Shown here: one piece after another, positions 1 to 64,000 of the stretch
How the letters are laid out: each line of letters begins with the position of its first letter
How positions within the stretch are numbered: the first letter of the stretch is position 1
Source: an uncultured Verrucomicrobiota bacterium
GTDB taxonomy: Bacteria; Verrucomicrobiota; Kiritimatiellia; RFP12; UBA1067
Assembly (NCBI GenBank): GCA_946610035.1
Contig: CAMOCC010000002.1
Span: forward strand, 4,254-68,253
Reading direction: 5' to 3'
Length of the DNA stretch: 64,000 nucleotides
The notes under the pieces: generated by a model
What the model was told of the DNA's origin: nothing
Databases searched by the model: none
What the model saw: the letters and a program-made list of their open reading frames with translations, nothing else
Position numbers and translations under genes: made by a program

Positions 1-515
1 AGCAGGTGGAGGTCGTCCGCGTCTGCACCCGCGCACCGTGCACGAATCCGAAGCGCATCACGAAGCGCCTCGCGAAGCGCCTTGCGAAGAGCCGCAAGGT
101 CTGGGTCAACACGCAGTTCAACTGCGCGGACGAGGTGACGCCGGATGCGCGCGAGGCCGCGGCGCGGCTCGTCGGGCGCGGCATCCCCGTTAGCTGCCAG
201 ACGGTCCTGCTGAGGGGCGTCAACGACTCCGCGGACGAGATGCTGCGGCTCCTGCGCGCGCTTTCGTCCGCGCGGATACGCCCCTACTACGTCTTCATGT
301 GCGACCCGGTTGCGGGGATCGGACGGTTCCGCGTGCCGCTCCGGCGCGCGCTGGAGATCGAGCGCGCCTGCGCGGAGGCGATAGGGGGGCTCTCCATGCC
401 GAGGTTCGTGGCGGACTTGCCGGGCGCCGGGAGGAAGGTTCCGATAAGCGAGCTTGAGGAGACTGCGGACGGCCGTCTGCGGGCTTGCAACCGGACGGGC
501 GGTTTGCTAAACTGA
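1..515 (+). CDS. KamA-family radical-SAM aminomutase (lysine 2,3-aminomutase-like), C-terminal part; 5' end lies outside the window
   Basis: Translation VNTQFNCADEVT...GIPVSCQTVLLRGVNDS...IRPYYVFMCDPVAGIGRFRV...ADLPGAGRKVPI fits the conserved C-terminal half of KamA/EpmB-type enzymes. The frame is open to the window edge. Confidence 0.75.
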   Translation, partial: QVEVVRVCTRAPCTNPKRITKRLAKRLAKSRKVWVNTQFNCADEVTPDAREAAARLVGRGIPVSCQTVLLRGVNDSADEMLRLLRALSSARIRPYYVFMCDPVAGIGRFRVPLRRALEIERACAEAIGGLSMPRFVADLPGAGRKVPISELEETADGRLRACNRTGGLLN

Positions 516-521
516 AGGAAT

Positions 522-755
522 ATGGACTCAACATACGAAGATAGGTCGCGCGAGTTCCTCGCGCAGCTGGCGGACGTCCTGGAGGTCGCCTCGATAGCTC
601 CTGACGCCGACTACCGCGAGACGCCGCTGTGGGGGTCTCTCACGGCGTTCGCGCTGAAGGTCATGATTTCGCAGTGCTTCGGACGCGAGGTCCCGCTGAG
701 GGACCTCGCCGGGTTCGCGACTGCCGGGGCGCTCATGGAAAGGGTGCTGGGATGA
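522..755 (+). CDS. small acyl/peptidyl carrier protein-like protein (77 aa)
   Basis: Size and helix pattern fit a carrier protein. Candidate phosphopantetheine serine in PLWGSLTAFAL. Stop overlaps the next start (ATGA). Confidence 0.5.
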   Translation: MDSTYEDRSREFLAQLADVLEVASIAPDADYRETPLWGSLTAFALKVMISQCFGREVPLRDLAGFATAGALMERVLG

Positions 756-1384
756 AGCACCTCCTGATAATCGGCGCGGGCGGGTTCGGACGCGAGGCGT
801 TCGCCATGGCGGGCGAGTCGGCGGGCTACGGCACGGAATTCGACGTGAAGGGCTTCCTCGACGCGCGCGCGGACGCGCTCGACGGCTTCGCGGGGTATCC
901 GCCCGTCGTCGGGGACCCGGCGACCTACGTGCCGGAGGCGGACGACGTGTTCATCACCGCGCTGGGCAGCGTGAGGGCGCGCAAGCGGTGCGCCGAGGCC
1001 GTGGAGGCGAAGGGCGGGCGGTTCGTCTCGCTCGTCCACAAGTCCGTCTTCATGGGACCGAACGTGACGATAGGCGACGGATGCTACATCGCGCCCGGCG
1101 TGTCGCTCACGGCCGACGTCGCGGTTGGACGCCATGCGGACGTCTTCCACAACGCGTCCGTCGGCCACGACTCGATCCTCGGCGACTTCTCCCACGTCTA
1201 CGCGCAGTGCGCGATAGGCGGGGGCGTGAGGCTCGGCGAGGGCGCGCAGGTCTATCCGGGCGCGGTCGTGACGCCGAGGCGGACGGTGGGCGCATACGCA
1301 GTCGTCGGCGCGGGGTCCGTCGCGTTCCTGGACGTGCCGGACGGGGTTACGGTGCACGGGAACCCCGCCGCGCCGGTCGAATGA
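752..1384 (+). CDS. NeuD/PglD-family left-handed beta-helix (hexapeptide) acyltransferase
   Basis: N-terminal LLIIGAGGFGRE Rossmann-like motif followed by hexapeptide repeats (IGDGCYIAPGVSL.., VGRHADVFHNASVGHDS.., IGGGVRLGEGAQV..). I place the start at the internal ATG at 752, within track ORF 629..1384. Confidence 0.75.
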   Translation: MKHLLIIGAGGFGREAFAMAGESAGYGTEFDVKGFLDARADALDGFAGYPPVVGDPATYVPEADDVFITALGSVRARKRCAEAVEAKGGRFVSLVHKSVFMGPNVTIGDGCYIAPGVSLTADVAVGRHADVFHNASVGHDSILGDFSHVYAQCAIGGGVRLGEGAQVYPGAVVTPRRTVGAYAVVGAGSVAFLDVPDGVTVHGNPAAPVE

Positions 1385-1420
1385 GTCCGTCCGCCCCTCC
1401 ACTTTTTTCTCACTCCGCTA

Positions 1421-1449
1421 TTGCCTAATCGCCCTCAAAATTGTATAAT
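1421..1449 (+). promoter_or_regulatory. sigma70-type promoter TTGCCT-N17-TATAAT upstream of pyrH
   Basis: TTGCCT at 1421-1426 and TATAAT at 1444-1449, with a 17-nt spacer. The TTG start of track ORF 1421 lies inside the -35 box. Confidence 0.5.
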
Positions 1450-1456
1450 CTACATT

Positions 1457-2182
1457 GTGAATAGAAAAAACAAGGTGAAGTACGGCAGGATACTGCTGAA
1501 GCTTTCGGGCGAAGTCCTCGGCAACCGGGAGACCGGCGAGTGCATCGACCCGAAGAATCTTGCTTTCATGGCCGAAAGGGTCAAGAAGATACACAAGATG
1601 GGCGTCCAGGTCGGCATCGTCCTCGGCGGCGGCAACATCTTCCGCGGGCTCACGGGCGCGGGGAAGGGCGTCGATCGCGTCACAGGCGACTCGATGGGCA
1701 TGCTCGCGACGGTCATCAACGCGCTCGCGATGATGAACGCGCTCGAGACGATCGGCGTCCCGACGCGCGTGATGACGGCCTTCGCCATCGACAAGATCGC
1801 CGAGCCGTTCGTTCAGCGCAAGGCGCTGCGCCACTTCGAGAAGGGGCGCGTCGTGATCTTCGCCGGCGGCACCGGGAACCCCTACTTCTCGACAGACTCC
1901 GCCGCGGCGCTCAGGGCGAGCGAGATCGGCGCCGGGGCGCTTCTCAAGGCGACGAAGGTCGACGGGATCTACACGGCCGACCCGAAGAAGGACCCGAAGG
2001 CGAAGAAGTATTCGACGCTCAAGTACGAGACGGCGCTCGAGAAGCGGCTCAAGGTCATGGACTCCGCCGCGTTCGCGCTTTGCATGGACAACGAGATCCC
2101 GATCGTCGTGTTCGACTTCTTCGACGGCGACGCGCTCGAGCGCGTCGTGAAGGGAGAGGCGGTGGGGACCATAGTGAGTTAA
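1457..2182 (+). CDS. pyrH: UMP kinase
   Basis: KYGRILLKLSGEVL...GGGNIFRG...MLATVINALA...FAGGTGNPYFSTDSAAALRA is the classic PyrH pattern. Start uncertain: GTG 1457 (7 nt after the -10) or GTG 1475. Confidence 0.9.
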   Translation: MNRKNKVKYGRILLKLSGEVLGNRETGECIDPKNLAFMAERVKKIHKMGVQVGIVLGGGNIFRGLTGAGKGVDRVTGDSMGMLATVINALAMMNALETIGVPTRVMTAFAIDKIAEPFVQRKALRHFEKGRVVIFAGGTGNPYFSTDSAAALRASEIGAGALLKATKVDGIYTADPKKDPKAKKYSTLKYETALEKRLKVMDSAAFALCMDNEIPIVVFDFFDGDALERVVKGEAVGTIVS

Positions 2183-2210
2183 GAGTTAGGAGTTGGGAGT
2201 TAAAAGTTAA
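2176..2210. repeat. five tandem heptamers GAGTTRR starting at the pyrH stop codon
   Basis: gagttaa gagttag gagttgg gagttaa aagttaa read directly from the sequence. It is an AT-rich island in GC-rich DNA. Confidence 0.8.
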
Positions 2211-2257
2211 GGGCGAGAGCCTTGATCGAAAAGTCTTGAAAACAAGAGGAACCAAAA

Positions 2258-2821
2258 ATGGAAACAGTCAGTGAAGTCTTGAACGATGCGAACGCCAAGA
2301 TCCAGAAGAGCTTCGACGCCTTGAAGCAGCAGTTCGCGGGATTGAGGACGGGCAAGGCGAACCCGGCGATGGTCGACCAGATCAAGGTCGACTACTACGG
2401 CTGCCCGACGCCGATCAAGAACCTCGGCACGATTTCAACGCCCGAGGCGCGTCAGATCAAGATCACCCCGTTCGATCCGACGGTCCTCGCCGAGATGAAC
2501 AAGGCGATCCTCGCCGCGAACCTCGGTGTCACGCCGCAGACCGACGGGAAGGTCCTGCGCATCACGGTTCCCGAGCTCAACGAGGAGCGCCGCAAGGAGA
2601 TCGTCAAGGTCGCGAAGACGCAGGCGGAGGCCCAGAAGGTCGCCATGCGCAACGTCCGCCGCGATGCGAACGACGCCGCGAAGAAGCTCGAGAAGGACAA
2701 GAAGATCTCCGAGGACGACCTCAAGTCGGCCCTGGACAAGATCCAGAAGGCGACTGACGCCGGCATCGCGAAGATCGACGCCGAGCTGAAGGCCAAGGAG
2801 TCCGAGGTGATGGCGGTCTAA
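2258..2821 (+). CDS. frr: ribosome recycling factor
   Basis: Full-length RRF-like translation (..LRTGKANPAMVDQIKVDYYG..ITVPELNEERRKE..) in the canonical pyrH-frr order. Confidence 0.92.
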   Translation: METVSEVLNDANAKIQKSFDALKQQFAGLRTGKANPAMVDQIKVDYYGCPTPIKNLGTISTPEARQIKITPFDPTVLAEMNKAILAANLGVTPQTDGKVLRITVPELNEERRKEIVKVAKTQAEAQKVAMRNVRRDANDAAKKLEKDKKISEDDLKSALDKIQKATDAGIAKIDAELKAKESEVMAV

Positions 2822-2864
2822 GGCCCTTCAACCGCGAACCATTTTCACGACAAGGAGGAAGACG

Positions 2865-3707
2865 ATGGCAGAAGAGAATCTGAGCCCTATCAGCGCACCG
2901 AAACCGCCGGCGGTGAATCCGCTCGGCGCGGCCACCTCGGCGCACGCGTCCACGCTTAAGCTGAAGCCGGTCATCCGCAAGCCCACCCTGGGCGGCGCGA
3001 AGCCGGGCGTCAATCCCGGGTTGAAGCTGCCCACGCAGGTGGGCGTCCCGAAGCCCGCCGCCCCGGCCGCGCCGGACTCGATGGAGCAGCTGAAGTCCGT
3101 CACCCAGAAGCTGAAGGGCGTCACCCAGCAGATTCCCCAGCAGGCGATTCTCCACAAGACGGGCATCATTGCGGACCAGAGCCTGACCGACGCACAGAAG
3201 CAGGCGTCGAAGTCCAGGACCGCGCGCATTTCGCTTTCGGACGCGATCGGCGTCGCCCCCGTGCAGAACGAGGCAGCCCCGATGAAGACGATCCGCATCA
3301 AGCGCCCCGTCGACCTCCAGGCGCCCGCACCCGAGCCGGCCCCGGCCGAGCCCGCGGCGGCGGAGTCGGCAGCGGCGACGATCACCCAGCGCAAGACGCT
3401 GAAGATCGCCCGCCCCGGCGGCGGAGTGCGTCCGACGGGCAAGTTCGGCGTCAAGAAGCCGGGCGCCGCGCCCGAACCCGAGGCCGCCGCAACCGCAGAG
3501 GGCGGAGAAGTCGCGGACATCCCGGATGTCGCGGACGTGCCTGCGGCGGCGCCTGTCGCGGCGCTTCCCGAGCCTGCGGCCAATACCGTGGCGGACGTCC
3601 CCGCCGGGCTTGCCGTCTTCGATCTGATCCTCCAGATCGCGGCGTGCATCGGCATCGGATTCCTCGGCTACCTCCTCTACACCGACTTCGAGACTCTTTG
3701 GTTCTAA
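2865..3707 (+). CDS. hypothetical Pro/Ala-rich, low-complexity protein with a single C-terminal transmembrane anchor
   Basis: SD aaggagg lies upstream. C-terminal helix is VFDLILQIAACIGIGFLGYLLY. Three basic motifs: LKLKPVIRKP, KTIRIKRP, KTLKIARP. Confidence 0.6.
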   Translation: MAEENLSPISAPKPPAVNPLGAATSAHASTLKLKPVIRKPTLGGAKPGVNPGLKLPTQVGVPKPAAPAAPDSMEQLKSVTQKLKGVTQQIPQQAILHKTGIIADQSLTDAQKQASKSRTARISLSDAIGVAPVQNEAAPMKTIRIKRPVDLQAPAPEPAPAEPAAAESAAATITQRKTLKIARPGGGVRPTGKFGVKKPGAAPEPEAAATAEGGEVADIPDVADVPAAAPVAALPEPAANTVADVPAGLAVFDLILQIAACIGIGFLGYLLYTDFETLWF

Positions 3708-3714
3708 TGCGGAA

Positions 3715-4647
3715 ATGAGGAGCTGGTGGGCCATCGTCCGCGCGACGACGCTTGAAATGACGTCGGAACCGTTGGCGCTGCTCATCACACTGAGTGCGGC
3801 GGCGATGGTTTCAATCGCCGCCGCCTTCCATTTGCACCAGTTCGGCGAGCCTTCGCGCATGGCGCGCGAGGCGGGGCTCTCCGCGCTGCTCGTCTTCGGA
3901 CTCGCCTACGCCGTGTTCTGCACGATTCGCGTCTTCAGGCGCGAGATCGAGTCCGGGACGGCCCAGATGGCCCTCTCCCATCCCGTCTCCCGCGCGGGGT
4001 TCTTCCTGTCCAAGGTCGCAGGCGCGGTCGGCGCGTACCTCGTGTTCGCCGTGACGACCGGATGCGTCGTCTTGGTCACGACGATCGGGGCGGAGACCGG
4101 CGGACTCATCGCGGCGGTGAAGGGCGACATCCCGCTTGTCTGGGGGCCCGCCATCGCGCTCGACACCGCCGTGATGATACTGCCGCTCGCAGTGGCGGCG
4201 GCGCTCAACAGGTTCGCCTCCCGCCGCTTCACCGTCAACGCCGTCCGCATCGCCTTTCTCCTCGCGCCCGTTGCGCTGGCAATCGCGGCGGTCGCGGCGC
4301 GCATGTTCTGCGCGTCGGCCTTCCCCAATGCGGCGTACGACGTACTCGCATCGGCGCGGCGGCTCGTCCCCGCGCTCGTCGCGGTCGTCCTCCCCGCGCC
4401 AGTCTTCGCAACTGCCGCGGCCGCGTTCGCCGTCCGCTTCAAGGGCAACGCCGCCGCCTCCCTTTCCGCGGCGCTTTTCGCCGTCTCGCTCCCTGCGCTT
4501 TCCGGGTACTACCTTTCGGACGCCCTGGCGAAGGGCGGTTCCCCTTCGTGGGGGTACGTCGCCGTCGCCGCCGCTGCGACGCTGCCGTTCCTCGCTGCGT
4601 TCGCGGTGCTGGGCATATCGCTTTTCGGGGACCGCGACGTGGGGTGA
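3715..4647 (+). CDS. ABC-2 family transporter permease
   Basis: Multi-pass membrane protein carrying the EIESGTAQMALSHPVSRAGFFLSK motif typical of ABC-2 permeases. Confidence 0.65.
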   Translation: MRSWWAIVRATTLEMTSEPLALLITLSAAAMVSIAAAFHLHQFGEPSRMAREAGLSALLVFGLAYAVFCTIRVFRREIESGTAQMALSHPVSRAGFFLSKVAGAVGAYLVFAVTTGCVVLVTTIGAETGGLIAAVKGDIPLVWGPAIALDTAVMILPLAVAAALNRFASRRFTVNAVRIAFLLAPVALAIAAVAARMFCASAFPNAAYDVLASARRLVPALVAVVLPAPVFATAAAAFAVRFKGNAAASLSAALFAVSLPALSGYYLSDALAKGGSPSWGYVAVAAAATLPFLAAFAVLGISLFGDRDVG

Positions 4648-4650
4648 AGT

Positions 4651-5403
4651 ATGAACGTAGTCGAAATCAAGGGTGTAAGGAAGACTTTCACGGACTTCTG
4701 GCTCAGGCCGACGGTCAAGGCCGTCGACGGACTCGACCTCGCCGTCGGCGGGGGCGAGGTGTTCGGTCTGCTGGGTCCGAACGGCAGCGGCAAGTCCACG
4801 ACGATAAAGATGATCCTCGGACTGGTCAGGCCGTCCGAGGGGTCCGTAAGCCTCTTCGGCCACGACCCTTCGTCCGTGGAGGCCCGCCGACGCCTCGGCT
4901 ACCTCCCCGAGCTGAGCTACCTGCATCCGTTCCTCACTGCGAGGGAGACGCTCCTGTACTACGCGGGGCTTTGCGGGCTCGACCGCCGGACCTCCCGATC
5001 GCGCGCGGCGGAGCTTCTGGAGATGACGGGGATGGCCGACGTCGCGGACCGCGCGGTCGGAGGGTTCTCGAAGGGAATGTCCCGCCGGATCGCGCTCGCC
5101 AGCTCCCTCATCGGCAAGCCCGAGCTGCTCGTACTTGACGAGCCGACGAGCGGACTCGACCCCGTTTCGACGAACGAGGTGAAGACGCTCGTCAAGACGC
5201 TCGCCGCAGGCGGCATGACGATACTCATGACGTCACATCTCCTTGCGGACGCCGAGGACGTCTGCGACAGGGTGGCGATCCTCAACCACGGGAGGAAGGT
5301 CGCAGAGGGGAAGATCGGGGAGATCGGCACGTCGCTTGAGAAGTTCTTCCTCGCCAAGGTCGGCGAGGGACGTGATTTCAAGGTCGCGGAGTTCCTGAAG
5401 TGA
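4651..5403 (+). CDS. ABC transporter ATP-binding protein
   Basis: Walker A GPNGSGKST, signature-like FSKGMSRR, Walker B LLVLDEPTSGLD. Confidence 0.88.
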   Translation: MNVVEIKGVRKTFTDFWLRPTVKAVDGLDLAVGGGEVFGLLGPNGSGKSTTIKMILGLVRPSEGSVSLFGHDPSSVEARRRLGYLPELSYLHPFLTARETLLYYAGLCGLDRRTSRSRAAELLEMTGMADVADRAVGGFSKGMSRRIALASSLIGKPELLVLDEPTSGLDPVSTNEVKTLVKTLAAGGMTILMTSHLLADAEDVCDRVAILNHGRKVAEGKIGEIGTSLEKFFLAKVGEGRDFKVAEFLK

Positions 5404-6665
5404 AGGCGTTCTGGGAGATATTCCGCCTCGAATGGCGCGCGCTCGTCCGCTCCAGGGCGTTCGCGCTGATGCTCGTTGCGTCCGTCGCGTGGATGTTCGC
5501 CGTCCCCCATCTCGTCAAGGACGACGGTACGGCGGCCGGCGCGTTTGAACTGAACGTCCGCTACTCCATCGGCGTTGTGTTCGCCCTCGTCCTCGTGTCG
5601 CTCGCATCGTCCGCCGCGGGCTCGCTCTCCAAGGAGCGCGAGGCCAAGAGGCTCCAGCTCACGCTCGTGCGGCCCGTGCGTCATTTCGTCGTCGCGCTCG
5701 CACGGATGTTCGCGCTCGTGTCCGCCGGCGCGGCGATCCTCGGAGTGTCGTCCGCGGTCCTCGTGGCGCAGGTCGGCGGCGGGCGGGCGTGCGACCACGT
5801 CCTCGCGCCGGTGATGGAGTCGCCGAAGGCCGAGGCGGACCGCCTGTTCGACGAGTACATGGAGAAGTACCCGGACTTCAGGGAGAAGGTTGAGTCGCAG
5901 GGCGAGCGCGAGGTGAAGCTCTACCTCGTGCAATATGTGAAGGACCAGCTCCAGACGGTCGCGACCAACGCGACGGCAAGCTGGAGGTTTGACCTAAAGT
6001 CCGTCCCGCAGGATGCGGAAATGGCCGTGAGGGTGCGGGTGACGGACCTCTACGGACGTCTGAAGCACGTAGGCGGAGAGTTCTCGCTGGGCGGGCTCAA
6101 GGGCGTGCTTTCGCACATAAACAAGATGATCGTAAGGGTTCCGCTGGAAGGGGAATCGAATTCGGACGGCGAAGAACTCGTCTTCAGGAACGGGGGCGAG
6201 GCGTCCGTTACAATCAATCCGCGCAAGGACCTCAACCTCCTCGTGCGGGCGGACAACTTCGCATGGAACGCCTTCAGGGCGTGGCTCGAGTTGACGTCCG
6301 TCCTCTCGCTCATCGTCGCCGTCGCCGTCTTCCTCGGGGCGGCTCTCGGGAGGAGCGTCGCCGTCTTCTCAGTCGTCGCGATGCTCGTCGTCATGGTGGT
6401 CAGTCCGAGCGTGCTGGAGGACTATCCCGATCCGACGACGATGAACCGCGTGGACAGGATGAGCCTTGCGCTCACCGAGGCCGCGGCGCGCGTGACGGCG
6501 CCGTTCAGCGTGTACAGCCCCGTGTCCGCGCTCGAAAGCGACTCGTGCGTCGAGCGCGCCGAGGCGCTGGAGGCCGTCGGCGTGAACGTCGTCCTCCTGC
6601 CGCTCGTCTTCGCGCTTCTTTCGGGACTCGTCATGTCGCGCAAAAGCGACCTCGTCTCCGGCTGA
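5400..6665 (+). CDS. ABC-2-like membrane protein with a large extracytoplasmic loop
   Basis: GTGA overlap with the ATPase gene. N-terminal TM helices plus a KEREAKRLQLTLVRPVRH motif, then a ~170-aa soluble insert and C-terminal TM helices. Confidence 0.55.
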   Translation: MKAFWEIFRLEWRALVRSRAFALMLVASVAWMFAVPHLVKDDGTAAGAFELNVRYSIGVVFALVLVSLASSAAGSLSKEREAKRLQLTLVRPVRHFVVALARMFALVSAGAAILGVSSAVLVAQVGGGRACDHVLAPVMESPKAEADRLFDEYMEKYPDFREKVESQGEREVKLYLVQYVKDQLQTVATNATASWRFDLKSVPQDAEMAVRVRVTDLYGRLKHVGGEFSLGGLKGVLSHINKMIVRVPLEGESNSDGEELVFRNGGEASVTINPRKDLNLLVRADNFAWNAFRAWLELTSVLSLIVAVAVFLGAALGRSVAVFSVVAMLVVMVVSPSVLEDYPDPTTMNRVDRMSLALTEAAARVTAPFSVYSPVSALESDSCVERAEALEAVGVNVVLLPLVFALLSGLVMSRKSDLVSG

Positions 6666-6736
6666 CGGGCCGGGGTGCGTGGTGGACTGCGCAGATGCGC
6701 CCGGCAATTTTCCTATAGCCAAATACGTCTTTTTTA

Positions 6737-6745
6737 TGCTATAAT
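6737..6745 (+). promoter_or_regulatory. extended -10 element TGCTATAAT upstream of the hybrid kinase gene
   Basis: Read directly. It sits 37 nt upstream of ATG 6782 and 58 nt upstream of the alternative GTG 6803. Confidence 0.4.
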
Positions 6746-6781
6746 ACCATCAACCTAAGAACTAAGCATCTAGCTCTTTGC

Positions 6782-9526
6782 ATGATAAACTTAGGAGGGG
6801 GAGTGCAAAGTTTCGTAGTGTTCGCATTGGCAGTAGTTGCCTTGGCGGCGACCGCAGGAGCGGCCGCCCTGATTTGTTTGGTTGTCAACTACCGCCGGAT
6901 GGCCGACGTGCGCCTGCGTTCGGGCGCCGTCGCGCCGACTGTGGGGGCGGGGCCGCGGGTCCCGGTCGACGAGTCGTGGCCGGACCTGCATCCCGACGAT
7001 TCCAAGGCGGTCGCCATGGCGAGGCGCAAGGCCCTCATTACGCGCTTCGTCGATATTTCGCCGTCGCCGTGCTACGTGAAGGACGCCTCCGACGGCTTCA
7101 GGTACATCGTATGCAACGATGCGTTCGCCAAGCTGACGGGGCTTGACAAGGACAGGATCGTCGGCTCGACAGACGAGGAGCTGTTCGGTCCGAAGTTCGC
7201 CATGGAGTCGCGCGCGAAGGACGAGGAGGCCCTTGAGTCCGACGCGCCGCTCTTCTACGAGGGCGCCATGCCGACAACGAGGGGCGGCGTCGGCTACAAG
7301 GTGAACCGTCGCAAGCAGAGGATCGTGACATGGGACGGCGTGAAGCTCATCTTCTGCCTCATGAGGGACGAGATGTACGACAGCCGCAGGGCCGATTCGG
7401 AGGCGTTCAAGGCGAAGCTCCTCGCGTACGCCATCGACCATCTCAACCACGAGGAGAACATCGAGTACATAGCGAGGCTGCTCGTCGAATACTTCGGCTG
7501 CGACAGGGTCGCGATTCGGTTCTCGGACGGTCCGCGCCACATCTGCTGGGCTGACGGGCGCAGGGAGGACGACGCCACCGACGGACGCAAGGCGGCGTGG
7601 GAGGCGTTCGGGACGGGCGACATCGTGAACGTCGAGGATGCGTCCAGGCTGAACCCCGAGTCGTGGCCGGAAGGCGCGGGGGCGATGGCGTTCCTCGGTG
7701 CGCGCGTGATGAAGGGGGGCGAAATGGTCGTCCAGGTCGCGGCCATTTTCGACAAGGAGCCCCACCACTTCTTCGAGGTGTCCGAGAGTGTCGTCATGTT
7801 CGCCGCCGAAACGCTCGCCCTGTCGCTCGAGCGCGCGCGGCTGCAGCGTCCGTACCAGATCGCCAACGCGAACTTCGAGACGATGTCCCGCGCGCTCCAC
7901 GAGCTCCAGGCGTCCGAGACGCTCGACGACCTAACGCCGTTCGTCAAGATCGTCTGCGAGCGTTTCAATGCGGACTACTGCTCCCTTGTGAAGGTGCTCG
8001 ACGACGGGCATAGCGCGGTCGTCTGCCAGTACGACCCGGACAGGGTGAGCGTCCTGCCCGACCTTCGGCGCGGCATTGCGGACGCGGCGGTGGGCGAGCT
8101 TGCGGACCGCTTCGGCGAGCACGACGCAATCGAGCTCGGCGACGAGGAGTCGCGCAGGTTGTGGCTCGACCACGGCTTCAACGAGGCGCAGATCGCGTCG
8201 GCTGCGATCCGCCACACCCAGCTCGCGGCCGTGCGCGTCAACGGCAAGTTCTGGGGCGCGATACAGATAGGCCACCACAGCCGCCGCCTCCTGAGCGACG
8301 ACGAATGGGGCCATCTCCACCGTCTTGCGGAGGTCCTTTCCATCGCCATCCGCCGGCGCGACGCCCACGACGAGCTCAAGGCGGCGCTCGACCGCGCAAG
8401 GGCGGCGGACAAGGCGAAGTTCTTCTTCTCGACGGTGAGCCACGACATCAGGACGCCGCTCAACGCCGTCATAGGGCTTTCGCAGATGCTGAAGCTGGGC
8501 TTCGCCACGGAGCAGGAGCGCGACAATGCGATAGACTCCATAATCTTGAGCGGCAAGACGCTCCTGCAGCTCGTGAACGACGTGCTGGACCTCTCGAAAC
8601 TCGAGGCGGGCAAGGTGGTCGTCAGCCCGGAGCCTACGGACTGCGCTAAGCTCATTTCGGAGATAGTGGGTTCCTTCAAGGTCGCGAACCCCGGCGCGGC
8701 GGTCGACATACGCAGCAGGATGTCGCCTATGCCGCTCCTGGAGATCGACCCGCAGCGCATCCGCCAGATCATCTTCAACCTCGCGGGGAACGCCGTAAAG
8801 TTCACCGTGAAGGGCTTTGTGGAGGTGAGGGCGTCCTTCGAGCCCGATTCGCCAGGCGCGGGAGCCGGGACGCTCACCGTCGCCGTGGAGGACACGGGCT
8901 GCGGCATATCGAACGAGGAGAGGAAGTTCATCGACACGCCGTACGTCCAGTTCGGGAAGGGCGTCAAGAAGGGCGGCACGGGGCTCGGCCTCGCAATCTG
9001 CCGCCAGCTCGCATCCGCCATGCACGGCCGGATAGAGTTCGAGAGCGAGGTGGGCAGGGGGACCGTCTTCTACCTGAAGATACCGGGTGTCAAGGCGTGT
9101 GCGGGCACCGTCCGGCCCGGGAGGAAGGACGCACAGCTCATGAGCCTGAGCGCCGTGGATGCTGCGCATTCGCGCTACACGAAGGTCCTCATAGCCGACG
9201 ACTCCAAGGTGAACCTGATGGTCCTTTCGTCGATGCTCAAGCGCCTGGGCGTAAGGGAGGTCGTCAAGGCGGAGAACGGCAAGGAGGCGCTGGAGAGGCT
9301 TCGCGAGGGCGGCTTCGACCTCGTGCTCACCGACATGTGGATGCCTGAGCTGGACGGCGAGGGGCTCGTCCGCGCCATGCGCGCCGACAGGCGGTTCGAC
9401 GGACTGCCGGTGTACGCAATCACGGCTGACGTGGAGATTCGGAACCACGTTGCACTGGACGGCTTCAACGGCATACTGTTGAAGCCAGTGACCTTCGACG
9501 TGCTCAAGCCGGTGCTGAATGCGTGA
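6782..9526 (+). CDS. hybrid sensor histidine kinase (TM, PAS, GAF-like, HisKA, HATPase_c, REC)
   Basis: H-box FFFSTVSHDIRTPLNAVIG, G-boxes EDTGCGIS and GGTGLGLAICRQL, receiver KVLIADDSKVN..DLVLTDMWMPELDG. GTG 6803 is a likely alternative start, 4 nt after an AGGAGG. Confidence 0.88.
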   Translation: MINLGGGVQSFVVFALAVVALAATAGAAALICLVVNYRRMADVRLRSGAVAPTVGAGPRVPVDESWPDLHPDDSKAVAMARRKALITRFVDISPSPCYVKDASDGFRYIVCNDAFAKLTGLDKDRIVGSTDEELFGPKFAMESRAKDEEALESDAPLFYEGAMPTTRGGVGYKVNRRKQRIVTWDGVKLIFCLMRDEMYDSRRADSEAFKAKLLAYAIDHLNHEENIEYIARLLVEYFGCDRVAIRFSDGPRHICWADGRREDDATDGRKAAWEAFGTGDIVNVEDASRLNPESWPEGAGAMAFLGARVMKGGEMVVQVAAIFDKEPHHFFEVSESVVMFAAETLALSLERARLQRPYQIANANFETMSRALHELQASETLDDLTPFVKIVCERFNADYCSLVKVLDDGHSAVVCQYDPDRVSVLPDLRRGIADAAVGELADRFGEHDAIELGDEESRRLWLDHGFNEAQIASAAIRHTQLAAVRVNGKFWGAIQIGHHSRRLLSDDEWGHLHRLAEVLSIAIRRRDAHDELKAALDRARAADKAKFFFSTVSHDIRTPLNAVIGLSQMLKLGFATEQERDNAIDSIILSGKTLLQLVNDVLDLSKLEAGKVVVSPEPTDCAKLISEIVGSFKVANPGAAVDIRSRMSPMPLLEIDPQRIRQIIFNLAGNAVKFTVKGFVEVRASFEPDSPGAGAGTLTVAVEDTGCGISNEERKFIDTPYVQFGKGVKKGGTGLGLAICRQLASAMHGRIEFESEVGRGTVFYLKIPGVKACAGTVRPGRKDAQLMSLSAVDAAHSRYTKVLIADDSKVNLMVLSSMLKRLGVREVVKAENGKEALERLREGGFDLVLTDMWMPELDGEGLVRAMRADRRFDGLPVYAITADVEIRNHVALDGFNGILLKPVTFDVLKPVLNA

Positions 9527-10716
9527 CTAAGGGAGAAGACGGGACAGTGAAGGGGATTTCGATATATCTGTTCATCGACGCGCTCGGATGGGACGTGGTG
9601 GAGCCTACCGGGTTCCTCTCGGACGTCCTGCCGAACAGGCGCGCGGTGGACATGCAGTTCGGATACTCCTCGTCTGCGATCCCGACGATCCTCTCCGGCA
9701 GGCAGCCCGACGAGCACGGGCACCTCGGCCTCTTCGCATGGGCCCCCGAGAGGAGTCCGTTCCGCCGCGTCGCCCGCATCATGCGCCTCATGCGTCCGCG
9801 CGCCGTCTTCAACCGCCCGCGAGTCCGCGGGTGGATCTCGAAGGCCGTCAAGCGCGCCCTCGGGATAACGGGCTACTTCCAGCTCTACCAGATGACGCCG
9901 GAGAAGCTCCCCTACGTCGACTACTGCGAGAAGAGGGACCTCTTCGTCCCCGGCGGCATGGAGGGCGTCGCGAACATCGCGGACGAACTCGTGCGCGCGG
10001 GCGTCCCCCACCACATCAGCGACTGGCGGCGCCCGGACGAGGAGAACCTCGCTATAGGCGCGAAGGAGATCGGGATGGGGACTGACTTCGTCTTCATCTA
10101 CACCGCCGAACTGGACGCCCTGCGGCACAAGTTCGCCGCGCCTTCCGTCAACCCCGAGGTGAAGGCGAAGCTCGCATGGTACCGACAGCGCATCCTCCGC
10201 CTCGTCGCGGCCGCGAAGTCCACCGGACGCCCCTGGACGCTCACCGTCTTCTCCGACCACGGGATGACGCCGCTCACCAAGACCGTGGACCTGAAGGGCG
10301 CGGTGGAGGCGACGGGGCTCGTCCTCGGGCGCGACTACGGCGCGTGCTACGACTCGACGCTTTTCAGGGTTACGTACCTCAAGCCAGGCGCGAGGGAGCG
10401 CATCGAGGCGGCTCTCGCGCCATTCGCCGGGGACGGACGCTGGCTCACGGAGGGCGACGAGCGGGAGAACGGGGTGTGGCGCAGGGACAGGGCGTTCGGC
10501 GACGCCATCTTCCTTGTGAAGCCGGGCGTGCAGATCGTCCCCAGCGACATGGGGCTCGCCCCGCTCGCGGGGATGCACGGGTTCGATCCGCGCGACGTCC
10601 ACTCGAAGGCGGCCGTGATGTCCACGGCGCCGATCCCGGACTGGGTGCGCGGGGTGAAGGACTATTTCAGATTGATGAAGGCGGGCTTCGAAGTCGGAGG
10701 CCCCGGGAACAACTAA
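9523..10716 (+). CDS. alkaline-phosphatase-superfamily protein (type I phosphodiesterase / nucleotide pyrophosphatase-like), no signal peptide seen
   Basis: IDALGWD, GYSSSAIPTILSGRQPDEHG and VFSDHGMTP motifs. GTGA overlap with the kinase stop codon. Confidence 0.65.
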   Translation: MTKGEDGTVKGISIYLFIDALGWDVVEPTGFLSDVLPNRRAVDMQFGYSSSAIPTILSGRQPDEHGHLGLFAWAPERSPFRRVARIMRLMRPRAVFNRPRVRGWISKAVKRALGITGYFQLYQMTPEKLPYVDYCEKRDLFVPGGMEGVANIADELVRAGVPHHISDWRRPDEENLAIGAKEIGMGTDFVFIYTAELDALRHKFAAPSVNPEVKAKLAWYRQRILRLVAAAKSTGRPWTLTVFSDHGMTPLTKTVDLKGAVEATGLVLGRDYGACYDSTLFRVTYLKPGARERIEAALAPFAGDGRWLTEGDERENGVWRRDRAFGDAIFLVKPGVQIVPSDMGLAPLAGMHGFDPRDVHSKAAVMSTAPIPDWVRGVKDYFRLMKAGFEVGGPGNN

Positions 10717-10734
10717 CAAGCAATAAGGAGGCTT

Positions 10735-11070
10735 ATGGAGATAAAGATAGAGAGCAAGGAAGGGCTCATAATAGTGGCCGTCGACGGGCGTCTCGTGGCG
10801 TCGTGCTCCGAGGAGCTCAAGGAGAGGGTGTCGGCGGAGATGGAGAAGACGCCGAACGTCGTCTTCGACTTCACGAACATGACGCACGTGGACTCGTCGG
10901 GGCTGGGTGCGCTCGTGTACATACTGCAGCGCGCCAAGGCGGCCGGCGGAACCGTCCGCCTCGCATGCCTCCAGCCGCACCCGCGCATCGTGTTCGACAT
11001 AACAAAGGTGTTCCGCGTCTTCGAGATATACGACACCGTCGAGGCTGCGGAGAAGGCGTTCAACAAGTAG
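10735..11070 (+). CDS. STAS-domain protein (anti-sigma-factor antagonist, SpoIIAA/HsbA-like)
   Basis: 111 aa. Contains the phosphorylatable-serine motif THVDSSGLGALV. SD aaggagg upstream. Confidence 0.85.
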   Translation: MEIKIESKEGLIIVAVDGRLVASCSEELKERVSAEMEKTPNVVFDFTNMTHVDSSGLGALVYILQRAKAAGGTVRLACLQPHPRIVFDITKVFRVFEIYDTVEAAEKAFNK

Positions 11071-11074
11071 ACTG

Positions 11075-14000
11075 GTGAAAATTGCGCACATAGTCAGACG
11101 CTACGCCAGGAACGAATGGGGCGGAACGGAGACGGTCGTCTCCCACATAGCGACGGAGCAGCTCCGCCGCGGGGACGACGTGCGCATTTTCTTCACATCG
11201 GCCTGCCAGCCGCCCGGCTCGACGGAGGGGTATGCGTACTACTACCCGTACTGGCCCATGCCGGAGTCCGACCGCATAGCGCTGGACAAGAAGGGGGGCA
11301 GCCCCATCTCGCCGGCGCTCATGAGGGCCGTGGAGGACTTCAAGCCCGACCTCATCCACATACACGCGGGCGGGCGGCTCGCCTGCGCGGCGGCGGGGCT
11401 TGCGGAGGAGCTGTGCGTCCCGTCCGTCATGTCGCTGCACGGCGGCGCGATGGCGGTACCGGAGTCGGAAATGGAGGAGATGCTCCGTCCGATGAAGCGC
11501 AAGATACCCTACGGCGGCATCATCGACCGGCTAATGGGGCTCAATTTCGATCCTCTCGAGCAGGTCGACGCGATAATCTGCATCTCCTACGCCGAGAAGC
11601 GGAAGCTCGCCGAGAAGTATGGCGCGGGCCGGGTGCACTACCTGCCCAACGGCGTGGAACCGCCCGCCGAGGTGATCGGGCGCGGCAACGCCCGGAGCCG
11701 CGCGTCCCTTGCGGACCCCAGGGCCGTGAAGAACATCCTCTGCGTCTCGCGGATAGACTACCAGAAGAACCAGCTTGCGCTGGTGGAGCTCCTTGCCGGA
11801 CTTCCGAGCGCAAGGCTCACGCTTGTCGGACCCGTGACGGCGAAGTGGTACGGCGACAAGATACTCGCCCGCGTCCGCGAACTCGCCCTGGAGGACAGGT
11901 TCACGATGATCCCCGGCCTCCCGCCGGGAAGCGCGGAGCTGGAGGCGGAGTACGCCAAGGCGGACGTCTTCGTCCTGCCGAGCATACACGAGCCTTTCGG
12001 CATCGTCGCGCTGGAGGCGATGCAGCGAGGCATACCCCTCGTCGCGTCCGCCGTCGGCGGACTCGTCGACTTCGTGCACGACGGCAAGAACGGGCTCCTC
12101 TTCGACCCCGCCGCGCCGGACAGCCTCAAGTACGCCTTCTCGCGCTTCGTCATGGACGAGGCGCTGGCCGCGCGGATAGCGGAGGGGGGGCGCAGGACGG
12201 CGTCCGGTTTCATGTGGCCGGCGATCGTCGACAGGCTGGAGGGGATATACAGGGAGACGGTGCTCGGAGTCAAGACCGAAGGCTTTGTGAAGCGCGTCAC
12301 TGGCGGACGGGACGTGTCCATCCTCGTGAGGTCCCGCAACGAGGCGCGATACCTTGAGAGGACGCTTGCGGGCATCGAGGCCCAGCACTCCACGCGCATA
12401 CTGGAGGTGATAGTCTGCGACGACGCGTCGACGGACGATTCGCTGTACGTCGTCGAGGCGGCGAAGACGCGGGCGGCGAGGTCCGGCAGGTACATGATAC
12501 GCACCATTCCGCCTCCCGACGGCGAGTACCGTCCGGGGCGGATGCTCAACGCTATGGTGAAGGCGGCGTCCGGGCGTGTGATAGTCTTCAACAATGCGGA
12601 CGCCGTGCCGCTCGACTGCGACTGGCTCGAGAACCTGATTGCGCCGCTCGACTGCGGGCGGGCGGACGTCGTGTTCGCGAACCAGCTGCCTCGCCCCGAC
12701 GCCGACGTGCTGGTGAAGAAGGACTCCGTCAGGGCATTCGGGAACGGGCTCGTCTCCGCCGACTGGCCGCACTTCTTCTCGCTTGCGTCGTCGGCCGCGA
12801 TGAAGTACGACCTTCAGAAGTACCCCTTCGACGAAACGCTCATATACTCCGAGGACGTCGAATGGGCGAACAGGCGCAAGGGCTTCAGGCGCGTCTACTC
12901 GCCGCTTTCGCGCGTCGAGCACTCCCACGACTACACGAACGACCAGCTGGTCCGCCGCTTCTACGGAGAGGGGTATGCGGACGCGCAGATATTCGGCGAC
13001 CGGCCGGCGCCCTTTGCGAAGACGTTCCTTCGCGTGCTGGCGGAGTCCCTGCGCGACGCCAGGTATGTAATGGACGGTTCGGCGTCCGTCGGCTTCTGGA
13101 AGGGCCTGTGTACGATGCTTTCGTCCCCGAGGCGGCGCTGGCTGCAGAGGATGAGCCACGAGCGCGGAGTCGCCGATTTCCGCGAGGGGCGTCCGCCGCG
13201 CTACGTCTCCACCTCCGTCCGCCAGCGGCAGGCCGCCTGCGGCAAGACGCCGACCGTCCTGTTCACGGGGGTGTATCCGAAGTACCACGGCGGACTGGAG
13301 CGGTTCGCCGCGAGAATGGCGGACCTCCTGCGCTCGCGCGGGTACAAGGTCGACGTGATGGGCGATCCGCCGGAGGACGCGTCCGGCTACTCATACGTGC
13401 TCATGCACAAGGTCCCGCCGTCGCCCGCGGCGCTCAGGCGGCTGAAGTCGCAGTGCGGCGGACGGCTTCACTTCTTCGCGCACGACCACGAGCTCTACTG
13501 CCTGAGGCGGCACGGGTACACGCCGTTCAGGTGCAACTGCACGAGGGCGTATTCGCCGGCAAGATGCAGGCTCTGCGCGATGGTGACGCGTCCGCGATGG
13601 ATCTGGCGGGCGCTGACGCGTCCGATGCGCGCGTTCTTCGCCGAGATGAAGGGCGTGAGGATTTTCGCGCCGTCGGCCTTCACGCGGGACGCGCTTCTCA
13701 GAAACGGCTTCAATGCCGACGACATATCCATCGTCGCTCCCTTCTTCCATGAGGGGGAGATAGGGTCGAGTAGGGTCGATTTAGGGTCGACGCTAAAAGA
13801 CCCTAAACTGACGCTAAAAGACCCTAAAAAGACCCTAAAAGACCCTAACTCGACCCTAAAAGGCCCTAAACCGCTAAACCTCCTCTTCATGGGCCAGCTC
13901 ATCGCCGGGAAGGGGGTTGACATCCTCCTCGACGCCGTGAACCTACTCGACATCCCCTTCAGGCTGACCGTGGTCGGCTCCGGGCGCGACGAGGCGAAGC

Positions 14001-14422
14001 TGCGCGCCAAGGCGGCTTCCTTCGCGTCCGAAAAGCGCGATTCGATAGTCTTCACCGGTTGGTGCGAGAATCCGGAGGCGTACTTTGCCGAGGCGGACGC
14101 CGTGGTCTTCCCGTCAAGGTGGAACGAGCCGTACGGCCTCACCGGCGTGGAGGGCTACTGCCGCGGTGTGCCGTGCGTCGGCTTCGCGACGGGCGGAGTG
14201 CCCGGGTGGCTGATCGACGGCGAGACGGGCGTTCTCGTCGGGGAGAAGACGCCCGAGGCGCTGGCGGCCGGGATCGTCCGCATTGCGGACCCCGCATACA
14301 GGTTGCGCCTTGCGAAGGGCGCCCTGCGGTTCGCACATGAGAACTTCGCCCCCGACGTCATTCTGCGGCGAATGGGCTTTCAGTCGTGTTCCGCATGCGA
14401 AGGGAAGGGGGCGCCGTCATGA
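11075..14422 (+). CDS. three-module glycosyltransferase (GT4-like, GT2-like, GT4-like), 1115 aa
   Basis: N-terminal MKIAHIVRRY..GGTE and ..EPFGIVALEAMQRGIPLVAS (GT4). Middle VSILVRSRNEARYLERTLAGIEAQ..VCDDASTDDS (GT2). C-terminal ..EPYGLTGVEGYCRGVPCVGF (GT4). Confidence 0.8.
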   Translation: MKIAHIVRRYARNEWGGTETVVSHIATEQLRRGDDVRIFFTSACQPPGSTEGYAYYYPYWPMPESDRIALDKKGGSPISPALMRAVEDFKPDLIHIHAGGRLACAAAGLAEELCVPSVMSLHGGAMAVPESEMEEMLRPMKRKIPYGGIIDRLMGLNFDPLEQVDAIICISYAEKRKLAEKYGAGRVHYLPNGVEPPAEVIGRGNARSRASLADPRAVKNILCVSRIDYQKNQLALVELLAGLPSARLTLVGPVTAKWYGDKILARVRELALEDRFTMIPGLPPGSAELEAEYAKADVFVLPSIHEPFGIVALEAMQRGIPLVASAVGGLVDFVHDGKNGLLFDPAAPDSLKYAFSRFVMDEALAARIAEGGRRTASGFMWPAIVDRLEGIYRETVLGVKTEGFVKRVTGGRDVSILVRSRNEARYLERTLAGIEAQHSTRILEVIVCDDASTDDSLYVVEAAKTRAARSGRYMIRTIPPPDGEYRPGRMLNAMVKAASGRVIVFNNADAVPLDCDWLENLIAPLDCGRADVVFANQLPRPDADVLVKKDSVRAFGNGLVSADWPHFFSLASSAAMKYDLQKYPFDETLIYSEDVEWANRRKGFRRVYSPLSRVEHSHDYTNDQLVRRFYGEGYADAQIFGDRPAPFAKTFLRVLAESLRDARYVMDGSASVGFWKGLCTMLSSPRRRWLQRMSHERGVADFREGRPPRYVSTSVRQRQAACGKTPTVLFTGVYPKYHGGLERFAARMADLLRSRGYKVDVMGDPPEDASGYSYVLMHKVPPSPAALRRLKSQCGGRLHFFAHDHELYCLRRHGYTPFRCNCTRAYSPARCRLCAMVTRPRWIWRALTRPMRAFFAEMKGVRIFAPSAFTRDALLRNGFNADDISIVAPFFHEGEIGSSRVDLGSTLKDPKLTLKDPKKTLKDPNSTLKGPKPLNLLFMGQLIAGKGVDILLDAVNLLDIPFRLTVVGSGRDEAKLRAKAASFASEKRDSIVFTGWCENPEAYFAEADAVVFPSRWNEPYGLTGVEGYCRGVPCVGFATGGVPGWLIDGETGVLVGEKTPEALAAGIVRIADPAYRLRLAKGALRFAHENFAPDVILRRMGFQSCSACEGKGAPS
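13761..13868. repeat. in-frame inverted/direct repeat cluster (3x TAGGGTC, then 5x GACCCTA plus 1x GGCCCTA) inside the glycosyltransferase gene
   Basis: tagggtcgag (13761-70) is the exact reverse complement of ctcgacccta (13849-58). The 19-nt unit gacgctaaaagaccctaaa occurs at 13789-13807 and 13810-13828. The region encodes TLKDPK-type peptide repeats. Confidence 0.9.
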
Positions 14423-16266
14423 AACTGCTGGTCGACGTCATACCCTTCGACAACGGGAAGTCCGGGATATCGGTGTACTGCCGCGAGGTGGTTGCCGCCC
14501 TGGTGGCGGACGGACACGAGGTGACTCTGCTGGCGGAGCCTGGCGTGGCCGGGGAGTTCTTCCCCGGGCTTGCCCACATCGACGCGCCCAGGTGGACGAA
14601 GAGGCCTGCGTTGTCCATGCTCTGGCACCTTCTTCGCGCGCCTGCGCTCGTCAAGCGGTCGGGGTGCGCTGCGTGCCTGCTTCTCGCTGCGAACAGGCGG
14701 GCGTTCCGCAGGTATCCCGTCCCCACCGTCGCTGTCGTCCACGATCTCGCACAGTACCATGTCGATGCGAAGTACGACAAGTTCAGGATGTTCTACATAA
14801 AGCGGCTGCTTCCGCACTTTGTCCGCAAGGCCCACACCGTCGTCGCGATATCGAAGAGCACGGCGAAGGACCTCGTGGAGCACTGGCGCATACCGGAGTC
14901 GATCGTGAGGGTCGTCTACAACGGATTCACGAAGTCCGGCGGTGTCCCCGGCGTCGGGACGGGCGGGACGGAGGGCGGATCGATCCTCTACATCTCGCGT
15001 ATCGAGCATCCGGGGAAGAACCACGAGACGCTGATAGAGGCGTACGGTAGGCTGCCGCGCGAATTCGCCGAGCGGCATCCGCTCGTCCTCGTCGGCGGCG
15101 ATTGGAACGGTGCGGAGAAAATTCACGAACTCGCCGGGAGCAGTCCGTATCGCGACTTCATCCGCTTCACGGGGTTCGTGCCCGCCGGGGACCTCCGGCG
15201 GCTGTACGCGGAGGCGTCGTGCTACGTCTTCCCGAGCAGGTTCGAGGGATTCGGGCTTTCCCTTCTCGAGGCGATGGACGCGGGAGTGCCGTGTGCGTGC
15301 TCGAAGACCGGATCGCTTGGCGAGATCGGAGAAGGCGCGGCGGAGCTGTTCGATCCCGAGGATCCGGACGACATTGCGCGGGCCGTGAAGGCGGCGGCGG
15401 AAGGTCCCGGAAGGGATTCCTTGATTGCGGCGGGCAGGGCCAGGGCGGAGTGCTTCGACTGGCGGAAGTGCGCGCGCGGACTGCTCGGATCGTTCCCCAA
15501 GGCGGAGGTCTTCGGCGTGCCGGTGGACTGCGTGACGATGGAGGAGGCGGTCGGCGAAGTCGCCGGCTGCGTCCGCACCGGCGCGAAGCCGAAGTTCTTT
15601 GCGTTCGTCAACGCCCACTGCCTCAACACGGCCTACCGGGACGCGGAGTACGCCGAGATACTGAAGAGTTGCGATGCGGTGTGGCCGGATGGAAGCGGCG
15701 TGCGCATCGCCGGGCGCATCCTGGGCTTCCCCGTGCCGGCGAACGTGAATGGGACGGACCTTTTCCCGATGCTGTGCCGCGCGGTCGAAGGGGACGGACC
15801 CGGGTCGCGTTCCGTCTTCATGTTCGGCGGCGAGCCGGGCGTGGCCGAGAAGGCGGCGGAGAATGCCGTCCGGATGTTCCCCGCTCTGAGGATCGCCGGA
15901 GTGTGCGACGGGTTCCGCCCGCCAGGGGAGGCGGAGTCGGCCATCGCCGCCGCGCATCCCGACATACTGCTCGTGGCGCTCGGTGTTCCGCTTCAGGAGA
16001 AGTGGATAGCGGCGCGGCTGGGGAGTCTCGACTGCGGATGCGTCCTTGCGGTGGGCGGGCTTCTCGATTTCGTGTCCGGCCGCCATGCGAGGGCACCGAT
16101 GTGGATGCGCAGGCACGGGATCGAGTGGATGCACCGTTTCATGCTGGAGCCGCGGCGGATGTTCCGCCGGTACATAATAGGCAATCCGCTTTTCATGGCG
16201 CGGGTCGCGCGCGAGCGGCGTGCGAGGCGCGGGGATTTCAAGAGAGGAAGGTGTATGCGGCAATGA
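14419..16266 (+). CDS. fusion glycosyltransferase: GT4-like N-terminal module plus WecG/TagA/CpsF (GT26)-like C-terminal module
   Basis: I place the start at ATG 14419 (ATGA overlap). GT4 motif: RFEGFGLSLLEAMDAGVPC. GT26 motifs: FVNAHCLN, WPDGSGV, ILLVALGVPLQEKW, GGLLDFVSG. Confidence 0.78.
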   Translation: MKLLVDVIPFDNGKSGISVYCREVVAALVADGHEVTLLAEPGVAGEFFPGLAHIDAPRWTKRPALSMLWHLLRAPALVKRSGCAACLLLAANRRAFRRYPVPTVAVVHDLAQYHVDAKYDKFRMFYIKRLLPHFVRKAHTVVAISKSTAKDLVEHWRIPESIVRVVYNGFTKSGGVPGVGTGGTEGGSILYISRIEHPGKNHETLIEAYGRLPREFAERHPLVLVGGDWNGAEKIHELAGSSPYRDFIRFTGFVPAGDLRRLYAEASCYVFPSRFEGFGLSLLEAMDAGVPCACSKTGSLGEIGEGAAELFDPEDPDDIARAVKAAAEGPGRDSLIAAGRARAECFDWRKCARGLLGSFPKAEVFGVPVDCVTMEEAVGEVAGCVRTGAKPKFFAFVNAHCLNTAYRDAEYAEILKSCDAVWPDGSGVRIAGRILGFPVPANVNGTDLFPMLCRAVEGDGPGSRSVFMFGGEPGVAEKAAENAVRMFPALRIAGVCDGFRPPGEAESAIAAAHPDILLVALGVPLQEKWIAARLGSLDCGCVLAVGGLLDFVSGRHARAPMWMRRHGIEWMHRFMLEPRRMFRRYIIGNPLFMARVARERRARRGDFKRGRCMRQ

Positions 16267-18233
16267 GCATAATAAGGCTGATAGTGGAGGACTTGAACCG
16301 CAGGAGGCGCCACGGCGGGATTCTCCTCGTCGTGACGGTGGCGGTGGTTTGGATTGTCGCGGTCGGGTTCATGCTGGACAGCTACAGGAGGCTTTGGAGG
16401 CTGACGGACGAAGTGGGGGCGAGCCACAGGTACTGGCAGGACCTCTCGGAGGTCGGAATCGAGTTCAGGGAAGGGTCCGACAGGCTCACGCTCGAGGTGA
16501 CGCGGTACGTCCTCTTCGAGGACATCAGGTACATGCGCGCCTACTTCCACGAAGCCGACGTGACGCGCAGCCGCGAGCACGCGCTGGAGGCGCTGAAGGA
16601 CGTGCCCGGGTCGGAGCCGCTCGCCGAGGCGCTCGACAGGGGAATGGACGAATCCGTCCGCCTGATGGAGACCGAGTTCCACGCAATGCGGCTGACGGCG
16701 GCGGCGAGCGGGGTGGACGAAGCGGCGCTCCCGGAGAAGCTCCGCAACTGGAAGCTGACCGACGAGGAGAGGGCGATGGACGCCGACGCAAAGCGCAAGC
16801 TCGCCGGGCGGCTCATCTTCGGCAAGGAGTACAACGACGTCAAGGAGCGGATCTGGCGGGCGGCGTCGGAGCCGTTGAAGGAGCTGCTCTCGAGGGTCCA
16901 TGTGAGGTACGACAAGTTCACGGGCGACATCGTCTTGTGCCGCCGCCTCAACATGACGTACACGATCATCTGCATAGTGATGCTGCTCCTGAGCTTCTAC
17001 GGCGCGATGAGGGTCGGGCTTCTGCGGTTCAAGTCGAAGGAGAGGCAGATGCTCGCCGCCGTGATGCGCGAGCGCGACGCGGCGGTTGCGGCCGAGAAGG
17101 CGAAGGACTACTTCTTCGCGTCGGTCTCGCACGACATCCGCTCGCCGCTCAACTCCATCATCGGCTTCTCCGAGCTGCTCAGGCGCGGGGACGCGACCGG
17201 GAGCGAGCGCGAGATGTACCTGGAGGGCATAGAGACGTCAGGCAAGCAGCTCCTGGAACTCATAAACGACGTCCTCGACCTGGGCAAGATCGGTGCGGGC
17301 AAGATCGTCCTCAAGCCGGAGCCGGTGGACGTCCTGCGCCTCGTCTCGGAGGTCGTGAACGTCTTCCTCCCGCAGGCCCAGCACGCGGGGTTGACGATAT
17401 CCTCCTTGCACACGTCCGAGCGGCACTTCCCGTACCTCGACAGGATGCGCTTCCGCCAGGTGCTGATGAACCTCGTGGGCAACGCGGTCAAGTATACGGA
17501 GAAGGGGGGCGTCGACGTGACGGTCGAATGCGACGAGAAGACTGGAAGCCTCGTCATCGCCGTGCACGACACCGGGCGCGGCATTTCGCCCGAGGACAAG
17601 GAGAAGCTCATGCAGCCCTACGTCCAGCTCTCGCACGCCGACGGACGCAAGGGCACGGGGCTCGGGCTCGCCATCTGCCGCCAACTCGTCGAACTTATGG
17701 GCGGGCGCATAACCATCGAAAGCGAGCTGGGCGTGGGGAGCGTGTTCACCGTCCGGCTGGAACGCGTGCGCTTCGCGGACGGCGAGGACCTCGCGAGGCT
17801 TCGCGCCGAGGCGGCGTCGTACTCGGAGAGGACGGAGCGCCAGATCGACGCCCACGACCCGGCCATCGCGAAGCTGCGCCTCCTGGTGGCGGACGACATG
17901 CCGCTCAACATAACGGTGCTGAGGCAGATGCTCAAGCGCTACGGGATAACGAAGGTCGTCGCGGCGTCCAACGGACGCGCGGCGCTGAACGAGCTGAGGG
18001 GCGACGGCGCGGCGTTCGACCTCGTGTTGACGGACATGTGGATGCCCGAGATGGGCGGCGAGGAGTTCATCCGCATAGTGCGCGCAGACCCTGAGCTGAA
18101 GGACATCCCCGTCTACGCCGTCACGGCGGACGTCGAGATCCTCAAGAACTACCAGGATCTGGGATTCACCGGGACGCTGCTGAAGCCGGTGACGTTCGAG
18201 GCCCTGGCAAAGATACTTTCGTCGGTAATATAG
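16263..18233 (+). CDS. hybrid sensor histidine kinase (2 TM sensor, HisKA, HATPase_c, REC)
   Basis: I place the start at ATG 16263 (ATGA overlap); the upstream part of track ORF 15102 is an overlapping frame. H-box FFASVSHDIRSPLNSIIG, HDTGRGIS, GTGLGLAICRQL, receiver LLVADDMPLN..DLVLTDMWMPEMGG. Confidence 0.85.
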   Translation: MSIIRLIVEDLNRRRRHGGILLVVTVAVVWIVAVGFMLDSYRRLWRLTDEVGASHRYWQDLSEVGIEFREGSDRLTLEVTRYVLFEDIRYMRAYFHEADVTRSREHALEALKDVPGSEPLAEALDRGMDESVRLMETEFHAMRLTAAASGVDEAALPEKLRNWKLTDEERAMDADAKRKLAGRLIFGKEYNDVKERIWRAASEPLKELLSRVHVRYDKFTGDIVLCRRLNMTYTIICIVMLLLSFYGAMRVGLLRFKSKERQMLAAVMRERDAAVAAEKAKDYFFASVSHDIRSPLNSIIGFSELLRRGDATGSEREMYLEGIETSGKQLLELINDVLDLGKIGAGKIVLKPEPVDVLRLVSEVVNVFLPQAQHAGLTISSLHTSERHFPYLDRMRFRQVLMNLVGNAVKYTEKGGVDVTVECDEKTGSLVIAVHDTGRGISPEDKEKLMQPYVQLSHADGRKGTGLGLAICRQLVELMGGRITIESELGVGSVFTVRLERVRFADGEDLARLRAEAASYSERTERQIDAHDPAIAKLRLLVADDMPLNITVLRQMLKRYGITKVVAASNGRAALNELRGDGAAFDLVLTDMWMPEMGGEEFIRIVRADPELKDIPVYAVTADVEILKNYQDLGFTGTLLKPVTFEALAKILSSVI

Positions 18234-18245
18234 CCTTTAGGACGG

Positions 18246-18274
18246 TTCACACCGCGCCCTTGTTATGGTATAAT
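18246..18274 (+). promoter_or_regulatory. promoter TTCACA-N17-TATAAT with TGG extension
   Basis: TTCACA at 18246-51 and TGGTATAAT at 18266-74, in the only sizeable intergenic gap (18234-18333) of the supercluster. Confidence 0.5.
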
Positions 18275-18333
18275 ATCCGTGATGCGCGGTTTTGCACCGA
18301 TACCGAAGCGGCTGAAGCGGAGAGGAGATGTAG

Positions 18334-20013
18334 ATGGCCGAAGACGACAACGGGAAGATGCAGGTTCTCATGCTGGACGACGAGCGGCTCGTCCGGTTCA
18401 CCATTGGCACGTATCTGAAGGCATCCGGCTTCAACGTGCACGAGGCGTCGACGCCCGACGAGGCGATCGGCATACTCCGTCGCACCCAGATCCACGTAGT
18501 CGTGTCCGACGTCAGCATGGGCGACGTGGACGGCTTCATGTTCAGGGACATGGTCCGTTCCTTCAACGCCGACATCCCCATCGTCTTCCTGACGGCGATG
18601 GTGAACGACGAGAACAACGCCTTCATGTCGAAGCTGACCGACGACATACGCTCCTACTACGTCTCCAAGTCGGCCCCGCGCCATGTGCTGGTCACGAGAA
18701 TCCAGCAGGTCTCGGAGTTCTACCGCGCGAGGATCGGGCTCGAGCGCTCGCGCGACGCCCTGCAGAAGAGCCTCAGGCTTGCGAGCTGCGTCCAGAAGTC
18801 GATGCTCCCGTACTGGGCGAGCGTAAGCCGCCAATACGCCTACTCATGCCGCATCCGCGCATTCGAGTCAGTCTCCGGCGACCTCATGGAGTGGTACCGC
18901 CCGACGGAGACGACGGCCCTCGTCATCTTCGGCGACGTCTCCGGCCACGGGACGAACGCGGCGCTCGCGATGACGGCGATCCAGGCGTTCCTCAAGCAGT
19001 TCAAGCACATCGAAGTCTCCATCGCGAGGCGCGTCCACCACATCGCCTCGCTCATACACGAGTTCATATCCGCGAACTTGAGGGATGTCGCGTACATGGC
19101 CGCCACGATCGTATACGTCGACTTCGAGGCGTGCCGTTGCCGCTACCTCAACTGCGGCAACCCCGAGCCCTACATCTCGCACCTTGGGGACGGGGCGCGG
19201 CGGATCGTCAACAAGGAGGCGAGGGGCGGACTGCCGCTCGGGCTCATGCCGGACGCCGAGTACCACGATTCCGACGTCGTGGAGTTCGACTTCCATCCGG
19301 GCGACGCCTACGTCCAGATGTCCGACGGCATATACGACGTATCCAGCGACCCCGGCGGCGAGAGCCGCATCCCCGACGACATCGTCGACGAACTCGTCGC
19401 CATCACTATACGCGACCAGCCGTCGAAGGGCGAGTTCCTGTGCGAGCTGCCATACCGTCTCTTCGGCGCGATCTACGACATGGGCTTCACGCACCAGCAG
19501 GACGACATGTCGGTCTGCGTCTTCTCGCCGTTTGCGAAGACGGACGGGCGGACGTACTTGCACCGCGTGAGGATGCAGCCCGGGAAGATCGACACCGTGA
19601 GCCACTCCGCCGGCGTATGGGTGGCGGACAGGTTCAAGTCCGACGAACTGGGGGTGAAGGCGGAGCTTCTCCTGAACGAGCACCTCATGAACATCTACCG
19701 CCACGGCTACGACGCCTTCGAGAAGCAGCGCGAGGTGTGCATAATCGCGATCCGCGAGGACCTTGGGACGATGCAGGTCAGCGTCTGGGACAGGGGCGCG
19801 CCGTGGTCGCAGATCGCGTCCTCGTCGTACTCCGCCGCCGAGGCGAAGCTCGACGAGCAGAACGAGGCGCTTGCCGCGAACGGACGCGGGCAGGCGATAA
19901 TGAAGAAGCTCACGCAGAGCATCAGCCGCGTGAGGACCGCGGGGTTGAACAGGACGGTGTTCACGTTCGCCCTGCCCGAGGAGTATTTGAAATCCAGTGG
20001 CGACAAATCGTAA
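18334..20013 (+). CDS. response regulator with PP2C-type (SpoIIE/RsbU) phosphatase and C-terminal RsbW/SpoIIAB-like kinase (HATPase_c_2) domains; HsbR-like
   Basis: REC: VLMLDDERLV..VVVSDVSMGDVDG. PP2C: SGDLMEWY..FGDVSGHGTNAAL..MSDGIYD. Kinase-like: NEHLMNIYRHG, VWDRGAPW, NGRGQAIM. Confidence 0.82.
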   Translation: MAEDDNGKMQVLMLDDERLVRFTIGTYLKASGFNVHEASTPDEAIGILRRTQIHVVVSDVSMGDVDGFMFRDMVRSFNADIPIVFLTAMVNDENNAFMSKLTDDIRSYYVSKSAPRHVLVTRIQQVSEFYRARIGLERSRDALQKSLRLASCVQKSMLPYWASVSRQYAYSCRIRAFESVSGDLMEWYRPTETTALVIFGDVSGHGTNAALAMTAIQAFLKQFKHIEVSIARRVHHIASLIHEFISANLRDVAYMAATIVYVDFEACRCRYLNCGNPEPYISHLGDGARRIVNKEARGGLPLGLMPDAEYHDSDVVEFDFHPGDAYVQMSDGIYDVSSDPGGESRIPDDIVDELVAITIRDQPSKGEFLCELPYRLFGAIYDMGFTHQQDDMSVCVFSPFAKTDGRTYLHRVRMQPGKIDTVSHSAGVWVADRFKSDELGVKAELLLNEHLMNIYRHGYDAFEKQREVCIIAIREDLGTMQVSVWDRGAPWSQIASSSYSAAEAKLDEQNEALAANGRGQAIMKKLTQSISRVRTAGLNRTVFTFALPEEYLKSSGDKS

Positions 20014-20028
20014 ATCAAGGGGGGATAA

Positions 20029-20343
20029 ATGAAGGAATGCATAAAGGAATGGCTGCTGAAGCAGATGCCGGAAATGGACGACGACACGCTCGGCGCGATA
20101 TACGAGGAGTACCGCGACAGCGCCGTGAGGCTGTGGGGCGACCTGAAGGCGAATGTTTCGTCCGGGGGCGATCCGGTCGCGGCGGATCGTCTGGCGCACA
20201 CCCTGAAGGGCAGCGCGGCGACCGTGGGCGACAACGCCGTCTTCGAGGTCGTCCAGGGCTGGCGCGAGGCCGTGAAGGCCGGCGACACCGCCCGAGCGGG
20301 CGAGCTGTGGGTGAAGATCGAACCGCTCATCGAGGCGATTTGA
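20029..20343 (+). CDS. histidine phosphotransfer (Hpt) protein
   Basis: 104 aa with the motif AHTLKGSAATVG. Confidence 0.8.
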   Translation: MKECIKEWLLKQMPEMDDDTLGAIYEEYRDSAVRLWGDLKANVSSGGDPVAADRLAHTLKGSAATVGDNAVFEVVQGWREAVKAGDTARAGELWVKIEPLIEAI

Positions 20344-20380
20344 TCCTGCGTGGAGCGAAGAAGGAGTTTAATTCGACGGT

Positions 20381-21121
20381 TTGAACAAGAGAGCCAGAGA
20401 GGGGTCGGCCGCGGTGGCCGGTGCGGATCTGACGGACCTCGTCCGCCAGCTTGAGCGCCGTACGCGTCTCAGCCGAAGCAGCAGATTCCGCCTGGCGATG
20501 TGGAACGCCACGGTCCGCGGCGCGTATTTCGTGAAGCGGGCGTTCGACGTGTTCGTGTCCGGCGGCCTCATGCTCCTCCTCTCCCCGGTCTTCCTGGCGA
20601 CGTACCTCGCCATAAGGCTGACCTCTCCAGGCCCTGCGTTCTTCTCGCAGACGCGCGTCGGGCGCTACGGGCGCCACTTCAAGTTCTGGAAGTTCAGGTC
20701 CATGAGGATCGACGCGGAGTCGATGAAGAAGTCGCTCATGTCCGAGAACGAGTCCGGCGACGGAGTCATATTCAAGATGAAGAAGGATCCGAGGATAACG
20801 CCGGTCGGGCGCTTCATCCGCAAGTTCTCCATCGACGAGCTGCCGCAGCTGTGGAACGTCCTCAAGGGCGACATGACGCTCGTCGGGCCTCGTCCGCCCG
20901 TCCCGTCCGAGGTCGCCGAGTACACGCTCGAGGACCGCAAGCGGCTCAACGTCATACCGGGGCTGACGTGCACCTGGCAGGTTTCGGGCAGGAGCGAGAT
21001 ACCGTTCCGCGAGCAGGTCAGGCTCGACAAGGAGTACATCCGGACGCACGGATTCTGGAACGACCTCAAGATCCTGGCCAAGACGGTTCCGGCGATCCTC
21101 ACAGGAAGGGGGGCCTACTGA
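20381..21121 (+). CDS. small phosphoglycosyl transferase (bacterial sugar transferase, PglC/WbaP C-terminal type)
   Basis: KRAFDVFVSG..., FKFWKFRSM, KMKKDPRITPVGRFIRKFSIDELPQLWNVLKGDMTLVGPRP. Start uncertain: TTG 20381, GTG 20414 or ATG 20498. Confidence 0.85.
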   Translation: MNKRAREGSAAVAGADLTDLVRQLERRTRLSRSSRFRLAMWNATVRGAYFVKRAFDVFVSGGLMLLLSPVFLATYLAIRLTSPGPAFFSQTRVGRYGRHFKFWKFRSMRIDAESMKKSLMSENESGDGVIFKMKKDPRITPVGRFIRKFSIDELPQLWNVLKGDMTLVGPRPPVPSEVAEYTLEDRKRLNVIPGLTCTWQVSGRSEIPFREQVRLDKEYIRTHGFWNDLKILAKTVPAILTGRGAY

Positions 21122-22830
21122 TGAAGGCCATAATCGTACCTTACGCATACATGTCCAAGTGCCTGTGGGCGCGCAAGGTCTTCCCGGACCGCTCGATCGC
21201 CTCGCTGCCGATCGCCGACAAGTGCCTCATCTACTACCAGCTCGACGAATGCGCGAAGCACGGCATAAAGGACGTGCTTATACTGGACTGGGGATTCGAC
21301 GCTGTATTGGCGGACAAGCTGGGCGACGGTTCGAGGTGGGGCCTGAACCTGACGTACACTGGCGTGTCGTCCGGTGGCACGCTCAAGTCCCAGGTGATGC
21401 GCCACTCCGAGTTCATGGACGGCGATAAGATCGAGTTCTACTTCGACAACGAGGTCGGCGGGCGCTGCATCGACTCGCTGGAGGCGTACTACAGGGCCAA
21501 CATGGAAGTCCTCGCGAACCCGGGCGGCCTGACGCTTCCCGGCTACTCCTCCGAAGAGGGCGTCCACGCCGGGATGAACGTCGTAATGAAGCCTGGCGTC
21601 GAAGTCGAGCACCCCGTCCTCCTCGGCGACAACTGCCGGCTCGAGCGCGGCGTCTGCGTGTCCTCGTCGACCATCGGCTGCGGGGCCGTCGTCGACGAGG
21701 GAACACGCATCTACAGGTCCGTAGTGTTCCCGAACACCTACATCGGGCGCGACCTCGACCTGGACGGCAAGATCGTCGTCGGCAACCGCGTCATAAACCC
21801 GAGGACGGAGGCCTACATCGACTCCGACGACCAGGGCGTCGCCAGCAGCCTCGACGCGCACTTCATGGCGGTGCCGAAGCCGGTGCCCTACGAGGAGCTC
21901 GCGCCCCTGCACTACACGGCGAACGGCGATGCGGCCGTGGACCACCAGGTCGCCCTCGCGCTCTCGGAGCTCGCGCTGGACATCGCCTCGCTGAGGCTGG
22001 ACAAGGTGGTCGCGGTCGTCCTCGGCGGCGGGTACGGACGCGGCGAGGGCGGCGCGCCGTTGAACAACGACCTCGACTTCTTCGTCCTTACGGACCGTGC
22101 GAACGAGGACGAGAAGGGCAAGATAAAGATCCTTCTCGAGACGGCCGCCATAAGGTACCACGACGAACTCGGCGTTGACGTCGACTTCTGCCGTCCGAAG
22201 AACGTCCAGGAGTTCAAGAAGGACGAGCGCCGGTTGATGATGCAGGAGCTGATAAGGGGCCACGTCGTCATCTACGGCGACGAATCGAGCCTTTCGTTCA
22301 TGAGGCCGCGCCCGCCGACCGACCTCCCCCCGACCGAGGCGCTCCGCCTGCTTGTGAACCGCGGCATGGGCCTCGCCCTCGCGCGCTATTCGCGCGACAG
22401 GGGATTCGTCAAGCGCAACATCAACAAGGCGATACTCGGCGTCGGCGACGCGATCCTCATCGCGGAGGGCAGGTATGCGTGGGACTGCCGGACGAGGATG
22501 CGGCTCCTGGGGCGCGAGGACTACACGAAGGCCGTCGAGTTCAAGTTCGACCCCAGGAAGGACTTCGTCCCGTCGTGGGAGGCCGGCTACGCCGTGTGGC
22601 GCGAGGGCGTGGACAGGGTGTGCGAGCTGTGCGGACCGGCCCTGACACGGCGCGGAGTGCGCCACGCGCTGCGCTGGCTCGCCAGGCGCAGGACGCTCGG
22701 GGATCTTTCGACGTTCGGATGCGATCCGCTCTGGAGGATATTCGTCCCGCTGGAGCGCCTGCTTGCGATCGGACGCGCCGGCCCGAGAATACCCGATTCG
22801 CTCGTGCACGATTGGATGACTTTCAATTAA
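21121..22830 (+). CDS. two-part protein: sugar-nucleotidyltransferase-like fold plus hexapeptide beta-helix (N-terminal), Pol-beta-type nucleotidyltransferase-like domain (C-terminal)
   Basis: I place the start at ATG 21121, sharing one base with the upstream TGA. LbH repeats around GMNVVMKPGVEVEHPVLLGDNCRLERGV. C-terminal LGGGYGRGEGGAPLNNDLDFFVLTD matches the G-x-G...D-x-D NTase pattern. Confidence 0.5.
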   Translation: MKAIIVPYAYMSKCLWARKVFPDRSIASLPIADKCLIYYQLDECAKHGIKDVLILDWGFDAVLADKLGDGSRWGLNLTYTGVSSGGTLKSQVMRHSEFMDGDKIEFYFDNEVGGRCIDSLEAYYRANMEVLANPGGLTLPGYSSEEGVHAGMNVVMKPGVEVEHPVLLGDNCRLERGVCVSSSTIGCGAVVDEGTRIYRSVVFPNTYIGRDLDLDGKIVVGNRVINPRTEAYIDSDDQGVASSLDAHFMAVPKPVPYEELAPLHYTANGDAAVDHQVALALSELALDIASLRLDKVVAVVLGGGYGRGEGGAPLNNDLDFFVLTDRANEDEKGKIKILLETAAIRYHDELGVDVDFCRPKNVQEFKKDERRLMMQELIRGHVVIYGDESSLSFMRPRPPTDLPPTEALRLLVNRGMGLALARYSRDRGFVKRNINKAILGVGDAILIAEGRYAWDCRTRMRLLGREDYTKAVEFKFDPRKDFVPSWEAGYAVWREGVDRVCELCGPALTRRGVRHALRWLARRRTLGDLSTFGCDPLWRIFVPLERLLAIGRAGPRIPDSLVHDWMTFN

Positions 22831-22846
22831 GGAGACTCCCTGCTAC

Positions 22847-24820
22847 ATGGAAGAGGAACTGTCAGAATACGAGATTGAGCACCTGAGGAGGCTTTCGGTC
22901 CTGCAGAGGACCGCCGCCGCCATATTGATGAAGTGGAGACGGCTGCTCGTCACCGTCTTCATCCTAACCGGCGCGGTGTTCGTGATGTACCTTGCGCTCC
23001 ATACCGCCCGCAGCGTCCACCGCTTCGACGCGGATACGCGGCTTCTGTTCACGCCGCGCACCACGCCGGGCATCGAGTCGGTCTCGGACCGCCAGCTAAT
23101 GTCCATCATCGACCGCAAGTCGCTGAAGCGCAAGGTCGGCGAGCGCGTCAGCATGCCGCAGAAGGAGCGCGAGTGCCTGACGCTCGACATGGAGGTCAAG
23201 CAGGGCAACAAGCAGACGAACCTCTTCTCCCTCAAGGCCCGTTCGTCGTCGTGGGTCGGCGCGGTCAAGAAGGTCAACGCATACGCGGAGATCCTCATCG
23301 ACGAATACGAGCAGTACCGGCTCCAGGACCTCGAGAACTGGAGGGAGTCATTTGTCATCAGGCGTGCGGAGCTCGCCGACAAGCTGGCCAAGTTGGAGGC
23401 GGAGCAGAGCCTTGTGCGCGGCAATGGCGGCACGTCCGCCCCCGTCGAGGCGCTCGCCGCCGTCAACCAGATCATCTCCGACCAGCGCATGAGACTCTCC
23501 GCGATGAGGCTCCAGATGGGCAACGAGAAGATGAAGGTGAAGAAGCTGGAGAAGCTCATGGGCGCCAACGGCGCGGCGATGACGGCGAACACCGCCGCCA
23601 TAAGGAAGCGCAACGAGGAGATTGCGTCCGTCGACCGCGAGCTCGCGGCGCTGAGGGAGCTTTACACGGACATCAACCCGAAGGTCATCGGCAAGCTGGA
23701 GGAGCGCGCCGAGCTCGTCAAGTCTTTCTCCGAGTTCCTCGAACAGCACGGAATAGAAGGCCTAGACCTGGACGACCTGGACAAGCTGGACAGGGCGGCC
23801 GAGTCGCTTTCGGAGTCGCGCGCGAGGCTCGAGGTCTACGAGGAGAACGCGCTCACGCTTGAGGCCCAGATCGATGCGAACGAGAAGAGGGCGGGCGAAA
23901 TCGCCGTGCAGATTCCGGCGTGGGACCGCCTGAAGCTGCAGAGGGCGGACATCGACACGTCCATGCGCGAGATCGATGACCAGCTCGGGCGCATCGCCTA
24001 CCTGAAGACCGTCATCAGGTCGGAGCTCCGCCAGATCGAACGCGCCGGCGGCGCGGGCGACGCGGAGGGCCCTCTGTCCATCAAGACGTTCATCTACGCC
24101 TTCGTCGGCACCCTCTTCGCCACATTCGGCGTCGCATTCTGGATACTCGCCCTCGAGCTCATGTTCGGCAAGGTCTGCGGCGGGCGCGAAATCAAGGCCC
24201 ACGACGACATCTACTTCGCGGGATCCGTGCCGAAGCCGGGCGTCATGGGCGAGGAGGAGGCGAACGAGGCGACGGGCATCGTCGTCCTGAAGCTCATCGG
24301 GGCGGACGTCCCGAACAAGATCGTCTTCGTGTGCCGCCTCCCAGGCACGACGATACCGCCGAACTTCATTGAGTCCCTCGAGTTCTCGGCCACGATGTCC
24401 GGCAAGTCCGTCTACTTGATCGACGTCGTGCCGGCATCCTCCTTCGAGCCTCCGGAGGGCGCGGAGACGATGATCAGCGTCGTGCGCGGCGACAGGATGG
24501 GGTGGTTCCCCGTCGCCAACCGCTTCGCGCTCGCGCCGACGGAGCTCCAGATGCTCAACGCCGACCTCGAGACGCTGAAGTCCAAGTACGACATGATATT
24601 CATCCGCACGCCGGACGGCGTCCGCCGCGGAGGGTCGTTCTTCGACCAGATGCTCGGCGTGTGCGACTGCGCCATGCTGGAGATCGGCCACTACACCACG
24701 CCGAGAGGCTGGTTCTCGTACGTCGCCTCCCACGTCCGCAAGGCCGCGAAGCCCATGATCGCCTTCGTGACCGGTGCGCCCGCGAAGACGGTCCGCCGCG
24801 AAATGGAGAACGTCAAATGA
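22847..24820 (+). CDS. polysaccharide co-polymerase (Wzz/Wzc/GumC-like) with a degenerate C-terminal P-loop domain
   Basis: Two TM helices flank a long coiled-coil region. The C-terminal domain has YLIDVVP and YDMIFIRTPD where Walker A' and B are expected. There is no GxxxxGK[ST] and no C-terminal Tyr cluster. Confidence 0.55.
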   Translation: MEEELSEYEIEHLRRLSVLQRTAAAILMKWRRLLVTVFILTGAVFVMYLALHTARSVHRFDADTRLLFTPRTTPGIESVSDRQLMSIIDRKSLKRKVGERVSMPQKERECLTLDMEVKQGNKQTNLFSLKARSSSWVGAVKKVNAYAEILIDEYEQYRLQDLENWRESFVIRRAELADKLAKLEAEQSLVRGNGGTSAPVEALAAVNQIISDQRMRLSAMRLQMGNEKMKVKKLEKLMGANGAAMTANTAAIRKRNEEIASVDRELAALRELYTDINPKVIGKLEERAELVKSFSEFLEQHGIEGLDLDDLDKLDRAAESLSESRARLEVYEENALTLEAQIDANEKRAGEIAVQIPAWDRLKLQRADIDTSMREIDDQLGRIAYLKTVIRSELRQIERAGGAGDAEGPLSIKTFIYAFVGTLFATFGVAFWILALELMFGKVCGGREIKAHDDIYFAGSVPKPGVMGEEEANEATGIVVLKLIGADVPNKIVFVCRLPGTTIPPNFIESLEFSATMSGKSVYLIDVVPASSFEPPEGAETMISVVRGDRMGWFPVANRFALAPTELQMLNADLETLKSKYDMIFIRTPDGVRRGGSFFDQMLGVCDCAMLEIGHYTTPRGWFSYVASHVRKAAKPMIAFVTGAPAKTVRREMENVK

Positions 24821-25893
24821 CCGCTACTGCGCTTCACAGGTCCATGGCCGCGGCGCTCGCCGCGTTCGCAGTGCTCCTCGCCGGGTGCTACCCCGCGAGA
24901 TGGACGACGGCATACAGCGACGTCAACCCGCTCTCCAGCGCCATGGGGGAGGATGCGATAATCGAGCAGTCCGCGAACGACTCGGAGGTCGAGGCCCGCA
25001 ACATTGAACGGCTCAGGCGGATCTCCGAGGAGGAGGACTCCGTCTACAGGATGAACGCCGGCGACCAGATAGAGATACGCGTCTACGGGCACGACGACCT
25101 CGGCACGATCACGAAGCTGGGTCCGGACGGCAAGATCGGCATCGTGTTCATGGGCGACGTGACCCTTGCCGGGCTCACCATCGCCGAGGCCGCGGACAGG
25201 ATCAAGACGGGCCTCTCCCCCTACATCAAGCACCCCGTGGTGAGCGTGAGCGTCCGCGAGGTGAGCAGCGAAAGGGCGACGATATCCGGGGCCTGCAAGA
25301 ATCCGGGCACGTACGACATCGCGAACGGGACGCGGCTTGCGGACTTCTACGCCATGGCGGGGAGCTCCGCGACGCACCTCATCCACGGCACGGACACCGA
25401 TGTCGCCGACCTCGACCACTCGATGTACATCAGGGACGGCGAGATGCTGCCCGTCGACTTCAACAAGGCGATATCGAAGGCCGACCCGCTCCACAACATA
25501 AAGGTCCACAAGGGCGACTACGTATTCATAGCCCAGAGGATGGAGTCGTCCATCACGATATGCGGCGAGGTCCCGAGACCACAGCGGCGCCTCTACGAGC
25601 CGGGGATGGGCATCGTCGAGCTGCTCACGGAGGCGGGGTGGATGCTTGACACCCACTGGAGCCACGTGATCGTCATACGCGACGGCTTCGTCAACCCGAA
25701 GATGTACAAAATCGACATCGACGGCATCCTCGCCGGACGCTGCCGCAACGTCCTGCTAAAGCCGGGCGACATACTCTACGTCCCGAAGGATACGCTCTCC
25801 GAGTACAACGTATTCGTGAAGAAGCTCATACCAACGGCCCAGCTCGTCAACCTCTCGCGCTCGTCGATATCGTCCAACACGATCGTCCAGTAG
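24817..25893 (+). CDS. Wza-like polysaccharide export lipoprotein
   Basis: I place the start at ATG 24817 (ATGA overlap). Lipobox LLAGC. Poly_export-like GDQIEIRVYGHDDL..GPDGKIGIVFMGDVTLAGLTIAEA. Confidence 0.75.
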   Translation: MTATALHRSMAAALAAFAVLLAGCYPARWTTAYSDVNPLSSAMGEDAIIEQSANDSEVEARNIERLRRISEEEDSVYRMNAGDQIEIRVYGHDDLGTITKLGPDGKIGIVFMGDVTLAGLTIAEAADRIKTGLSPYIKHPVVSVSVREVSSERATISGACKNPGTYDIANGTRLADFYAMAGSSATHLIHGTDTDVADLDHSMYIRDGEMLPVDFNKAISKADPLHNIKVHKGDYVFIAQRMESSITICGEVPRPQRRLYEPGMGIVELLTEAGWMLDTHWSHVIVIRDGFVNPKMYKIDIDGILAGRCRNVLLKPGDILYVPKDTLSEYNVFVKKLIPTAQLVNLSRSSISSNTIVQ

Positions 25894-25895
25894 AG

Positions 25896-27281
25896 ATGAA
25901 GTATATAGTGTTCCTGTTCGCGGCCCTTGGAGTGCCGCCGCTGGCGTACCTCCTGCATCTCAACAAGAGGTGGATGCGGTACGTCTTCTACGGGATGTTC
26001 GCGGCATTCACCTTCTACTCGGCCTTCAAGCTGAACTTCTTCTCCGAGGAGACGTACCGCGGTTCGTCGCGCGGCATGGAGGTCAGCGTCATCTACCTCT
26101 TCGCGCTCGCAGTCATCATCGCCTTTTCCCTGCGCCACAGGTTCTCCGGGTGGATCCCGGACGGTGGAGCCGTCCTGTACCTGCTGTACTTCCTCCTCTG
26201 CCTCCCGAGCTACGCAAACGCCGCGAACCCCCTGTACGCCTGGTTCGAGACCTGGAAGATGGTGATGATATACCTCGTCTTCGTCGCGGTCTACTCCTAC
26301 CTCAAGGCGACGGACGACGTGGACGCCCCGTTGAAGGGCTTCGCCTTCGTGGCCATATACAACTTCGGCTTGGTAGTGTACGAGCACATGCTCGGCACAT
26401 ACCAGCCGCACGGCATCTTCCCCCACCAGAACTCGATGGCGCTCGCCATGCACTTCCTGGGGACGCTCTTCTTCGCCCGGTACCTCGTCCGGGGATTCCA
26501 CGGACGAGGCTCGCTCCTCTACGCCTTCGCCATGGTGTGCGCAGGCGCGGCGCTCGTTAGAAGCTACTCGCGCGCGGCCATCGCCCTCGTCCCGGTTTCC
26601 TACGCCGTCGTTCTCGTGTGCCTCTGGCGCGGCGGGATCAGGCGAATGCTGCCCGCCAGGGTGGCGCCGCTGCTCATCGTCGGCATGATCGGACTCGGTG
26701 CGATCCTCCCGAGGATCGTCGAGCGCTTCGTCAAGGCGCCGGAGGCGTCCGCCAACACTCGCGTCGAGCTCGCCCGCTGCGCAAGGGAGATGATTAAGGA
26801 CAAGCCGTGGTTTGGCGTCGGCATCAACAACTGGGGCATAAAGATCAATCCGCCATACCCATACGCGGAACGCGCCGAGCGCAACACGAACCGACGTCCA
26901 GACGAGGATTTCAAGGACGGCATCGTGGAGACCGTCTACCTTCTCGTGGGCGCGGAGTGCGGACTGCCGGCGCTAGTCGCCATGATAGCGTGGTTCGGGT
27001 GGTATGCCTGGAGGTGCTTCCTCCTTCTGAAGAAGCTGAAGGGGACGCGCCACGTCTACATCCCTGCCGGGATGCTGGGCGGCTTCACGGCCGTCTACCT
27101 CCAGAGCTTCCTCGAATGGGTCCTACGGCAGCAGATGAACCTCATCCTCCTCATGTTCCTCTTCGCCATAATCGCGTATCTCGACAACAACTGGAGGAGG
27201 ATTCTCGCATACGACGAGAGGCTCCGCCTCAAGCGCATGGAGGCGCAGGCGGCGAAGGATGCGAAGGAGGCGAGGAAATGA
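25896..27281 (+). CDS. O-antigen ligase/polymerase (Wzy_C) family membrane protein
   Basis: About 10-12 TM helices and a central SYSRAAIALV-type loop. Position is next to the Wza and PCP genes. Confidence 0.65.
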   Translation: MKYIVFLFAALGVPPLAYLLHLNKRWMRYVFYGMFAAFTFYSAFKLNFFSEETYRGSSRGMEVSVIYLFALAVIIAFSLRHRFSGWIPDGGAVLYLLYFLLCLPSYANAANPLYAWFETWKMVMIYLVFVAVYSYLKATDDVDAPLKGFAFVAIYNFGLVVYEHMLGTYQPHGIFPHQNSMALAMHFLGTLFFARYLVRGFHGRGSLLYAFAMVCAGAALVRSYSRAAIALVPVSYAVVLVCLWRGGIRRMLPARVAPLLIVGMIGLGAILPRIVERFVKAPEASANTRVELARCAREMIKDKPWFGVGINNWGIKINPPYPYAERAERNTNRRPDEDFKDGIVETVYLLVGAECGLPALVAMIAWFGWYAWRCFLLLKKLKGTRHVYIPAGMLGGFTAVYLQSFLEWVLRQQMNLILLMFLFAIIAYLDNNWRRILAYDERLRLKRMEAQAAKDAKEARK

Positions 27282-29371
27282 GGGTGCTGATCGCGGCAAC
27301 GGCGGCGTTCCTGTGCGCCGGCGTCGACGGCGCGACGTTCGTCCGGCGGCTCGACCCGTGGACCGAGGTCAAGATGTCCGACTACACGGCCGAGGGCGTG
27401 GCGATTGAGAAGGAGGAGGGTGCCTTCAAGTTTCCCCACGGGCTCGCCGATCCTGTGAACGCGACGCCGCGCATCATGTACGTCGCATTCAGGACGAATG
27501 CGGCGGAGAGGTCCGCCTCGGCGGTGGAGACTCCGCTCATCAAGGTGAACCAGGTCGGCTACCTCTCCGCCCAGCCGAAGTTCGCGTTCCTCGGCGGCTG
27601 GCTCGGACCGAAGTACGGCGCATGGCGTCCGCACGGCGGCGTATCCTCATGGCGCATCGTCGACGCCTCCTCGAAATCGGCCGTCCTGGAGGGGACGCTC
27701 GCCGATCCGGAGCCGTTCGACTCGCTGACGGGCGAGTCCCCTTACGCGATTGACTTCTCGTCCGTCACGAACCCCGGCGTCTACCGCGTCGAGGTGCCCG
27801 GCGTCGGCATCAGCCGCGAGTTCAGGATCGCCGATTCCGCCGCCGAGGACGCCTTCCGCGTCCACATGCTCGGCCTCTACCACAAGCGGTGCGGCTGCGC
27901 GAAGGGGATGCCGTTTACGCACTGGACGTCCGGCGAGTGCCATACGGACGTCGTGCGCGGGCTCTTCCCGCCTGACGAGGGCGTCCTCACGCCCAAGGTG
28001 AGGATGTTCGAGATCGTCAAGTGCTCGACCGACTGGTCCGCCCCGACGCTCAAGCTCCCGGGCGGCTGGCACGACGCGGCGGACTTCGACCGCCGCCCCA
28101 TGCACCTGTCCATCGTGAACGACCTCGCCGCCGTCTACCTCATGAAGCCGGGGAACTTCAGGGACGGACAGCTCGCCATCCCCGAGAACGCCAACGGCGT
28201 CCCCGACATCCTCGACGAGGCGGCATGGGGCCTCAGGCACCTCCTCGCCGCGCAGGAGAGGGGCGGCGGCGTCGGCACGTGGATCGAGACCACGCGCCAC
28301 CCGGTCCCCGGCGAGGGTCCGACGTCCGAGCGCGGACTGCGCTACGCGCTTTCGCGCGCGACGAGGTCCAGCTCCATGGACTACGCCGCCCACGCCTCGC
28401 TCCTTGCGAGGTGCAGCCCCGGATTGAAGGACCGCTTCCTCGCCTCCGCCGTCGCCGCGTGGGACTTCGCAATGCGTCCGCGCACCGAGGACGACGTGTT
28501 CGAGGTGAGAAGACCGCGACGGCTTCTTCCGGACGAGAAGATCCACGTTTCGTGGAAGGGCGACCGCGAGGTGTCGGCCGCGTGGCTGCTGAAGGCGGCG
28601 CTCAACCTCCACGCCCTCACGGGCGATCCGAAGTACGTCGTCGAGGCGCGCAAGGCGTCGGACAGGTTCCGCAAGGAGGCTGCTAAGCAGGACTGGCATT
28701 GGACGCCGCTCCTCTTCTCCGGCGAACGGGCGGCTGGCGGCATACCGTCGGAGCTTAAGCCCGACGTCGACTGGTGGTTCAAGCGCGTCGTCTCCAAGGC
28801 CAACAAGGTTGTAGGCTCCGTTGCGAAGAACCAGTACCGCAACCCGACGTCCGGCGCGCCCTCTGCATGGGGCGTTTCGCATCCGCTCGTCCAGGCGCGC
28901 GCGCTCGTCGCGGCGCATGCGGCGACGGGGAAGGCGGAGTACCTCGAAGCCGCCTACGCCGCGCTCGACTTCCACAACGGCGTCAATCCGAACGGGACGA
29001 CGCTCACGAGCGGACTCGGCGTAGTCTATCCCACGAGTTTCCTGGACCTTCCGTCGTACACCGACGGCATAGCCGAATACGTCCCCGGCATAACGCCGTA
29101 CCGCTGGACCGGCCGGATTCCGCCAAAGGCCGTGGAACTTTGCTGGAAGGGCGATGCGAAGGCGGCCGAGGCGTGGCCTGCGTGGCGTCGCTACAACAAC
29201 TTCGAGAACCAGACCGTGGCCGCGAGCGAGTACACGGTCTGGGAGACGATAGCCCCCGCCGCGGCGGTGACCGGCTACCTGATCGTCCCGTCCGCATCCT
29301 CGCCGCTCCCGCCGCCGCGGGAGCCCTGCGGAAGTCTCTCCAGCCTGCCGGGCTACTGGAGCCTTCCATGA
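27278..29371 (+). CDS. glycoside hydrolase family 9-like enzyme with an N-terminal Ig-like (CelD_N-type) domain and signal peptide
   Basis: I place the start at ATG 27278 (ATGA overlap). IKVNQVGYLSAQPKFAF, GGWHDAADFDRR (DAGD-type motif), and a C-terminal SEYTVWETIAP (NE-type acid motif). Confidence 0.65.
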   Translation: MRVLIAATAAFLCAGVDGATFVRRLDPWTEVKMSDYTAEGVAIEKEEGAFKFPHGLADPVNATPRIMYVAFRTNAAERSASAVETPLIKVNQVGYLSAQPKFAFLGGWLGPKYGAWRPHGGVSSWRIVDASSKSAVLEGTLADPEPFDSLTGESPYAIDFSSVTNPGVYRVEVPGVGISREFRIADSAAEDAFRVHMLGLYHKRCGCAKGMPFTHWTSGECHTDVVRGLFPPDEGVLTPKVRMFEIVKCSTDWSAPTLKLPGGWHDAADFDRRPMHLSIVNDLAAVYLMKPGNFRDGQLAIPENANGVPDILDEAAWGLRHLLAAQERGGGVGTWIETTRHPVPGEGPTSERGLRYALSRATRSSSMDYAAHASLLARCSPGLKDRFLASAVAAWDFAMRPRTEDDVFEVRRPRRLLPDEKIHVSWKGDREVSAAWLLKAALNLHALTGDPKYVVEARKASDRFRKEAAKQDWHWTPLLFSGERAAGGIPSELKPDVDWWFKRVVSKANKVVGSVAKNQYRNPTSGAPSAWGVSHPLVQARALVAAHAATGKAEYLEAAYAALDFHNGVNPNGTTLTSGLGVVYPTSFLDLPSYTDGIAEYVPGITPYRWTGRIPPKAVELCWKGDAKAAEAWPAWRRYNNFENQTVAASEYTVWETIAPAAAVTGYLIVPSASSPLPPPREPCGSLSSLPGYWSLP

Positions 29372-29502
29372 CGCGCAGCATGGCGGAGGCGCTCCCCGCC
29401 TATCCGCCGAAGGGCGGCTACGCGCTTTGCATGAGATGCGCTTCAGCACTGTAAACACGGGCTGAAATCGTTCTTTTGCGTTTGGACTACCCGAACTGGT
29501 AA

Positions 29503-29531
29503 TTGCGCGGCGATGCGACGTTTGGTATAAT
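29503..29531 (+). promoter_or_regulatory. promoter TTGCGC-N17-TATAAT with TGG extension; ATG 29538 lies 6 nt after the -10
   Basis: TTGCGC at 29503-08 and TGGTATAAT at 29523-31. No SD can fit before the ATG. Confidence 0.55.
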
Positions 29532-29537
29532 TGCAGC

Positions 29538-31130
29538 ATGAAAAACATCAATAGAGTCCTTGTAGGCGCGTGCTTTGCCGCGGCGTCGCTCTGCGAAGCG
29601 GCGAATCCGTTTCTTCCGCTGTGGGAGTGCATCCCCGACGGCGAGCCGTATGTGTTCGACGATCCAGACGCTCCCGGAAAGAAGAGGGTCTACCTCTACG
29701 GCTCGCACGACGACATGGTAGGTACGTACTGCGGACGCGACCAGGTCGTGTGGTCCGCGAGCGTCGACGATCTGAACACGTGGCGCTTCGACGGCGTCAT
29801 ATTCCGCTCGCTTCTCGACGCGGAGGGGAAGCCCCTGAACAGGAACGGACTCGGTGACGTGCTCTACGCGCCCGACGTCGCCGAGGTCGTCGGGGCGGAC
29901 GGAAAGAAGACGTACTATCTCTACCCGAACACGCAGGCGGGAGGGCGCAACGGCATGGTCGCGAAGTCCGACCGCCCCGACGGGCCGTTCAGGGTCTGCA
30001 ACTGGGACAAGTCCGATCCCCGCAAGACGGTGGGCCCGTTCGGATTCGATCCTGCCGTTCTCGTGGATGACGACGGACGCGTATACGGGTACTGGGGCTT
30101 CAGGCAGTCCTTCGCCGCCGAGCTGGATCCCGAAACGATGGCGACGGTCAAGCCGGGTACCGAGATAGTGAAGGACATGGTGAGCGGCCTCGACCAGCCC
30201 GGGGTGTTCCGCTTTTTCGAGGCGTCGTCGATACGCAAGATGAAGGACAAGTATGTCTTCATCTACAGCCGCTGGTCCGATAAAGGCGAGTTCGGGCTGC
30301 ATGACACAAACTACACTCTCGCGTATGCGTACTCCGACAGGCCTCTCGGACCGTGGACGTACGGAGGAACGATCATCGACGGGCGTGCGAGAGAGGAGAC
30401 CGCTGACGGGCGCACCGTCGTAACTGCTTGCCCCGGTGGCAATACGCACGGAAGCATCTGCGAGATCAACGGAAAGTGGTGGGTCTTCTACCACCGCCAG
30501 AGCGGAACGGACGAGTTTTCGCGCCAGGCGATGGTCGCGCCGATCACGGTGGAGGTTGAGGAGGGGCCCGGCGGCATGGTGTCGATTTCAGAGGGAGAGT
30601 ACACCTCGGAAGGCTTCGAGACAGGCGGACTCGACCCGTTCGCACTCCACGCCGGCGGAATCGCCTGCCACTACACGGGTCCCGAACCTGCGGTGCAGTC
30701 CTATCCGAACGTCCGCTACTCGGGTCCGTACATGCAGACCCGCTTCTGCGACCGCTACGGAGAGAAGGATCCGTACAATCCCAAGGTCAACTTCGCCTCC
30801 GCAGTGCATGTCACGCCCGGTTCCGTTCTCGGTTACAAGTACTTCAACTTCGACAAGACTTCCGGCGCGAAGGGGCTGAAGCTCGTTCTTGGCATCGTTC
30901 CGCGCGGTACGGGCGGGAAGGTCGAGGTCTGGATCGGTCGTAGCTCCTTCGCCGGCAGGAAGGTCGGTGCGGCTGATGTGCCGCGCGACCTCGGCAATGG
31001 CAGGACCGAGCTCGTGGTCGACGTCCCGGCGCTTGCAGATGTCGCCGGGAAGCAGGGCCTTTTCCTTCGCTTCTCCGGCGAGGGAAAAGCGTCCGTCTGC
31101 GACGTTCAGGACCTCAGATTTGTGAAATAG
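29538..31130 (+). CDS. glycoside hydrolase family 43-like enzyme with signal peptide and a C-terminal beta-sandwich (CBM-like) domain
   Basis: ANPFLPLWECIPDGEPYVFDDP...RVYLYGSHD, YAPDV, FFEASSIRK.. fits the GH43 five-bladed propeller pattern. Confidence 0.72.
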   Translation: MKNINRVLVGACFAAASLCEAANPFLPLWECIPDGEPYVFDDPDAPGKKRVYLYGSHDDMVGTYCGRDQVVWSASVDDLNTWRFDGVIFRSLLDAEGKPLNRNGLGDVLYAPDVAEVVGADGKKTYYLYPNTQAGGRNGMVAKSDRPDGPFRVCNWDKSDPRKTVGPFGFDPAVLVDDDGRVYGYWGFRQSFAAELDPETMATVKPGTEIVKDMVSGLDQPGVFRFFEASSIRKMKDKYVFIYSRWSDKGEFGLHDTNYTLAYAYSDRPLGPWTYGGTIIDGRAREETADGRTVVTACPGGNTHGSICEINGKWWVFYHRQSGTDEFSRQAMVAPITVEVEEGPGGMVSISEGEYTSEGFETGGLDPFALHAGGIACHYTGPEPAVQSYPNVRYSGPYMQTRFCDRYGEKDPYNPKVNFASAVHVTPGSVLGYKYFNFDKTSGAKGLKLVLGIVPRGTGGKVEVWIGRSSFAGRKVGAADVPRDLGNGRTELVVDVPALADVAGKQGLFLRFSGEGKASVCDVQDLRFVK

Positions 31131-31224
31131 GGATTCTGGACAATGCACATTGCGCCGTGATTTGGGAAATGGTGGACTAATGCCATGAAGCGAGTTCCGG
31201 TGGCATCGACGATAAAGGAGATAG

Positions 31225-31530
31225 CCGGGCGCAACTGCCTCATCGGCGTGGTCCGTCCGGCGAAGCCCGCGCGTCTGGAGCGTCCTCGGGCGCATCGGCG
31301 TGGCGTGGATGATCGCGTCGTGGATATATCTTTGCTGCGGTGTCAGGACGCGAATCGCGATCGCCGTAGCGACGCTTGCGATTCCGTGTTGCCCGCGATT
31401 TCCTCTTTGGGGGCCTCGCCTCGCTCTTCCCCGAGGCGTGGGGAAATGTCGTTCTGCAGCTCGGCTATATCGCCGTATGCTGGCTCTTCCTCTACTTCCT
31501 CCACCGCAAAGGCGTCTATCTAAAGGTGTA
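31225..31530 (+). pseudogene. decayed remnant of an HGSNAT/DUF5009-type membrane acyltransferase gene (two frames, no start codon)
   Basis: Frame 1 reads WSVLGRIGVAWMIASWIYL. Frame 2 reads FLFGGLASLFPEAWGNVVLQLGYIAVCWLFLYFLHRKGVYLKV-stop. These resemble the VLQRIA core and the C-terminal tail of that family (recalled from memory). Total length is far too short for an intact gene. Confidence 0.35.
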
Positions 31531-31617
31531 GGAGCGAAGTGAAGGGCTTTGAGGCTCTTCAGCAGTCTGGCAACATGCGGGGAGCCGATGGCAATAGTAC
31601 GGATTGCATCTGGGGTC

Positions 31618-31647
31618 TTGACATCCCCGAGAGTAGTATGGTAAACT
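31618..31647 (+). promoter_or_regulatory. promoter TTGACA-N18-TAAACT with TGG extension, upstream of the giant exoprotein gene
   Basis: Consensus -35 TTGACA at 31618-23 and TGGTAAACT at 31639-47. Confidence 0.55.
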
Positions 31648-31665
31648 AATTGGCGTAAACTCAAA

Positions 31666-34600
31666 ATGGGGGGTACAATGAAGCTGAAAAAAGTTCTCGG
31701 GCGTCTGGCCGCGCGAAGTGTGCGAGCCGCCGCCTCTGTTGTTGCAGGTTCTGCAGTCGTCGCGCCTTTAGCGGCCTCCGCAGCAGTGGATTACACAGGT
31801 ACTGACTACGCGCCGTGGTCGTATTCGGCCGGCTGCGTAGTGTGGCGAGCTACGGAAGGGACGTTCCACACCAGTACGGTCGCGGATGTCGCTTCTGACG
31901 GTACGATCGGCACGGCGTATGCGATGACGGCGGACCAAACCGCCACGTCATGGCAGCGCTTCGCGTCAAACCAGACTGCATATTCCGCCCCCGGCATGGT
32001 TCTCGTCTATGACGAATCCGGCAAGACTGCCGCGTCAGACGCGCAGTTTTCGCCGATTTCCTTTGGTGGTCTGTGGGTAAAGGCGCTTGCTGACGAAACG
32101 ACCCCTTATTCCATCACAGGTTCAGGCACTCGCGTGACGGAACTGGGCGCAAGCGGGTCGTCCACATACTTCAAGTTCGACAAGTCCTTTACGATCAACC
32201 GCTCCAGCGAAACGCAGATAAAAAGCAGCGGGCAGGGGCAGTCCGTGACGTTTGACATCGCCGAGGGCGCTACGTTCACGAACACCTCCAGGCTGAACAT
32301 TGTCGGCGGCGCCACGCTGAAGCTTACGGGCAAGGGCACGTTGGCAGTTCCGGGCGGCCTTGACATCCAAGGCGGCAACCAGCCGACCGCGCTCAACCTT
32401 TCCAGCGACGATTGTCCTGTCATCGACGGCGACGTGACGGCCACGGGCACTGGCGCACTGTTCATTCTCCCTGCCGGGACTGCGTTTGACACCGATCTCG
32501 ACATCCAGGTCTGCACCGGCACGCTGACGGCCACCGCAGGGAAGGTCATGGTCATGATTGGCAGTGCTATTGACTCTAATGTTTATATAACAACGTCGGG
32601 CGGCAAGATTACGCGCCTGTCTAAGAACGGTGATTATTACGTAACAGTTTCGGATGATGCGCAGTGGGATACGGCATCTTGGTCGCCGTCTGTTCCTACA
32701 GGAGACCTTACAGGCAAGTTCATCGCCATAAACATCGCTTCCGGCAAGACGCTAACACTTCCCGCAAGCCTGCAGGGCGCGTGGGTCGATGTTTCCGGCG
32801 GCGGCAGTCTGGCAAACCCAGCGGGATCATCCGTTGTGCTTACCGACGTAACAATCAACGGTGCTATTTTAAACAGCGGTGCAATTACGACACATGGTAC
32901 GACGGCGCTTAATGGTGCGAACCAGTTGTTGAAGGGTAGCGGCCTGACTGTCGGTTCTGGCACGACGTCACTTGCGACGGCAGGGCAGGGACTTCATGGC
33001 AATGTCACAATAAACGCGACAGCTACGCTTGTTTCACAGACAATAGATGCTGTATGGTACAATGTCCCGACATCGGAGAAGTTCACGATAGAAGTGTATG
33101 GAACGCTTGACATGGGCAACTCGCGCTGGACAATCCCCAACAGCGCTCGCACGGAATTTGTTCTTCATGACGGCGCAAAGATCATTGCAAGCGGTTCAAA
33201 CAGCAACGGCTATGCGCTAGACTTCTTCCAGTCAACGGGCAAGATCATCGCCGATACAGACGGCGGCGACTCAATCACCATCAGTGCGCCGCTTCGCGTC
33301 CGCAACAATCTCAATGTCCAGGTGGCGGAAGGACAGACTGTCAATATCACCGGTGCGTTGATGCCGCACGGAACCGATTATAGGGAATTCAACAAGTCCG
33401 GAGACGGCACGCTCGTCCTTTCCGGTCCGCTTACATACATCGGCAAGACTTACGTCTATGGTGGAACGCTCATATTCGACAAGACCAACCCGGCGAAAGT
33501 CACGGACGTCATACTCCAAGGCGGCGATGTCGTAATCGTCGGCGGTACGGAAACGCCGCTCACGTTCTCCCCGACCGTGCAGGGTGGTACGGCAAAGATT
33601 GCATCCGGCGTTGTCCGCACGACTCCTGACAAGACTTTTGAGGTCTCTGAAGATGCACAGCTGCAGATCGTCGAGACTGTCGCGGCAGACGGCTCCGCCA
33701 CGGTTATCCTCGGTGCCGGTGCGACGGTCGCAGACAACGTCAAGCTCTATCGTGCGGATGGCACTGAAATAATGGATGCGAACGCTTCCGGAGATTCTGG
33801 CGAGGTGGTGCTCACGTATGCACCTTCTACCTCCGGAAAAATTTGCTGGCTCGATTTCGAGTTCAATGGCAATGTCAGCTCCTCCGGATCTACAGAGTAC
33901 AGCATGAACAATTCTGAGGTAGTCTATAATGATTCCGAGAACCCAACTGCGATATACACGAGAATAAACTCCGACCCGTGGACTTCTGAAAATATCGGCT
34001 ATCCTGCGGAGTGGTCTGCAGCGATCCGCTGCACTGTTCCTGAAAATAAAGATGAGCTCGTCGTTGCGTTTGGTACATTGGGCGGTGGACTTATCGGCCT
34101 TGCCAAGGGCGAGGGCTCGGGCGATGTAAACATCGTCTATACGACGGGCAATTCCGCCCGCGTTGTCGCGGCCACTGCCACTGTGGTAGCGCCTACCACG
34201 ATGATGCATGTGTATGTCTTCACGAAGACGGCGAGCGCCATTGAGGTATATTGCGATGGTAAACTAGTGAAAAGGCATCCCGTGAGCAATCTCTCGTTTG
34301 GCAACGCCTTCCAGGTCGGATCCGTATTTGGCGGTCTTGGCAATACCGGGCTAAATAAGGCCGTTGCCACTTCAAATGCGCAGATGGACTTCTTGCGCCT
34401 TTACTATTCGCCTATCGGCTCGAACATGATCAAGCAGCTCTCCAAGGAATATCCCTTCGAGTCTGGCGCAGCGGTCTATACGCGCACGGTCGCTGGCGAG
34501 GAAGCCTGGGTGGCCGAGAGCGCCTGGACGGCGGATGGCGAAACATTCGTCGCAGAGCCCGTCTCCACCGAAAAGGCGACGCTGACGGCGAGCGAAGATG

Positions 34601-37600
34601 CGGTTGTCACCGTCAACCTTGCTGCTGTCCCCGCCTACGAGGAACTGACGTTTGATGGCGAAGGCGACATTACCCTCGTCGCGGGCGGAGAAGGGTCTCA
34701 GCCCATCGGAGCCGTGTCGATCAAGGTGAATACGAATGTGACGGTTCCCTACAACCTCGTCCGTTTCGACGGCGCGGATGTCGCGGTCGCCGACGGCAAG
34801 ACGCTGACGATCGATTACACGGGCCTTGATTGGTCGTCCATAAGTGCGAGTACCGCGATTGCGGTTACGGGAGCCATCTCCTCCAAGCCCGCAGACGGCG
34901 CAATCGTCGTGCGCCTGCCGGAGACGCATCCCGCATTTGTCGATTCGGCGGAGTTCAGGTATGACGATGTCATGTCCGCATACATCATTGCCGTGTCGAT
35001 AGATCACGCGGCCGGTGCTGAAATCTACTGGGATGCTTCTGACGGTCAGACGTACTGGGGCGATGGTGACAATGCCGCAAAGTTCTATGCGTCATACGCA
35101 AATGGCGTGTTCTCCAACGAGACGCTCTATAGGGCCGGCGATACGGTTGTCGTTCCAGATACGACGCAGCGCTGGTACGGTCCGTTGAGCATTGGTGCCA
35201 AGATCAAGTTCGACTGTGGAGGAACGATTGACGTTTCCAAGACGGATTCGATCGGCCATGTGTTCAATTACACTGCTGTTACCATCGCGGAAGGCACGAC
35301 GCTCAACTTCACGAAGAGCGGCAATGACGACCCCGTGGTGTACGGCGGCTCGGTGAAGGGCGCGGGCAAGATAGCCGTTGGCGATGGCGTCACGCTTACC
35401 TTTACAAACAATGGCAATGACACTCACGTCGCGACTGAAATTGAATGCACGGGAACGGGCAACGTCTTGTTTGCCAAAGACGAGTTCCTGGGCGCAGGCG
35501 AGACATTTACGCTCAAGAGCGGTGCCGTGTCTGTTGGACGCAACGGAGACGCCAAGTGGTTCATTGTGAACGGCGCTGGCGGAACGGTCAATCTCGACGG
35601 CGGCGTCCTTTCCGTTTGCAGGCTCACGCCCAATGCTGCGATGAACGTCAACTTCAACGGCGGCATACTGAAGTCCTATGGCAACGGTTATAGTTACGAA
35701 ACAATAGTCTCCGGTGACAATACGACGGCAAAGGTCCTTGCCGGTGGCGCGATTATTGATACCGATGTTTACAACACATCTATCACTACTGCTCTCGCAT
35801 CCGGCGTCACGGAAGGCACGGACGGCGGCCTTGTCAAGAAGGGCACCGGTACGCTGACGCTCACCGCCGCCCCGACGTTCACGGGCGCGATCTCCGTCGA
35901 AGGCGGATATCTTGTCCTGCCGAAGAAGACCGAAGGTGAATACAATCTCGCTAACGGGACTATCGTCATATCGGAAGACACAGAAGCTGGCACTGTGACG
36001 CTTGGCGCGACGCTGACGCTGACGGTTCCTGTAATCGAAGGTCTCTCGTCGACTGTCACTGTCGGTGGCGAGCCGATCGAAGGCGTTGAAGGCGACGGCG
36101 TCATGACGTATCAGGTAACCTCCGGCACGGCAGTATCCGTTGTGTATGCGGCGACGCAGGAAGGCTACGTTGTCGCCGGCACGGCGACATACAATGTCAC
36201 GGTGCTTGAATCGCAGACGCTTGCGGTAAATGCAACCGCTGCGGAAGGCATCGTGAAGCTGCACAAGTCGGGAATGAGCGATACGCTCTATGCGACGATT
36301 CAGGATGCCGTTACTGCTGGTGTTAGCATTGAGAACGCCTCCGTCATAACGCTTCTCAAGTCAGCAGAAATCGGCGGGGCCGGTTTAACGGTCAACTGCG
36401 GAGGCGCACGTCCTGTCACGATTCAATGCAATGAAGGCGCTGGAATCTACGGCACAGGCGCAATCACCAAGCAGGGCAGCGGCACGCTCACGTTCAGGGG
36501 CGACATGTCTGAATACACGGGCATCGTCACGGTCAACGCCGGTACGGTCTTCGTGGACAACGGCATCACTCTGAATCCTCAGCAAGTCGTCGTCGCAGGC
36601 GGAGAGTTCAAGGTCGGCTCGGCTACTGTCAACATGGTGAATACTGCTAAGAATAGCATGGACTTCAACCTGAATTCTGGCTCTTTGACCATGGAGGAAG
36701 GTTCGTTCCTGACTGTCGGCAAGGCGCCTCAAGCGGATGCCAAGTGGCTGATCGTCGGGGCTGGTTCCAATATCAACCTGAACGGCGGAGAACTCGCAGT
36801 CTGCAGGCTTGCCAAGTGGGCGAATGTCGCCGCTGCTACTGTCAACTTCAATGGCGGCACGCTCAAGTCCTATGGCGTGGGCAATTCTGTGGACAGCATC
36901 ATCAGCGCTGAAGAGAACTCGCCTTGGACGCTCAACGTCCTTGCCGGCGGTGCGATCATCGATACCGATGTCGATACGACTATTAGCGATGCGCTGATCA
37001 GTGGTGTCGAGGATAATACCGAAACCGAGCAGGTTGAGACGGACGGCGGCCTCGTCAAGAAGGGTACTGGCGCGCTGACGCTTGCTGTTGCCCCGACCTT
37101 CACGGGCGCGGTTTCCGTCGAGGCTGGTGCGCTCTACGTGCCGGCCGGCGCGACGCTCACCCTCGCCGAGGGAACGGTCAAGGCCGATACCTCAGACAAG
37201 GGAGGCTACGACAAGTACGTTCCTGGTCAGTCTGGCACACAGTGTGAGGACGGAAGTGGCAACAACTTCACGGTTCCCACCACGGTTGTTGTCCCGAATG
37301 AAAAGACGCTTGCGGACGCCACCGGCAAGGGCACCACGTACGCCCAGGCATACGCGCTCGGACTTTGGGACGGCACTGCGGACGGCGAAGTTGCCGACAT
37401 GCCCAAGGCGACGATCTCGATTGCCAACGGAGTTGTCACCGTGACGTTCACGGGCGTCTCTTCCGAGGCGTACACTGTCAAGAAGTGGCTCCAGGAGAAG
37501 GCGTCCCTTACGGCGGCTTGGCCCGAAACGCCGACTGAGCAGAACTCCAAGCTCATTGAAGGCGATTCCGCCACCGACACGATCGGCTCCGGCGAAGACG

Positions 37601-37644
37601 CCCAGTTCTACCGCGTCGTTGTCACTATCGAAGATCCCGAGTAA
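31666..37644 (+). CDS. giant secreted protein (about 1990 aa) with autotransporter-associated beta-strand (PATR) repeats and a LamG/concanavalin-like module; no beta-barrel translocator domain
   Basis: Signal peptide MKLKKVLGRLAA...ASAA (alternative start ATG 31678). Four G-[TS]-G-[TA]-L-T-L type PATR units, e.g. LVKKGTGTLTLTAAPTFTGAISVEGGYL. LamG-like module at about 33840-34440 (CWLDFEFNGN ... MDFLRLYYSPI). Confidence 0.85.
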   Translation: MGGTMKLKKVLGRLAARSVRAAASVVAGSAVVAPLAASAAVDYTGTDYAPWSYSAGCVVWRATEGTFHTSTVADVASDGTIGTAYAMTADQTATSWQRFASNQTAYSAPGMVLVYDESGKTAASDAQFSPISFGGLWVKALADETTPYSITGSGTRVTELGASGSSTYFKFDKSFTINRSSETQIKSSGQGQSVTFDIAEGATFTNTSRLNIVGGATLKLTGKGTLAVPGGLDIQGGNQPTALNLSSDDCPVIDGDVTATGTGALFILPAGTAFDTDLDIQVCTGTLTATAGKVMVMIGSAIDSNVYITTSGGKITRLSKNGDYYVTVSDDAQWDTASWSPSVPTGDLTGKFIAINIASGKTLTLPASLQGAWVDVSGGGSLANPAGSSVVLTDVTINGAILNSGAITTHGTTALNGANQLLKGSGLTVGSGTTSLATAGQGLHGNVTINATATLVSQTIDAVWYNVPTSEKFTIEVYGTLDMGNSRWTIPNSARTEFVLHDGAKIIASGSNSNGYALDFFQSTGKIIADTDGGDSITISAPLRVRNNLNVQVAEGQTVNITGALMPHGTDYREFNKSGDGTLVLSGPLTYIGKTYVYGGTLIFDKTNPAKVTDVILQGGDVVIVGGTETPLTFSPTVQGGTAKIASGVVRTTPDKTFEVSEDAQLQIVETVAADGSATVILGAGATVADNVKLYRADGTEIMDANASGDSGEVVLTYAPSTSGKICWLDFEFNGNVSSSGSTEYSMNNSEVVYNDSENPTAIYTRINSDPWTSENIGYPAEWSAAIRCTVPENKDELVVAFGTLGGGLIGLAKGEGSGDVNIVYTTGNSARVVAATATVVAPTTMMHVYVFTKTASAIEVYCDGKLVKRHPVSNLSFGNAFQVGSVFGGLGNTGLNKAVATSNAQMDFLRLYYSPIGSNMIKQLSKEYPFESGAAVYTRTVAGEEAWVAESAWTADGETFVAEPVSTEKATLTASEDAVVTVNLAAVPAYEELTFDGEGDITLVAGGEGSQPIGAVSIKVNTNVTVPYNLVRFDGADVAVADGKTLTIDYTGLDWSSISASTAIAVTGAISSKPADGAIVVRLPETHPAFVDSAEFRYDDVMSAYIIAVSIDHAAGAEIYWDASDGQTYWGDGDNAAKFYASYANGVFSNETLYRAGDTVVVPDTTQRWYGPLSIGAKIKFDCGGTIDVSKTDSIGHVFNYTAVTIAEGTTLNFTKSGNDDPVVYGGSVKGAGKIAVGDGVTLTFTNNGNDTHVATEIECTGTGNVLFAKDEFLGAGETFTLKSGAVSVGRNGDAKWFIVNGAGGTVNLDGGVLSVCRLTPNAAMNVNFNGGILKSYGNGYSYETIVSGDNTTAKVLAGGAIIDTDVYNTSITTALASGVTEGTDGGLVKKGTGTLTLTAAPTFTGAISVEGGYLVLPKKTEGEYNLANGTIVISEDTEAGTVTLGATLTLTVPVIEGLSSTVTVGGEPIEGVEGDGVMTYQVTSGTAVSVVYAATQEGYVVAGTATYNVTVLESQTLAVNATAAEGIVKLHKSGMSDTLYATIQDAVTAGVSIENASVITLLKSAEIGGAGLTVNCGGARPVTIQCNEGAGIYGTGAITKQGSGTLTFRGDMSEYTGIVTVNAGTVFVDNGITLNPQQVVVAGGEFKVGSATVNMVNTAKNSMDFNLNSGSLTMEEGSFLTVGKAPQADAKWLIVGAGSNINLNGGELAVCRLAKWANVAAATVNFNGGTLKSYGVGNSVDSIISAEENSPWTLNVLAGGAIIDTDVDTTISDALISGVEDNTETEQVETDGGLVKKGTGALTLAVAPTFTGAVSVEAGALYVPAGATLTLAEGTVKADTSDKGGYDKYVPGQSGTQCEDGSGNNFTVPTTVVVPNEKTLADATGKGTTYAQAYALGLWDGTADGEVADMPKATISIANGVVTVTFTGVSSEAYTVKKWLQEKASLTAAWPETPTEQNSKLIEGDSATDTIGSGEDAQFYRVVVTIEDPE

Positions 37645-37678
37645 TCGATCCCGGTAAAACGCAGCCACAGGCTGCAGG

Positions 37679-37710
37679 AACGCGTCCGCCCGAAAGGCGG
37701 ACGCGTTTTC
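37679..37710 (+). terminator. rho-independent terminator after the giant gene
   Basis: aacgcgtccgcc-cgaaa-ggcggacgcgtt forms a 12-bp stem, followed by tt-cc. It is preceded by a smaller hairpin gcagcc-aca-ggctgc (37661-75). Confidence 0.8.
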
Positions 37711-37791
37711 CGCTCGGCAGAACTAAATCTGAAGTTTGACGGCCTTGCGTTTGGGCTATTGTTGCCGCTTCACTTTCGCACTATTTTCCAC

Positions 37792-37820
37792 TTGCATTCA
37801 AGGTGTAAATTCGCTATTAT
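37792..37820 (+). promoter_or_regulatory. candidate promoter TTGCAT-N17-TATTAT for potABCD
   Basis: Read directly: TTGCAT at 37792-97 and TATTAT at 37815-20. Confidence 0.4.
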
Positions 37821-37852
37821 TACACTATCAAAATACTGGGAGAACAGACGAA

Positions 37853-38956
37853 TTGAACAACGACTTCCTCGTTTTCGATCATGTAACGAAGCGCTTTGGC
37901 GCGTTGACAGCCGTCGACGACGTCACGCTCACCATAAACAAGGGCGAGTTCTTCTCGCTCCTCGGCCCGTCCGGGTGCGGCAAGACTACGCTACTCAGGA
38001 TGCTCGGCGGCTTCGAGCGGCCCGACTCCGGGCGCATATACCTTGAAGGCAGGGACATCACCGACCTCCCGCCCGACAAGCGGCGCGTCCACACCGTCTT
38101 CCAGAACTACGCGCTCTTCCCGACCATGACCATCTGGGACAACATCGCGTTCTCGCTCAGGCTCGCGAAGCTCCCCAAGGCCGAGACAGAGGAGAAGGTG
38201 GATGCGATCCTCGACATGATCCAGATGACGGAGCACGCGTGGAAGTATCCCGACCAGCTCTCCGGCGGACAGAAGCAGCGCGTCGCCATCGCGCGCGCGC
38301 TCGTGGACCGTCCGCAGGTCCTCCTCCTCGACGAGCCGCTCGCCGCGCTCGACCTGAAGCTGCGCCAGCACATGCTCATAGAGCTCGACGCCATCCACGA
38401 CCAGGTCGGCATCACCTTCATGTACGTGACCCACGACCAGGGCGAGGCGATGAGCCTTTCCGACCGCATCGCCGTCATCAATCGCGGACACGTCGAGCAG
38501 CTCGACGTCCCCGCCAAGATATACGAGGCGCCGTCCTCTCGCTTCGTCGCCTCCTTCATAGGCGACACGAACTTCTTCGAGGGGACGATCGAGTCCGTCG
38601 AGGGCGACTACTGCGTCATCGACGTGAAGGGCTTCCCGCGCATCAAGGCGTACAACGACAAGAACCTGAGCACCGGACAGAAGGTCGCCCTCTCGGTGAG
38701 GCCGGAGAAGATCCGCGTCACCAAGGCCCGGCCTGCGCCCGAGAAGGGGGCTTCCATCAACGTGTTCCCGTCCGTCGTGCAGGACATCGTCTACCAGGGC
38801 GTCTACACGAAGTACTGGCTCGACTCCGCCGATCTCAGGATCAGCGCACTCAAGCCGCATTCGCGGTTCCTCCTCGACCAGGAGACCATCACCTGGAACG
38901 ACCCCGTGTTCGTCTGGTGGCATCCGGACGACGCGTACATGGTGGAAGTGCGGTGA
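37853..38956 (+). CDS. potA: spermidine/putrescine ABC transporter ATP-binding protein
   Basis: LLGPSGCGKTTLLRMLGGFE, LSGGQKQRVAIARAL, LLLDEPLAALD, and a C-terminal TOBE-like domain. The likely start is TTG 37853, after gggaga; the track ORF starts earlier, at 37736. Confidence 0.85.
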   Translation: MNNDFLVFDHVTKRFGALTAVDDVTLTINKGEFFSLLGPSGCGKTTLLRMLGGFERPDSGRIYLEGRDITDLPPDKRRVHTVFQNYALFPTMTIWDNIAFSLRLAKLPKAETEEKVDAILDMIQMTEHAWKYPDQLSGGQKQRVAIARALVDRPQVLLLDEPLAALDLKLRQHMLIELDAIHDQVGITFMYVTHDQGEAMSLSDRIAVINRGHVEQLDVPAKIYEAPSSRFVASFIGDTNFFEGTIESVEGDYCVIDVKGFPRIKAYNDKNLSTGQKVALSVRPEKIRVTKARPAPEKGASINVFPSVVQDIVYQGVYTKYWLDSADLRISALKPHSRFLLDQETITWNDPVFVWWHPDDAYMVEVR

Positions 38957-38957
38957 A

Positions 38958-39917
38958 ATGATGAAGATGAATCCGCTTCGTTCACGCCGCGCCGAATGGC
39001 TCGTCACGCTGCCTTCCCTCCTGTGGCTGGCGCTCTTCTTCGCCGTCCCGTCCGTCATCGTCCTCGCGTTCACCTTCCACGGCCACACCCCCAACGGCGG
39101 CGTCGGCGAGTGGAGCCTGTCCACGTGGCGCGAGCTCGTGGACCCCGACTACCCCGTGATCGTCTGGAAGACGATCCGCGTGAGCTTAGAGGTGACGGTC
39201 TGGTCGATAGTCCTCGCGCTTCCGTGCGCCTACGCGATAGCGCGCATGGGCAGGCGGTGGCGGTCCGTCGTCGCAGGCGCGATCATGCTTCCGTTCTGGA
39301 CCAGCTTCGTGGTGCGCGTCTTCGCATGGAAGACGATGCTGCATCCGGACGGCTGGCTCCAGGCGTGCTACCTCGCCTTCCTGCGCCTTCGCGCATGGGC
39401 GTTCGGCTGGCTGCCGGGCTGCGGCGGACAGGTCGACCCCGCCTCTTCGACCATACTCGACTCCGAGGCGGCGGTTGTGCTCGTCAGCGTATACACGTTC
39501 CTCCCGTTCGCGATCATGCCGCTCTACACGGCGGCCGAGAAGTTCGACTTCGCGCTCCTGGAGGCCGCGCGCGACCTCGGGGCGAAGAACTTCTACGCCT
39601 TCAGGAAGATATTCATCCCGGGCATCCGCCAGGGGCTCATATCGGCGATCCTGATGGTCTTCATCCCGGCGATAGGCTCCTACGTGATCCCGCAGATGCT
39701 GGGCGGGACGAACTGCGTGCTCATCGGCAACAAGATCTTCATGCGCGCGATCCAGAACCGCAACATCCCGCACGCCTCCGCCCTCGCGACGCTGATGGCC
39801 GTCTCGGTCCTCATCCCGATCGCCTGCGCGATGTGGTGGCGCAGGAGCCAGAGCGCGCGCGACAGGAAGCGCCTTGATGCCGAGACGGCGAGGCTGATGA
39901 CGGGAGGTGCGTCGTGA
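38958..39917 (+). CDS. potB: spermidine/putrescine ABC transporter permease
   Basis: Six-TM binding-protein-dependent permease with the EAARDLGA..FRKIFIPG EAA motif. Confidence 0.82.
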   Translation: MMKMNPLRSRRAEWLVTLPSLLWLALFFAVPSVIVLAFTFHGHTPNGGVGEWSLSTWRELVDPDYPVIVWKTIRVSLEVTVWSIVLALPCAYAIARMGRRWRSVVAGAIMLPFWTSFVVRVFAWKTMLHPDGWLQACYLAFLRLRAWAFGWLPGCGGQVDPASSTILDSEAAVVLVSVYTFLPFAIMPLYTAAEKFDFALLEAARDLGAKNFYAFRKIFIPGIRQGLISAILMVFIPAIGSYVIPQMLGGTNCVLIGNKIFMRAIQNRNIPHASALATLMAVSVLIPIACAMWWRRSQSARDRKRLDAETARLMTGGAS

Positions 39918-40753
39918 AGCGGTCGTACTTCTCGCTCGCCGTCCTCGGGGCGGTGCTCGCCTTCCTCTACGTGCCCATCCTCCTGGTCGTCGCCTACGGC
40001 TTCGTCCCGAACGGGATATCGATGTCCTTCTTCGGTGCGGACGGCTCGTTCCTCGGCTTCACAGGCAGGTGGTACGCGCAGCTCTTCGCCGGGCACCACG
40101 CCGTGCGCGCGCTTCTGGAGAGCTTCTGGCTGTCGCTCACCATCGCCGGGCTCGCGACGCTCGTCTCGTGCATCCTCGGCACGACCGCCGCCCTCGCGCT
40201 CCACCGCTGGAGGGACCGCCTTCAGGCCATCCACCACGCGCTGGTATACACGCCGCTCATCATGCCGGACATACTGATCGGCATCTCGCTCCTCATGCTC
40301 TTCGTCGCCTGCCGCGTCGAATGCGGCTTCTGGACGATCCTCGTTGCGCACGTCACGTTCTGCGTCTCGTACGTCACGATGACGGTCCTCGCGCGGCTTG
40401 AGGACTTCGACGACCGCATCGTGGAGGCGGCCTACGACCTCGGGGCGGGTCCGTGGTACACGTTCTTCAAGGTGGAGCTGCCGATGCTCCTCCCCGGCAT
40501 AGTCGCGGGGGGACTTCTCGCGTTCACCCTCTCCATCGACGACGTCGTCATCACCTCGTTCGTGAACGGCGCCGGGACGAACACCTTCCCGACCTACGTC
40601 TCGTCGATGACGAAGCACTCGCGCAACCTCCCGAGCGTGTTCGCGCTTTCGACGCTCATGCTGCTCTTCACCTGCGTACTCGTCGGCGTCTCGAAGCTCG
40701 TGTCGGGGCGTCGCCCGAAAGGCGTCTCAAACAACACAAAGAAAGGAAAATGA
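39914..40753 (+). CDS. potC: spermidine/putrescine ABC transporter permease
   Basis: EAAYDLGAGPWYTFFKVELP EAA motif. GTGA overlap with potB. Confidence 0.82.
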   Translation: MKRSYFSLAVLGAVLAFLYVPILLVVAYGFVPNGISMSFFGADGSFLGFTGRWYAQLFAGHHAVRALLESFWLSLTIAGLATLVSCILGTTAALALHRWRDRLQAIHHALVYTPLIMPDILIGISLLMLFVACRVECGFWTILVAHVTFCVSYVTMTVLARLEDFDDRIVEAAYDLGAGPWYTFFKVELPMLLPGIVAGGLLAFTLSIDDVVITSFVNGAGTNTFPTYVSSMTKHSRNLPSVFALSTLMLLFTCVLVGVSKLVSGRRPKGVSNNTKKGK

Positions 40754-40754
40754 C

Positions 40755-41921
40755 ATGAAAACAGCAATTTCGGCAGTCGCGGCGCTATCGTCGGCGATCG
40801 CAGCCTCCGCGTTCCTGTCCGGATGCGGCGGGGCCGGCGGCGAGGCGGGCACCGACCTCTCCGCCAACGCGCTCGCCGCCGCAGAGGCGGCCGGCCTCAA
40901 GCCGTCCGGTGACGGGAACGGAGGGGAGCTGCACATATACACCTGGAGCGACTACCTCTCGCCGGACGTCATAGCAGGCTTCGAGAATGCGCTCGGCGTC
41001 AAGGTCGTCGTCGACACCTTCGACTCGAACGAGGCGATGTACGCGAAGCTCAAGGCGGGCGGCACGGGCTACGACATCATCACGCCCAGCTCCTACCAGA
41101 TCGGCACGATGGTCAAGGAGGGGATGGTCGAACGTCTCGACCCCGCGCGCATCCCCAACGTGAAGCGGAACTTCGACCCGTCCTTCGCATCCCAGGTCCT
41201 CGATCCGAGCTTCGCCTACAGCGTCCCCTACGCCGTAACCTACACGGGCTTCATGTACCTGAAGGACAAGGTGCCGGCAGGCGAGGACGGACTTAGCTGG
41301 GCGGTCCTCGGCGACTCCGCGCTCAAGGGGCGCATCACGCTCCTCGACGACCTTCGCGAGGTGATCGGCGCGGGGCTCATGTACCTCGGCTACGACATCA
41401 ACTCGACGGACCCCGCGCAGATAGACGCGGCCGTCGAGCAGGTCCTCAAGTGGAAGCCGAACATCCGCAAGTTCGACGCCGAGAGCTACAAGACCGAGGT
41501 CGCGAACGGCTCCACCTGGATCGGACAAGGCTACTCGACGGACGCGACCCAGACGATCGTGGGCGACGAGGACGAGGGCATGGCGCCGCGTCCGGACATC
41601 GCCTTCGCCCTGCCCAAGGAGGGCTTCACGATCGCCTTCGACGAGATGGTGATCGCGAAGGGCGCGAAGCGCGCGGACCTCGCGTACGCCTTCATCAACT
41701 ACATCTACACCGGCGAGGTCGCCGCCGCGAACATGGACTACATATGCGGACCGAACCCGGTCAAGCCCGGCATCGACCTGCTCGACGAGGAGTACCGCAA
41801 TCTCATCGTCCTCCCGCCCGAGACGCTGAAGAGGGGGCATGTCCTCAGGGGCTTCGCCGACAAGCCCGAGGTCATGTCCCTGTACAACAAGGCGTGGGAC
41901 CGCATCAAGGCGACGAACTAG
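40755..41921 (+). CDS. potD: polyamine-binding periplasmic lipoprotein
   Basis: Lipobox FLSGC. LHIYTWSDYLSPDVIAGFE..., PotD/PotF-like throughout. Confidence 0.82.
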   Translation: MKTAISAVAALSSAIAASAFLSGCGGAGGEAGTDLSANALAAAEAAGLKPSGDGNGGELHIYTWSDYLSPDVIAGFENALGVKVVVDTFDSNEAMYAKLKAGGTGYDIITPSSYQIGTMVKEGMVERLDPARIPNVKRNFDPSFASQVLDPSFAYSVPYAVTYTGFMYLKDKVPAGEDGLSWAVLGDSALKGRITLLDDLREVIGAGLMYLGYDINSTDPAQIDAAVEQVLKWKPNIRKFDAESYKTEVANGSTWIGQGYSTDATQTIVGDEDEGMAPRPDIAFALPKEGFTIAFDEMVIAKGAKRADLAYAFINYIYTGEVAAANMDYICGPNPVKPGIDLLDEEYRNLIVLPPETLKRGHVLRGFADKPEVMSLYNKAWDRIKATN

Positions 41922-41956
41922 CGCCTGAACCGGCACTTTTGTGGCGGCGGCCAAAA

Positions 41957-41965
41957 TGGTATAAT
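41957..41965 (+). promoter_or_regulatory. extended -10 element TGGTATAAT upstream of the GT2 gene
   Basis: Read directly, 30 nt upstream of ATG 41996. Confidence 0.45.
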
Positions 41966-41995
41966 ATTCCGCACAGCACGCAATGGAAGACAGGG

Positions 41996-42850
41996 ATGAA
42001 TCCAATAGACGTTGACATCCTTCTCGCAACGTACCGAACGCCCCCGGCGCTTCTCGACGCGCAGAGGGCGTCCATAGACGCGCAGAAGGGCGTCGGGACG
42101 AACGTAATCGTCCGCGAGGACTCCGCCGGGGAGGGCCCGGCCGCGAACTTCTCCGCGTTGATGTCCGAGTCGTCCGCCCCGTACGCGGCCTTTTCGGATG
42201 CGGACGACGTGTGGCTTCCGGGGAAGCTCGCGCGGCTCATGGAGAGGATGCGGGAGATCGAGTCCGCCGCCGCTCCCGGGACGCCCGTCATGGTCTTCTG
42301 CGACTCGACGCCGACGGACGCCTCGCTCAGGCCGATACCGGGCGGGACCTTCATCGCGCGCCAGCGCGTGGACGTCGCGAAGGGGCTCGCCTTCCCGCGC
42401 CTTCTCATGCAGAACTTCATAGCGGGCAATCTGATGCTCTTCAACGCCGCGCTGAGGCGGAAGGCCGGCGCCGTGCCGCCGGAGGCCCTCATGCACGACG
42501 CATGGGTGGCGCTCGTCGCGGCGGCCTTCGGGAGGATCGGCTTCGTCGACGAGCCGCTCGTCCTCTACAGGCAGCATGGCGGGAACGCCGTCGGGGCGAC
42601 GCTCTCCGCGTCCGCACGCCAGCTCGGGCGGGCGGCCGAGGGGGCGGGGGCGTTTCGCGGACGCCTTGCGGCCAACATCGCCCAGGCGCGCGCGTTCGTC
42701 GACCGCTTCGGCGACGAGGCGCCGTCCGCCGCAAGGGCGCTCGCCTCGTTCCCGTCCTCGGGCTGGTGGGCGCGCAGGCGCGCAATCGTCCGCCACGGAC
42801 TCTACAAGCAGGGCTTGTGCCGCAACGCGGCGCTTCTGGCATTCGCATGA
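41996..42850 (+). CDS. glycosyltransferase family 2 protein
   Basis: I place the start at ATG 41996. VDILLATYR...FSDADDVWLPGKL, a rhamnosyltransferase-like GT2 pattern. Confidence 0.72.
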   Translation: MNPIDVDILLATYRTPPALLDAQRASIDAQKGVGTNVIVREDSAGEGPAANFSALMSESSAPYAAFSDADDVWLPGKLARLMERMREIESAAAPGTPVMVFCDSTPTDASLRPIPGGTFIARQRVDVAKGLAFPRLLMQNFIAGNLMLFNAALRRKAGAVPPEALMHDAWVALVAAAFGRIGFVDEPLVLYRQHGGNAVGATLSASARQLGRAAEGAGAFRGRLAANIAQARAFVDRFGDEAPSAARALASFPSSGWWARRRAIVRHGLYKQGLCRNAALLAFA

Positions 42851-43767
42851 AGATAGCGATACTTACAGACTGCACGGGGGTCGGCGGCGGGATGACGTTC
42901 ATCCGCCGCTTCATCGCCGCGCACCCGGACGACGAGACTCGCCTGTTCCTCTCCGACAACGGCGAATGCACCGCGGCCAAGGTGGATGCGTGGGGGGCGG
43001 ACCTCGTACACGTCAACCACCTGAAGTCGCTGCTGCAGCTCCTCGGCAATCCGTTCAGGCGTCCGAAGGGCCGCGTGGTGTTCGTAGTCCACGGCGTGCA
43101 CCTCAGGAAGTACGACTTCCTCCCGAAGACGCCGCGCAACGTCCTTGCGAGGCGTCTGAGGCTCGCCCTGGAGAGGTGGCTCTATGCGAGGTGCGACGGA
43201 CTCGTCGCGCTCAACGCCGACGATGTCGAATACCTTCGACGCGTACACGGCGTGAAGGTCCCGGTGCGGCTTGAGCCCAACACCGTCGATCCCGTGGACG
43301 CCGTCAGCGGGCCCGCCCCCGAGTACGCCTTCGCGACGGTGGCGAGGTTCGACTTCCAGAAGGGGTACGACGTGCTCCTCGACGCGGTCGCCGCCGCGGC
43401 GGACCGCCTCAGGCGGGCGCATGCGCGCGGCCTGCTTGTCGGGGGCGGAGGCCTCCTGGACGAGATGAAGCGCCGGGCCGAGTCGCTGGGCGTTTCGGAC
43501 ATCCTCGATTTCGCGGGCGAGCTGCCGGACGCCGCGGACGAGATGCGCAGGGGCGCGGTTCTCGTCGCCCCGAGCCGCTGGGAGGGTTCGCCCTACGCGG
43601 TCCTCGATGCGCTTGCGCGCGGGATATGGGTCGTCGCGTCGGACTGCCCCGGGAACAGGGACCTCGTCCGGGACGGTGTGAACGGGCGTCTGTTCCCGGT
43701 GTGCGATGCGCCCGCCCTGGCGGAGCTGCTTGTGGACCCAAGGGGCGCGGCGAAACGCGCGCATTGA
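42847..43767 (+). CDS. glycosyltransferase family 4 protein
   Basis: I place the start at ATG 42847 (ATGA overlap). MKIAILTDCTGVGGG.. and SRWEGSPYAVLDALARGIWVVASD. Confidence 0.72.
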   Translation: MKIAILTDCTGVGGGMTFIRRFIAAHPDDETRLFLSDNGECTAAKVDAWGADLVHVNHLKSLLQLLGNPFRRPKGRVVFVVHGVHLRKYDFLPKTPRNVLARRLRLALERWLYARCDGLVALNADDVEYLRRVHGVKVPVRLEPNTVDPVDAVSGPAPEYAFATVARFDFQKGYDVLLDAVAAAADRLRRAHARGLLVGGGGLLDEMKRRAESLGVSDILDFAGELPDAADEMRRGAVLVAPSRWEGSPYAVLDALARGIWVVASDCPGNRDLVRDGVNGRLFPVCDAPALAELLVDPRGAAKRAH

Positions 43768-43793
43768 GTCCGACACGCCAAATATGGTAGAAT
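43764..43793 (+). promoter_or_regulatory. promoter TTGAGT-N18-TAGAAT with TGG extension
   Basis: TTGAGT at 43764-69 and TGGTAGAAT at 43785-93. SD aaggaga precedes GTG 43819. Confidence 0.5.
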
Positions 43794-43818
43794 ATGGGAA
43801 AACAAAGGAGATAGAGAA

Positions 43819-44904
43819 GTGTACAAGAAACGCTGCATTGTCACCGGCGCGGCCGGGTTCATCGGCTCGGCCCTTGCGAGGCTGCTCATAAAGGAGACCG
43901 GCGCCACGGTCCTCGTCGTCGACAAGCTCACGTACGCGGGCGTCCCCGAGTCGCTGAAGGAGGTCGGCCTCGACCCCGAGACGCTCAAGTCGTCCAATCC
44001 CCGGCTTTCATTCCTCAAGGCGGACATCTGCGACCAGGCCGCGATGGACTGTGCGTTCGCCGAGTTCAAGCCCGATACGATCTTCCACCTCGCCGCCGAG
44101 TCGCACGTCGACCGCTCGATCGACGGACCGGGCGAGTTCATCCGCACGAACGTGACCGGCACCGCGACGCTCCTCCAGGCCGCCCTCAAGTACTGGAAGT
44201 CGCTCGACGACAGGGCGAAGGCGGCGTTCAGGTTCCAGCACATTTCGACGGACGAGGTGTACGGCACGCTGGGCGAGACCGGGTTCTTCACCGAGAAGAC
44301 GCCCTATTCGCCCCATTCGCCGTACTCGGCGTCGAAGGCTTCGAGCGACCACCTCGTCCGCGCCTGGCACGACACGTACGCGCTCCCGACGCTCATCACG
44401 AACTGCTCGAACAACTACGGCCCCTACCACTTCCCCGAGAAGCTGATACCGCTCATCATCCTCAACTGCCTGGACGGCAAGCCCCTGCCCGTGTACGGCA
44501 AGGGCGCGAACGTCCGCGACTGGCTCTACGTCGAGGACCATGCGCGCGCGCTCCTGCTTGTGAACGAGAAGGGCGCCCCCGGCGAGACGTACAACGTCGG
44601 CGGACACAACGAGCGCACCAACCTGGAGGTCGTCAGGACCGTGTGCGCAATCCTGGACGAGCTCAGGCCGCGCGGGAACGGCGCGAAGTACGATTCCCTC
44701 ATCACATTCGTGAAGGACCGCCCAGGGCACGACCTCCGCTACGCGATCGACCCCGCGAAGCTCATGGGCGAACTCGGCTGGAAGCCGCGCGAGAATTTCG
44801 AGACTGGCATCAGGAAGACCGTCCAGTGGTATCTCGACAACGAATGGTGGTGGGGCCCGATCCACTCCGGACGCTACACAGGCGAGCGGCTGGGGAGAGG
44901 GTGA
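43819..44904 (+). CDS. rfbB: dTDP-glucose 4,6-dehydratase
   Basis: [45 protein letters not shown], and the C-terminal WYLDNEWWW. Confidence 0.92.
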
Positions 44905-45932
44905 GGACCGCGCTTCTACACTACTGGCTTACAAACAGGCGCGGAGGGGAGCAGGTCCTCTCCGCGCTCGGACGCCTTCTGCCCGGCGCGGACGTCTTCA
45001 CGCACGCCTTCGGGCCCGCAATGCGCGAGGAGGGGCGTCCCGGGACGTGGGAGGGACACGAGGTCCGCGAGACGTTCATCGCCTCCCTCCCGCTGGGACG
45101 CCGCCATCCGCAGGCGTACCTCCCGCTCATGCCCGCGGCCTCGCGCCGACTGGACCTCTCCGGCTACGACTTGATAGTCTCAAGCGAGTCCGGTCCCGTA
45201 AAGGGCGTGCGCAAGCCCTCCGGCGCGCGCCACGTCTGCTACTGCCACACGCCGATGCGCTACCTGTGGGACATGTACGACGATTACTACCGCGATGCGG
45301 GGGTGGCGGGGAGGCTCGCCATGAGGCTCTTCACGCCGTATCTGAGGCGGGCGGACCTCGCGAGCGCGGAGTCCGTGGACCAGTTCGTCGCCAACAGCGC
45401 CTTCGTCGCGGAGCGCATCAAGCGGATATACGGACGCGGTTCGACCGTAGTGCATCCGCCCGTGGACACAGACTTCTACGGCGCGGCGGAGAGGTCTGAC
45501 GGCGGCTACTACCTCTTCGCCGGCGCGAACGTTAAGTACAAGCGGCTGGACCTTGCGCAGGCCGCCTGCGAGCGCATGGGGCGGCGGCTCGTCGTCGCGG
45601 GAGGCGGCGGGTTCTCGCGCGGGGACATGCGGCGTGCGTATGCGGGCGCGAAGGCGCTCCTCTTCCCCGGGATTGAGGATTTCGGCATCGTCCCCGTCGA
45701 GGCGCAGGCCGCCGGCGCGCCTGTGGTCGCCTATGGCGCGGGAGGTGCGCTGGAGACCGTCCAGGACGGCGTCACGGGCCTTTTCTTCCGCGAGCAGTCC
45801 GTCGAAGGGCTCTGCGCCGCAATAGAGGAGTTCGAGGGCCGCAAGTGGGAACCGTCCGCCTGCCGCGCGAACGCCGCGCGCTTCTCCGCCGCCGAGTTCG
45901 ACCGGCGAATGGCTCCGCTGCTCCGTCCCTGA
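44901..45932 (+). CDS. glycosyltransferase family 4 protein
   Basis: I place the start at GTG 44901 (GTGA overlap). ..[29 protein letters not shown]. Confidence 0.72.
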
Positions 45933-45985
45933 CGTCGCCGCCATGCCCCCCGCCGCGGTCGATTTCCATTTCAATACTTCACACC

Positions 45986-46014
45986 TTGTCCGTCGGGACG
46001 GGATGTGGTAAAAT
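45986..46014 (+). promoter_or_regulatory. promoter TTGTCC-N17-TAAAAT with TGG extension
   Basis: TTGTCC at 45986-91 and TGGTAAAAT at 46006-14. Confidence 0.5.
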
Positions 46015-46068
46015 ACTCATCGGCCGGAAAACCGGCGTAAAACAGGACTAGCACGGTCAATCGAGCTT

Positions 46069-46722
46069 GTGATGAAGATAGAGATACTGCCATCGCTTCT
46101 CGCGGCGGACTACGGAAGGTTCGCGGACGAGATACGGCGCGCCGAGGATTCGGGCGCGGACGCGCTGCACATAGACATAATGGACCCGACGTTCGTGCCG
46201 AACATGTCGTTCGGGCCGGACATCGTGGCGCTTGCGCGCCGCGTCGCGCCGGGGTTCTACCGGAACGTCCACCTCATGATGAACCGTCCCGACCTCTACC
46301 TGGAGGCATTCGCCAGGGCGGGCGCGCAGACCCTGCAGATACACATCGAGTCCGACTGCGACCTCCACACCGAGCTCGCCCGCATCCGCGCCATGGGCCT
46401 CAAGGCGGCCATCGTCCTCAACCCCGAAACGCCAGTCGAACGGCTCGCCCCGTACCTCGGCGAAATCGACGAGGCGCTCGTAATGACCGTCCACCCCGGC
46501 TACGGCGGACAGAAGTTCATCACCGACTGCCTGCCGAAGCTTTCGTGGCTCAGGGCGCGCGCGCCGGGACTCGACATCATGATCGACGGCGGCGCGAACG
46601 CCGAGACGATCCCGCAGGCGTTCGCCGCCGGCGCGAACCAGTTCGTCGCGGGAAGCCACCTCTTCGGCAAGGCGGACATGAAGTCGGAGGTGGCGCGTCT
46701 TCGGCGTCAGCTCGCAGGTTGA
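46069..46722 (+). CDS. rpe: ribulose-phosphate 3-epimerase
   Basis: ILPSLLAADYG.., ALHIDIMDPTFVPNMSFGP, MTVHPGYGGQKF, IDGGAN. Confidence 0.92.
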   Translation: MMKIEILPSLLAADYGRFADEIRRAEDSGADALHIDIMDPTFVPNMSFGPDIVALARRVAPGFYRNVHLMMNRPDLYLEAFARAGAQTLQIHIESDCDLHTELARIRAMGLKAAIVLNPETPVERLAPYLGEIDEALVMTVHPGYGGQKFITDCLPKLSWLRARAPGLDIMIDGGANAETIPQAFAAGANQFVAGSHLFGKADMKSEVARLRRQLAG

Positions 46723-46739
46723 AGCCCGAAAGGAGAAGA

Positions 46740-47261
46740 ATGCAGAGAAAGATACTCCTTTGCGTAACAGGCTCCATCGCCGCCTACAAGGCGGCGGAGC
46801 TGGTCCGCCTCGCAGTCAGGGCGGGGGACGAGGTGAAGGTCGTCATGACGCCCGCCGCATGCGAGTTCGTGACGCCGCTCACCTTCCAGACACTTTCAAG
46901 GAACCCCGTGGCCGTCGACCAGTTCAAGCCGCCGGCGCAGTGGCGCCCCGAGCACATCGCGCTTGCGGAGTGGGCCGACGTCGCAGTCGTCGCCCCGGCG
47001 ACGGCCAACACGATCGCGAAGATGCGCTTCGGGATTGCGGACAACCTGCTCACGTCGACCCTGCTCGCCACCAGGGCGTCCGTAGTCGTCGCCCCCGCGA
47101 TGAACGACGCCATGTTCGAGGCGGCGGCAACGCAGGAGAACCTGGCGGCGCTGCGCGCACGCGGCGTGAAGGTCGTCGAGCCCGGGAGCGGGGAGCTTGC
47201 GTGCGGGACGTCGGGTCGCGGACGCATGGCCGAGCCCGAAGAGGTGTTCAAGGCGCTATGA
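46740..47261 (+). CDS. coaC: phosphopantothenoylcysteine decarboxylase-type flavoprotein (stand-alone CoaC domain)
   Basis: ILLCVTGSIAAYKAAEL, APATANTIAKMRFGIADNLL, APAMNDAM, LACGTSGRGRMAEP. At 173 aa it has no CoaB half. Confidence 0.8.
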   Translation: MQRKILLCVTGSIAAYKAAELVRLAVRAGDEVKVVMTPAACEFVTPLTFQTLSRNPVAVDQFKPPAQWRPEHIALAEWADVAVVAPATANTIAKMRFGIADNLLTSTLLATRASVVVAPAMNDAMFEAAATQENLAALRARGVKVVEPGSGELACGTSGRGRMAEPEEVFKAL

Positions 47262-48010
47262 AGACCGTCGTCGTAATACCCACGTACAACGAGAGGGAGA
47301 ACGTCGTCCGGATGGCGGAGGCGGTCCTCGCCAATGCCGACAGCGCGCTCGGGCGCGAGCTGGAGCTTCTTTTCGTGGACGACAACTCGCCGGACGGCAC
47401 GGGTTCGCTTGTCGACGGCATGGCCGCCGGGAATCCGCTCGTCCACTGCCTCCACAGGGAGCGGAAGGAGGGGCTCGGGAGGGCGTACGTCGCCGGGTTC
47501 AGGCGCGCGCTGGAGCTGGGGGCGGACCTCGTGGTCCAGATGGACTGCGACTTCTCGCACGACCCCAAGGACCTCCCCCGCCTCATAGCCGCGGCGTCCG
47601 CGCCGTCCCAGGACGCGAACGCACCGCGCCTCGTGATCGGTTCGCGCTACGTGAAGGGCGGCGCGACACCAGGCTGGCCGTTCAGGCGCAGGCTCATATC
47701 GAGGCTCGGCGGGATGTTCATCCGCACCGTAACCGGGATGCCGATAAAGGATCCGACGGGCGGCTTCAAGTGCTGGACGAGGTCCGCCCTCGAGGCGATC
47801 GACCTCGACACGGTGGAGAGCTCGGGCTACTCCTTCCAGCTGGAGATGAACCACCGCTCGTGGCGGCGCGGCTTCGCGATATCGGAGCTGCCGATCGTCT
47901 TCACGGACCGCGCAGCCGGCTATTCCAAGATAACGCCCGGCATCGCCGTCGAATCCGTCAAGATCGCACTGAGGCTTAGCAGGATTGCGCGCCGCGGCCG
48001 GATTTGGTAA
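47258..48010 (+). CDS. polyprenol-phosphate mannose synthase-like GT2 (Ppm1/DPM1 family)
   Basis: I place the start at ATG 47258 (ATGA overlap). VVIPTYNERENV, FVDDNSPDGT, DCDFSHDP, KDPTGGFKCW. Confidence 0.8.
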   Translation: MKTVVVIPTYNERENVVRMAEAVLANADSALGRELELLFVDDNSPDGTGSLVDGMAAGNPLVHCLHRERKEGLGRAYVAGFRRALELGADLVVQMDCDFSHDPKDLPRLIAAASAPSQDANAPRLVIGSRYVKGGATPGWPFRRRLISRLGGMFIRTVTGMPIKDPTGGFKCWTRSALEAIDLDTVESSGYSFQLEMNHRSWRRGFAISELPIVFTDRAAGYSKITPGIAVESVKIALRLSRIARRGRIW

Positions 48011-48013
48011 AAT
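47985..48013 (+). promoter_or_regulatory. promoter TTGCGC-N17-TAAAAT with TGG extension, embedded in the 3' end of the preceding gene
   Basis: TTGCGC at 47985-90 and TGGTAAAAT at 48005-13. ATG 48021 is 7 nt downstream. Confidence 0.5.
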
Positions 48014-48020
48014 GGAAGGC

Positions 48021-49505
48021 ATGGAAGAGCAGACGGAGGAGTGTCCGAAGAAGGTGCCGGGGCCGGCGAAGCGGGGCGGATGGCGGCGACGCAAATGGTG
48101 GGTCGTCGCCTTCATCGCCGCCGTATTGTTCTTTGCGTCCGCGCCGCTCACCGAGATTGCCGTCGAACATGTGCTGAAGTCGAAGCTTAACGACCCCGAG
48201 AAGGGGCTTTCGTGCCGCGAGGTGTCGATGAACGGCTTCGGATACCTCAAGCTCCTCTTCAAGCGCGACCCCGGGAGGGTGGACATCAGGGGGCTCAGGT
48301 ACTCGCTCGAGGCCATGCTGCCGGACGGCGGAATCCTCGAGAGCCGCGAGGCGGAGGTCGACGTGACGCTGAAGCGGCGCGAGATGGCCCCGGCGGGACG
48401 CCTCAGCCTGTCCGTGAAGGGGCGCGCCTTCGACTGGCCGCTCACGGCGTCGGGTACTATCGACCTGTCGTGGTCCAACCTCGTCACCGCCGCAGGATCC
48501 GTCCGCGCCGAGCTCTCGGACCTCGACGGCGGCTCGCCGTATGCGGTAACGGCCGACTTCTCCGCGTCGCCGTCCGCCTGGCGCGCAGATGCGCGAATCG
48601 CGGAGTTCGAGCTCTCGTCCGAAGACCCTGTCGCCGGACGGCTCGTGTCGCGCCTCGATGCGCCGGCCGTCTCGAACCTCGTCTTCAACGGACGCGTCAA
48701 GCTGGACGTCTCGGCGCAGAAGACGGAGGAGGTCCCCGTCATCGCGTGGACCCTCCGTGCGCCGATGCGAGGATTCAACGCGAAGCTCGACCTCGCGGGC
48801 GCGCCGTTCGAGCTTTCGGGCGCAAGCGTCATGCTCGGCGCCTCGGGGATTGCGAACCACCTGGATGTCGAGCCCGTGCGACTTTACATGCGCGCGCTGG
48901 AGACGTCCGGCTTCGCGCTCACGAACGCCTACGCCAGCCTTCGCAACGAGGGACGCACCCTGGTCGTGTCCGAGGCCGGCGCGGGATGCTGCGGAGGGAC
49001 GGTAAAGCTGTATTCGCTGTCGCTCGACCCCGAAAGGCTCAACGCCGGCTTCACGCTCTTCCTTGACGACATAGACGCCGGCGAGGCGCTCTCGCACCTG
49101 AACGGATTTCGGGGGACGGCCACCGGACGACTCCACGGCAAGCTGCCGCTGTCGGTCCGCGGCGGCACGCGGATCAGGCTGCGCGATGCGTTCCTCTACT
49201 CCACGCCTGGCGAGACCGGCAACCTCAAGATGTGGGATTCGTCGCTCATAACGGACAACCTGCGATTGGGAGGCGTACCGGAGGAGACGTGCGGCAACCT
49301 CGAGAATGCGCTCTCGAACCTCGACTACACCACGCTCAAGCTGAAGTTCGCCAACGAGGCGGACGGGGATGCGCTCTTGACGATGAAGCTGGCGGGGACC
49401 GCAACGCGCGGACAGCTGACCGTCCCCGTGGACATAACGGTCAACTTCCGCGGCGCGATAGAGCAGATACTCAACTTGGGCCTCAAGACCGCGTCGCAGC
49501 TGTGA
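48021..49505 (+). CDS. YdbH-like AsmA-family envelope protein (N-terminal TM anchor, DctA-YdbH C-terminal region)
   Basis: KWWVVAFIAAVLFF anchor. C-terminal ..HGKLPLSV..STPGETGNLKM..NLDYTTLKLKF..TMKLAGTA..VPVDITVNFRG. The track ORF starts at 47985; I prefer 48021 because of the promoter position. Confidence 0.68.
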   Translation: MEEQTEECPKKVPGPAKRGGWRRRKWWVVAFIAAVLFFASAPLTEIAVEHVLKSKLNDPEKGLSCREVSMNGFGYLKLLFKRDPGRVDIRGLRYSLEAMLPDGGILESREAEVDVTLKRREMAPAGRLSLSVKGRAFDWPLTASGTIDLSWSNLVTAAGSVRAELSDLDGGSPYAVTADFSASPSAWRADARIAEFELSSEDPVAGRLVSRLDAPAVSNLVFNGRVKLDVSAQKTEEVPVIAWTLRAPMRGFNAKLDLAGAPFELSGASVMLGASGIANHLDVEPVRLYMRALETSGFALTNAYASLRNEGRTLVVSEAGAGCCGGTVKLYSLSLDPERLNAGFTLFLDDIDAGEALSHLNGFRGTATGRLHGKLPLSVRGGTRIRLRDAFLYSTPGETGNLKMWDSSLITDNLRLGGVPEETCGNLENALSNLDYTTLKLKFANEADGDALLTMKLAGTATRGQLTVPVDITVNFRGAIEQILNLGLKTASQL

Positions 49506-49544
49506 TTTCTGATAGGGACAACAAGGACTTAAGGAGGAAAGAAG

Positions 49545-49988
49545 ATGAAACAGATGATTCCGGCAGTAGCGCTTCTCGCCGCCTTCGCGGCGGGATGCAT
49601 AAACGTCAAGACCGAGAGCGAGGTGAAACCCATCCACATCACGCTCGACGTCAACCTAAAGGTGGACAAGGAGCTCGACAAGTCCTTTGCGGACGAGACG
49701 CGCCCGAAGCCGACGGGCAACTTCAAGGCCGTCCGGGAGATGATGGACCGCGGCGCGGCCGGCTTCACCAAGGACGCCCTCCTTGAGGCGCGCGAGGGCG
49801 CGACCGACGACGACAGGATCCTCGTCGCCGAGGAGAACGTCCGCCACCAGAAGCGCTACGAGGAGATCGCCAAGTCCAGCGGCGTCGCCGTGGACGCGGT
49901 CCGCCGCCGCCGCGCAAAGCAGCTTCGCGAGCGCATCCCCGCCGGCACCTGGTACCAGGAGGACGACGGCGCCTGGAAGAGGAAGTAG
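49545..49988 (+). CDS. lipoprotein fusing a YnbE-like N-terminal segment to a YdbL-like (DUF1318) C-terminal domain
   Basis: Lipobox FAAGC plus KPIHITLDVNLKVDKEL (YnbE-like). Then ..LVAEENVRHQKRYEEIAK..GTWYQEDDGAWKRK (DUF1318-like). Confidence 0.62.
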   Translation: MKQMIPAVALLAAFAAGCINVKTESEVKPIHITLDVNLKVDKELDKSFADETRPKPTGNFKAVREMMDRGAAGFTKDALLEAREGATDDDRILVAEENVRHQKRYEEIAKSSGVAVDAVRRRRAKQLRERIPAGTWYQEDDGAWKRK

Positions 49989-50073
49989 GGGAGAAGCGGG
50001 ATTCGCGGTGGATTCCGGCGCGCGAGGCGAGCGCCGCCACGGAGAAGAATTTCGCCCGCTGAGGGCGGTTATA

Positions 50074-50082
50074 TGGTACAAT
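50074..50082 (+). promoter_or_regulatory. extended -10 element TGGTACAAT, 7 nt upstream of ATG 50090
   Basis: Read directly. Confidence 0.45.
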
Positions 50083-50089
50083 ATTGCCA

Positions 50090-50884
50090 ATGCTACTTGA
50101 AATAGACGATTTGAGCGTTTCGTACAGGAACGACGAAGGGGAGGTGAACCCCGCCGCCATCGACGTGAATCTCACGCTCGACCGCGGCCAGGTCCTCGGC
50201 ATCGTGGGCGAATCCGGGAGCGGCAAGTCGACCGTCTCCATGAGCGTCGCGCGGCTCCTGCCGAGTCCGCCCGCATTCTATCCGAAGGGCCGCATCCTCT
50301 TCGACGGGACGGACATGCTGCGGCTTCCGCTGCCGGAGCTGAGGAAGATACGCGGCAAGCGCATCGGCGTCATCTTCCAGGACCCGATGGGCTCGCTCTC
50401 GCCCCTCCACCGCATCGGCGACCAGCTCGTCGAGACCGTGCTGCTCCACGAGAGGATGTCCGGGAAGGCCGCCCGCGCGCTCGCCCTCGAATGGCTGGGC
50501 AAGGTCGGCATACCGGACCCGGCGGTGCGCGAGCGCGCATACCCGCACGAGCTCTCGGGCGGCATGCAGCAGCGCGTCATGATTGCAATGGGGCTCATGC
50601 TCGGCCCCGACCTCGTGATCGCCGACGAGCCGACGACGGCGCTCGACGTGACCATCCAGGCGCAGGTCCTCCGGCTCATGCGCGAACTGCACAAGGCGAA
50701 CTCCGGCGTCCTCCTCATCACACACGACCTGGGCGTCGTCTCGCAGATGGCGACGAAGCTCGCAGTCATGAAGGACGGACGCGTCATCGAGACGGCGGAC
50801 GACCCGGCGGCGTTCTTCGCCGGGCCCAAGCACCCGTATTCGCAGGGACTCGTCCGCGAAGCTCGCAGAATGGAGCTTAAATGA
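50090..50884 (+). CDS. ABC transporter ATP-binding protein (DppD/OppD-like), no adjacent permease
   Basis: GESGSGKST, FQDPMGSLSP, LSGGMQQRVMIA, VIADEPTTALD. The track ORF starts at TTG 50084. Confidence 0.82.
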   Translation: MLLEIDDLSVSYRNDEGEVNPAAIDVNLTLDRGQVLGIVGESGSGKSTVSMSVARLLPSPPAFYPKGRILFDGTDMLRLPLPELRKIRGKRIGVIFQDPMGSLSPLHRIGDQLVETVLLHERMSGKAARALALEWLGKVGIPDPAVRERAYPHELSGGMQQRVMIAMGLMLGPDLVIADEPTTALDVTIQAQVLRLMRELHKANSGVLLITHDLGVVSQMATKLAVMKDGRVIETADDPAAFFAGPKHPYSQGLVREARRMELK

Positions 50885-51537
50885 AGAGGATAGGAATCAT
50901 CGGAGCGGGCCGTTTCGGCCTCGCGCTTGCGGAGTCGCTGTCCAACGCGGGGCTCGAGGTGATACTGATCGACCGCAACCGGCCGGCGATGCAGAACGCG
51001 AGCGAGTTCGCGACGGCGCTCCAGGGCGACGCGACCCAGCCGCACGTCCTCGAGGAGGCCGGGTTCAGCGAGTGCGACCTCGCGGTCGTCGCGATCGGCA
51101 GCAACATCGAGGCGTCGATGATGGCGACGGCGAACTGCAAGGAGCTCGGGATACCGAACGTCGTCTCGAAGGCGACGAGCGAACTCCACGGCAAGATACT
51201 GCGCCGGATCGGAGCGGACAGCGTCATCTATCCGGACCGCGACAGCGCTAACCGCCTCGCGCGCGCAATCGCGAACCACAACGTCGTCGACTTCCTGGAG
51301 GTCTCGGACGGCTACTCGATAGCGGAGATACCAGTACCGCCGGATACCGCGGGCAAGTCGCTCGCCGAGAGCAACTTCCGCGTGACGACGGGCCTCTCGG
51401 TCCTGTGCGTCCGCCGCGCCAACGAGGATCCGTCCAAGCCGCGCAAGGTCATAATCCCGCAGGCGAAGGACGTCCTCAGGCTCGACGACAAGCTTATCGT
51501 GTTCGGGGAGACGACGAAACTGGACGAGCTTTCCTGA
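50881..51537 (+). CDS. TrkA/KtrA-type potassium-uptake regulatory protein (RCK N and C domains)
   Basis: IGIIGAGRFGLALAESL... and a C-terminal TrkA_C-like region. ATGA overlap with the ABC ATPase gene. Confidence 0.78.
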   Translation: MKRIGIIGAGRFGLALAESLSNAGLEVILIDRNRPAMQNASEFATALQGDATQPHVLEEAGFSECDLAVVAIGSNIEASMMATANCKELGIPNVVSKATSELHGKILRRIGADSVIYPDRDSANRLARAIANHNVVDFLEVSDGYSIAEIPVPPDTAGKSLAESNFRVTTGLSVLCVRRANEDPSKPRKVIIPQAKDVLRLDDKLIVFGETTKLDELS

Positions 51538-51538
51538 C

Positions 51539-52825
51539 ATGAGCAGACTTCTGATACAGGGCGGGCGGACGGTCGCGGGGACGCACCCGGTCTCCGGCAA
51601 CAAGAACGCAGTCCTGCCGATGATCGCGGCGACGCTCCTCACGCAGGAGCCGGTGACGCTGAGGAACGTCCCCGAGATATCCGACGTCGTCTCCATGCTC
51701 GACGCGGCGAAGACCTTCGGCGCGAAGGTCGTCCGCGACCTCGCGGCCGGGACCGTGACGCTCTCCACGCCCAAGTTGAAGACGGCGAAGATATCGGCGG
51801 AGCTCGCATCGAAGATAAGGACGAGCTTCCTTTTCGCCGGACCCCTCCTTGCGCGCGCGGGCCGCGCCTCGCTTCCGCCTCCGGGCGGCGACGCGATAGG
51901 CCACAGGCGGCTCGACACGCACTTCGCGGGCTTCAAGGCGCTCGGCGCGAAGGCCGTCGCCGGGCGGAAGACGCTCCGCTTCAAGGGCGAGCTGAAGGGC
52001 GCGCGGATACTCCTCGACGAGGCGAGCGTCACGGCGACCGAGAACATCCTCATGGCGGCGGTCCTCGCGAAGGGGCGGACGGAGATATACAATGCGGCGT
52101 CCGAGCCGCACATAGTGGACCTCGCGAACATGCTCGTCTCGATGGGCGCGAAGATCGAGGGCGCGGGCACGAACCGCATACGCGTCGAGGGGGTCGAGTC
52201 GCTGAAGGGCTGCGAGGCGAGGGTCGGCTGCGACTACATCGAGGCGGGGAGCTACATCGCCGCAGCCGCGGTCACGGGAGGGGAGCTCACGCTCACGGGG
52301 ATAGACCCGGAGCCGTTCGAGGTGCTCGCTGGCGCGTTCCGCCGGTTCGGCGTCACATGGACGATCTCCGTCACCGAGAGGACCTTGAAGTACGTCCCGA
52401 AGAAGCGCCTCAAGATGAGGTACGACCTCGGCGACGCCATCCCGTCCGTGGCGGACGGCCCGTGGCCGGCGTTCCCGTCGGACCTGATGTCCATCCTCAT
52501 CGTCCTGGCCACGCAGACGCGCGGGACGTGCCTCTTCTTCGAGAAGATGTTCGAGTCGCGGCTCTACTTCGTGGACAGCCTGCGGCAGATGGGCGCGAAG
52601 ATCGTGCAGTGCGATCCGCACCGCGTCGTTGTGACGGGTCCGTCCCAGCTCTACGCCGGGACGTTCAGTTCGCCCGACATCCGCGCGGGCATATCGCTTG
52701 TAATCGCCGCGCTTGCGGCGAAGGGGGCGTCGACTATCCTCAACGCCGAGGTCGTCGACCGCGGCTACGGCGCCGTGGAGCGCCACCTCTCCGCCCTCGG
52801 CGCGGGCATCGAGCGCGGCAAGTGA
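51539..52825 (+). CDS. murA: UDP-N-acetylglucosamine 1-carboxyvinyltransferase, with Asp at the usual active-site Cys position
   Basis: Full-length MurA-like translation. The loop LPPPGGDAIGHRRLDTH corresponds to LPGGCAIGARPVDLH of E. coli MurA (recalled from memory). Confidence 0.9.
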   Translation: MSRLLIQGGRTVAGTHPVSGNKNAVLPMIAATLLTQEPVTLRNVPEISDVVSMLDAAKTFGAKVVRDLAAGTVTLSTPKLKTAKISAELASKIRTSFLFAGPLLARAGRASLPPPGGDAIGHRRLDTHFAGFKALGAKAVAGRKTLRFKGELKGARILLDEASVTATENILMAAVLAKGRTEIYNAASEPHIVDLANMLVSMGAKIEGAGTNRIRVEGVESLKGCEARVGCDYIEAGSYIAAAAVTGGELTLTGIDPEPFEVLAGAFRRFGVTWTISVTERTLKYVPKKRLKMRYDLGDAIPSVADGPWPAFPSDLMSILIVLATQTRGTCLFFEKMFESRLYFVDSLRQMGAKIVQCDPHRVVVTGPSQLYAGTFSSPDIRAGISLVIAALAAKGASTILNAEVVDRGYGAVERHLSALGAGIERGK

Positions 52826-52845
52826 ACTTTTTTTTAATACCCCCC

Positions 52846-52874
52846 TTGCGCTCGAGCGGCGGATATGATATACT
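52846..52874 (+). promoter_or_regulatory. promoter TTGCGC-N17-TATACT with TGA extension, upstream of the tRNA cluster
   Basis: TTGCGC at 52846-51 and TGATATACT at 52866-74, about 20 nt before the first tRNA. Confidence 0.55.
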
Positions 52875-52893
52875 ATATCTCGTTTTCTGATTT

Positions 52894-52970
52894 GGGGCTG
52901 TAGCTCAACTGGATAGAGCATCAGACTACGAATCTGAGGGTTATGGGTTCGACTCCCGTCAGCCCCGCCA
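52894..52970 (+). tRNA. tRNA-Arg (anticodon ACG)
   Basis: Hand-folded cloverleaf: GGGGCTG acceptor stem, anticodon loop CTACGAA, TTCGACT T-loop, CCA encoded. Confidence 0.92.
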
Positions 52971-52987
52971 TTTCGGAGAATCCAGAT

Positions 52988-53064
<77 letters not shown>

Positions 53065-53099
53065 AAGTCCGTGGAGAACTGGCCCGCGGCGACACACGG

Positions 53100-53176
53100 C
53101 GGACCGTAGCGCAGCCTGGTAGCGCGTTTGCTTGGGGTGCAAAAGGTCACGAGTTCAAATCTCGTCGGTCCGACCA
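53100..53176 (+). tRNA. tRNA-Pro (anticodon GGG)
   Basis: CGGACCG/CGGTCCG acceptor stem, anticodon loop TTGGGGT, CCA encoded. Confidence 0.92.
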
Positions 53177-53237
53177 AAAACGGTAAAGCCGGTGTTGTGC
53201 GTCCGGGTGCGCATGTCGCGCCCGAGAGCTGAAGCAC

Positions 53238-53311
53238 GGTGGGATGGCCGAGCGGTTAGGTAGCGGACTGCAAATCCGCTTACAGCGGTTCAACTCCGCT
53301 TCCCACCTCCA
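53238..53311 (+). tRNA. tRNA-Cys (anticodon GCA)
   Basis: GGTGGGA/TCCCACC acceptor stem, anticodon loop CTGCAAA, T discriminator base, CCA encoded; 74 nt. Confidence 0.9.
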
Positions 53312-53353
53312 ATTTTCCCCCCCCCCTTGAATCCACATTTCCCGAACTTGCTT

Positions 53354-54718
53354 TCACTGTAGCTTCGTCTGCGCGCGCAGTGCATTCAGCGCGCGGCGAA
53401 GGGACTGAAGGTCGGGCGTGGACGAGACCGAGACGCGGATGAACGAACGGGGATTCCCCGCTCGGACGCTGAAGCGGTCCGAATGGCACACCTTCACCCC
53501 CGCCTCGATGCAGCGCCTCTCTATCTCCGGACCCGTCCCCGCGGTCCCGGGAAGCGGCACCATCCTGAAGAAGGCGGTCGGCGCGGCCGCGAATGCGTTC
53601 GGGAACACTTTCTCGAAGACGGCGTTCGCCGCCCTTGCGCACTTCGCCTTTGCCGAGAGCATCGCCTCGGCGCGCCCCGAAAGGACCAGCTCCGCAAGAA
53701 TCTCCGCATCGAGGGCGCCCGCCTTGATGGCGAGATGGTGGAGGGCGTCGAGGATCCTCCCGGCTCCTTCCTCCGGCAGCGCCGCCCACGTGGCGCGAAG
53801 GCCGGGCGCGAGCGCGCGCGTGGAACCCGCGATGTAGAGGCACCTCCCGGGAATGCGTGAATGGAGCGTTCGCTCGCGGCCCTTCGGGGGGACGATCCGC
53901 GAGTCGTCCTCGATGAGGGAGATGCCGGCCCCCCGCACGACGTCGGCAAGCTCGTCCTTGCGCCGCTCGGACATCGTGATCGTCGTCGGGTTCGCGCAGT
54001 TGGGCATGAGATAGACTCCGCGCAGCCGCTTGTCCGCCGCCGCCGCATCGGCGAGCGCATCGGGGCGCATTCCGCCTCCATCGGACGCCACGGGGACGAG
54101 CCTCACGTGTGCGAGACGCGCGAGGCGTATGAGGTTCGAGTAGGTGAACTCGTCCGTCGCGAGCGCGTCGCCCACTCGGAAGAGCGACATGAGCGCGGCC
54201 GATATCGCGCCCTGCGCGCCGGGGAAGACCGCGGTCCGCCCCGCTGCCGCTTCGACTCCGTTCCGGCCCAGCCATGCGACGCCTGCGGCGAGCGGACGCG
54301 CCGCGCCGTCCCTGTCGCAGTACGAGAAGATGCGCTCGGCCGTGCCGCGCGAGAGCACGGACTTCGCGGCGGCGACTATCTCGTCCGCCCCAGTCGCCGG
54401 GAAGCCCTGCACCACGGAGCAGTCCACGGCCTCGCCTCCCGCATCCGGCGACGCGACGAAAGTGCCGCGCCCCGTGACGCCGTAGATGAGCCCGCGTTCG
54501 CGGCATACGCCGTAGGCGCGCGTGACCGTCGTGAAGTCGATGTCCAGGTAGTCCGCCAGCTCGCGCTGCGGCGGCAGCTTCGCGCCCGGCGGAAGCAGTC
54601 CGGCGGCGATGTCGTCGGCCAGCTGTGCGGCGAGGGCGAGGTACACTGGGCCGCCGCCGGGCGCGTCGCGCCTCGGCCGCCACGAGAGGGGATGGTCGTC
54701 GAAGGAGTTCACAGGCAT
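53354..54718 (-). CDS. pdxR: MocR-subfamily GntR regulator (wHTH plus fold-type I aminotransferase-like domain), PdxR-like
   Basis: N-terminal [41 protein letters not shown], then a long aminotransferase-like domain. Divergent from pdxS-pdxT. Confidence 0.8.
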
Positions 54719-54732
54719 CTTTATTGTCCTCC

Positions 54733-54752
54733 ATACAATTTTGCGATTGTAT
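54733..54752. promoter_or_regulatory. inverted repeat ATACAAT-N6-ATTGTAT in the pdxR/pdxS divergent control region (candidate PdxR operator)
   Basis: Read directly. It overlaps the -35 (TTGTAT 54747-52) of the plus-strand promoter TGGTACACT (54767-75). It lies just downstream of the minus-strand -10 TGATATAAT (complement of 54755-63). Confidence 0.45.
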
Positions 54753-54819
54753 GTATTATATCAGAATGGTACACTCTACGCAAGCACCCCGGGAAAGGGG
54801 GCGGAAAGGAAGAGTAGAG

Positions 54820-55695
54820 ATGAACGAAGACAGGGGCGAACTGAACAGGAACCTCGCGCAGATGCTCAAGGGCGGCGTCATAATGGACGTCACGACCCCG
54901 GAGCAGGCGGAGATCGCGGAGGCGGCGGGCGCGTGCGCGGTGATGGCGCTCGAGCGCATTCCCGCGGACATCCGCGCGGCGGGCGGGGTGAGCCGCATGA
55001 GCGACCCCGCGATGATACGCGGGATCCAGGAGGCGGTCACGATCCCGGTGATGGCGAAGTGCCGCATCGGACACGTCGCGGAGGCCCGGATCCTCGAGGC
55101 GGTGGAGATAGACTACATCGACGAGAGCGAGGTGCTTTCGCCGGCGGACGACGTCTACCACATCGACAAGTCGGCGTTCAGGGTTCCGTTCGTCTGCGGC
55201 GCGCGCGACCTCGGGGAGGCGCTTCGCAGGATCGGCGAGGGCGCGTCGATGATACGCACAAAGGGCGAGCCGGGGACCGGCGACGTCATACAGGCGGTAC
55301 GCCACCTCAGGAGGATGCAGGGCGAAATCCGCCGCGTTGCCTCGCTCCGCGAGGATGAACTGTACGAGGCGGCGAAGCGGCTCGCGGCGCCGCTGGACCT
55401 CGTTCGCTACGTACACGCGAACGGCAGGCTCCCTGTCGTGAACTTCGCGGCGGGCGGAGTCGCGACGCCCGCCGACGCCGCGCTCATGATGGAGCTGGGG
55501 GCGGAGGGCGTCTTCGTCGGCTCGGGGATCTTCAAGAGCGGCGACCCCGCGAAGCGCGCCTCGGCGATCGTCCGCGCCGTCGCGAACTGGAGGGACTCGA
55601 AGCTCCTGGCCGAGATTTCGGAGAACCTCGGCGAGGCGATGGTCGGCATCAACGCGGACGAGATAGAGACGATAATGGAGGAGCGGGGGAGATGA
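54820..55695 (+). CDS. pdxS: pyridoxal 5'-phosphate synthase, lyase subunit
   Basis: [43 protein letters not shown]..., IDESEVL, KGEPGTG. I place the start at ATG 54820, within track ORF 54625. Confidence 0.93.
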
Positions 55696-56279
55696 AGCCG
55701 CAGGTGGGGGTGCTGTCGGTGCAGGGCGCGTTTGCGGAGCATGTGCGCGCCTTTCGCGAGGCGGGGGCGGATCCGTTCGAGGTCCGCTCCACCGGCGACC
55801 TCGCGCGTCCGCTCGACGCGCTGGTCCTGCCGGGCGGGGAGTCCACGGTCCAGGGCAGGCTCCTGAAGGAGACGGGGCTGTTCGGTCCGCTGGCCGAGCG
55901 CATCGCGGCGGGGCTCCCCGTCTTCGCGACGTGCGCCGGTCTCATCCTTCTCGCGGAGCGGCTGGAGGGCGACACGACGGTGTGGTTCGGCGCCCTGCCG
56001 GTGACGGTGCGCCGGAACGCCTACGGGCGCCAGCTCGGGAGCTTCGCCGCGAAGGGGCGCGTCGGACCCGACGAGGACGTCCCGCAGACGTTCATCCGCG
56101 CGCCATCCATCGTGTCCGTCGGGAACGGCGTCGAGGTCCTGTCGTCGTTCGAGGGCGTCCCGACCGGCGTTCGCCGGCGCAACGTCACGGCGCTCGCCTG
56201 GCATCCGGAGCTCACGCAAGACCTGCGCGTGTTCCGACGCTTCCTTGAATCGATGCAGGTTTCCGCGAAACGCCGATGA
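55692..56279 (+). CDS. pdxT: pyridoxal 5'-phosphate synthase, glutaminase subunit
   Basis: [37 protein letters not shown] overlap with pdxS. Confidence 0.9.
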
Positions 56280-56337
56280 AACGCCACTTGCCTCTCAAGG
56301 TCTGTCACAAGGGGCTCTGTATCGGCGTCAGCAGAGG

Positions 56338-57243
56338 CTAGAGCAGCTTGTCCGCGGCGGTGTTGAACCACTTGTAGCCGCGCTGTCGCTTCGGGTCGAT
56401 TTCGTCCACTGAGCGCTTCGGTATGCCGGATCGGTCGCAGAAGAACGGCCTGCACTCCTTAAGGTCGTAGAACCGCGCCCAGCGACCGTCCGGCAGACGT
56501 GTGCGGCGGAACCACTCCACCGCGCCGTCTATGGAGGCGCGGAGCTCCGGCGACGGATTCTCCACCGTCTTCAGGAACTCGACCAGGTGGGCGGACTCCT
56601 GGCTGCAGAACGATGCGAGCTCGTAGGCGCGTCCGTTGGTCGGTGCAAGCGTCTCGCGGTCGTGCTGCTGGCACCAGACGGTCGGCTTTCCGTCCACGCG
56701 GATCTGGCAGGCGAGCACGCAGGCGAGCCCCCGGTCGAACGCCGCGCGGCAGCGCTTGCGCAGTCCGTCGTCCGCCCAGGCGAAGCCCCCCTTGCCGCGC
56801 GCGACGTCGTACATGATGGAGAGGACGAGCTCCATTGCGCGGTCGTTGAATGTTATCTGGGTCCAGTATCCCTTCTTCCTCTCCGGATACTGCGCCCAGC
56901 CGCCGTTCGGCATCTGGACGCGAAGGAGCCATTCGATCCCGCGGACGGCGGACGCCTTGGAGCGTTCGTCGCCGGTCCGCGTGAAGTGCCCCGCGAGGAA
57001 CCGTATCTGCGTCGTCGTGGCGTTGTTGTCGATCGTCGCCTTGTCCGACTTCGCCCGCGTTGCGGCGTAGTCCGCCGGACACGGCTTTTCCATGTTCTTC
57101 TTCTTCTGCCATCCTCCGCAGTCGAGCTGGTAGTCGCGCGTGTTCTGCGCGATCTGGTCGTCGGACGGAGTGTTCTTCCCCTCGCCGGCGAACAGCGTGA
57201 AGGCGGTGCCCAGGGAGGCGATAAGCGTTGCTATGGTTTTCAT
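56338..57243 (-). CDS. pectate lyase, PelA/Pel-15E (PL10-like) family, secreted
   Basis: Signal peptide, then QLDCGGWQK.., MPNGGWAQYP, ITFNDRAM, the alpha/alpha-toroid PL10 pattern. Confidence 0.68.
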   Translation of the reverse strand: MKTIATLIASLGTAFTLFAGEGKNTPSDDQIAQNTRDYQLDCGGWQKKKNMEKPCPADYAATRAKSDKATIDNNATTTQIRFLAGHFTRTGDERSKASAVRGIEWLLRVQMPNGGWAQYPERKKGYWTQITFNDRAMELVLSIMYDVARGKGGFAWADDGLRKRCRAAFDRGLACVLACQIRVDGKPTVWCQQHDRETLAPTNGRAYELASFCSQESAHLVEFLKTVENPSPELRASIDGAVEWFRRTRLPDGRWARFYDLKECRPFFCDRSGIPKRSVDEIDPKRQRGYKWFNTAADKLL

Positions 57244-57252
57244 GATGTCGAC

Positions 57253-57281
57253 ATTGTACCATTGCCGGCTTGCGGCGGCAA
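57253..57281 (-). promoter_or_regulatory. minus-strand promoter TTGCCG-N17-TACAAT with TGG extension; start codon 9 nt after the -10
   Basis: The reverse complement of 57253-61 is TGGTACAAT. The reverse complement of 57276-81 is TTGCCG. Confidence 0.5.
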
Positions 57282-57296
57282 TGCCCGATTGGGTAG

Positions 57297-57326
57297 TTGC
57301 AGTCCGGCGGGGAAGTTTGATACAAT
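57297..57326 (+). promoter_or_regulatory. promoter TTGCAG-N18-TACAAT with TGA extension; ATG 57333 lies 6 nt after the -10
   Basis: TTGCAG at 57297-302 and TGATACAAT at 57318-26. Confidence 0.5.
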
Positions 57327-57332
57327 CTAGGC

Positions 57333-59582
57333 ATGAATACGAAAATACTCAGGACCGTTTTCGCCGCGGCGACTGCATTCGCCGCGTTCGGAGCATTCGC
57401 CGTCGAGCCGTCCGTCATCTGGAGCGACCGTCCGGCGGCCATCTGGAACGACGCCTATCCGGTGGGCAACGGCAACGTCGGGGCGATGGTCTCCGGCGGC
57501 GGCGAGACGCGCATCCAGTTCAACCACACGCGCCTCTGGAGCGGGAGCCCGCACTGCTACGACAACCCCGGCGCGGCGGACGTCCTGGCGGAGATGCGCA
57601 GTTTAGTCTTCGCGGGGAGGAAGGCGGAGGCGAGGGATCTTGCGAACGCCCGGTTCATGGGAAGGCCAGTCGGGCAGCAGCGCTTCCTGCCGTTCGGCGA
57701 GGTGGTGGTGCGCTTCGACGGGGAGGCGGGCGACCTCCGGCGCGAACTGCGCCTGGGCGAGGCGCGGCACCTTGCGTTCTTCACCGTTGATGGATGCCGC
57801 ATTGCCGAGGAGACGTTCGCCCCGTATTCGGAGCCGGAGCTGATCTTGCATCGCATCGTCTCCAGGAAGTCCGGCGGGGTCTCGTGCGAAATCTCCCTCT
57901 CCACCCCGCACAGGATGTCGACAATCGCGCTGGAGGGGACGGAGTTCCGCCTGGACGGAAAGGCGCAGGGGGACGGCGTCGCCTTCGCGGCGCGCATGGC
58001 GGTCCGGGTTGGGGGCGAAGGCGCCAAGTGCGAGCCGCGCGACGGGCGGCTCGTCGTCCGCGGGGCGGATTCCGTGGAGCTGCGCCTCGTGGCGGCGACG
58101 AACCTAAGGAGCTGGAAGGAGCTGTCCGGCGATCCCGCCGCCGATTGCGCGGCTGCGCTGAGGCGGACGGCGGGGAAGGGATACGCCGAAATCGCCAAGG
58201 CGCACCGCAAGGCGTTCGGCGCGCTGTACAACCGCGTGGAGCTCGACCTGCCGGGCGACGCGGAACTTGCGAAGCTCCCGACGTCCGAACGCCTCGCGCG
58301 CCAGTCCGAGTCCCGCGACCCCGCATTCGCCAAGCTGATGTTCGACTACGGACGCTACCTCCTCATCTGCTCCTCGCGCGCGGGCGGCGAACCCGCCAAC
58401 CTACAGGGCATCTGGAACAAGGACCTCCATCCCGCATGGGGATCGAAGTACACGTGCAACATCAACGTCGAGATGAACTACTGGCCGTCCGAGACGTGCG
58501 GACTCGGCGATTGCGCCAAGCCCCTCTTCGACGCCGTAGCCGAGCTCGCCGAAAGCGGCGCGCGCACGGCGAAGACGCACTACAACGCGCCCGGCTGGGT
58601 GCTCCACCACAACTTCGACGTGTGGCGCGGAACGGCGCCGGTGGACGGCGCCGACTGGGGCATTTGGCCGACGGGCGGCGCGTGGCTCTCGCTCCACCTC
58701 TGGGAGCACTGGCTCTTCACGCGCGACCGCGCATTCCTGGCGAAGTCGTTCCCGACGATGCGCGGTGCGGCGGAGTTCTTCACGGCGACGCTTGTGCGCC
58801 ACCCGAAGACGGGGAACCTTGTGACGTGTCCGTCCAGCTCGCCAGAGCATGGCGGACTCGTTGCGGGCCCGGCCATGGACACGCAGATAATCCGCGCGCT
58901 GTACGCGGCGCTGCTGGAGGCGGCGGACGTGCTCGGCATGGCGGGCGACCCCGTCGTGGGGAAGGTCCGCGAACAGCTGCCGCGCCTTGAGCCCGAGCAC
59001 ATCGGCAGGTGGGGGCAGCTGCAGGAGTGGATAGAGGACGTGGACGGCCCGGACGACCACCACCGCCACTTCTCGCACCTCTGGGCGGTCTATCCCGGCT
59101 GCGAGATAACGCCCTCGACGGGCGACCTCTTCGCCGCTGCGAAGAAGTCCATGATAGCGCGCGGCGACGAGGCGACCGGGTGGTCGATGGGATGGAAGAT
59201 AAACGCGTGGGCGCGCTTCAGGGACGGCGACCATGCGATGAAGATAATGGACAACCTGTTCCGTCCTGCGATCCTTCCGGACGGCAGGGAGCGCGGCGGA
59301 CTCTATGCTAATCTCTTCGACGCGCATCCGCCGTTCCAGATCGACGGCAATTTCGGCGTGACGGCCGGCGTGGCGGAGATGCTGCTCCAGAGCCACCGCA
59401 GGACGGCGGACGGCGAGACGCTGATCGACCTTCTGCCGGCGCTTCCTTCGTGCTGGCCGGCGGGGTCCGTCAAGGGCCTTCGCGCGCGCGGCAACCTCAC
59501 CGTCGACATCGCATGGCGCGACGGCAAGGTCGTCGACTATTCCGTCAAAGGCCCCGGCAAGTGGCGCCTCGCCCAGCCGTAG
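57333..59582 (+). CDS. glycoside hydrolase family 95 (alpha-L-fucosidase-type), secreted
   Basis: [16 protein letters not shown].., [45 protein letters not shown]. Confidence 0.85.
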
Positions 59583-59597
59583 CCCAAGAGAGGTGAG

Positions 59598-59676
59598 GAT
59601 CGTCGCTCAGGGGGTTGCGTCGCTGTAGGGGGTTGCGTCGCCGTAGGGGGTTGCGTCGCTCCGCGACGGAACCCCC
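59598..59676. repeat. about 3.5 tandem copies of an 18-nt unit GGGGGTTGCGTCGCYGTA; the last copy forms a hairpin
   Basis: Full copies at 59610-27, 59628-45 and 59646-63. GGGGGTTGCGTCGC (59646-59) pairs with GCGACGGAACCCCC (59663-76) with one mismatch. Begins 16 nt after the GH95 stop. Confidence 0.85.
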
Positions 59677-59732
59677 TGCGGCCCCCATTCCCCGTTCCAT
59701 CGAACTTGTCATGGAAAGTTCCGGCAAAATAA

Positions 59733-59741
59733 TGTTATAAT
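59733..59741 (+). promoter_or_regulatory. extended -10 element TGTTATAAT upstream of the aldo/keto reductase gene
   Basis: Read directly. It makes the track start ATG 59742 implausible. ATG 59769 follows an SD-like ggaaaggaaag. Confidence 0.4.
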
Positions 59742-59768
59742 ATGCTGTGTTGGAAAGGAAAGCATCAC

Positions 59769-60737
59769 ATGGACAGATATGAAACGATGCCGTATGTGCG
59801 GTGCGGACGAAGCGGACTCAGGCTTTCGCGCGTCGCGTTCGGGCTCTGGCACAACTTCGGGACGTACGACGACCGCGCGAACATGGCGCGTCTCGTCACG
59901 CGCGCGTTCGACCTGGGCATAACCCACTTCGACCTCGCGAACAACTACGGTCCGGAGCCTGGCTCGGCGGAGGAGAACTTCGGGCGGCTCCTCGACTCGG
60001 AACTGAAGGGACACCGCGACGAGCTGATCGTCACGACGAAGGCGGGACATCTCATGTGGCCGGGTCCGTACGGCGACTGGGGTTCGCGCAAGTCGCTGAT
60101 CGCGAGTCTCGACCAGAGCCTCAGGCGCATGAAGCTCGACTATGTCGACATCTTCTATTCCCACCGCCCCGATCCGGAGACGCCGCTGGAAGAGACGATG
60201 GGCGCGCTTTCGGACATCGTGCGCTCGGGCAAGGCGCTCTACGTCGGAATTTCGAAGTATTCTGCCGCGCAGACGCGCGAAGCGGCGGCGATCCTGAAGC
60301 GCAACGGCACGCCGCTGCTCATACACCAGTTCCGCTACAACATGTTCACGCGCGGCATCGAGAAGGACGGACTTCTCGACGCGCTGGAAGAGACCGGTGC
60401 CGGCGGCATCTGCTTCTCGCCCCTCGCGCAGGGGCTTCTGTCGTCGCGTTACCTTGACGGAGTTCCCGCCGACAGCAGGGCGGCGAAGAACGCCTTTCTG
60501 AAGACCGACACCATTACGCCTGAAATGCGCGCGAAGCTTGCAAGACTGAACGATTTCGCCGTGTCACGCGGCCTGACGCTCGCTGAACTCGCTCTCAAGT
60601 GGGTGCTCCGCGACCGGCGCGTAACTTCCGTGCTGATGGGCGCGAGCCGCGTCAGCCAGCTTGAGGAAAACCTCGGTTTCCTGCAGAAACCGGACCTCGG
60701 TTCATCCGATCTGGAGGGAATCGAAGGTTTGCTGTGA
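59769..60737 (+). CDS. aldo/keto reductase (YghZ/Gpr-like)
   Basis: MPYVRCGRSGLRLSRVAFGLWHNFG, HFDLANNYGP, DIFYSHRPD, and the rest of the AKR fold. Confidence 0.85.
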   Translation: MDRYETMPYVRCGRSGLRLSRVAFGLWHNFGTYDDRANMARLVTRAFDLGITHFDLANNYGPEPGSAEENFGRLLDSELKGHRDELIVTTKAGHLMWPGPYGDWGSRKSLIASLDQSLRRMKLDYVDIFYSHRPDPETPLEETMGALSDIVRSGKALYVGISKYSAAQTREAAAILKRNGTPLLIHQFRYNMFTRGIEKDGLLDALEETGAGGICFSPLAQGLLSSRYLDGVPADSRAAKNAFLKTDTITPEMRAKLARLNDFAVSRGLTLAELALKWVLRDRRVTSVLMGASRVSQLEENLGFLQKPDLGSSDLEGIEGLL

Positions 60738-60750
60738 AGGGCTTTAAGGT

Positions 60751-60834
60751 TCCCCATTCCACGTTCCCTATCCCCCATTCCCCGTTCCCCGTTCCCCATT
60801 CCCCGTTCCCCAATCCCCGTTCCCCGTTCCCAAC
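60751..60834. repeat. twelve tandem heptamers TCCCCRT (minus strand: G4-tract array)
   Basis: tccccat tccacgt tccctat cccccat tccccgt tccccgt tccccat tccccgt tccccaa tccccgt tccccgt tcccaac. A 2-3 unit copy of the same motif is at 59682-59702. Confidence 0.9.
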
Positions 60835-60836
60835 AA

Positions 60837-60852
60837 ACTGGTATATACCAGT
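60837..60852. promoter_or_regulatory. perfect 16-bp palindrome ACTGGTATATACCAGT upstream of the second giant gene (candidate operator)
   Basis: Read directly. It ends 35 nt upstream of a TACAAT -10 candidate (60888-93). Confidence 0.4.
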
Positions 60853-60957
60853 AGAAAAAGGAATTGCGGGGAATGGTGAAAATTGTGTACAATGGCGGTG
60901 TTCGACGGGGGAAGTGTCCCTGCGTCGTTCACTTAAACCTTAAAAAAAGGAGCCAAA

Positions 60958-63900
60958 ATGAGTATTGTCCGCATGCTCAAGACATTCGCCGCGGCCGCGC
61001 TGGCCGTCGCTGCAACATGCGCCGCGCAAGCGGCTGAGGTGATATCCATCAACTTCACGCAGGACGGCTACGGCGCGCTTAAGGGCGACACCGTATATGC
61101 GAATCTGGCAGACGCGTCAATCACGGGCGCGGCCTGGAATACGTTTTCGGGCGCAAGCAGCGGTGGCGTTTCTGGAACATACACGCTCACAAATTACTGG
61201 GACGGCACGCAAGCTAAGTCGGACGGTACGGCAGTGGTATCATACGAAGCCAAAAACATGTGGCACCAGTCGGGCATGGCGGAGCCGTATGTCGGCTACC
61301 TGGACGACGGCGAGCACAACGGCGTCAAGGGTCCCACCGTGTCAGTGACGGGGATCCCATACGACGTCTACGACGTGATTGTGTATGTTAACACCACGGA
61401 CTCGACGTTCCGTCCAGTCACTGTCAACGGCTTCTCCTACTCTTATGTGGACGGCTCTACAGTCAAGGGTAGCACGGCCAACTGGGGCACTCGGCAAGAT
61501 GTACTTGAAGAAGGCAAGAACGCTATGCGTATCACCGGACTCACGGGCAAACTGTCCATTCAGGGTGGCAGCAGCAGCGGTGGACGCGGCTGTATCGCGG
61601 CTGTCCAGATTGTCAGAAATACCACAGCTGTGGTTGTGCCGGCGGTGAACTTCAAGTATCTATCCGGTCAGGGGAATGTAATTGAAACCACATCCGCCAA
61701 CTGGTATTCCGCCATAGACTACGCGGCAAAGTGGCACTGGGACCACAATGTCCGCTGCGAGCGCATCGCGTACGGGCGCAATGCTTTCTGCGTGATGCGC
61801 GCCAACAGCGCCCATCCCGGCACGGACGTCCTGTGGACCAACATGACGGCTTTCACAATGGCGTTCATCGTCGATGTCACAGACATGACTGGCGGCGACG
61901 ATCTTTGGAAGGTTATCGCGTGCATGGGCGGCAACGATGGAAGTGCGCTGACGCTTTTCAAGGATCCAGACGGTGGGGTTTCGCTCAGGCCGCGCACGGA
62001 TAGAACAGACAGGGACGACTACGTGCTGACGATTCCGGCGTCTGAGATTTCGCAGGGCTACCACCTTTTCGTCGTCACGTGCGACGTAAATGGGCAGAAG
62101 ACGACACTGCGCATGGATGACGGTGCGACAAGGGACATGAACTATGCCGTGCAGCCGACCGTCGGCTTTCAGATCGGCAAGAACTGGAACGGGACCCGTC
62201 CCGCGACATGGGGCTTTGGCGACGGACTCGGCGTTTACGCTGTTTTCGGATGGGAGAAGGTGCTGACGTCCGAGCAGATCGCGCTTCTCTACGCCGACTA
62301 CGCCGACGCACTCGGCACGCCGGTCAACTACAACTTCACGAGCGACTTCAACAACGGACACGACAGCGGCGTTCTCTATATACCGACGATGACGGGCGAC
62401 AACGCGCTTCAGGGAACACGTGGAACGATTGAAATACCGACGAACTCGGTTGTCTCCGTTCCTTCCATCTGCCTTGGCAACAGCGGAACAGCCTACAATT
62501 ATACGTTCAACGTGAAGGGAACGCTGAACGTCACGGCCGCTTCGACGACCTACAACGTCTACAGCGAAAAGGGGAACAAGCGCGGCATACTCTTCGGACA
62601 CTGGGCGGGAACCGGCGTCGAAAACATCTACGGCACGCTCAACGCGCCCGATGCCTGGCTCGAGACGACATACTCCCACACGACTGAAACATTGAACATC
62701 ATCGGCGGCACGGTCAAGGTGCGCGGCATCTATGCCCGAAACGCCGATAGCATAGCGAGCTCGGCTACGATTTCGGACGGAGGCACGCTGGAAGTAGCGG
62801 AGCTGAAACTCGACAAGAACTGGCCGCTCATCTGCGGCGCAGGCACGCTGCGCGCCATCAGGTATGACATGACATCTACGGGTTTGACCGATGGCTGGGC
62901 TGTCTCGTTCAACGACGCGGAGGTCGGCACGACACTAGACCCGAACGGGCTCGCCATCAACTTCATGGGTGCGACGACAGGCGCGGGCAGGATTATCATC
63001 AACGATACCTCCGAAAATGCGGACGGCACGGTGTCGTTCGCTATGATGAGCGGGCTTTCCGGTCCCGTGGATGTCAGGTCGGGAACGCTCGACATCAAGA
63101 GCTCCCGCCCGTCTGGCGAACTGAGCTTCTCCGCAGGCGCGAAGCTGCGTCTGCTGGAGTCCGTCGCGGACGGCAACGGGCGCGTCGCGCTCAACATCGC
63201 AGCCGGTAGCGCCGCGCCCGACGTGACGATGTACCGGGCAGACGGCACGACGCTTCTTGAGACATCGGTGGAAACCGATCCAGCGACCGGAAAGATGTAC
63301 ATCGCCTACGAGTCCGATCTCCCGCCGGTCGTGAGCGGCGAGGCGTGCTGGTACGATTTCGAATTCGAGAACAACGGCTACACGTCCGTCGGCAGCAGCA
63401 AGACGACGCTCACCCGCGACGTGGGCAAGGGGATCGGCGCGCGCACCGGAACGGGCGCTGCGGGCGATTTCGCCGACGAACATTCGCTCTACACCTCGTC
63501 GCTCATGTACACGAAGATCACGTATCCAACGGAATGGTCCGCAGCGATCTACTGCACCCTCCCGAAGCTGAAAGACGCCGTCTTGATGGACTTCGGAACG
63601 GCTTTCGGCTGCATCGCGCTCATTGCTGGAGACACAGACAACGAGGTGAAGCTCGTCATGGCGACCAACGACACGCGCTATGTTCCGCTCGCGACGATGA
63701 CGGTTCCGAACGCGACGACGAGCCAGCACCTCTATGTGTTCGTCAAGCGAGACAATGGCGTCGACATCTATCTCGACGGCACGCTGTGGACGACATACTC
63801 CCAGACCGAAAGCATCGTCATCAACGACGGCTTCCAGCTTGGCGCAGTCTTCGGACAGGGCGGCAACACCGGCATGCACGACTTCTCGTACGCGAATGTC

Positions 63901-64000
63901 TACAACGCCGAAAACGAAGAAGAGACGCTCGGCATACTTCATTCGTCATACGTCGGCATGTTGAGGATATACGACGTCGCGATTTCCGAAGACACGGTGA
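60958..64000 (+). CDS. second giant secreted LamG-repeat protein, 5' part (3' end outside window); paralogue of the 31666 gene; absent from the supplied ORF track
   Basis: SD aaggag, then ATG 60958. Signal peptide MSIVRMLKTFAAAALAVAATCAAQA. I translated this frame by hand to position 63999 and found no stop. Long mirror ORFs on the minus strand agree. LamG-type tails VFGWEKVLTSEQIALLY and GMLRIYDVAISEDTV. Confidence 0.82.
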   Translation, partial: MSIVRMLKTFAAAALAVAATCAAQAAEVISINFTQDGYGALKGDTVYANLADASITGAAWNTFSGASSGGVSGTYTLTNYWDGTQAKSDGTAVVSYEAKNMWHQSGMAEPYVGYLDDGEHNGVKGPTVSVTGIPYDVYDVIVYVNTTDSTFRPVTVNGFSYSYVDGSTVKGSTANWGTRQDVLEEGKNAMRITGLTGKLSIQGGSSSGGRGCIAAVQIVRNTTAVVVPAVNFKYLSGQGNVIETTSANWYSAIDYAAKWHWDHNVRCERIAYGRNAFCVMRANSAHPGTDVLWTNMTAFTMAFIVDVTDMTGGDDLWKVIACMGGNDGSALTLFKDPDGGVSLRPRTDRTDRDDYVLTIPASEISQGYHLFVVTCDVNGQKTTLRMDDGATRDMNYAVQPTVGFQIGKNWNGTRPATWGFGDGLGVYAVFGWEKVLTSEQIALLYADYADALGTPVNYNFTSDFNNGHDSGVLYIPTMTGDNALQGTRGTIEIPTNSVVSVPSICLGNSGTAYNYTFNVKGTLNVTAASTTYNVYSEKGNKRGILFGHWAGTGVENIYGTLNAPDAWLETTYSHTTETLNIIGGTVKVRGIYARNADSIASSATISDGGTLEVAELKLDKNWPLICGAGTLRAIRYDMTSTGLTDGWAVSFNDAEVGTTLDPNGLAINFMGATTGAGRIIINDTSENADGTVSFAMMSGLSGPVDVRSGTLDIKSSRPSGELSFSAGAKLRLLESVADGNGRVALNIAAGSAAPDVTMYRADGTTLLETSVETDPATGKMYIAYESDLPPVVSGEACWYDFEFENNGYTSVGSSKTTLTRDVGKGIGARTGTGAAGDFADEHSLYTSSLMYTKITYPTEWSAAIYCTLPKLKDAVLMDFGTAFGCIALIAGDTDNEVKLVMATNDTRYVPLATMTVPNATTSQHLYVFVKRDNGVDIYLDGTLWTTYSQTESIVINDGFQLGAVFGQGGNTGMHDFSYANVYNAENEEETLGILHSSYVGMLRIYDVAISEDTV

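What the first reader, a model, noticed from the sequence alone, without database searches (positions are those of the whole stretch)
60751..60834. Twelve tandem heptamers (TCCCCRT), equivalent to a dense G-quadruplex motif on the minus strand, just upstream of the giant exoprotein promoter; the same motif also precedes the neighbouring reductase gene
The tract starts 14 nt after the aldo/keto reductase stop and ends about 55 nt before the -10 candidate of the 60958 gene. On the minus strand it reads as at least eight GGGG runs separated by 3-nt loops, which meets the canonical G4 pattern many times over. A shorter copy (cccccat tccccgt tccatcg, 59682-59702) lies upstream of the same reductase gene, so the gene is bracketed by the motif. 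Established analogy: in Haemophilus influenzae, 7-bp repeat number upstream of hmw1A/hmw2A tunes adhesin expression. Inference: repeat-number slippage or G4/i-motif formation could modulate expression of the surface protein.
Basis: partly seen in the sequence, partly recalled or inferred. Interest (0 to 1): 0.6.

Follow-up and report, generated by a model that had tools for sequence, protein, structure and literature searches.

The report
Dispersed G-rich heptamer microsatellite family
The twelve TCCCCRT repeats are real, but they are the longest copy of a slippage-prone 7-base microsatellite scattered about 30 times through this gut bacterium's genome, mostly inside genes where it is read in frame as a floppy glycine-rich loop, so it looks like a tolerated repeat rather than a dedicated switch for the neighbouring surface-protein gene.

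Summary
There are 12 tandem heptamers at 60750-60833, with eight consecutive GGGG runs on the minus strand, and a 2-unit copy at 59682-59702.

The regulatory reading is not supported.
- (GGGGAAY)n occurs in 29 arrays of at least 3 units in this 3.0-Mb genome. 23 lie inside long ORFs, 22 of those with the G-rich strand as sense, giving GNGE(R/W)G(T/M) loops.
- It is one of several heptamer families (179 arrays in all) confined to this genus.
- The array lies upstream of the operator, -35 and -10 of the exoprotein promoter. The same promoter module lacks the array in the sister species, in a metagenome orthologue and in one of five paralogues.
- In a conspecific contig (98% identity) the array sits at the same anchor after the reductase stop, but has about 3 units and a different gene follows. 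It therefore belongs to the reductase 3' flank and marks a strain-specific junction.

Slippage is supported: a coding array has 5, 8 or 14 units among relatives, always in 21-nt steps.

The closest known systems are the G4-forming heptamer SSRs of Xanthomonas and Nostoc, which also favour four units and have no known function. This is a new member of a known kind.

The parts
60750..60833 (-). 12-unit heptamer array. It reads (TTCCCCR)n on the + strand and (YGGGGAA)n on the - strand, which is the G-rich, G4-capable strand. It is the longest member of the genome-wide family.
   Evidence: TRF; pattern against shuffles; unit chain; G-run count and gquad fold.
59682..59702 (-). Short copy of the same motif: 2 units plus a degenerate one. 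It lies directly 3' of a REP-like hairpin and upstream of the reductase promoter. It is conserved in conspecific contigs L154 and L157 (one base differs in L157).
59601..59677 (+). REP-like element. An 18-nt arm (CGTCGCTGTAGGGGGTTG) is repeated 3.4 times and ends in the hairpin GGGGGTTGCGTCGC-TCC-GCGACGGAACCCCC. The hairpin core CGTCGC-N3-GCGACG gives 206 strand-wise matches in the genome. 53 of these carry the SAACCCCC tail, and only 3 of those, all on this contig, are followed by heptamers.
   Evidence: TRF; genome scan. The arm copy number differs in L154.
59769..60737 (+). Aldo/keto reductase gene (an alternative start is at 59742). The array begins 13 nt after its stop codon, at the same anchor as in strain L157.
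   Evidence: Pfam PF00248, E 5.7e-69.
60837..60852 (.). Perfect 16-bp palindrome ACTGGTATATACCAGT, the likely operator of a GntR/periplasmic-binding-protein-type regulator. It is the first of five copies on this contig. The other four lie beyond the window end, at contig positions 71409, 76866, 78957 and 84430.
   Evidence: regulator gene identified by Pfam.
60864..60893 (+). Predicted promoter: TTGCGG, an 18-nt spacer, then TACAAT. The -35 hexamer lies 11 nt after the palindrome. The same layout is found in four of the five paralogues and in G013 and L121.
   Evidence: By eye on the aligned modules. The stricter consensus scan did not list it, so it is an inference.
60958..63999 (+). 5' 59% of a 1721-aa secreted protein with one PATR repeat (the 'giant exoprotein'). 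It is the first gene of an alpha-mannan-type glycan utilisation locus.

Best explanation
The array is the largest copy of a lineage-specific dispersed microsatellite, (GGGGAAY)n. This is a G-rich member of the long heptanucleotide simple-sequence repeats known from a few bacterial groups.

Shown here:
- The family is spread over the genome and is restricted to one genus.
- Arrays are gained, lost and resized between close relatives.
- Inside genes only frame-preserving lengths survive. The G-rich strand is almost always the sense strand, so the array is translated as a hydrophilic Gly-rich loop.

Inferred:
- Arrays grow and shrink by replication slippage. Seven-base loops are too large for MutS-type mismatch repair (established knowledge from E. 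coli).
- They persist wherever they do no harm, that is in spacers and in length-variable stretches of proteins.

At this site the array belongs to the 3' flank of the reductase gene and lies at a strain-specific junction. It most likely arose when the short array after the reductase gene joined an array that precedes the palindrome-promoter modules of the glycan locus. It sits outside the operator/-35/-10 unit. I therefore take it to be near-neutral for the exoprotein promoter. Any G4, i-motif or C-rich-RNA effect would be a side effect, not a designed switch.
For: - Family size. There are 29 arrays of at least 3 units, 23 inside ORFs of 270-2712 aa that show the coding GC3 signature, and 22 of those 23 have the G-rich strand as sense. 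The genome is about 86% coding by a crude ORF mask, so there is no significant avoidance of genes and no promoter bias.
- Other families. The genome holds 179 heptamer arrays in several families. Families whose unit contains a stop codon on both strands are nearly all intergenic (2 of 28 coding). Stop-free families are mostly coding and strongly oriented.
- Taxonomic range. The motif is found only within the genus: 13 of 41 relatives, and none of 16 genomes from other families of the order. In other species 9 of 16 arrays are coding, and 8 of those 9 have the G-rich strand as sense.
- Recent turnover. Seven fully aligned orthologous sites in the sister species G013 (flanks 81-93% identical) lack the array. 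The net length differences are 54, 15, 12, 30, 39, 18 and 27 nt, all multiples of 3 and not of 7. An eighth site aligned on one flank only.
- GH29 loop. Every homologue aligned from the 80 loci of other phyla lacks the GH29 insert.
- Length alleles. In one gene the array has 5, 8 or 14 units, with an exact 21-nt difference at the DNA level.
- Preferred size. Four units is the mode (17 arrays, against 4 with three units and 2 with five). Rehm et al. 2015 (PMC4692102) report the same for GGGAATC and GGGGAYT.
- This locus. The module of palindrome, -35, -10 and leader is conserved without an array in G013, in L119-L121 and in paralogue 84430. The paralogues carry 12, about 2.5, 5 and 5 units.
- Conspecific L157 (98.0% identity over 1125 nt) has about 3 units at the same anchor after the reductase stop, followed by unrelated DNA.
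- Conspecific L154 (98.1% identity over 4.9 kb) has neither the array nor the exoprotein gene here.
Against: - Four of the five paralogous palindrome promoters in this genome carry C-rich heptamers at exactly the same place, abutting CACAAACTGG. This could reflect selection rather than common descent or conversion.
- This array is the longest in the genome and stands before a surface-protein gene, the classic setting for contingency loci.
- G4 or i-motif effects on transcription were not tested.
- No RNA or read data could be consulted.
- The comparison contigs L154 and L157 are short-read assemblies that end in repeats, so their junctions may be mis-assembled.
- Slippage alone does not explain why the same few heptamers seed many unrelated sites. 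At several sites the sister species has no similar proto-sequence.
Confidence: 0.7

Rival explanations
1. Expression tuning or phase variation of the exoprotein. Slippage changes the unit number, or a G4 or i-motif forms, and this changes how the GntR-type regulator or RNA polymerase uses the promoter just downstream.
For: - The array is mutable: 3 units against 12 at the same anchor, and 5, 8 or 14 units at a coding site.
- It abuts the operator (3 nt between array and palindrome) and precedes a secreted PATR protein.
- Three other paralogous promoters carry arrays at the same position.
- G4s near bacterial promoters can raise or lower expression depending on their position (statement in PMC4692102).
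Against: - The array is upstream of the operator, -35 and -10, so spacing within the promoter is unaffected.
- It is not in the predicted 5'-UTR, unlike the hmw repeats (PMC12721329).
- The module lacks the array in G013, L121 and paralogue 84430.
- In L157 the array stays with the reductase gene and not with the promoter.
- The family shows no promoter bias: 23 of 29 arrays are in genes.
- Rehm et al. found no regulatory role for the analogous families.
Confidence: 0.12
2. A 3'-end element of the reductase gene. Read as RNA, the array is 84 nt of unstructured, C-rich, G-poor sequence, which is rut-like, and the template strand can form G4. Either property could stop read-through from the reductase gene by Rho-dependent termination or a polymerase block. 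This would insulate the regulated glycan locus.
For: - The anchor 13 nt after the stop codon is conserved between strains.
- No intrinsic terminator is predicted between the reductase stop and the next promoter.
- The array RNA has essentially no Watson-Crick structure. In the DNA fold of the array alone the z-score is +0.63, and the array stays unpaired in the centroid RNA fold.
- The analogous Xanthomonas repeats sit on average 28 nt after the upstream ORF (PMC4692102).
Against: - Three units in L157, or none in L154, L155 and L156, evidently suffice for those strains.
- Most family members are inside genes, where a terminator would be harmful, although there the opposite strand is transcribed.
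- Rho dependence is untested, and the requirements of Rho in this phylum are unknown.
Confidence: 0.1
3. Arrays are not locally born microsatellites but are laid down by a specific process. Candidates are templated filler synthesis during break repair, or copying from other arrays by template switching. Arrays then act as recombination joints that reshuffle genes.
For: - At several orthologous sites the sister species has unrelated sequence of different length in place of the array, a deletion-plus-insertion pattern.
- One protein loop carries GGGGAAY, an AT-rich GTGTAAAAT-like repeat or an AAGAGGG-type repeat in different relatives.
- Homology between G000 and L157 ends 18 nt inside the window array, and in L154 it ends 39 nt before the array.
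- The same few heptamers recur at dozens of unrelated sites.
Against: - No enzyme or template was identified.
- No target-site duplications or conserved flanks were seen.
- Length-variable protein stretches would accumulate any tolerated repeat through selection alone.
- The exact 21-nt step alleles are what plain slippage predicts.
- Junctions in short-read contigs are unreliable.
Confidence: 0.08

Closest known systems
G-quadruplex-forming heptameric SSR families: GGGAATC in Xanthomonas and GGGGA(C/T)T in Nostoc/Anabaena PCC 7120 (Rehm et al. 2015, PMC4692102). These are the G-rich subset of the long SSRs of Mrazek and, from memory, overlap the cyanobacterial STRR1 repeats of Mazel et al. 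1990.
   Same: - A 7-nt unit made of a G-run plus an A/T-rich 3-4-nt spacer.
- Tens to hundreds of arrays dispersed over the chromosome.
- Array lengths from 2 to more than 10 units, with a clear mode at four.
- Length and presence differ between close relatives.
- Arrays often lie just after the stop codon of the upstream gene.
- No function is known.
   Different: - The unit is GGGGAAY, and the host is an uncultured gut bacterium of the PVC group (NCBI label Lentisphaerota, nearest hits Kiritimatiellia).
- 79% of arrays here are intragenic and nearly all are on the sense strand. In Xanthomonas 7-11% are intragenic and in Nostoc 32%, and those families are under-represented on the coding strand.
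- G4 formation was shown by CD for those oligonucleotides. Here it is only predicted.
Haemophilus influenzae hmw1A/hmw2A (ATCTTTC)n repeats (PMC12721329, PMC8262952)
   Same: A 7-nt tandem repeat upstream of a large surface-protein gene, with a mutable unit number.
   Different: - The hmw repeats are transcribed in the 5'-UTR, pair with a G-rich arm and are processed by RNase III, and expression falls as unit number rises.
- Here the array is upstream of the operator and promoter, is absent from orthologous promoters, and belongs to a genome-wide family found mostly in enzyme genes.
Rickettsia palindromic elements
   Same: A dispersed repeat that survives inside many unrelated genes because it stays in frame and, by inference here, lands in tolerant surface loops.
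   Different: RPEs are palindromic elements of about 100-150 bp with a fixed sequence. Here the repeat is a tandem array of a 7-nt unit that is open in all six frames and changes length in 21-nt steps.
Neisseria gonorrhoeae pilE-upstream G4 (cited in PMC4692102; details from memory)
   Same: A G4-capable sequence upstream of a surface-protein gene, at a recombination-prone place.
   Different: The pilE element is a single defined 16-nt G4 with its own sRNA promoter, and it drives gene conversion from silent cassettes. No cassettes or sRNA promoter were seen here, and the motif is a multi-copy SSR.

Membership tests
Dispersed G4-capable heptameric SSR (Rehm/Mrazek type) | Tandem 7-nt unit with a G-run of at least 3 and a short spacer | tested here: met
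   (YGGGGAA)12 on the minus strand, with eight consecutive GGGG runs and 3-nt loops.
Dispersed G4-capable heptameric SSR (Rehm/Mrazek type) | Many arrays dispersed over the genome | tested here: met
   29 arrays of at least 3 units on 17 contigs. Comparable numbers of hits occur in five other species of the genus.
Dispersed G4-capable heptameric SSR (Rehm/Mrazek type) | Unit number varies between related genomes | tested here: met
   12 units against about 3 at the window anchor. 5, 8 or 14 units at one coding site. Absent at 7 fully aligned orthologous sites of G013.
Dispersed G4-capable heptameric SSR (Rehm/Mrazek type) | Preference for four units | tested here: met
   Three units: 4 arrays. 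Four units: 17. Five units: 2.
Dispersed G4-capable heptameric SSR (Rehm/Mrazek type) | Over-represented in non-coding DNA and under-represented on the coding strand | tested here: not met
   23 of 29 arrays are intragenic, against about 86% coding DNA, and 22 of the 23 are on the sense strand. This is the main departure from the published families.
Dispersed G4-capable heptameric SSR (Rehm/Mrazek type) | G4 (and i-motif) formation of the oligonucleotide in vitro | not testable with these tools
   Only a ViennaRNA gquad prediction is available. CD or UV melting is needed.
Promoter or 5'-UTR SSR contingency switch (hmw type) | The repeat lies between promoter elements or in the transcribed leader | tested here: not met
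   The array ends 3 nt before the palindrome, 30 nt before the -35 and 54 nt before the -10. The promoter is predicted, not mapped.
Promoter or 5'-UTR SSR contingency switch (hmw type) | The repeat is kept at the orthologous promoter in related strains | tested here: not met
   The array is absent from the same module in G013, L119-L121 and paralogue 84430. In L157 it stays with the reductase gene.
Promoter or 5'-UTR SSR contingency switch (hmw type) | Within-population unit-number heterogeneity that correlates with expression | not testable with these tools
Coding-region frameshift phase-variation SSR | Alleles differ by single units, which shift the reading frame on or off | tested here: not met
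   The alleles seen differ by 3 or 9 units (21 or 63 nt) and all keep the frame. All 23 intragenic arrays in G000 are in frame.

The most novel reading that the evidence does not exclude
The heptamer arrays of this genus may not be passive microsatellites. They may be laid down by a specific templated process, such as filler synthesis or template switching at DNA breaks. That process would repeatedly write the same few stop-free heptamers into breaks, replacing native sequence in protein loops and spacers. The arrays would then serve as short homology patches that recombine promoter modules and genes. The window array would be one such joint, between the reductase 3' flank and a glycan-locus promoter.
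Probability: 0.1. Interest if true: 0.7.

Novelty: new member of a known kind. Interest (0 to 1): 0.38.

Why it matters
- For the exoprotein gene, this removes a tempting but unsupported story. The promoter is governed by a palindromic operator shared by five promoters of a mannan-type glycan locus, not by the repeat.
- For repeat biology, heptanucleotide SSR families have been known since the cyanobacterial STRRs and still have no known origin or function. This genus offers several coexisting families and very recent gains and losses between genomes 92-98% identical.
- It also shows an unusual outcome. A G4-capable family sits mainly on the sense strand inside enzyme genes and is translated as GNGERGT loops, with alleles that differ by whole 21-nt steps.
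- Such arrays inflate loop-length variation in carbohydrate-active enzymes and can break assemblies. They should not be mistaken for contingency loci in annotation.

Tried and rejected
- Exact look-up of the reductase protein in public assemblies failed for both candidate start codons. A homology search followed by look-ups of near-identical proteins did work.
- DNA search for the orthologous junction across 31 genomes of the genus returned only array-to-array hits and one promoter module. The reductase-exoprotein junction is not conserved.
- Association of REP hairpins with heptamers: rejected as a general rule. Only 3 of 53 oriented REP copies are followed by heptamers, and all 3 are local paralogues.
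- The inverted 'GGGGAAT' copy at 60868-60880 as a partner for an hmw-like hairpin: rejected. It overlaps the -35 region and is not conserved in G013 (gggattgcgatgaatgg). The RNA fold z-score of -2.3 is unremarkable.
- Known RNA families: none found. One chance-level hit, E 0.59.
- Frameshift-type phase variation of the host genes: no out-of-frame allele was seen.
- G4 as the common cause of all the arrays: rejected. Equally abundant families (AACCACC, AAAATGG, AACTCTT) have no G-runs.

Full report
**Observation**

The sequence at 60750-60833 is a tandem array of twelve 7-nt units.
- TRF reports 11.9 copies at 60749-60831.
- The two-unit pattern occurs 10 times in the window, all at this locus, against 0.3 expected.
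- The array starts 13-14 nt after the stop codon (60735-60737) of an aldo/keto reductase gene (Pfam PF00248). It ends 54 nt before a TACAAT hexamer.
- The minus strand carries eight consecutive GGGG runs with 3-nt loops. A fold with the G-quadruplex option places two four-layer quadruplexes there.
- Neither strand of the array has Watson-Crick structure.
- The short copy at 59682-59702 exists and follows a REP-like hairpin.

**The array is one of a genome-wide family**

The window is contig C2:4254-68253 of a 3.03-Mb, 62% G+C assembly in 191 contigs.
- A tolerant scan finds 29 arrays of at least 3 units of TTCCCCR.
- 23 of them lie inside long ORFs (270-2712 aa) with the genome's coding GC3 signature. 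In 22 of those 23 the G-rich strand is the sense strand, so the array is read as cyclic permutations of G-N-G-E-(R/W)-G-(T/M).
- Because 7 and 3 share no factor, all three frames give the same 7-residue repeat. The unit has no stop codon in any of the six frames.
- Host genes are ordinary enzymes. By Pfam they include a pectate lyase/pectinesterase. By sequence resemblance they include GH29-like fucosidases and an integrase-like protein.
- About 86% of the genome is coding by a crude ORF mask. Six intergenic arrays out of 29 is therefore no significant enrichment.

That is essentially what is found.

**It is one of several heptamer families**

TRF on the whole genome gives 179 period-7 arrays of at least 3 copies.

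| Family | Arrays |
|---|---|
| AACCACC | 27 |
| AACGGGG + AATGGGG (this family) | 31 |
| AAAATGG | 16 |
| AACTCTT | 14 |
| AACTCCT | 10 |
| AAAATGT | 10 |

- Families whose unit contains a stop codon on both strands are almost entirely intergenic (2 of 28 coding).
- Stop-free families are mostly intragenic, with one strand strongly preferred as sense. AACCACC is 15:1, which reads as Pro/Thr-rich.
- This is the pattern expected if arrays arise anywhere and selection then removes those that truncate or disturb proteins.
- G4 potential cannot be the common cause, because most families have no G-runs.

**Taxonomic range and turnover**

- Three perfect GGGGAAY units occur in 13 of 41 related genomes, all in the same genus. 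None occur in 16 genomes from other families of the order.
- In other species of the genus 9 of 16 arrays are intragenic, and 8 of those 9 have the G-rich strand as sense. Two sites are shared with G000.
- I searched the sister species G013 with an 'empty-site' query built from the flanks of 27 arrays. Seven orthologous sites aligned over both flanks (81-93% identical) and an eighth on one flank only. None of the seven carries the array. The net length differences are 54, 15, 12, 30, 39, 18 and 27 nt, which are multiples of 3 and not of 7.
- At some of these sites G013 has a degenerate short array. At others it has unrelated sequence.
- In the GH29 paralogues the array lengthens a loop that reads W-K-N-G-K-G-D in homologues. 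Every homologue aligned from the 80 loci of other phyla lacks the insert.

**Direct evidence for slippage under a frame constraint**

- In the pectate lyase/pectinesterase gene on contig C76, G000 has 8 units. A contig that is 92.4% identical (L152) has 5 units, an exact 21-nt difference in otherwise identical local sequence.
- Among the 26 members of that protein's 90% cluster the loop has 5, 8 or 14 units.
- The same loop carries an AAGAGGG-type repeat in one member. In a relative of a neighbouring cluster (P0004, contig L153) it carries an AT-rich GTGTAAAAT-like repeat.
- No out-of-frame allele was seen, so these arrays are not frameshift switches.
- Seven-base loop-outs are larger than MutS-type repair handles. 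This is established for E. coli and inferred here. It fits the excess of long-unit repeats.

**The local setting**

Downstream of the array lies a perfect 16-bp palindrome, ACTGGTATATACCAGT (60837-60852). It is followed after 11 nt by TTGCGG, then an 18-nt spacer, then TACAAT, then a conserved leader and the ATG at 60958.
- The palindrome occurs five times in the genome, all within 20 kb on this contig. Each copy stands before a gene of a glycan-utilisation locus. The locus holds two PATR-type secreted proteins, GH43, an esterase, GH92, GH76 and GH125, and it includes a GntR/periplasmic-binding-protein regulator gene.
- The palindrome is therefore most likely that regulator's operator (inference).
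- The heptamers lie upstream of this unit. The five paralogues carry 12, about 2.5, 5, 5 and 0 units.
- The same module in G013 and in three metagenome contigs has none. One of those contigs has an orthologous signal-peptide start.
- Changing the unit number cannot alter spacing among operator, -35 and -10. The array is not in the predicted leader.
- By contrast, the hmw repeats of H. influenzae act as part of the transcribed 5'-UTR, through an RNase III-processed hairpin (PMC12721329).

**Strain comparison at this very site**

- A conspecific contig, L157, is 97.96% identical over 1125 nt covering the reductase gene. It has the array at the same anchor (ctttaagg|TTCCCCATTCCCCGTTCCTCA) but with only about 3 units. 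After that comes unrelated AT-rich DNA and a different gene. Homology with G000 ends 18 nt inside the array.
- Another conspecific contig, L154, is 98.1% identical over 4.9 kb. It diverges 25 nt before the reductase stop and joins esterase/GH92 sequence. It thus skips about 14 kb that include the array and both exoprotein genes.
- More distant reductase orthologues (94% and 91% amino-acid identity) have no array and have other neighbours.

The array is therefore tied to the reductase 3' flank, is length-polymorphic, and marks a strain-specific junction. My inference is that the 12-unit array is a joint. Its degenerate 5' units would come from the reductase flank and its perfect 3' units from an array preceding a palindrome module. 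Both comparison contigs are short-read assemblies ending in repeats, so this remains tentative.

**Comparison with what is known**

The closest described systems are the G-rich heptameric SSRs GGGAATC of Xanthomonas and GGGGA(C/T)T of Nostoc PCC 7120 (Rehm et al. 2015, PMC4692102).
- These form dispersed arrays of 2-26 units with a pronounced mode at four units. G4 and i-motif formation was shown by CD. They vary between close relatives, often lie just after the upstream ORF, and no regulatory role was found.
- The family here shares the unit architecture, dispersal, variability and the four-unit mode (17 arrays with four units, against 4 with three and 2 with five).
- It differs in motif and host. 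The main difference is that it is mostly intragenic and on the sense strand, where the published families are depleted.

I file it as a new member of that kind, not as an hmw-type switch, whose positional and conservation criteria were tested and not met.

**Verdict**

- Most likely (0.7): a tolerated, slippage-prone dispersed microsatellite with no dedicated role at the exoprotein promoter.
- Expression tuning (0.12).
- A read-through insulator at the reductase 3' end, through C-rich rut-like RNA or a template-strand G4 (0.10).
- An active templated or recombination-joint process (0.08).

The last three cannot be excluded without transcript, read and reporter data.

No Rfam family matches the region.

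Earlier notes of this scan on the same genome reached a similar view for the AAAATGG family. They also described the palindrome and the exoprotein. I re-derived the points I use from my own calls.

Noticed in passing
window 60837-60852; further copies outside the window at contig C2 71409, 76866, 78957 and 84430: The 16-bp palindrome ACTGGTATATACCAGT occurs five times, always 11 nt (four cases) before a TTGCGS -35 of a glycan-locus gene. A GntR + periplasmic-binding-protein regulator gene (C2 83326-84426) ends 4 nt before the fifth copy. This looks like a small regulon with its repressor or activator. Among 117 genomes of the genus, only G013 has the palindrome, and only once.
   Followed up: partly
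window 59601-59677, and roughly 100 sites genome-wide: A REP-like hairpin family, GTT(G/C)CGTCGCGGAGCGACG(C/G)AACCCCCTG. The core pattern gives 206 strand-wise matches. Copies are often tandem or have duplicated arms. The arm copy number differs between G000 and the 98%-identical contig L154.
   Followed up: partly
contig C76 ~1141-1196 (outside the window); loci L152, L153; proteins P0247, P0253: One loop of a pectate lyase/pectinesterase carries different repeat families in different relatives: GGGGAAY with 5, 8 or 14 units, an AT-rich GTGTAAAAT-like repeat, or an AAGAGGG-type repeat. Total protein length is sometimes conserved. The same site is hit repeatedly.
   Followed up: partly
window ~60712 onward, against locus L154: A conspecific contig (98.1% identical) lacks about 14 kb after the reductase gene, including both PATR exoprotein genes, a BSP-type peptidase, an ATPase and GH43. 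It joins a fragment of the esterase gene to GH92. The exoprotein genes are strain-variable, or that contig is chimeric.
   Followed up: partly
locus L121 11489-11640: A metagenome contig has the same promoter module and an orthologous signal peptide (MSIVRRLKSF...). Its ORF is only 50 aa and fuses the first ~39 residues to the last 13 residues of the 1721-aa protein. This is an internal deletion allele or an assembly collapse.
   Followed up: no
genomes G003 and G017: GGGGAAY hits are very unevenly split between the two strands of the deposited contigs (20 against 3, and 17 against 1). Contig orientation should be arbitrary, so this is unexplained. It may be an assembler orientation rule or a strand bias on long contigs.
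   Followed up: no
window 2176-2211 and 13789-13871: Other dispersed short tandem repeats occur in the same window: (GAGTTAA)5, from a stop-containing and intergenic-only family, and a 10/11-nt GACCCTAAAA array. They belong to the same genome-wide phenomenon.
   Followed up: no
contigs C15 27715-27858 and C50 4788-4881 (outside the window): Composite repeat blocks. An 8-mer array (GGAATTGT-like) is followed by CTTCCCT-type heptamers and then TTCCCCR units. The blocks are flanked by copies of a second hairpin repeat (GACGCGGCTGGAAGCCGCGTCTCC). Different repeat families cluster at the same intergenic spots.
   Followed up: no
contigs C17 30662, C17 39614 and C83 1679 (outside the window): Three GH29-like paralogues carry the array at the same loop (TPF(W/R)R-GTGNGE(W/R)(G/E)TG-RD). 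This means either an insertion that predates the gene duplications or parallel seeding on the native Gly-rich WKNGKGD loop.
   Followed up: partly
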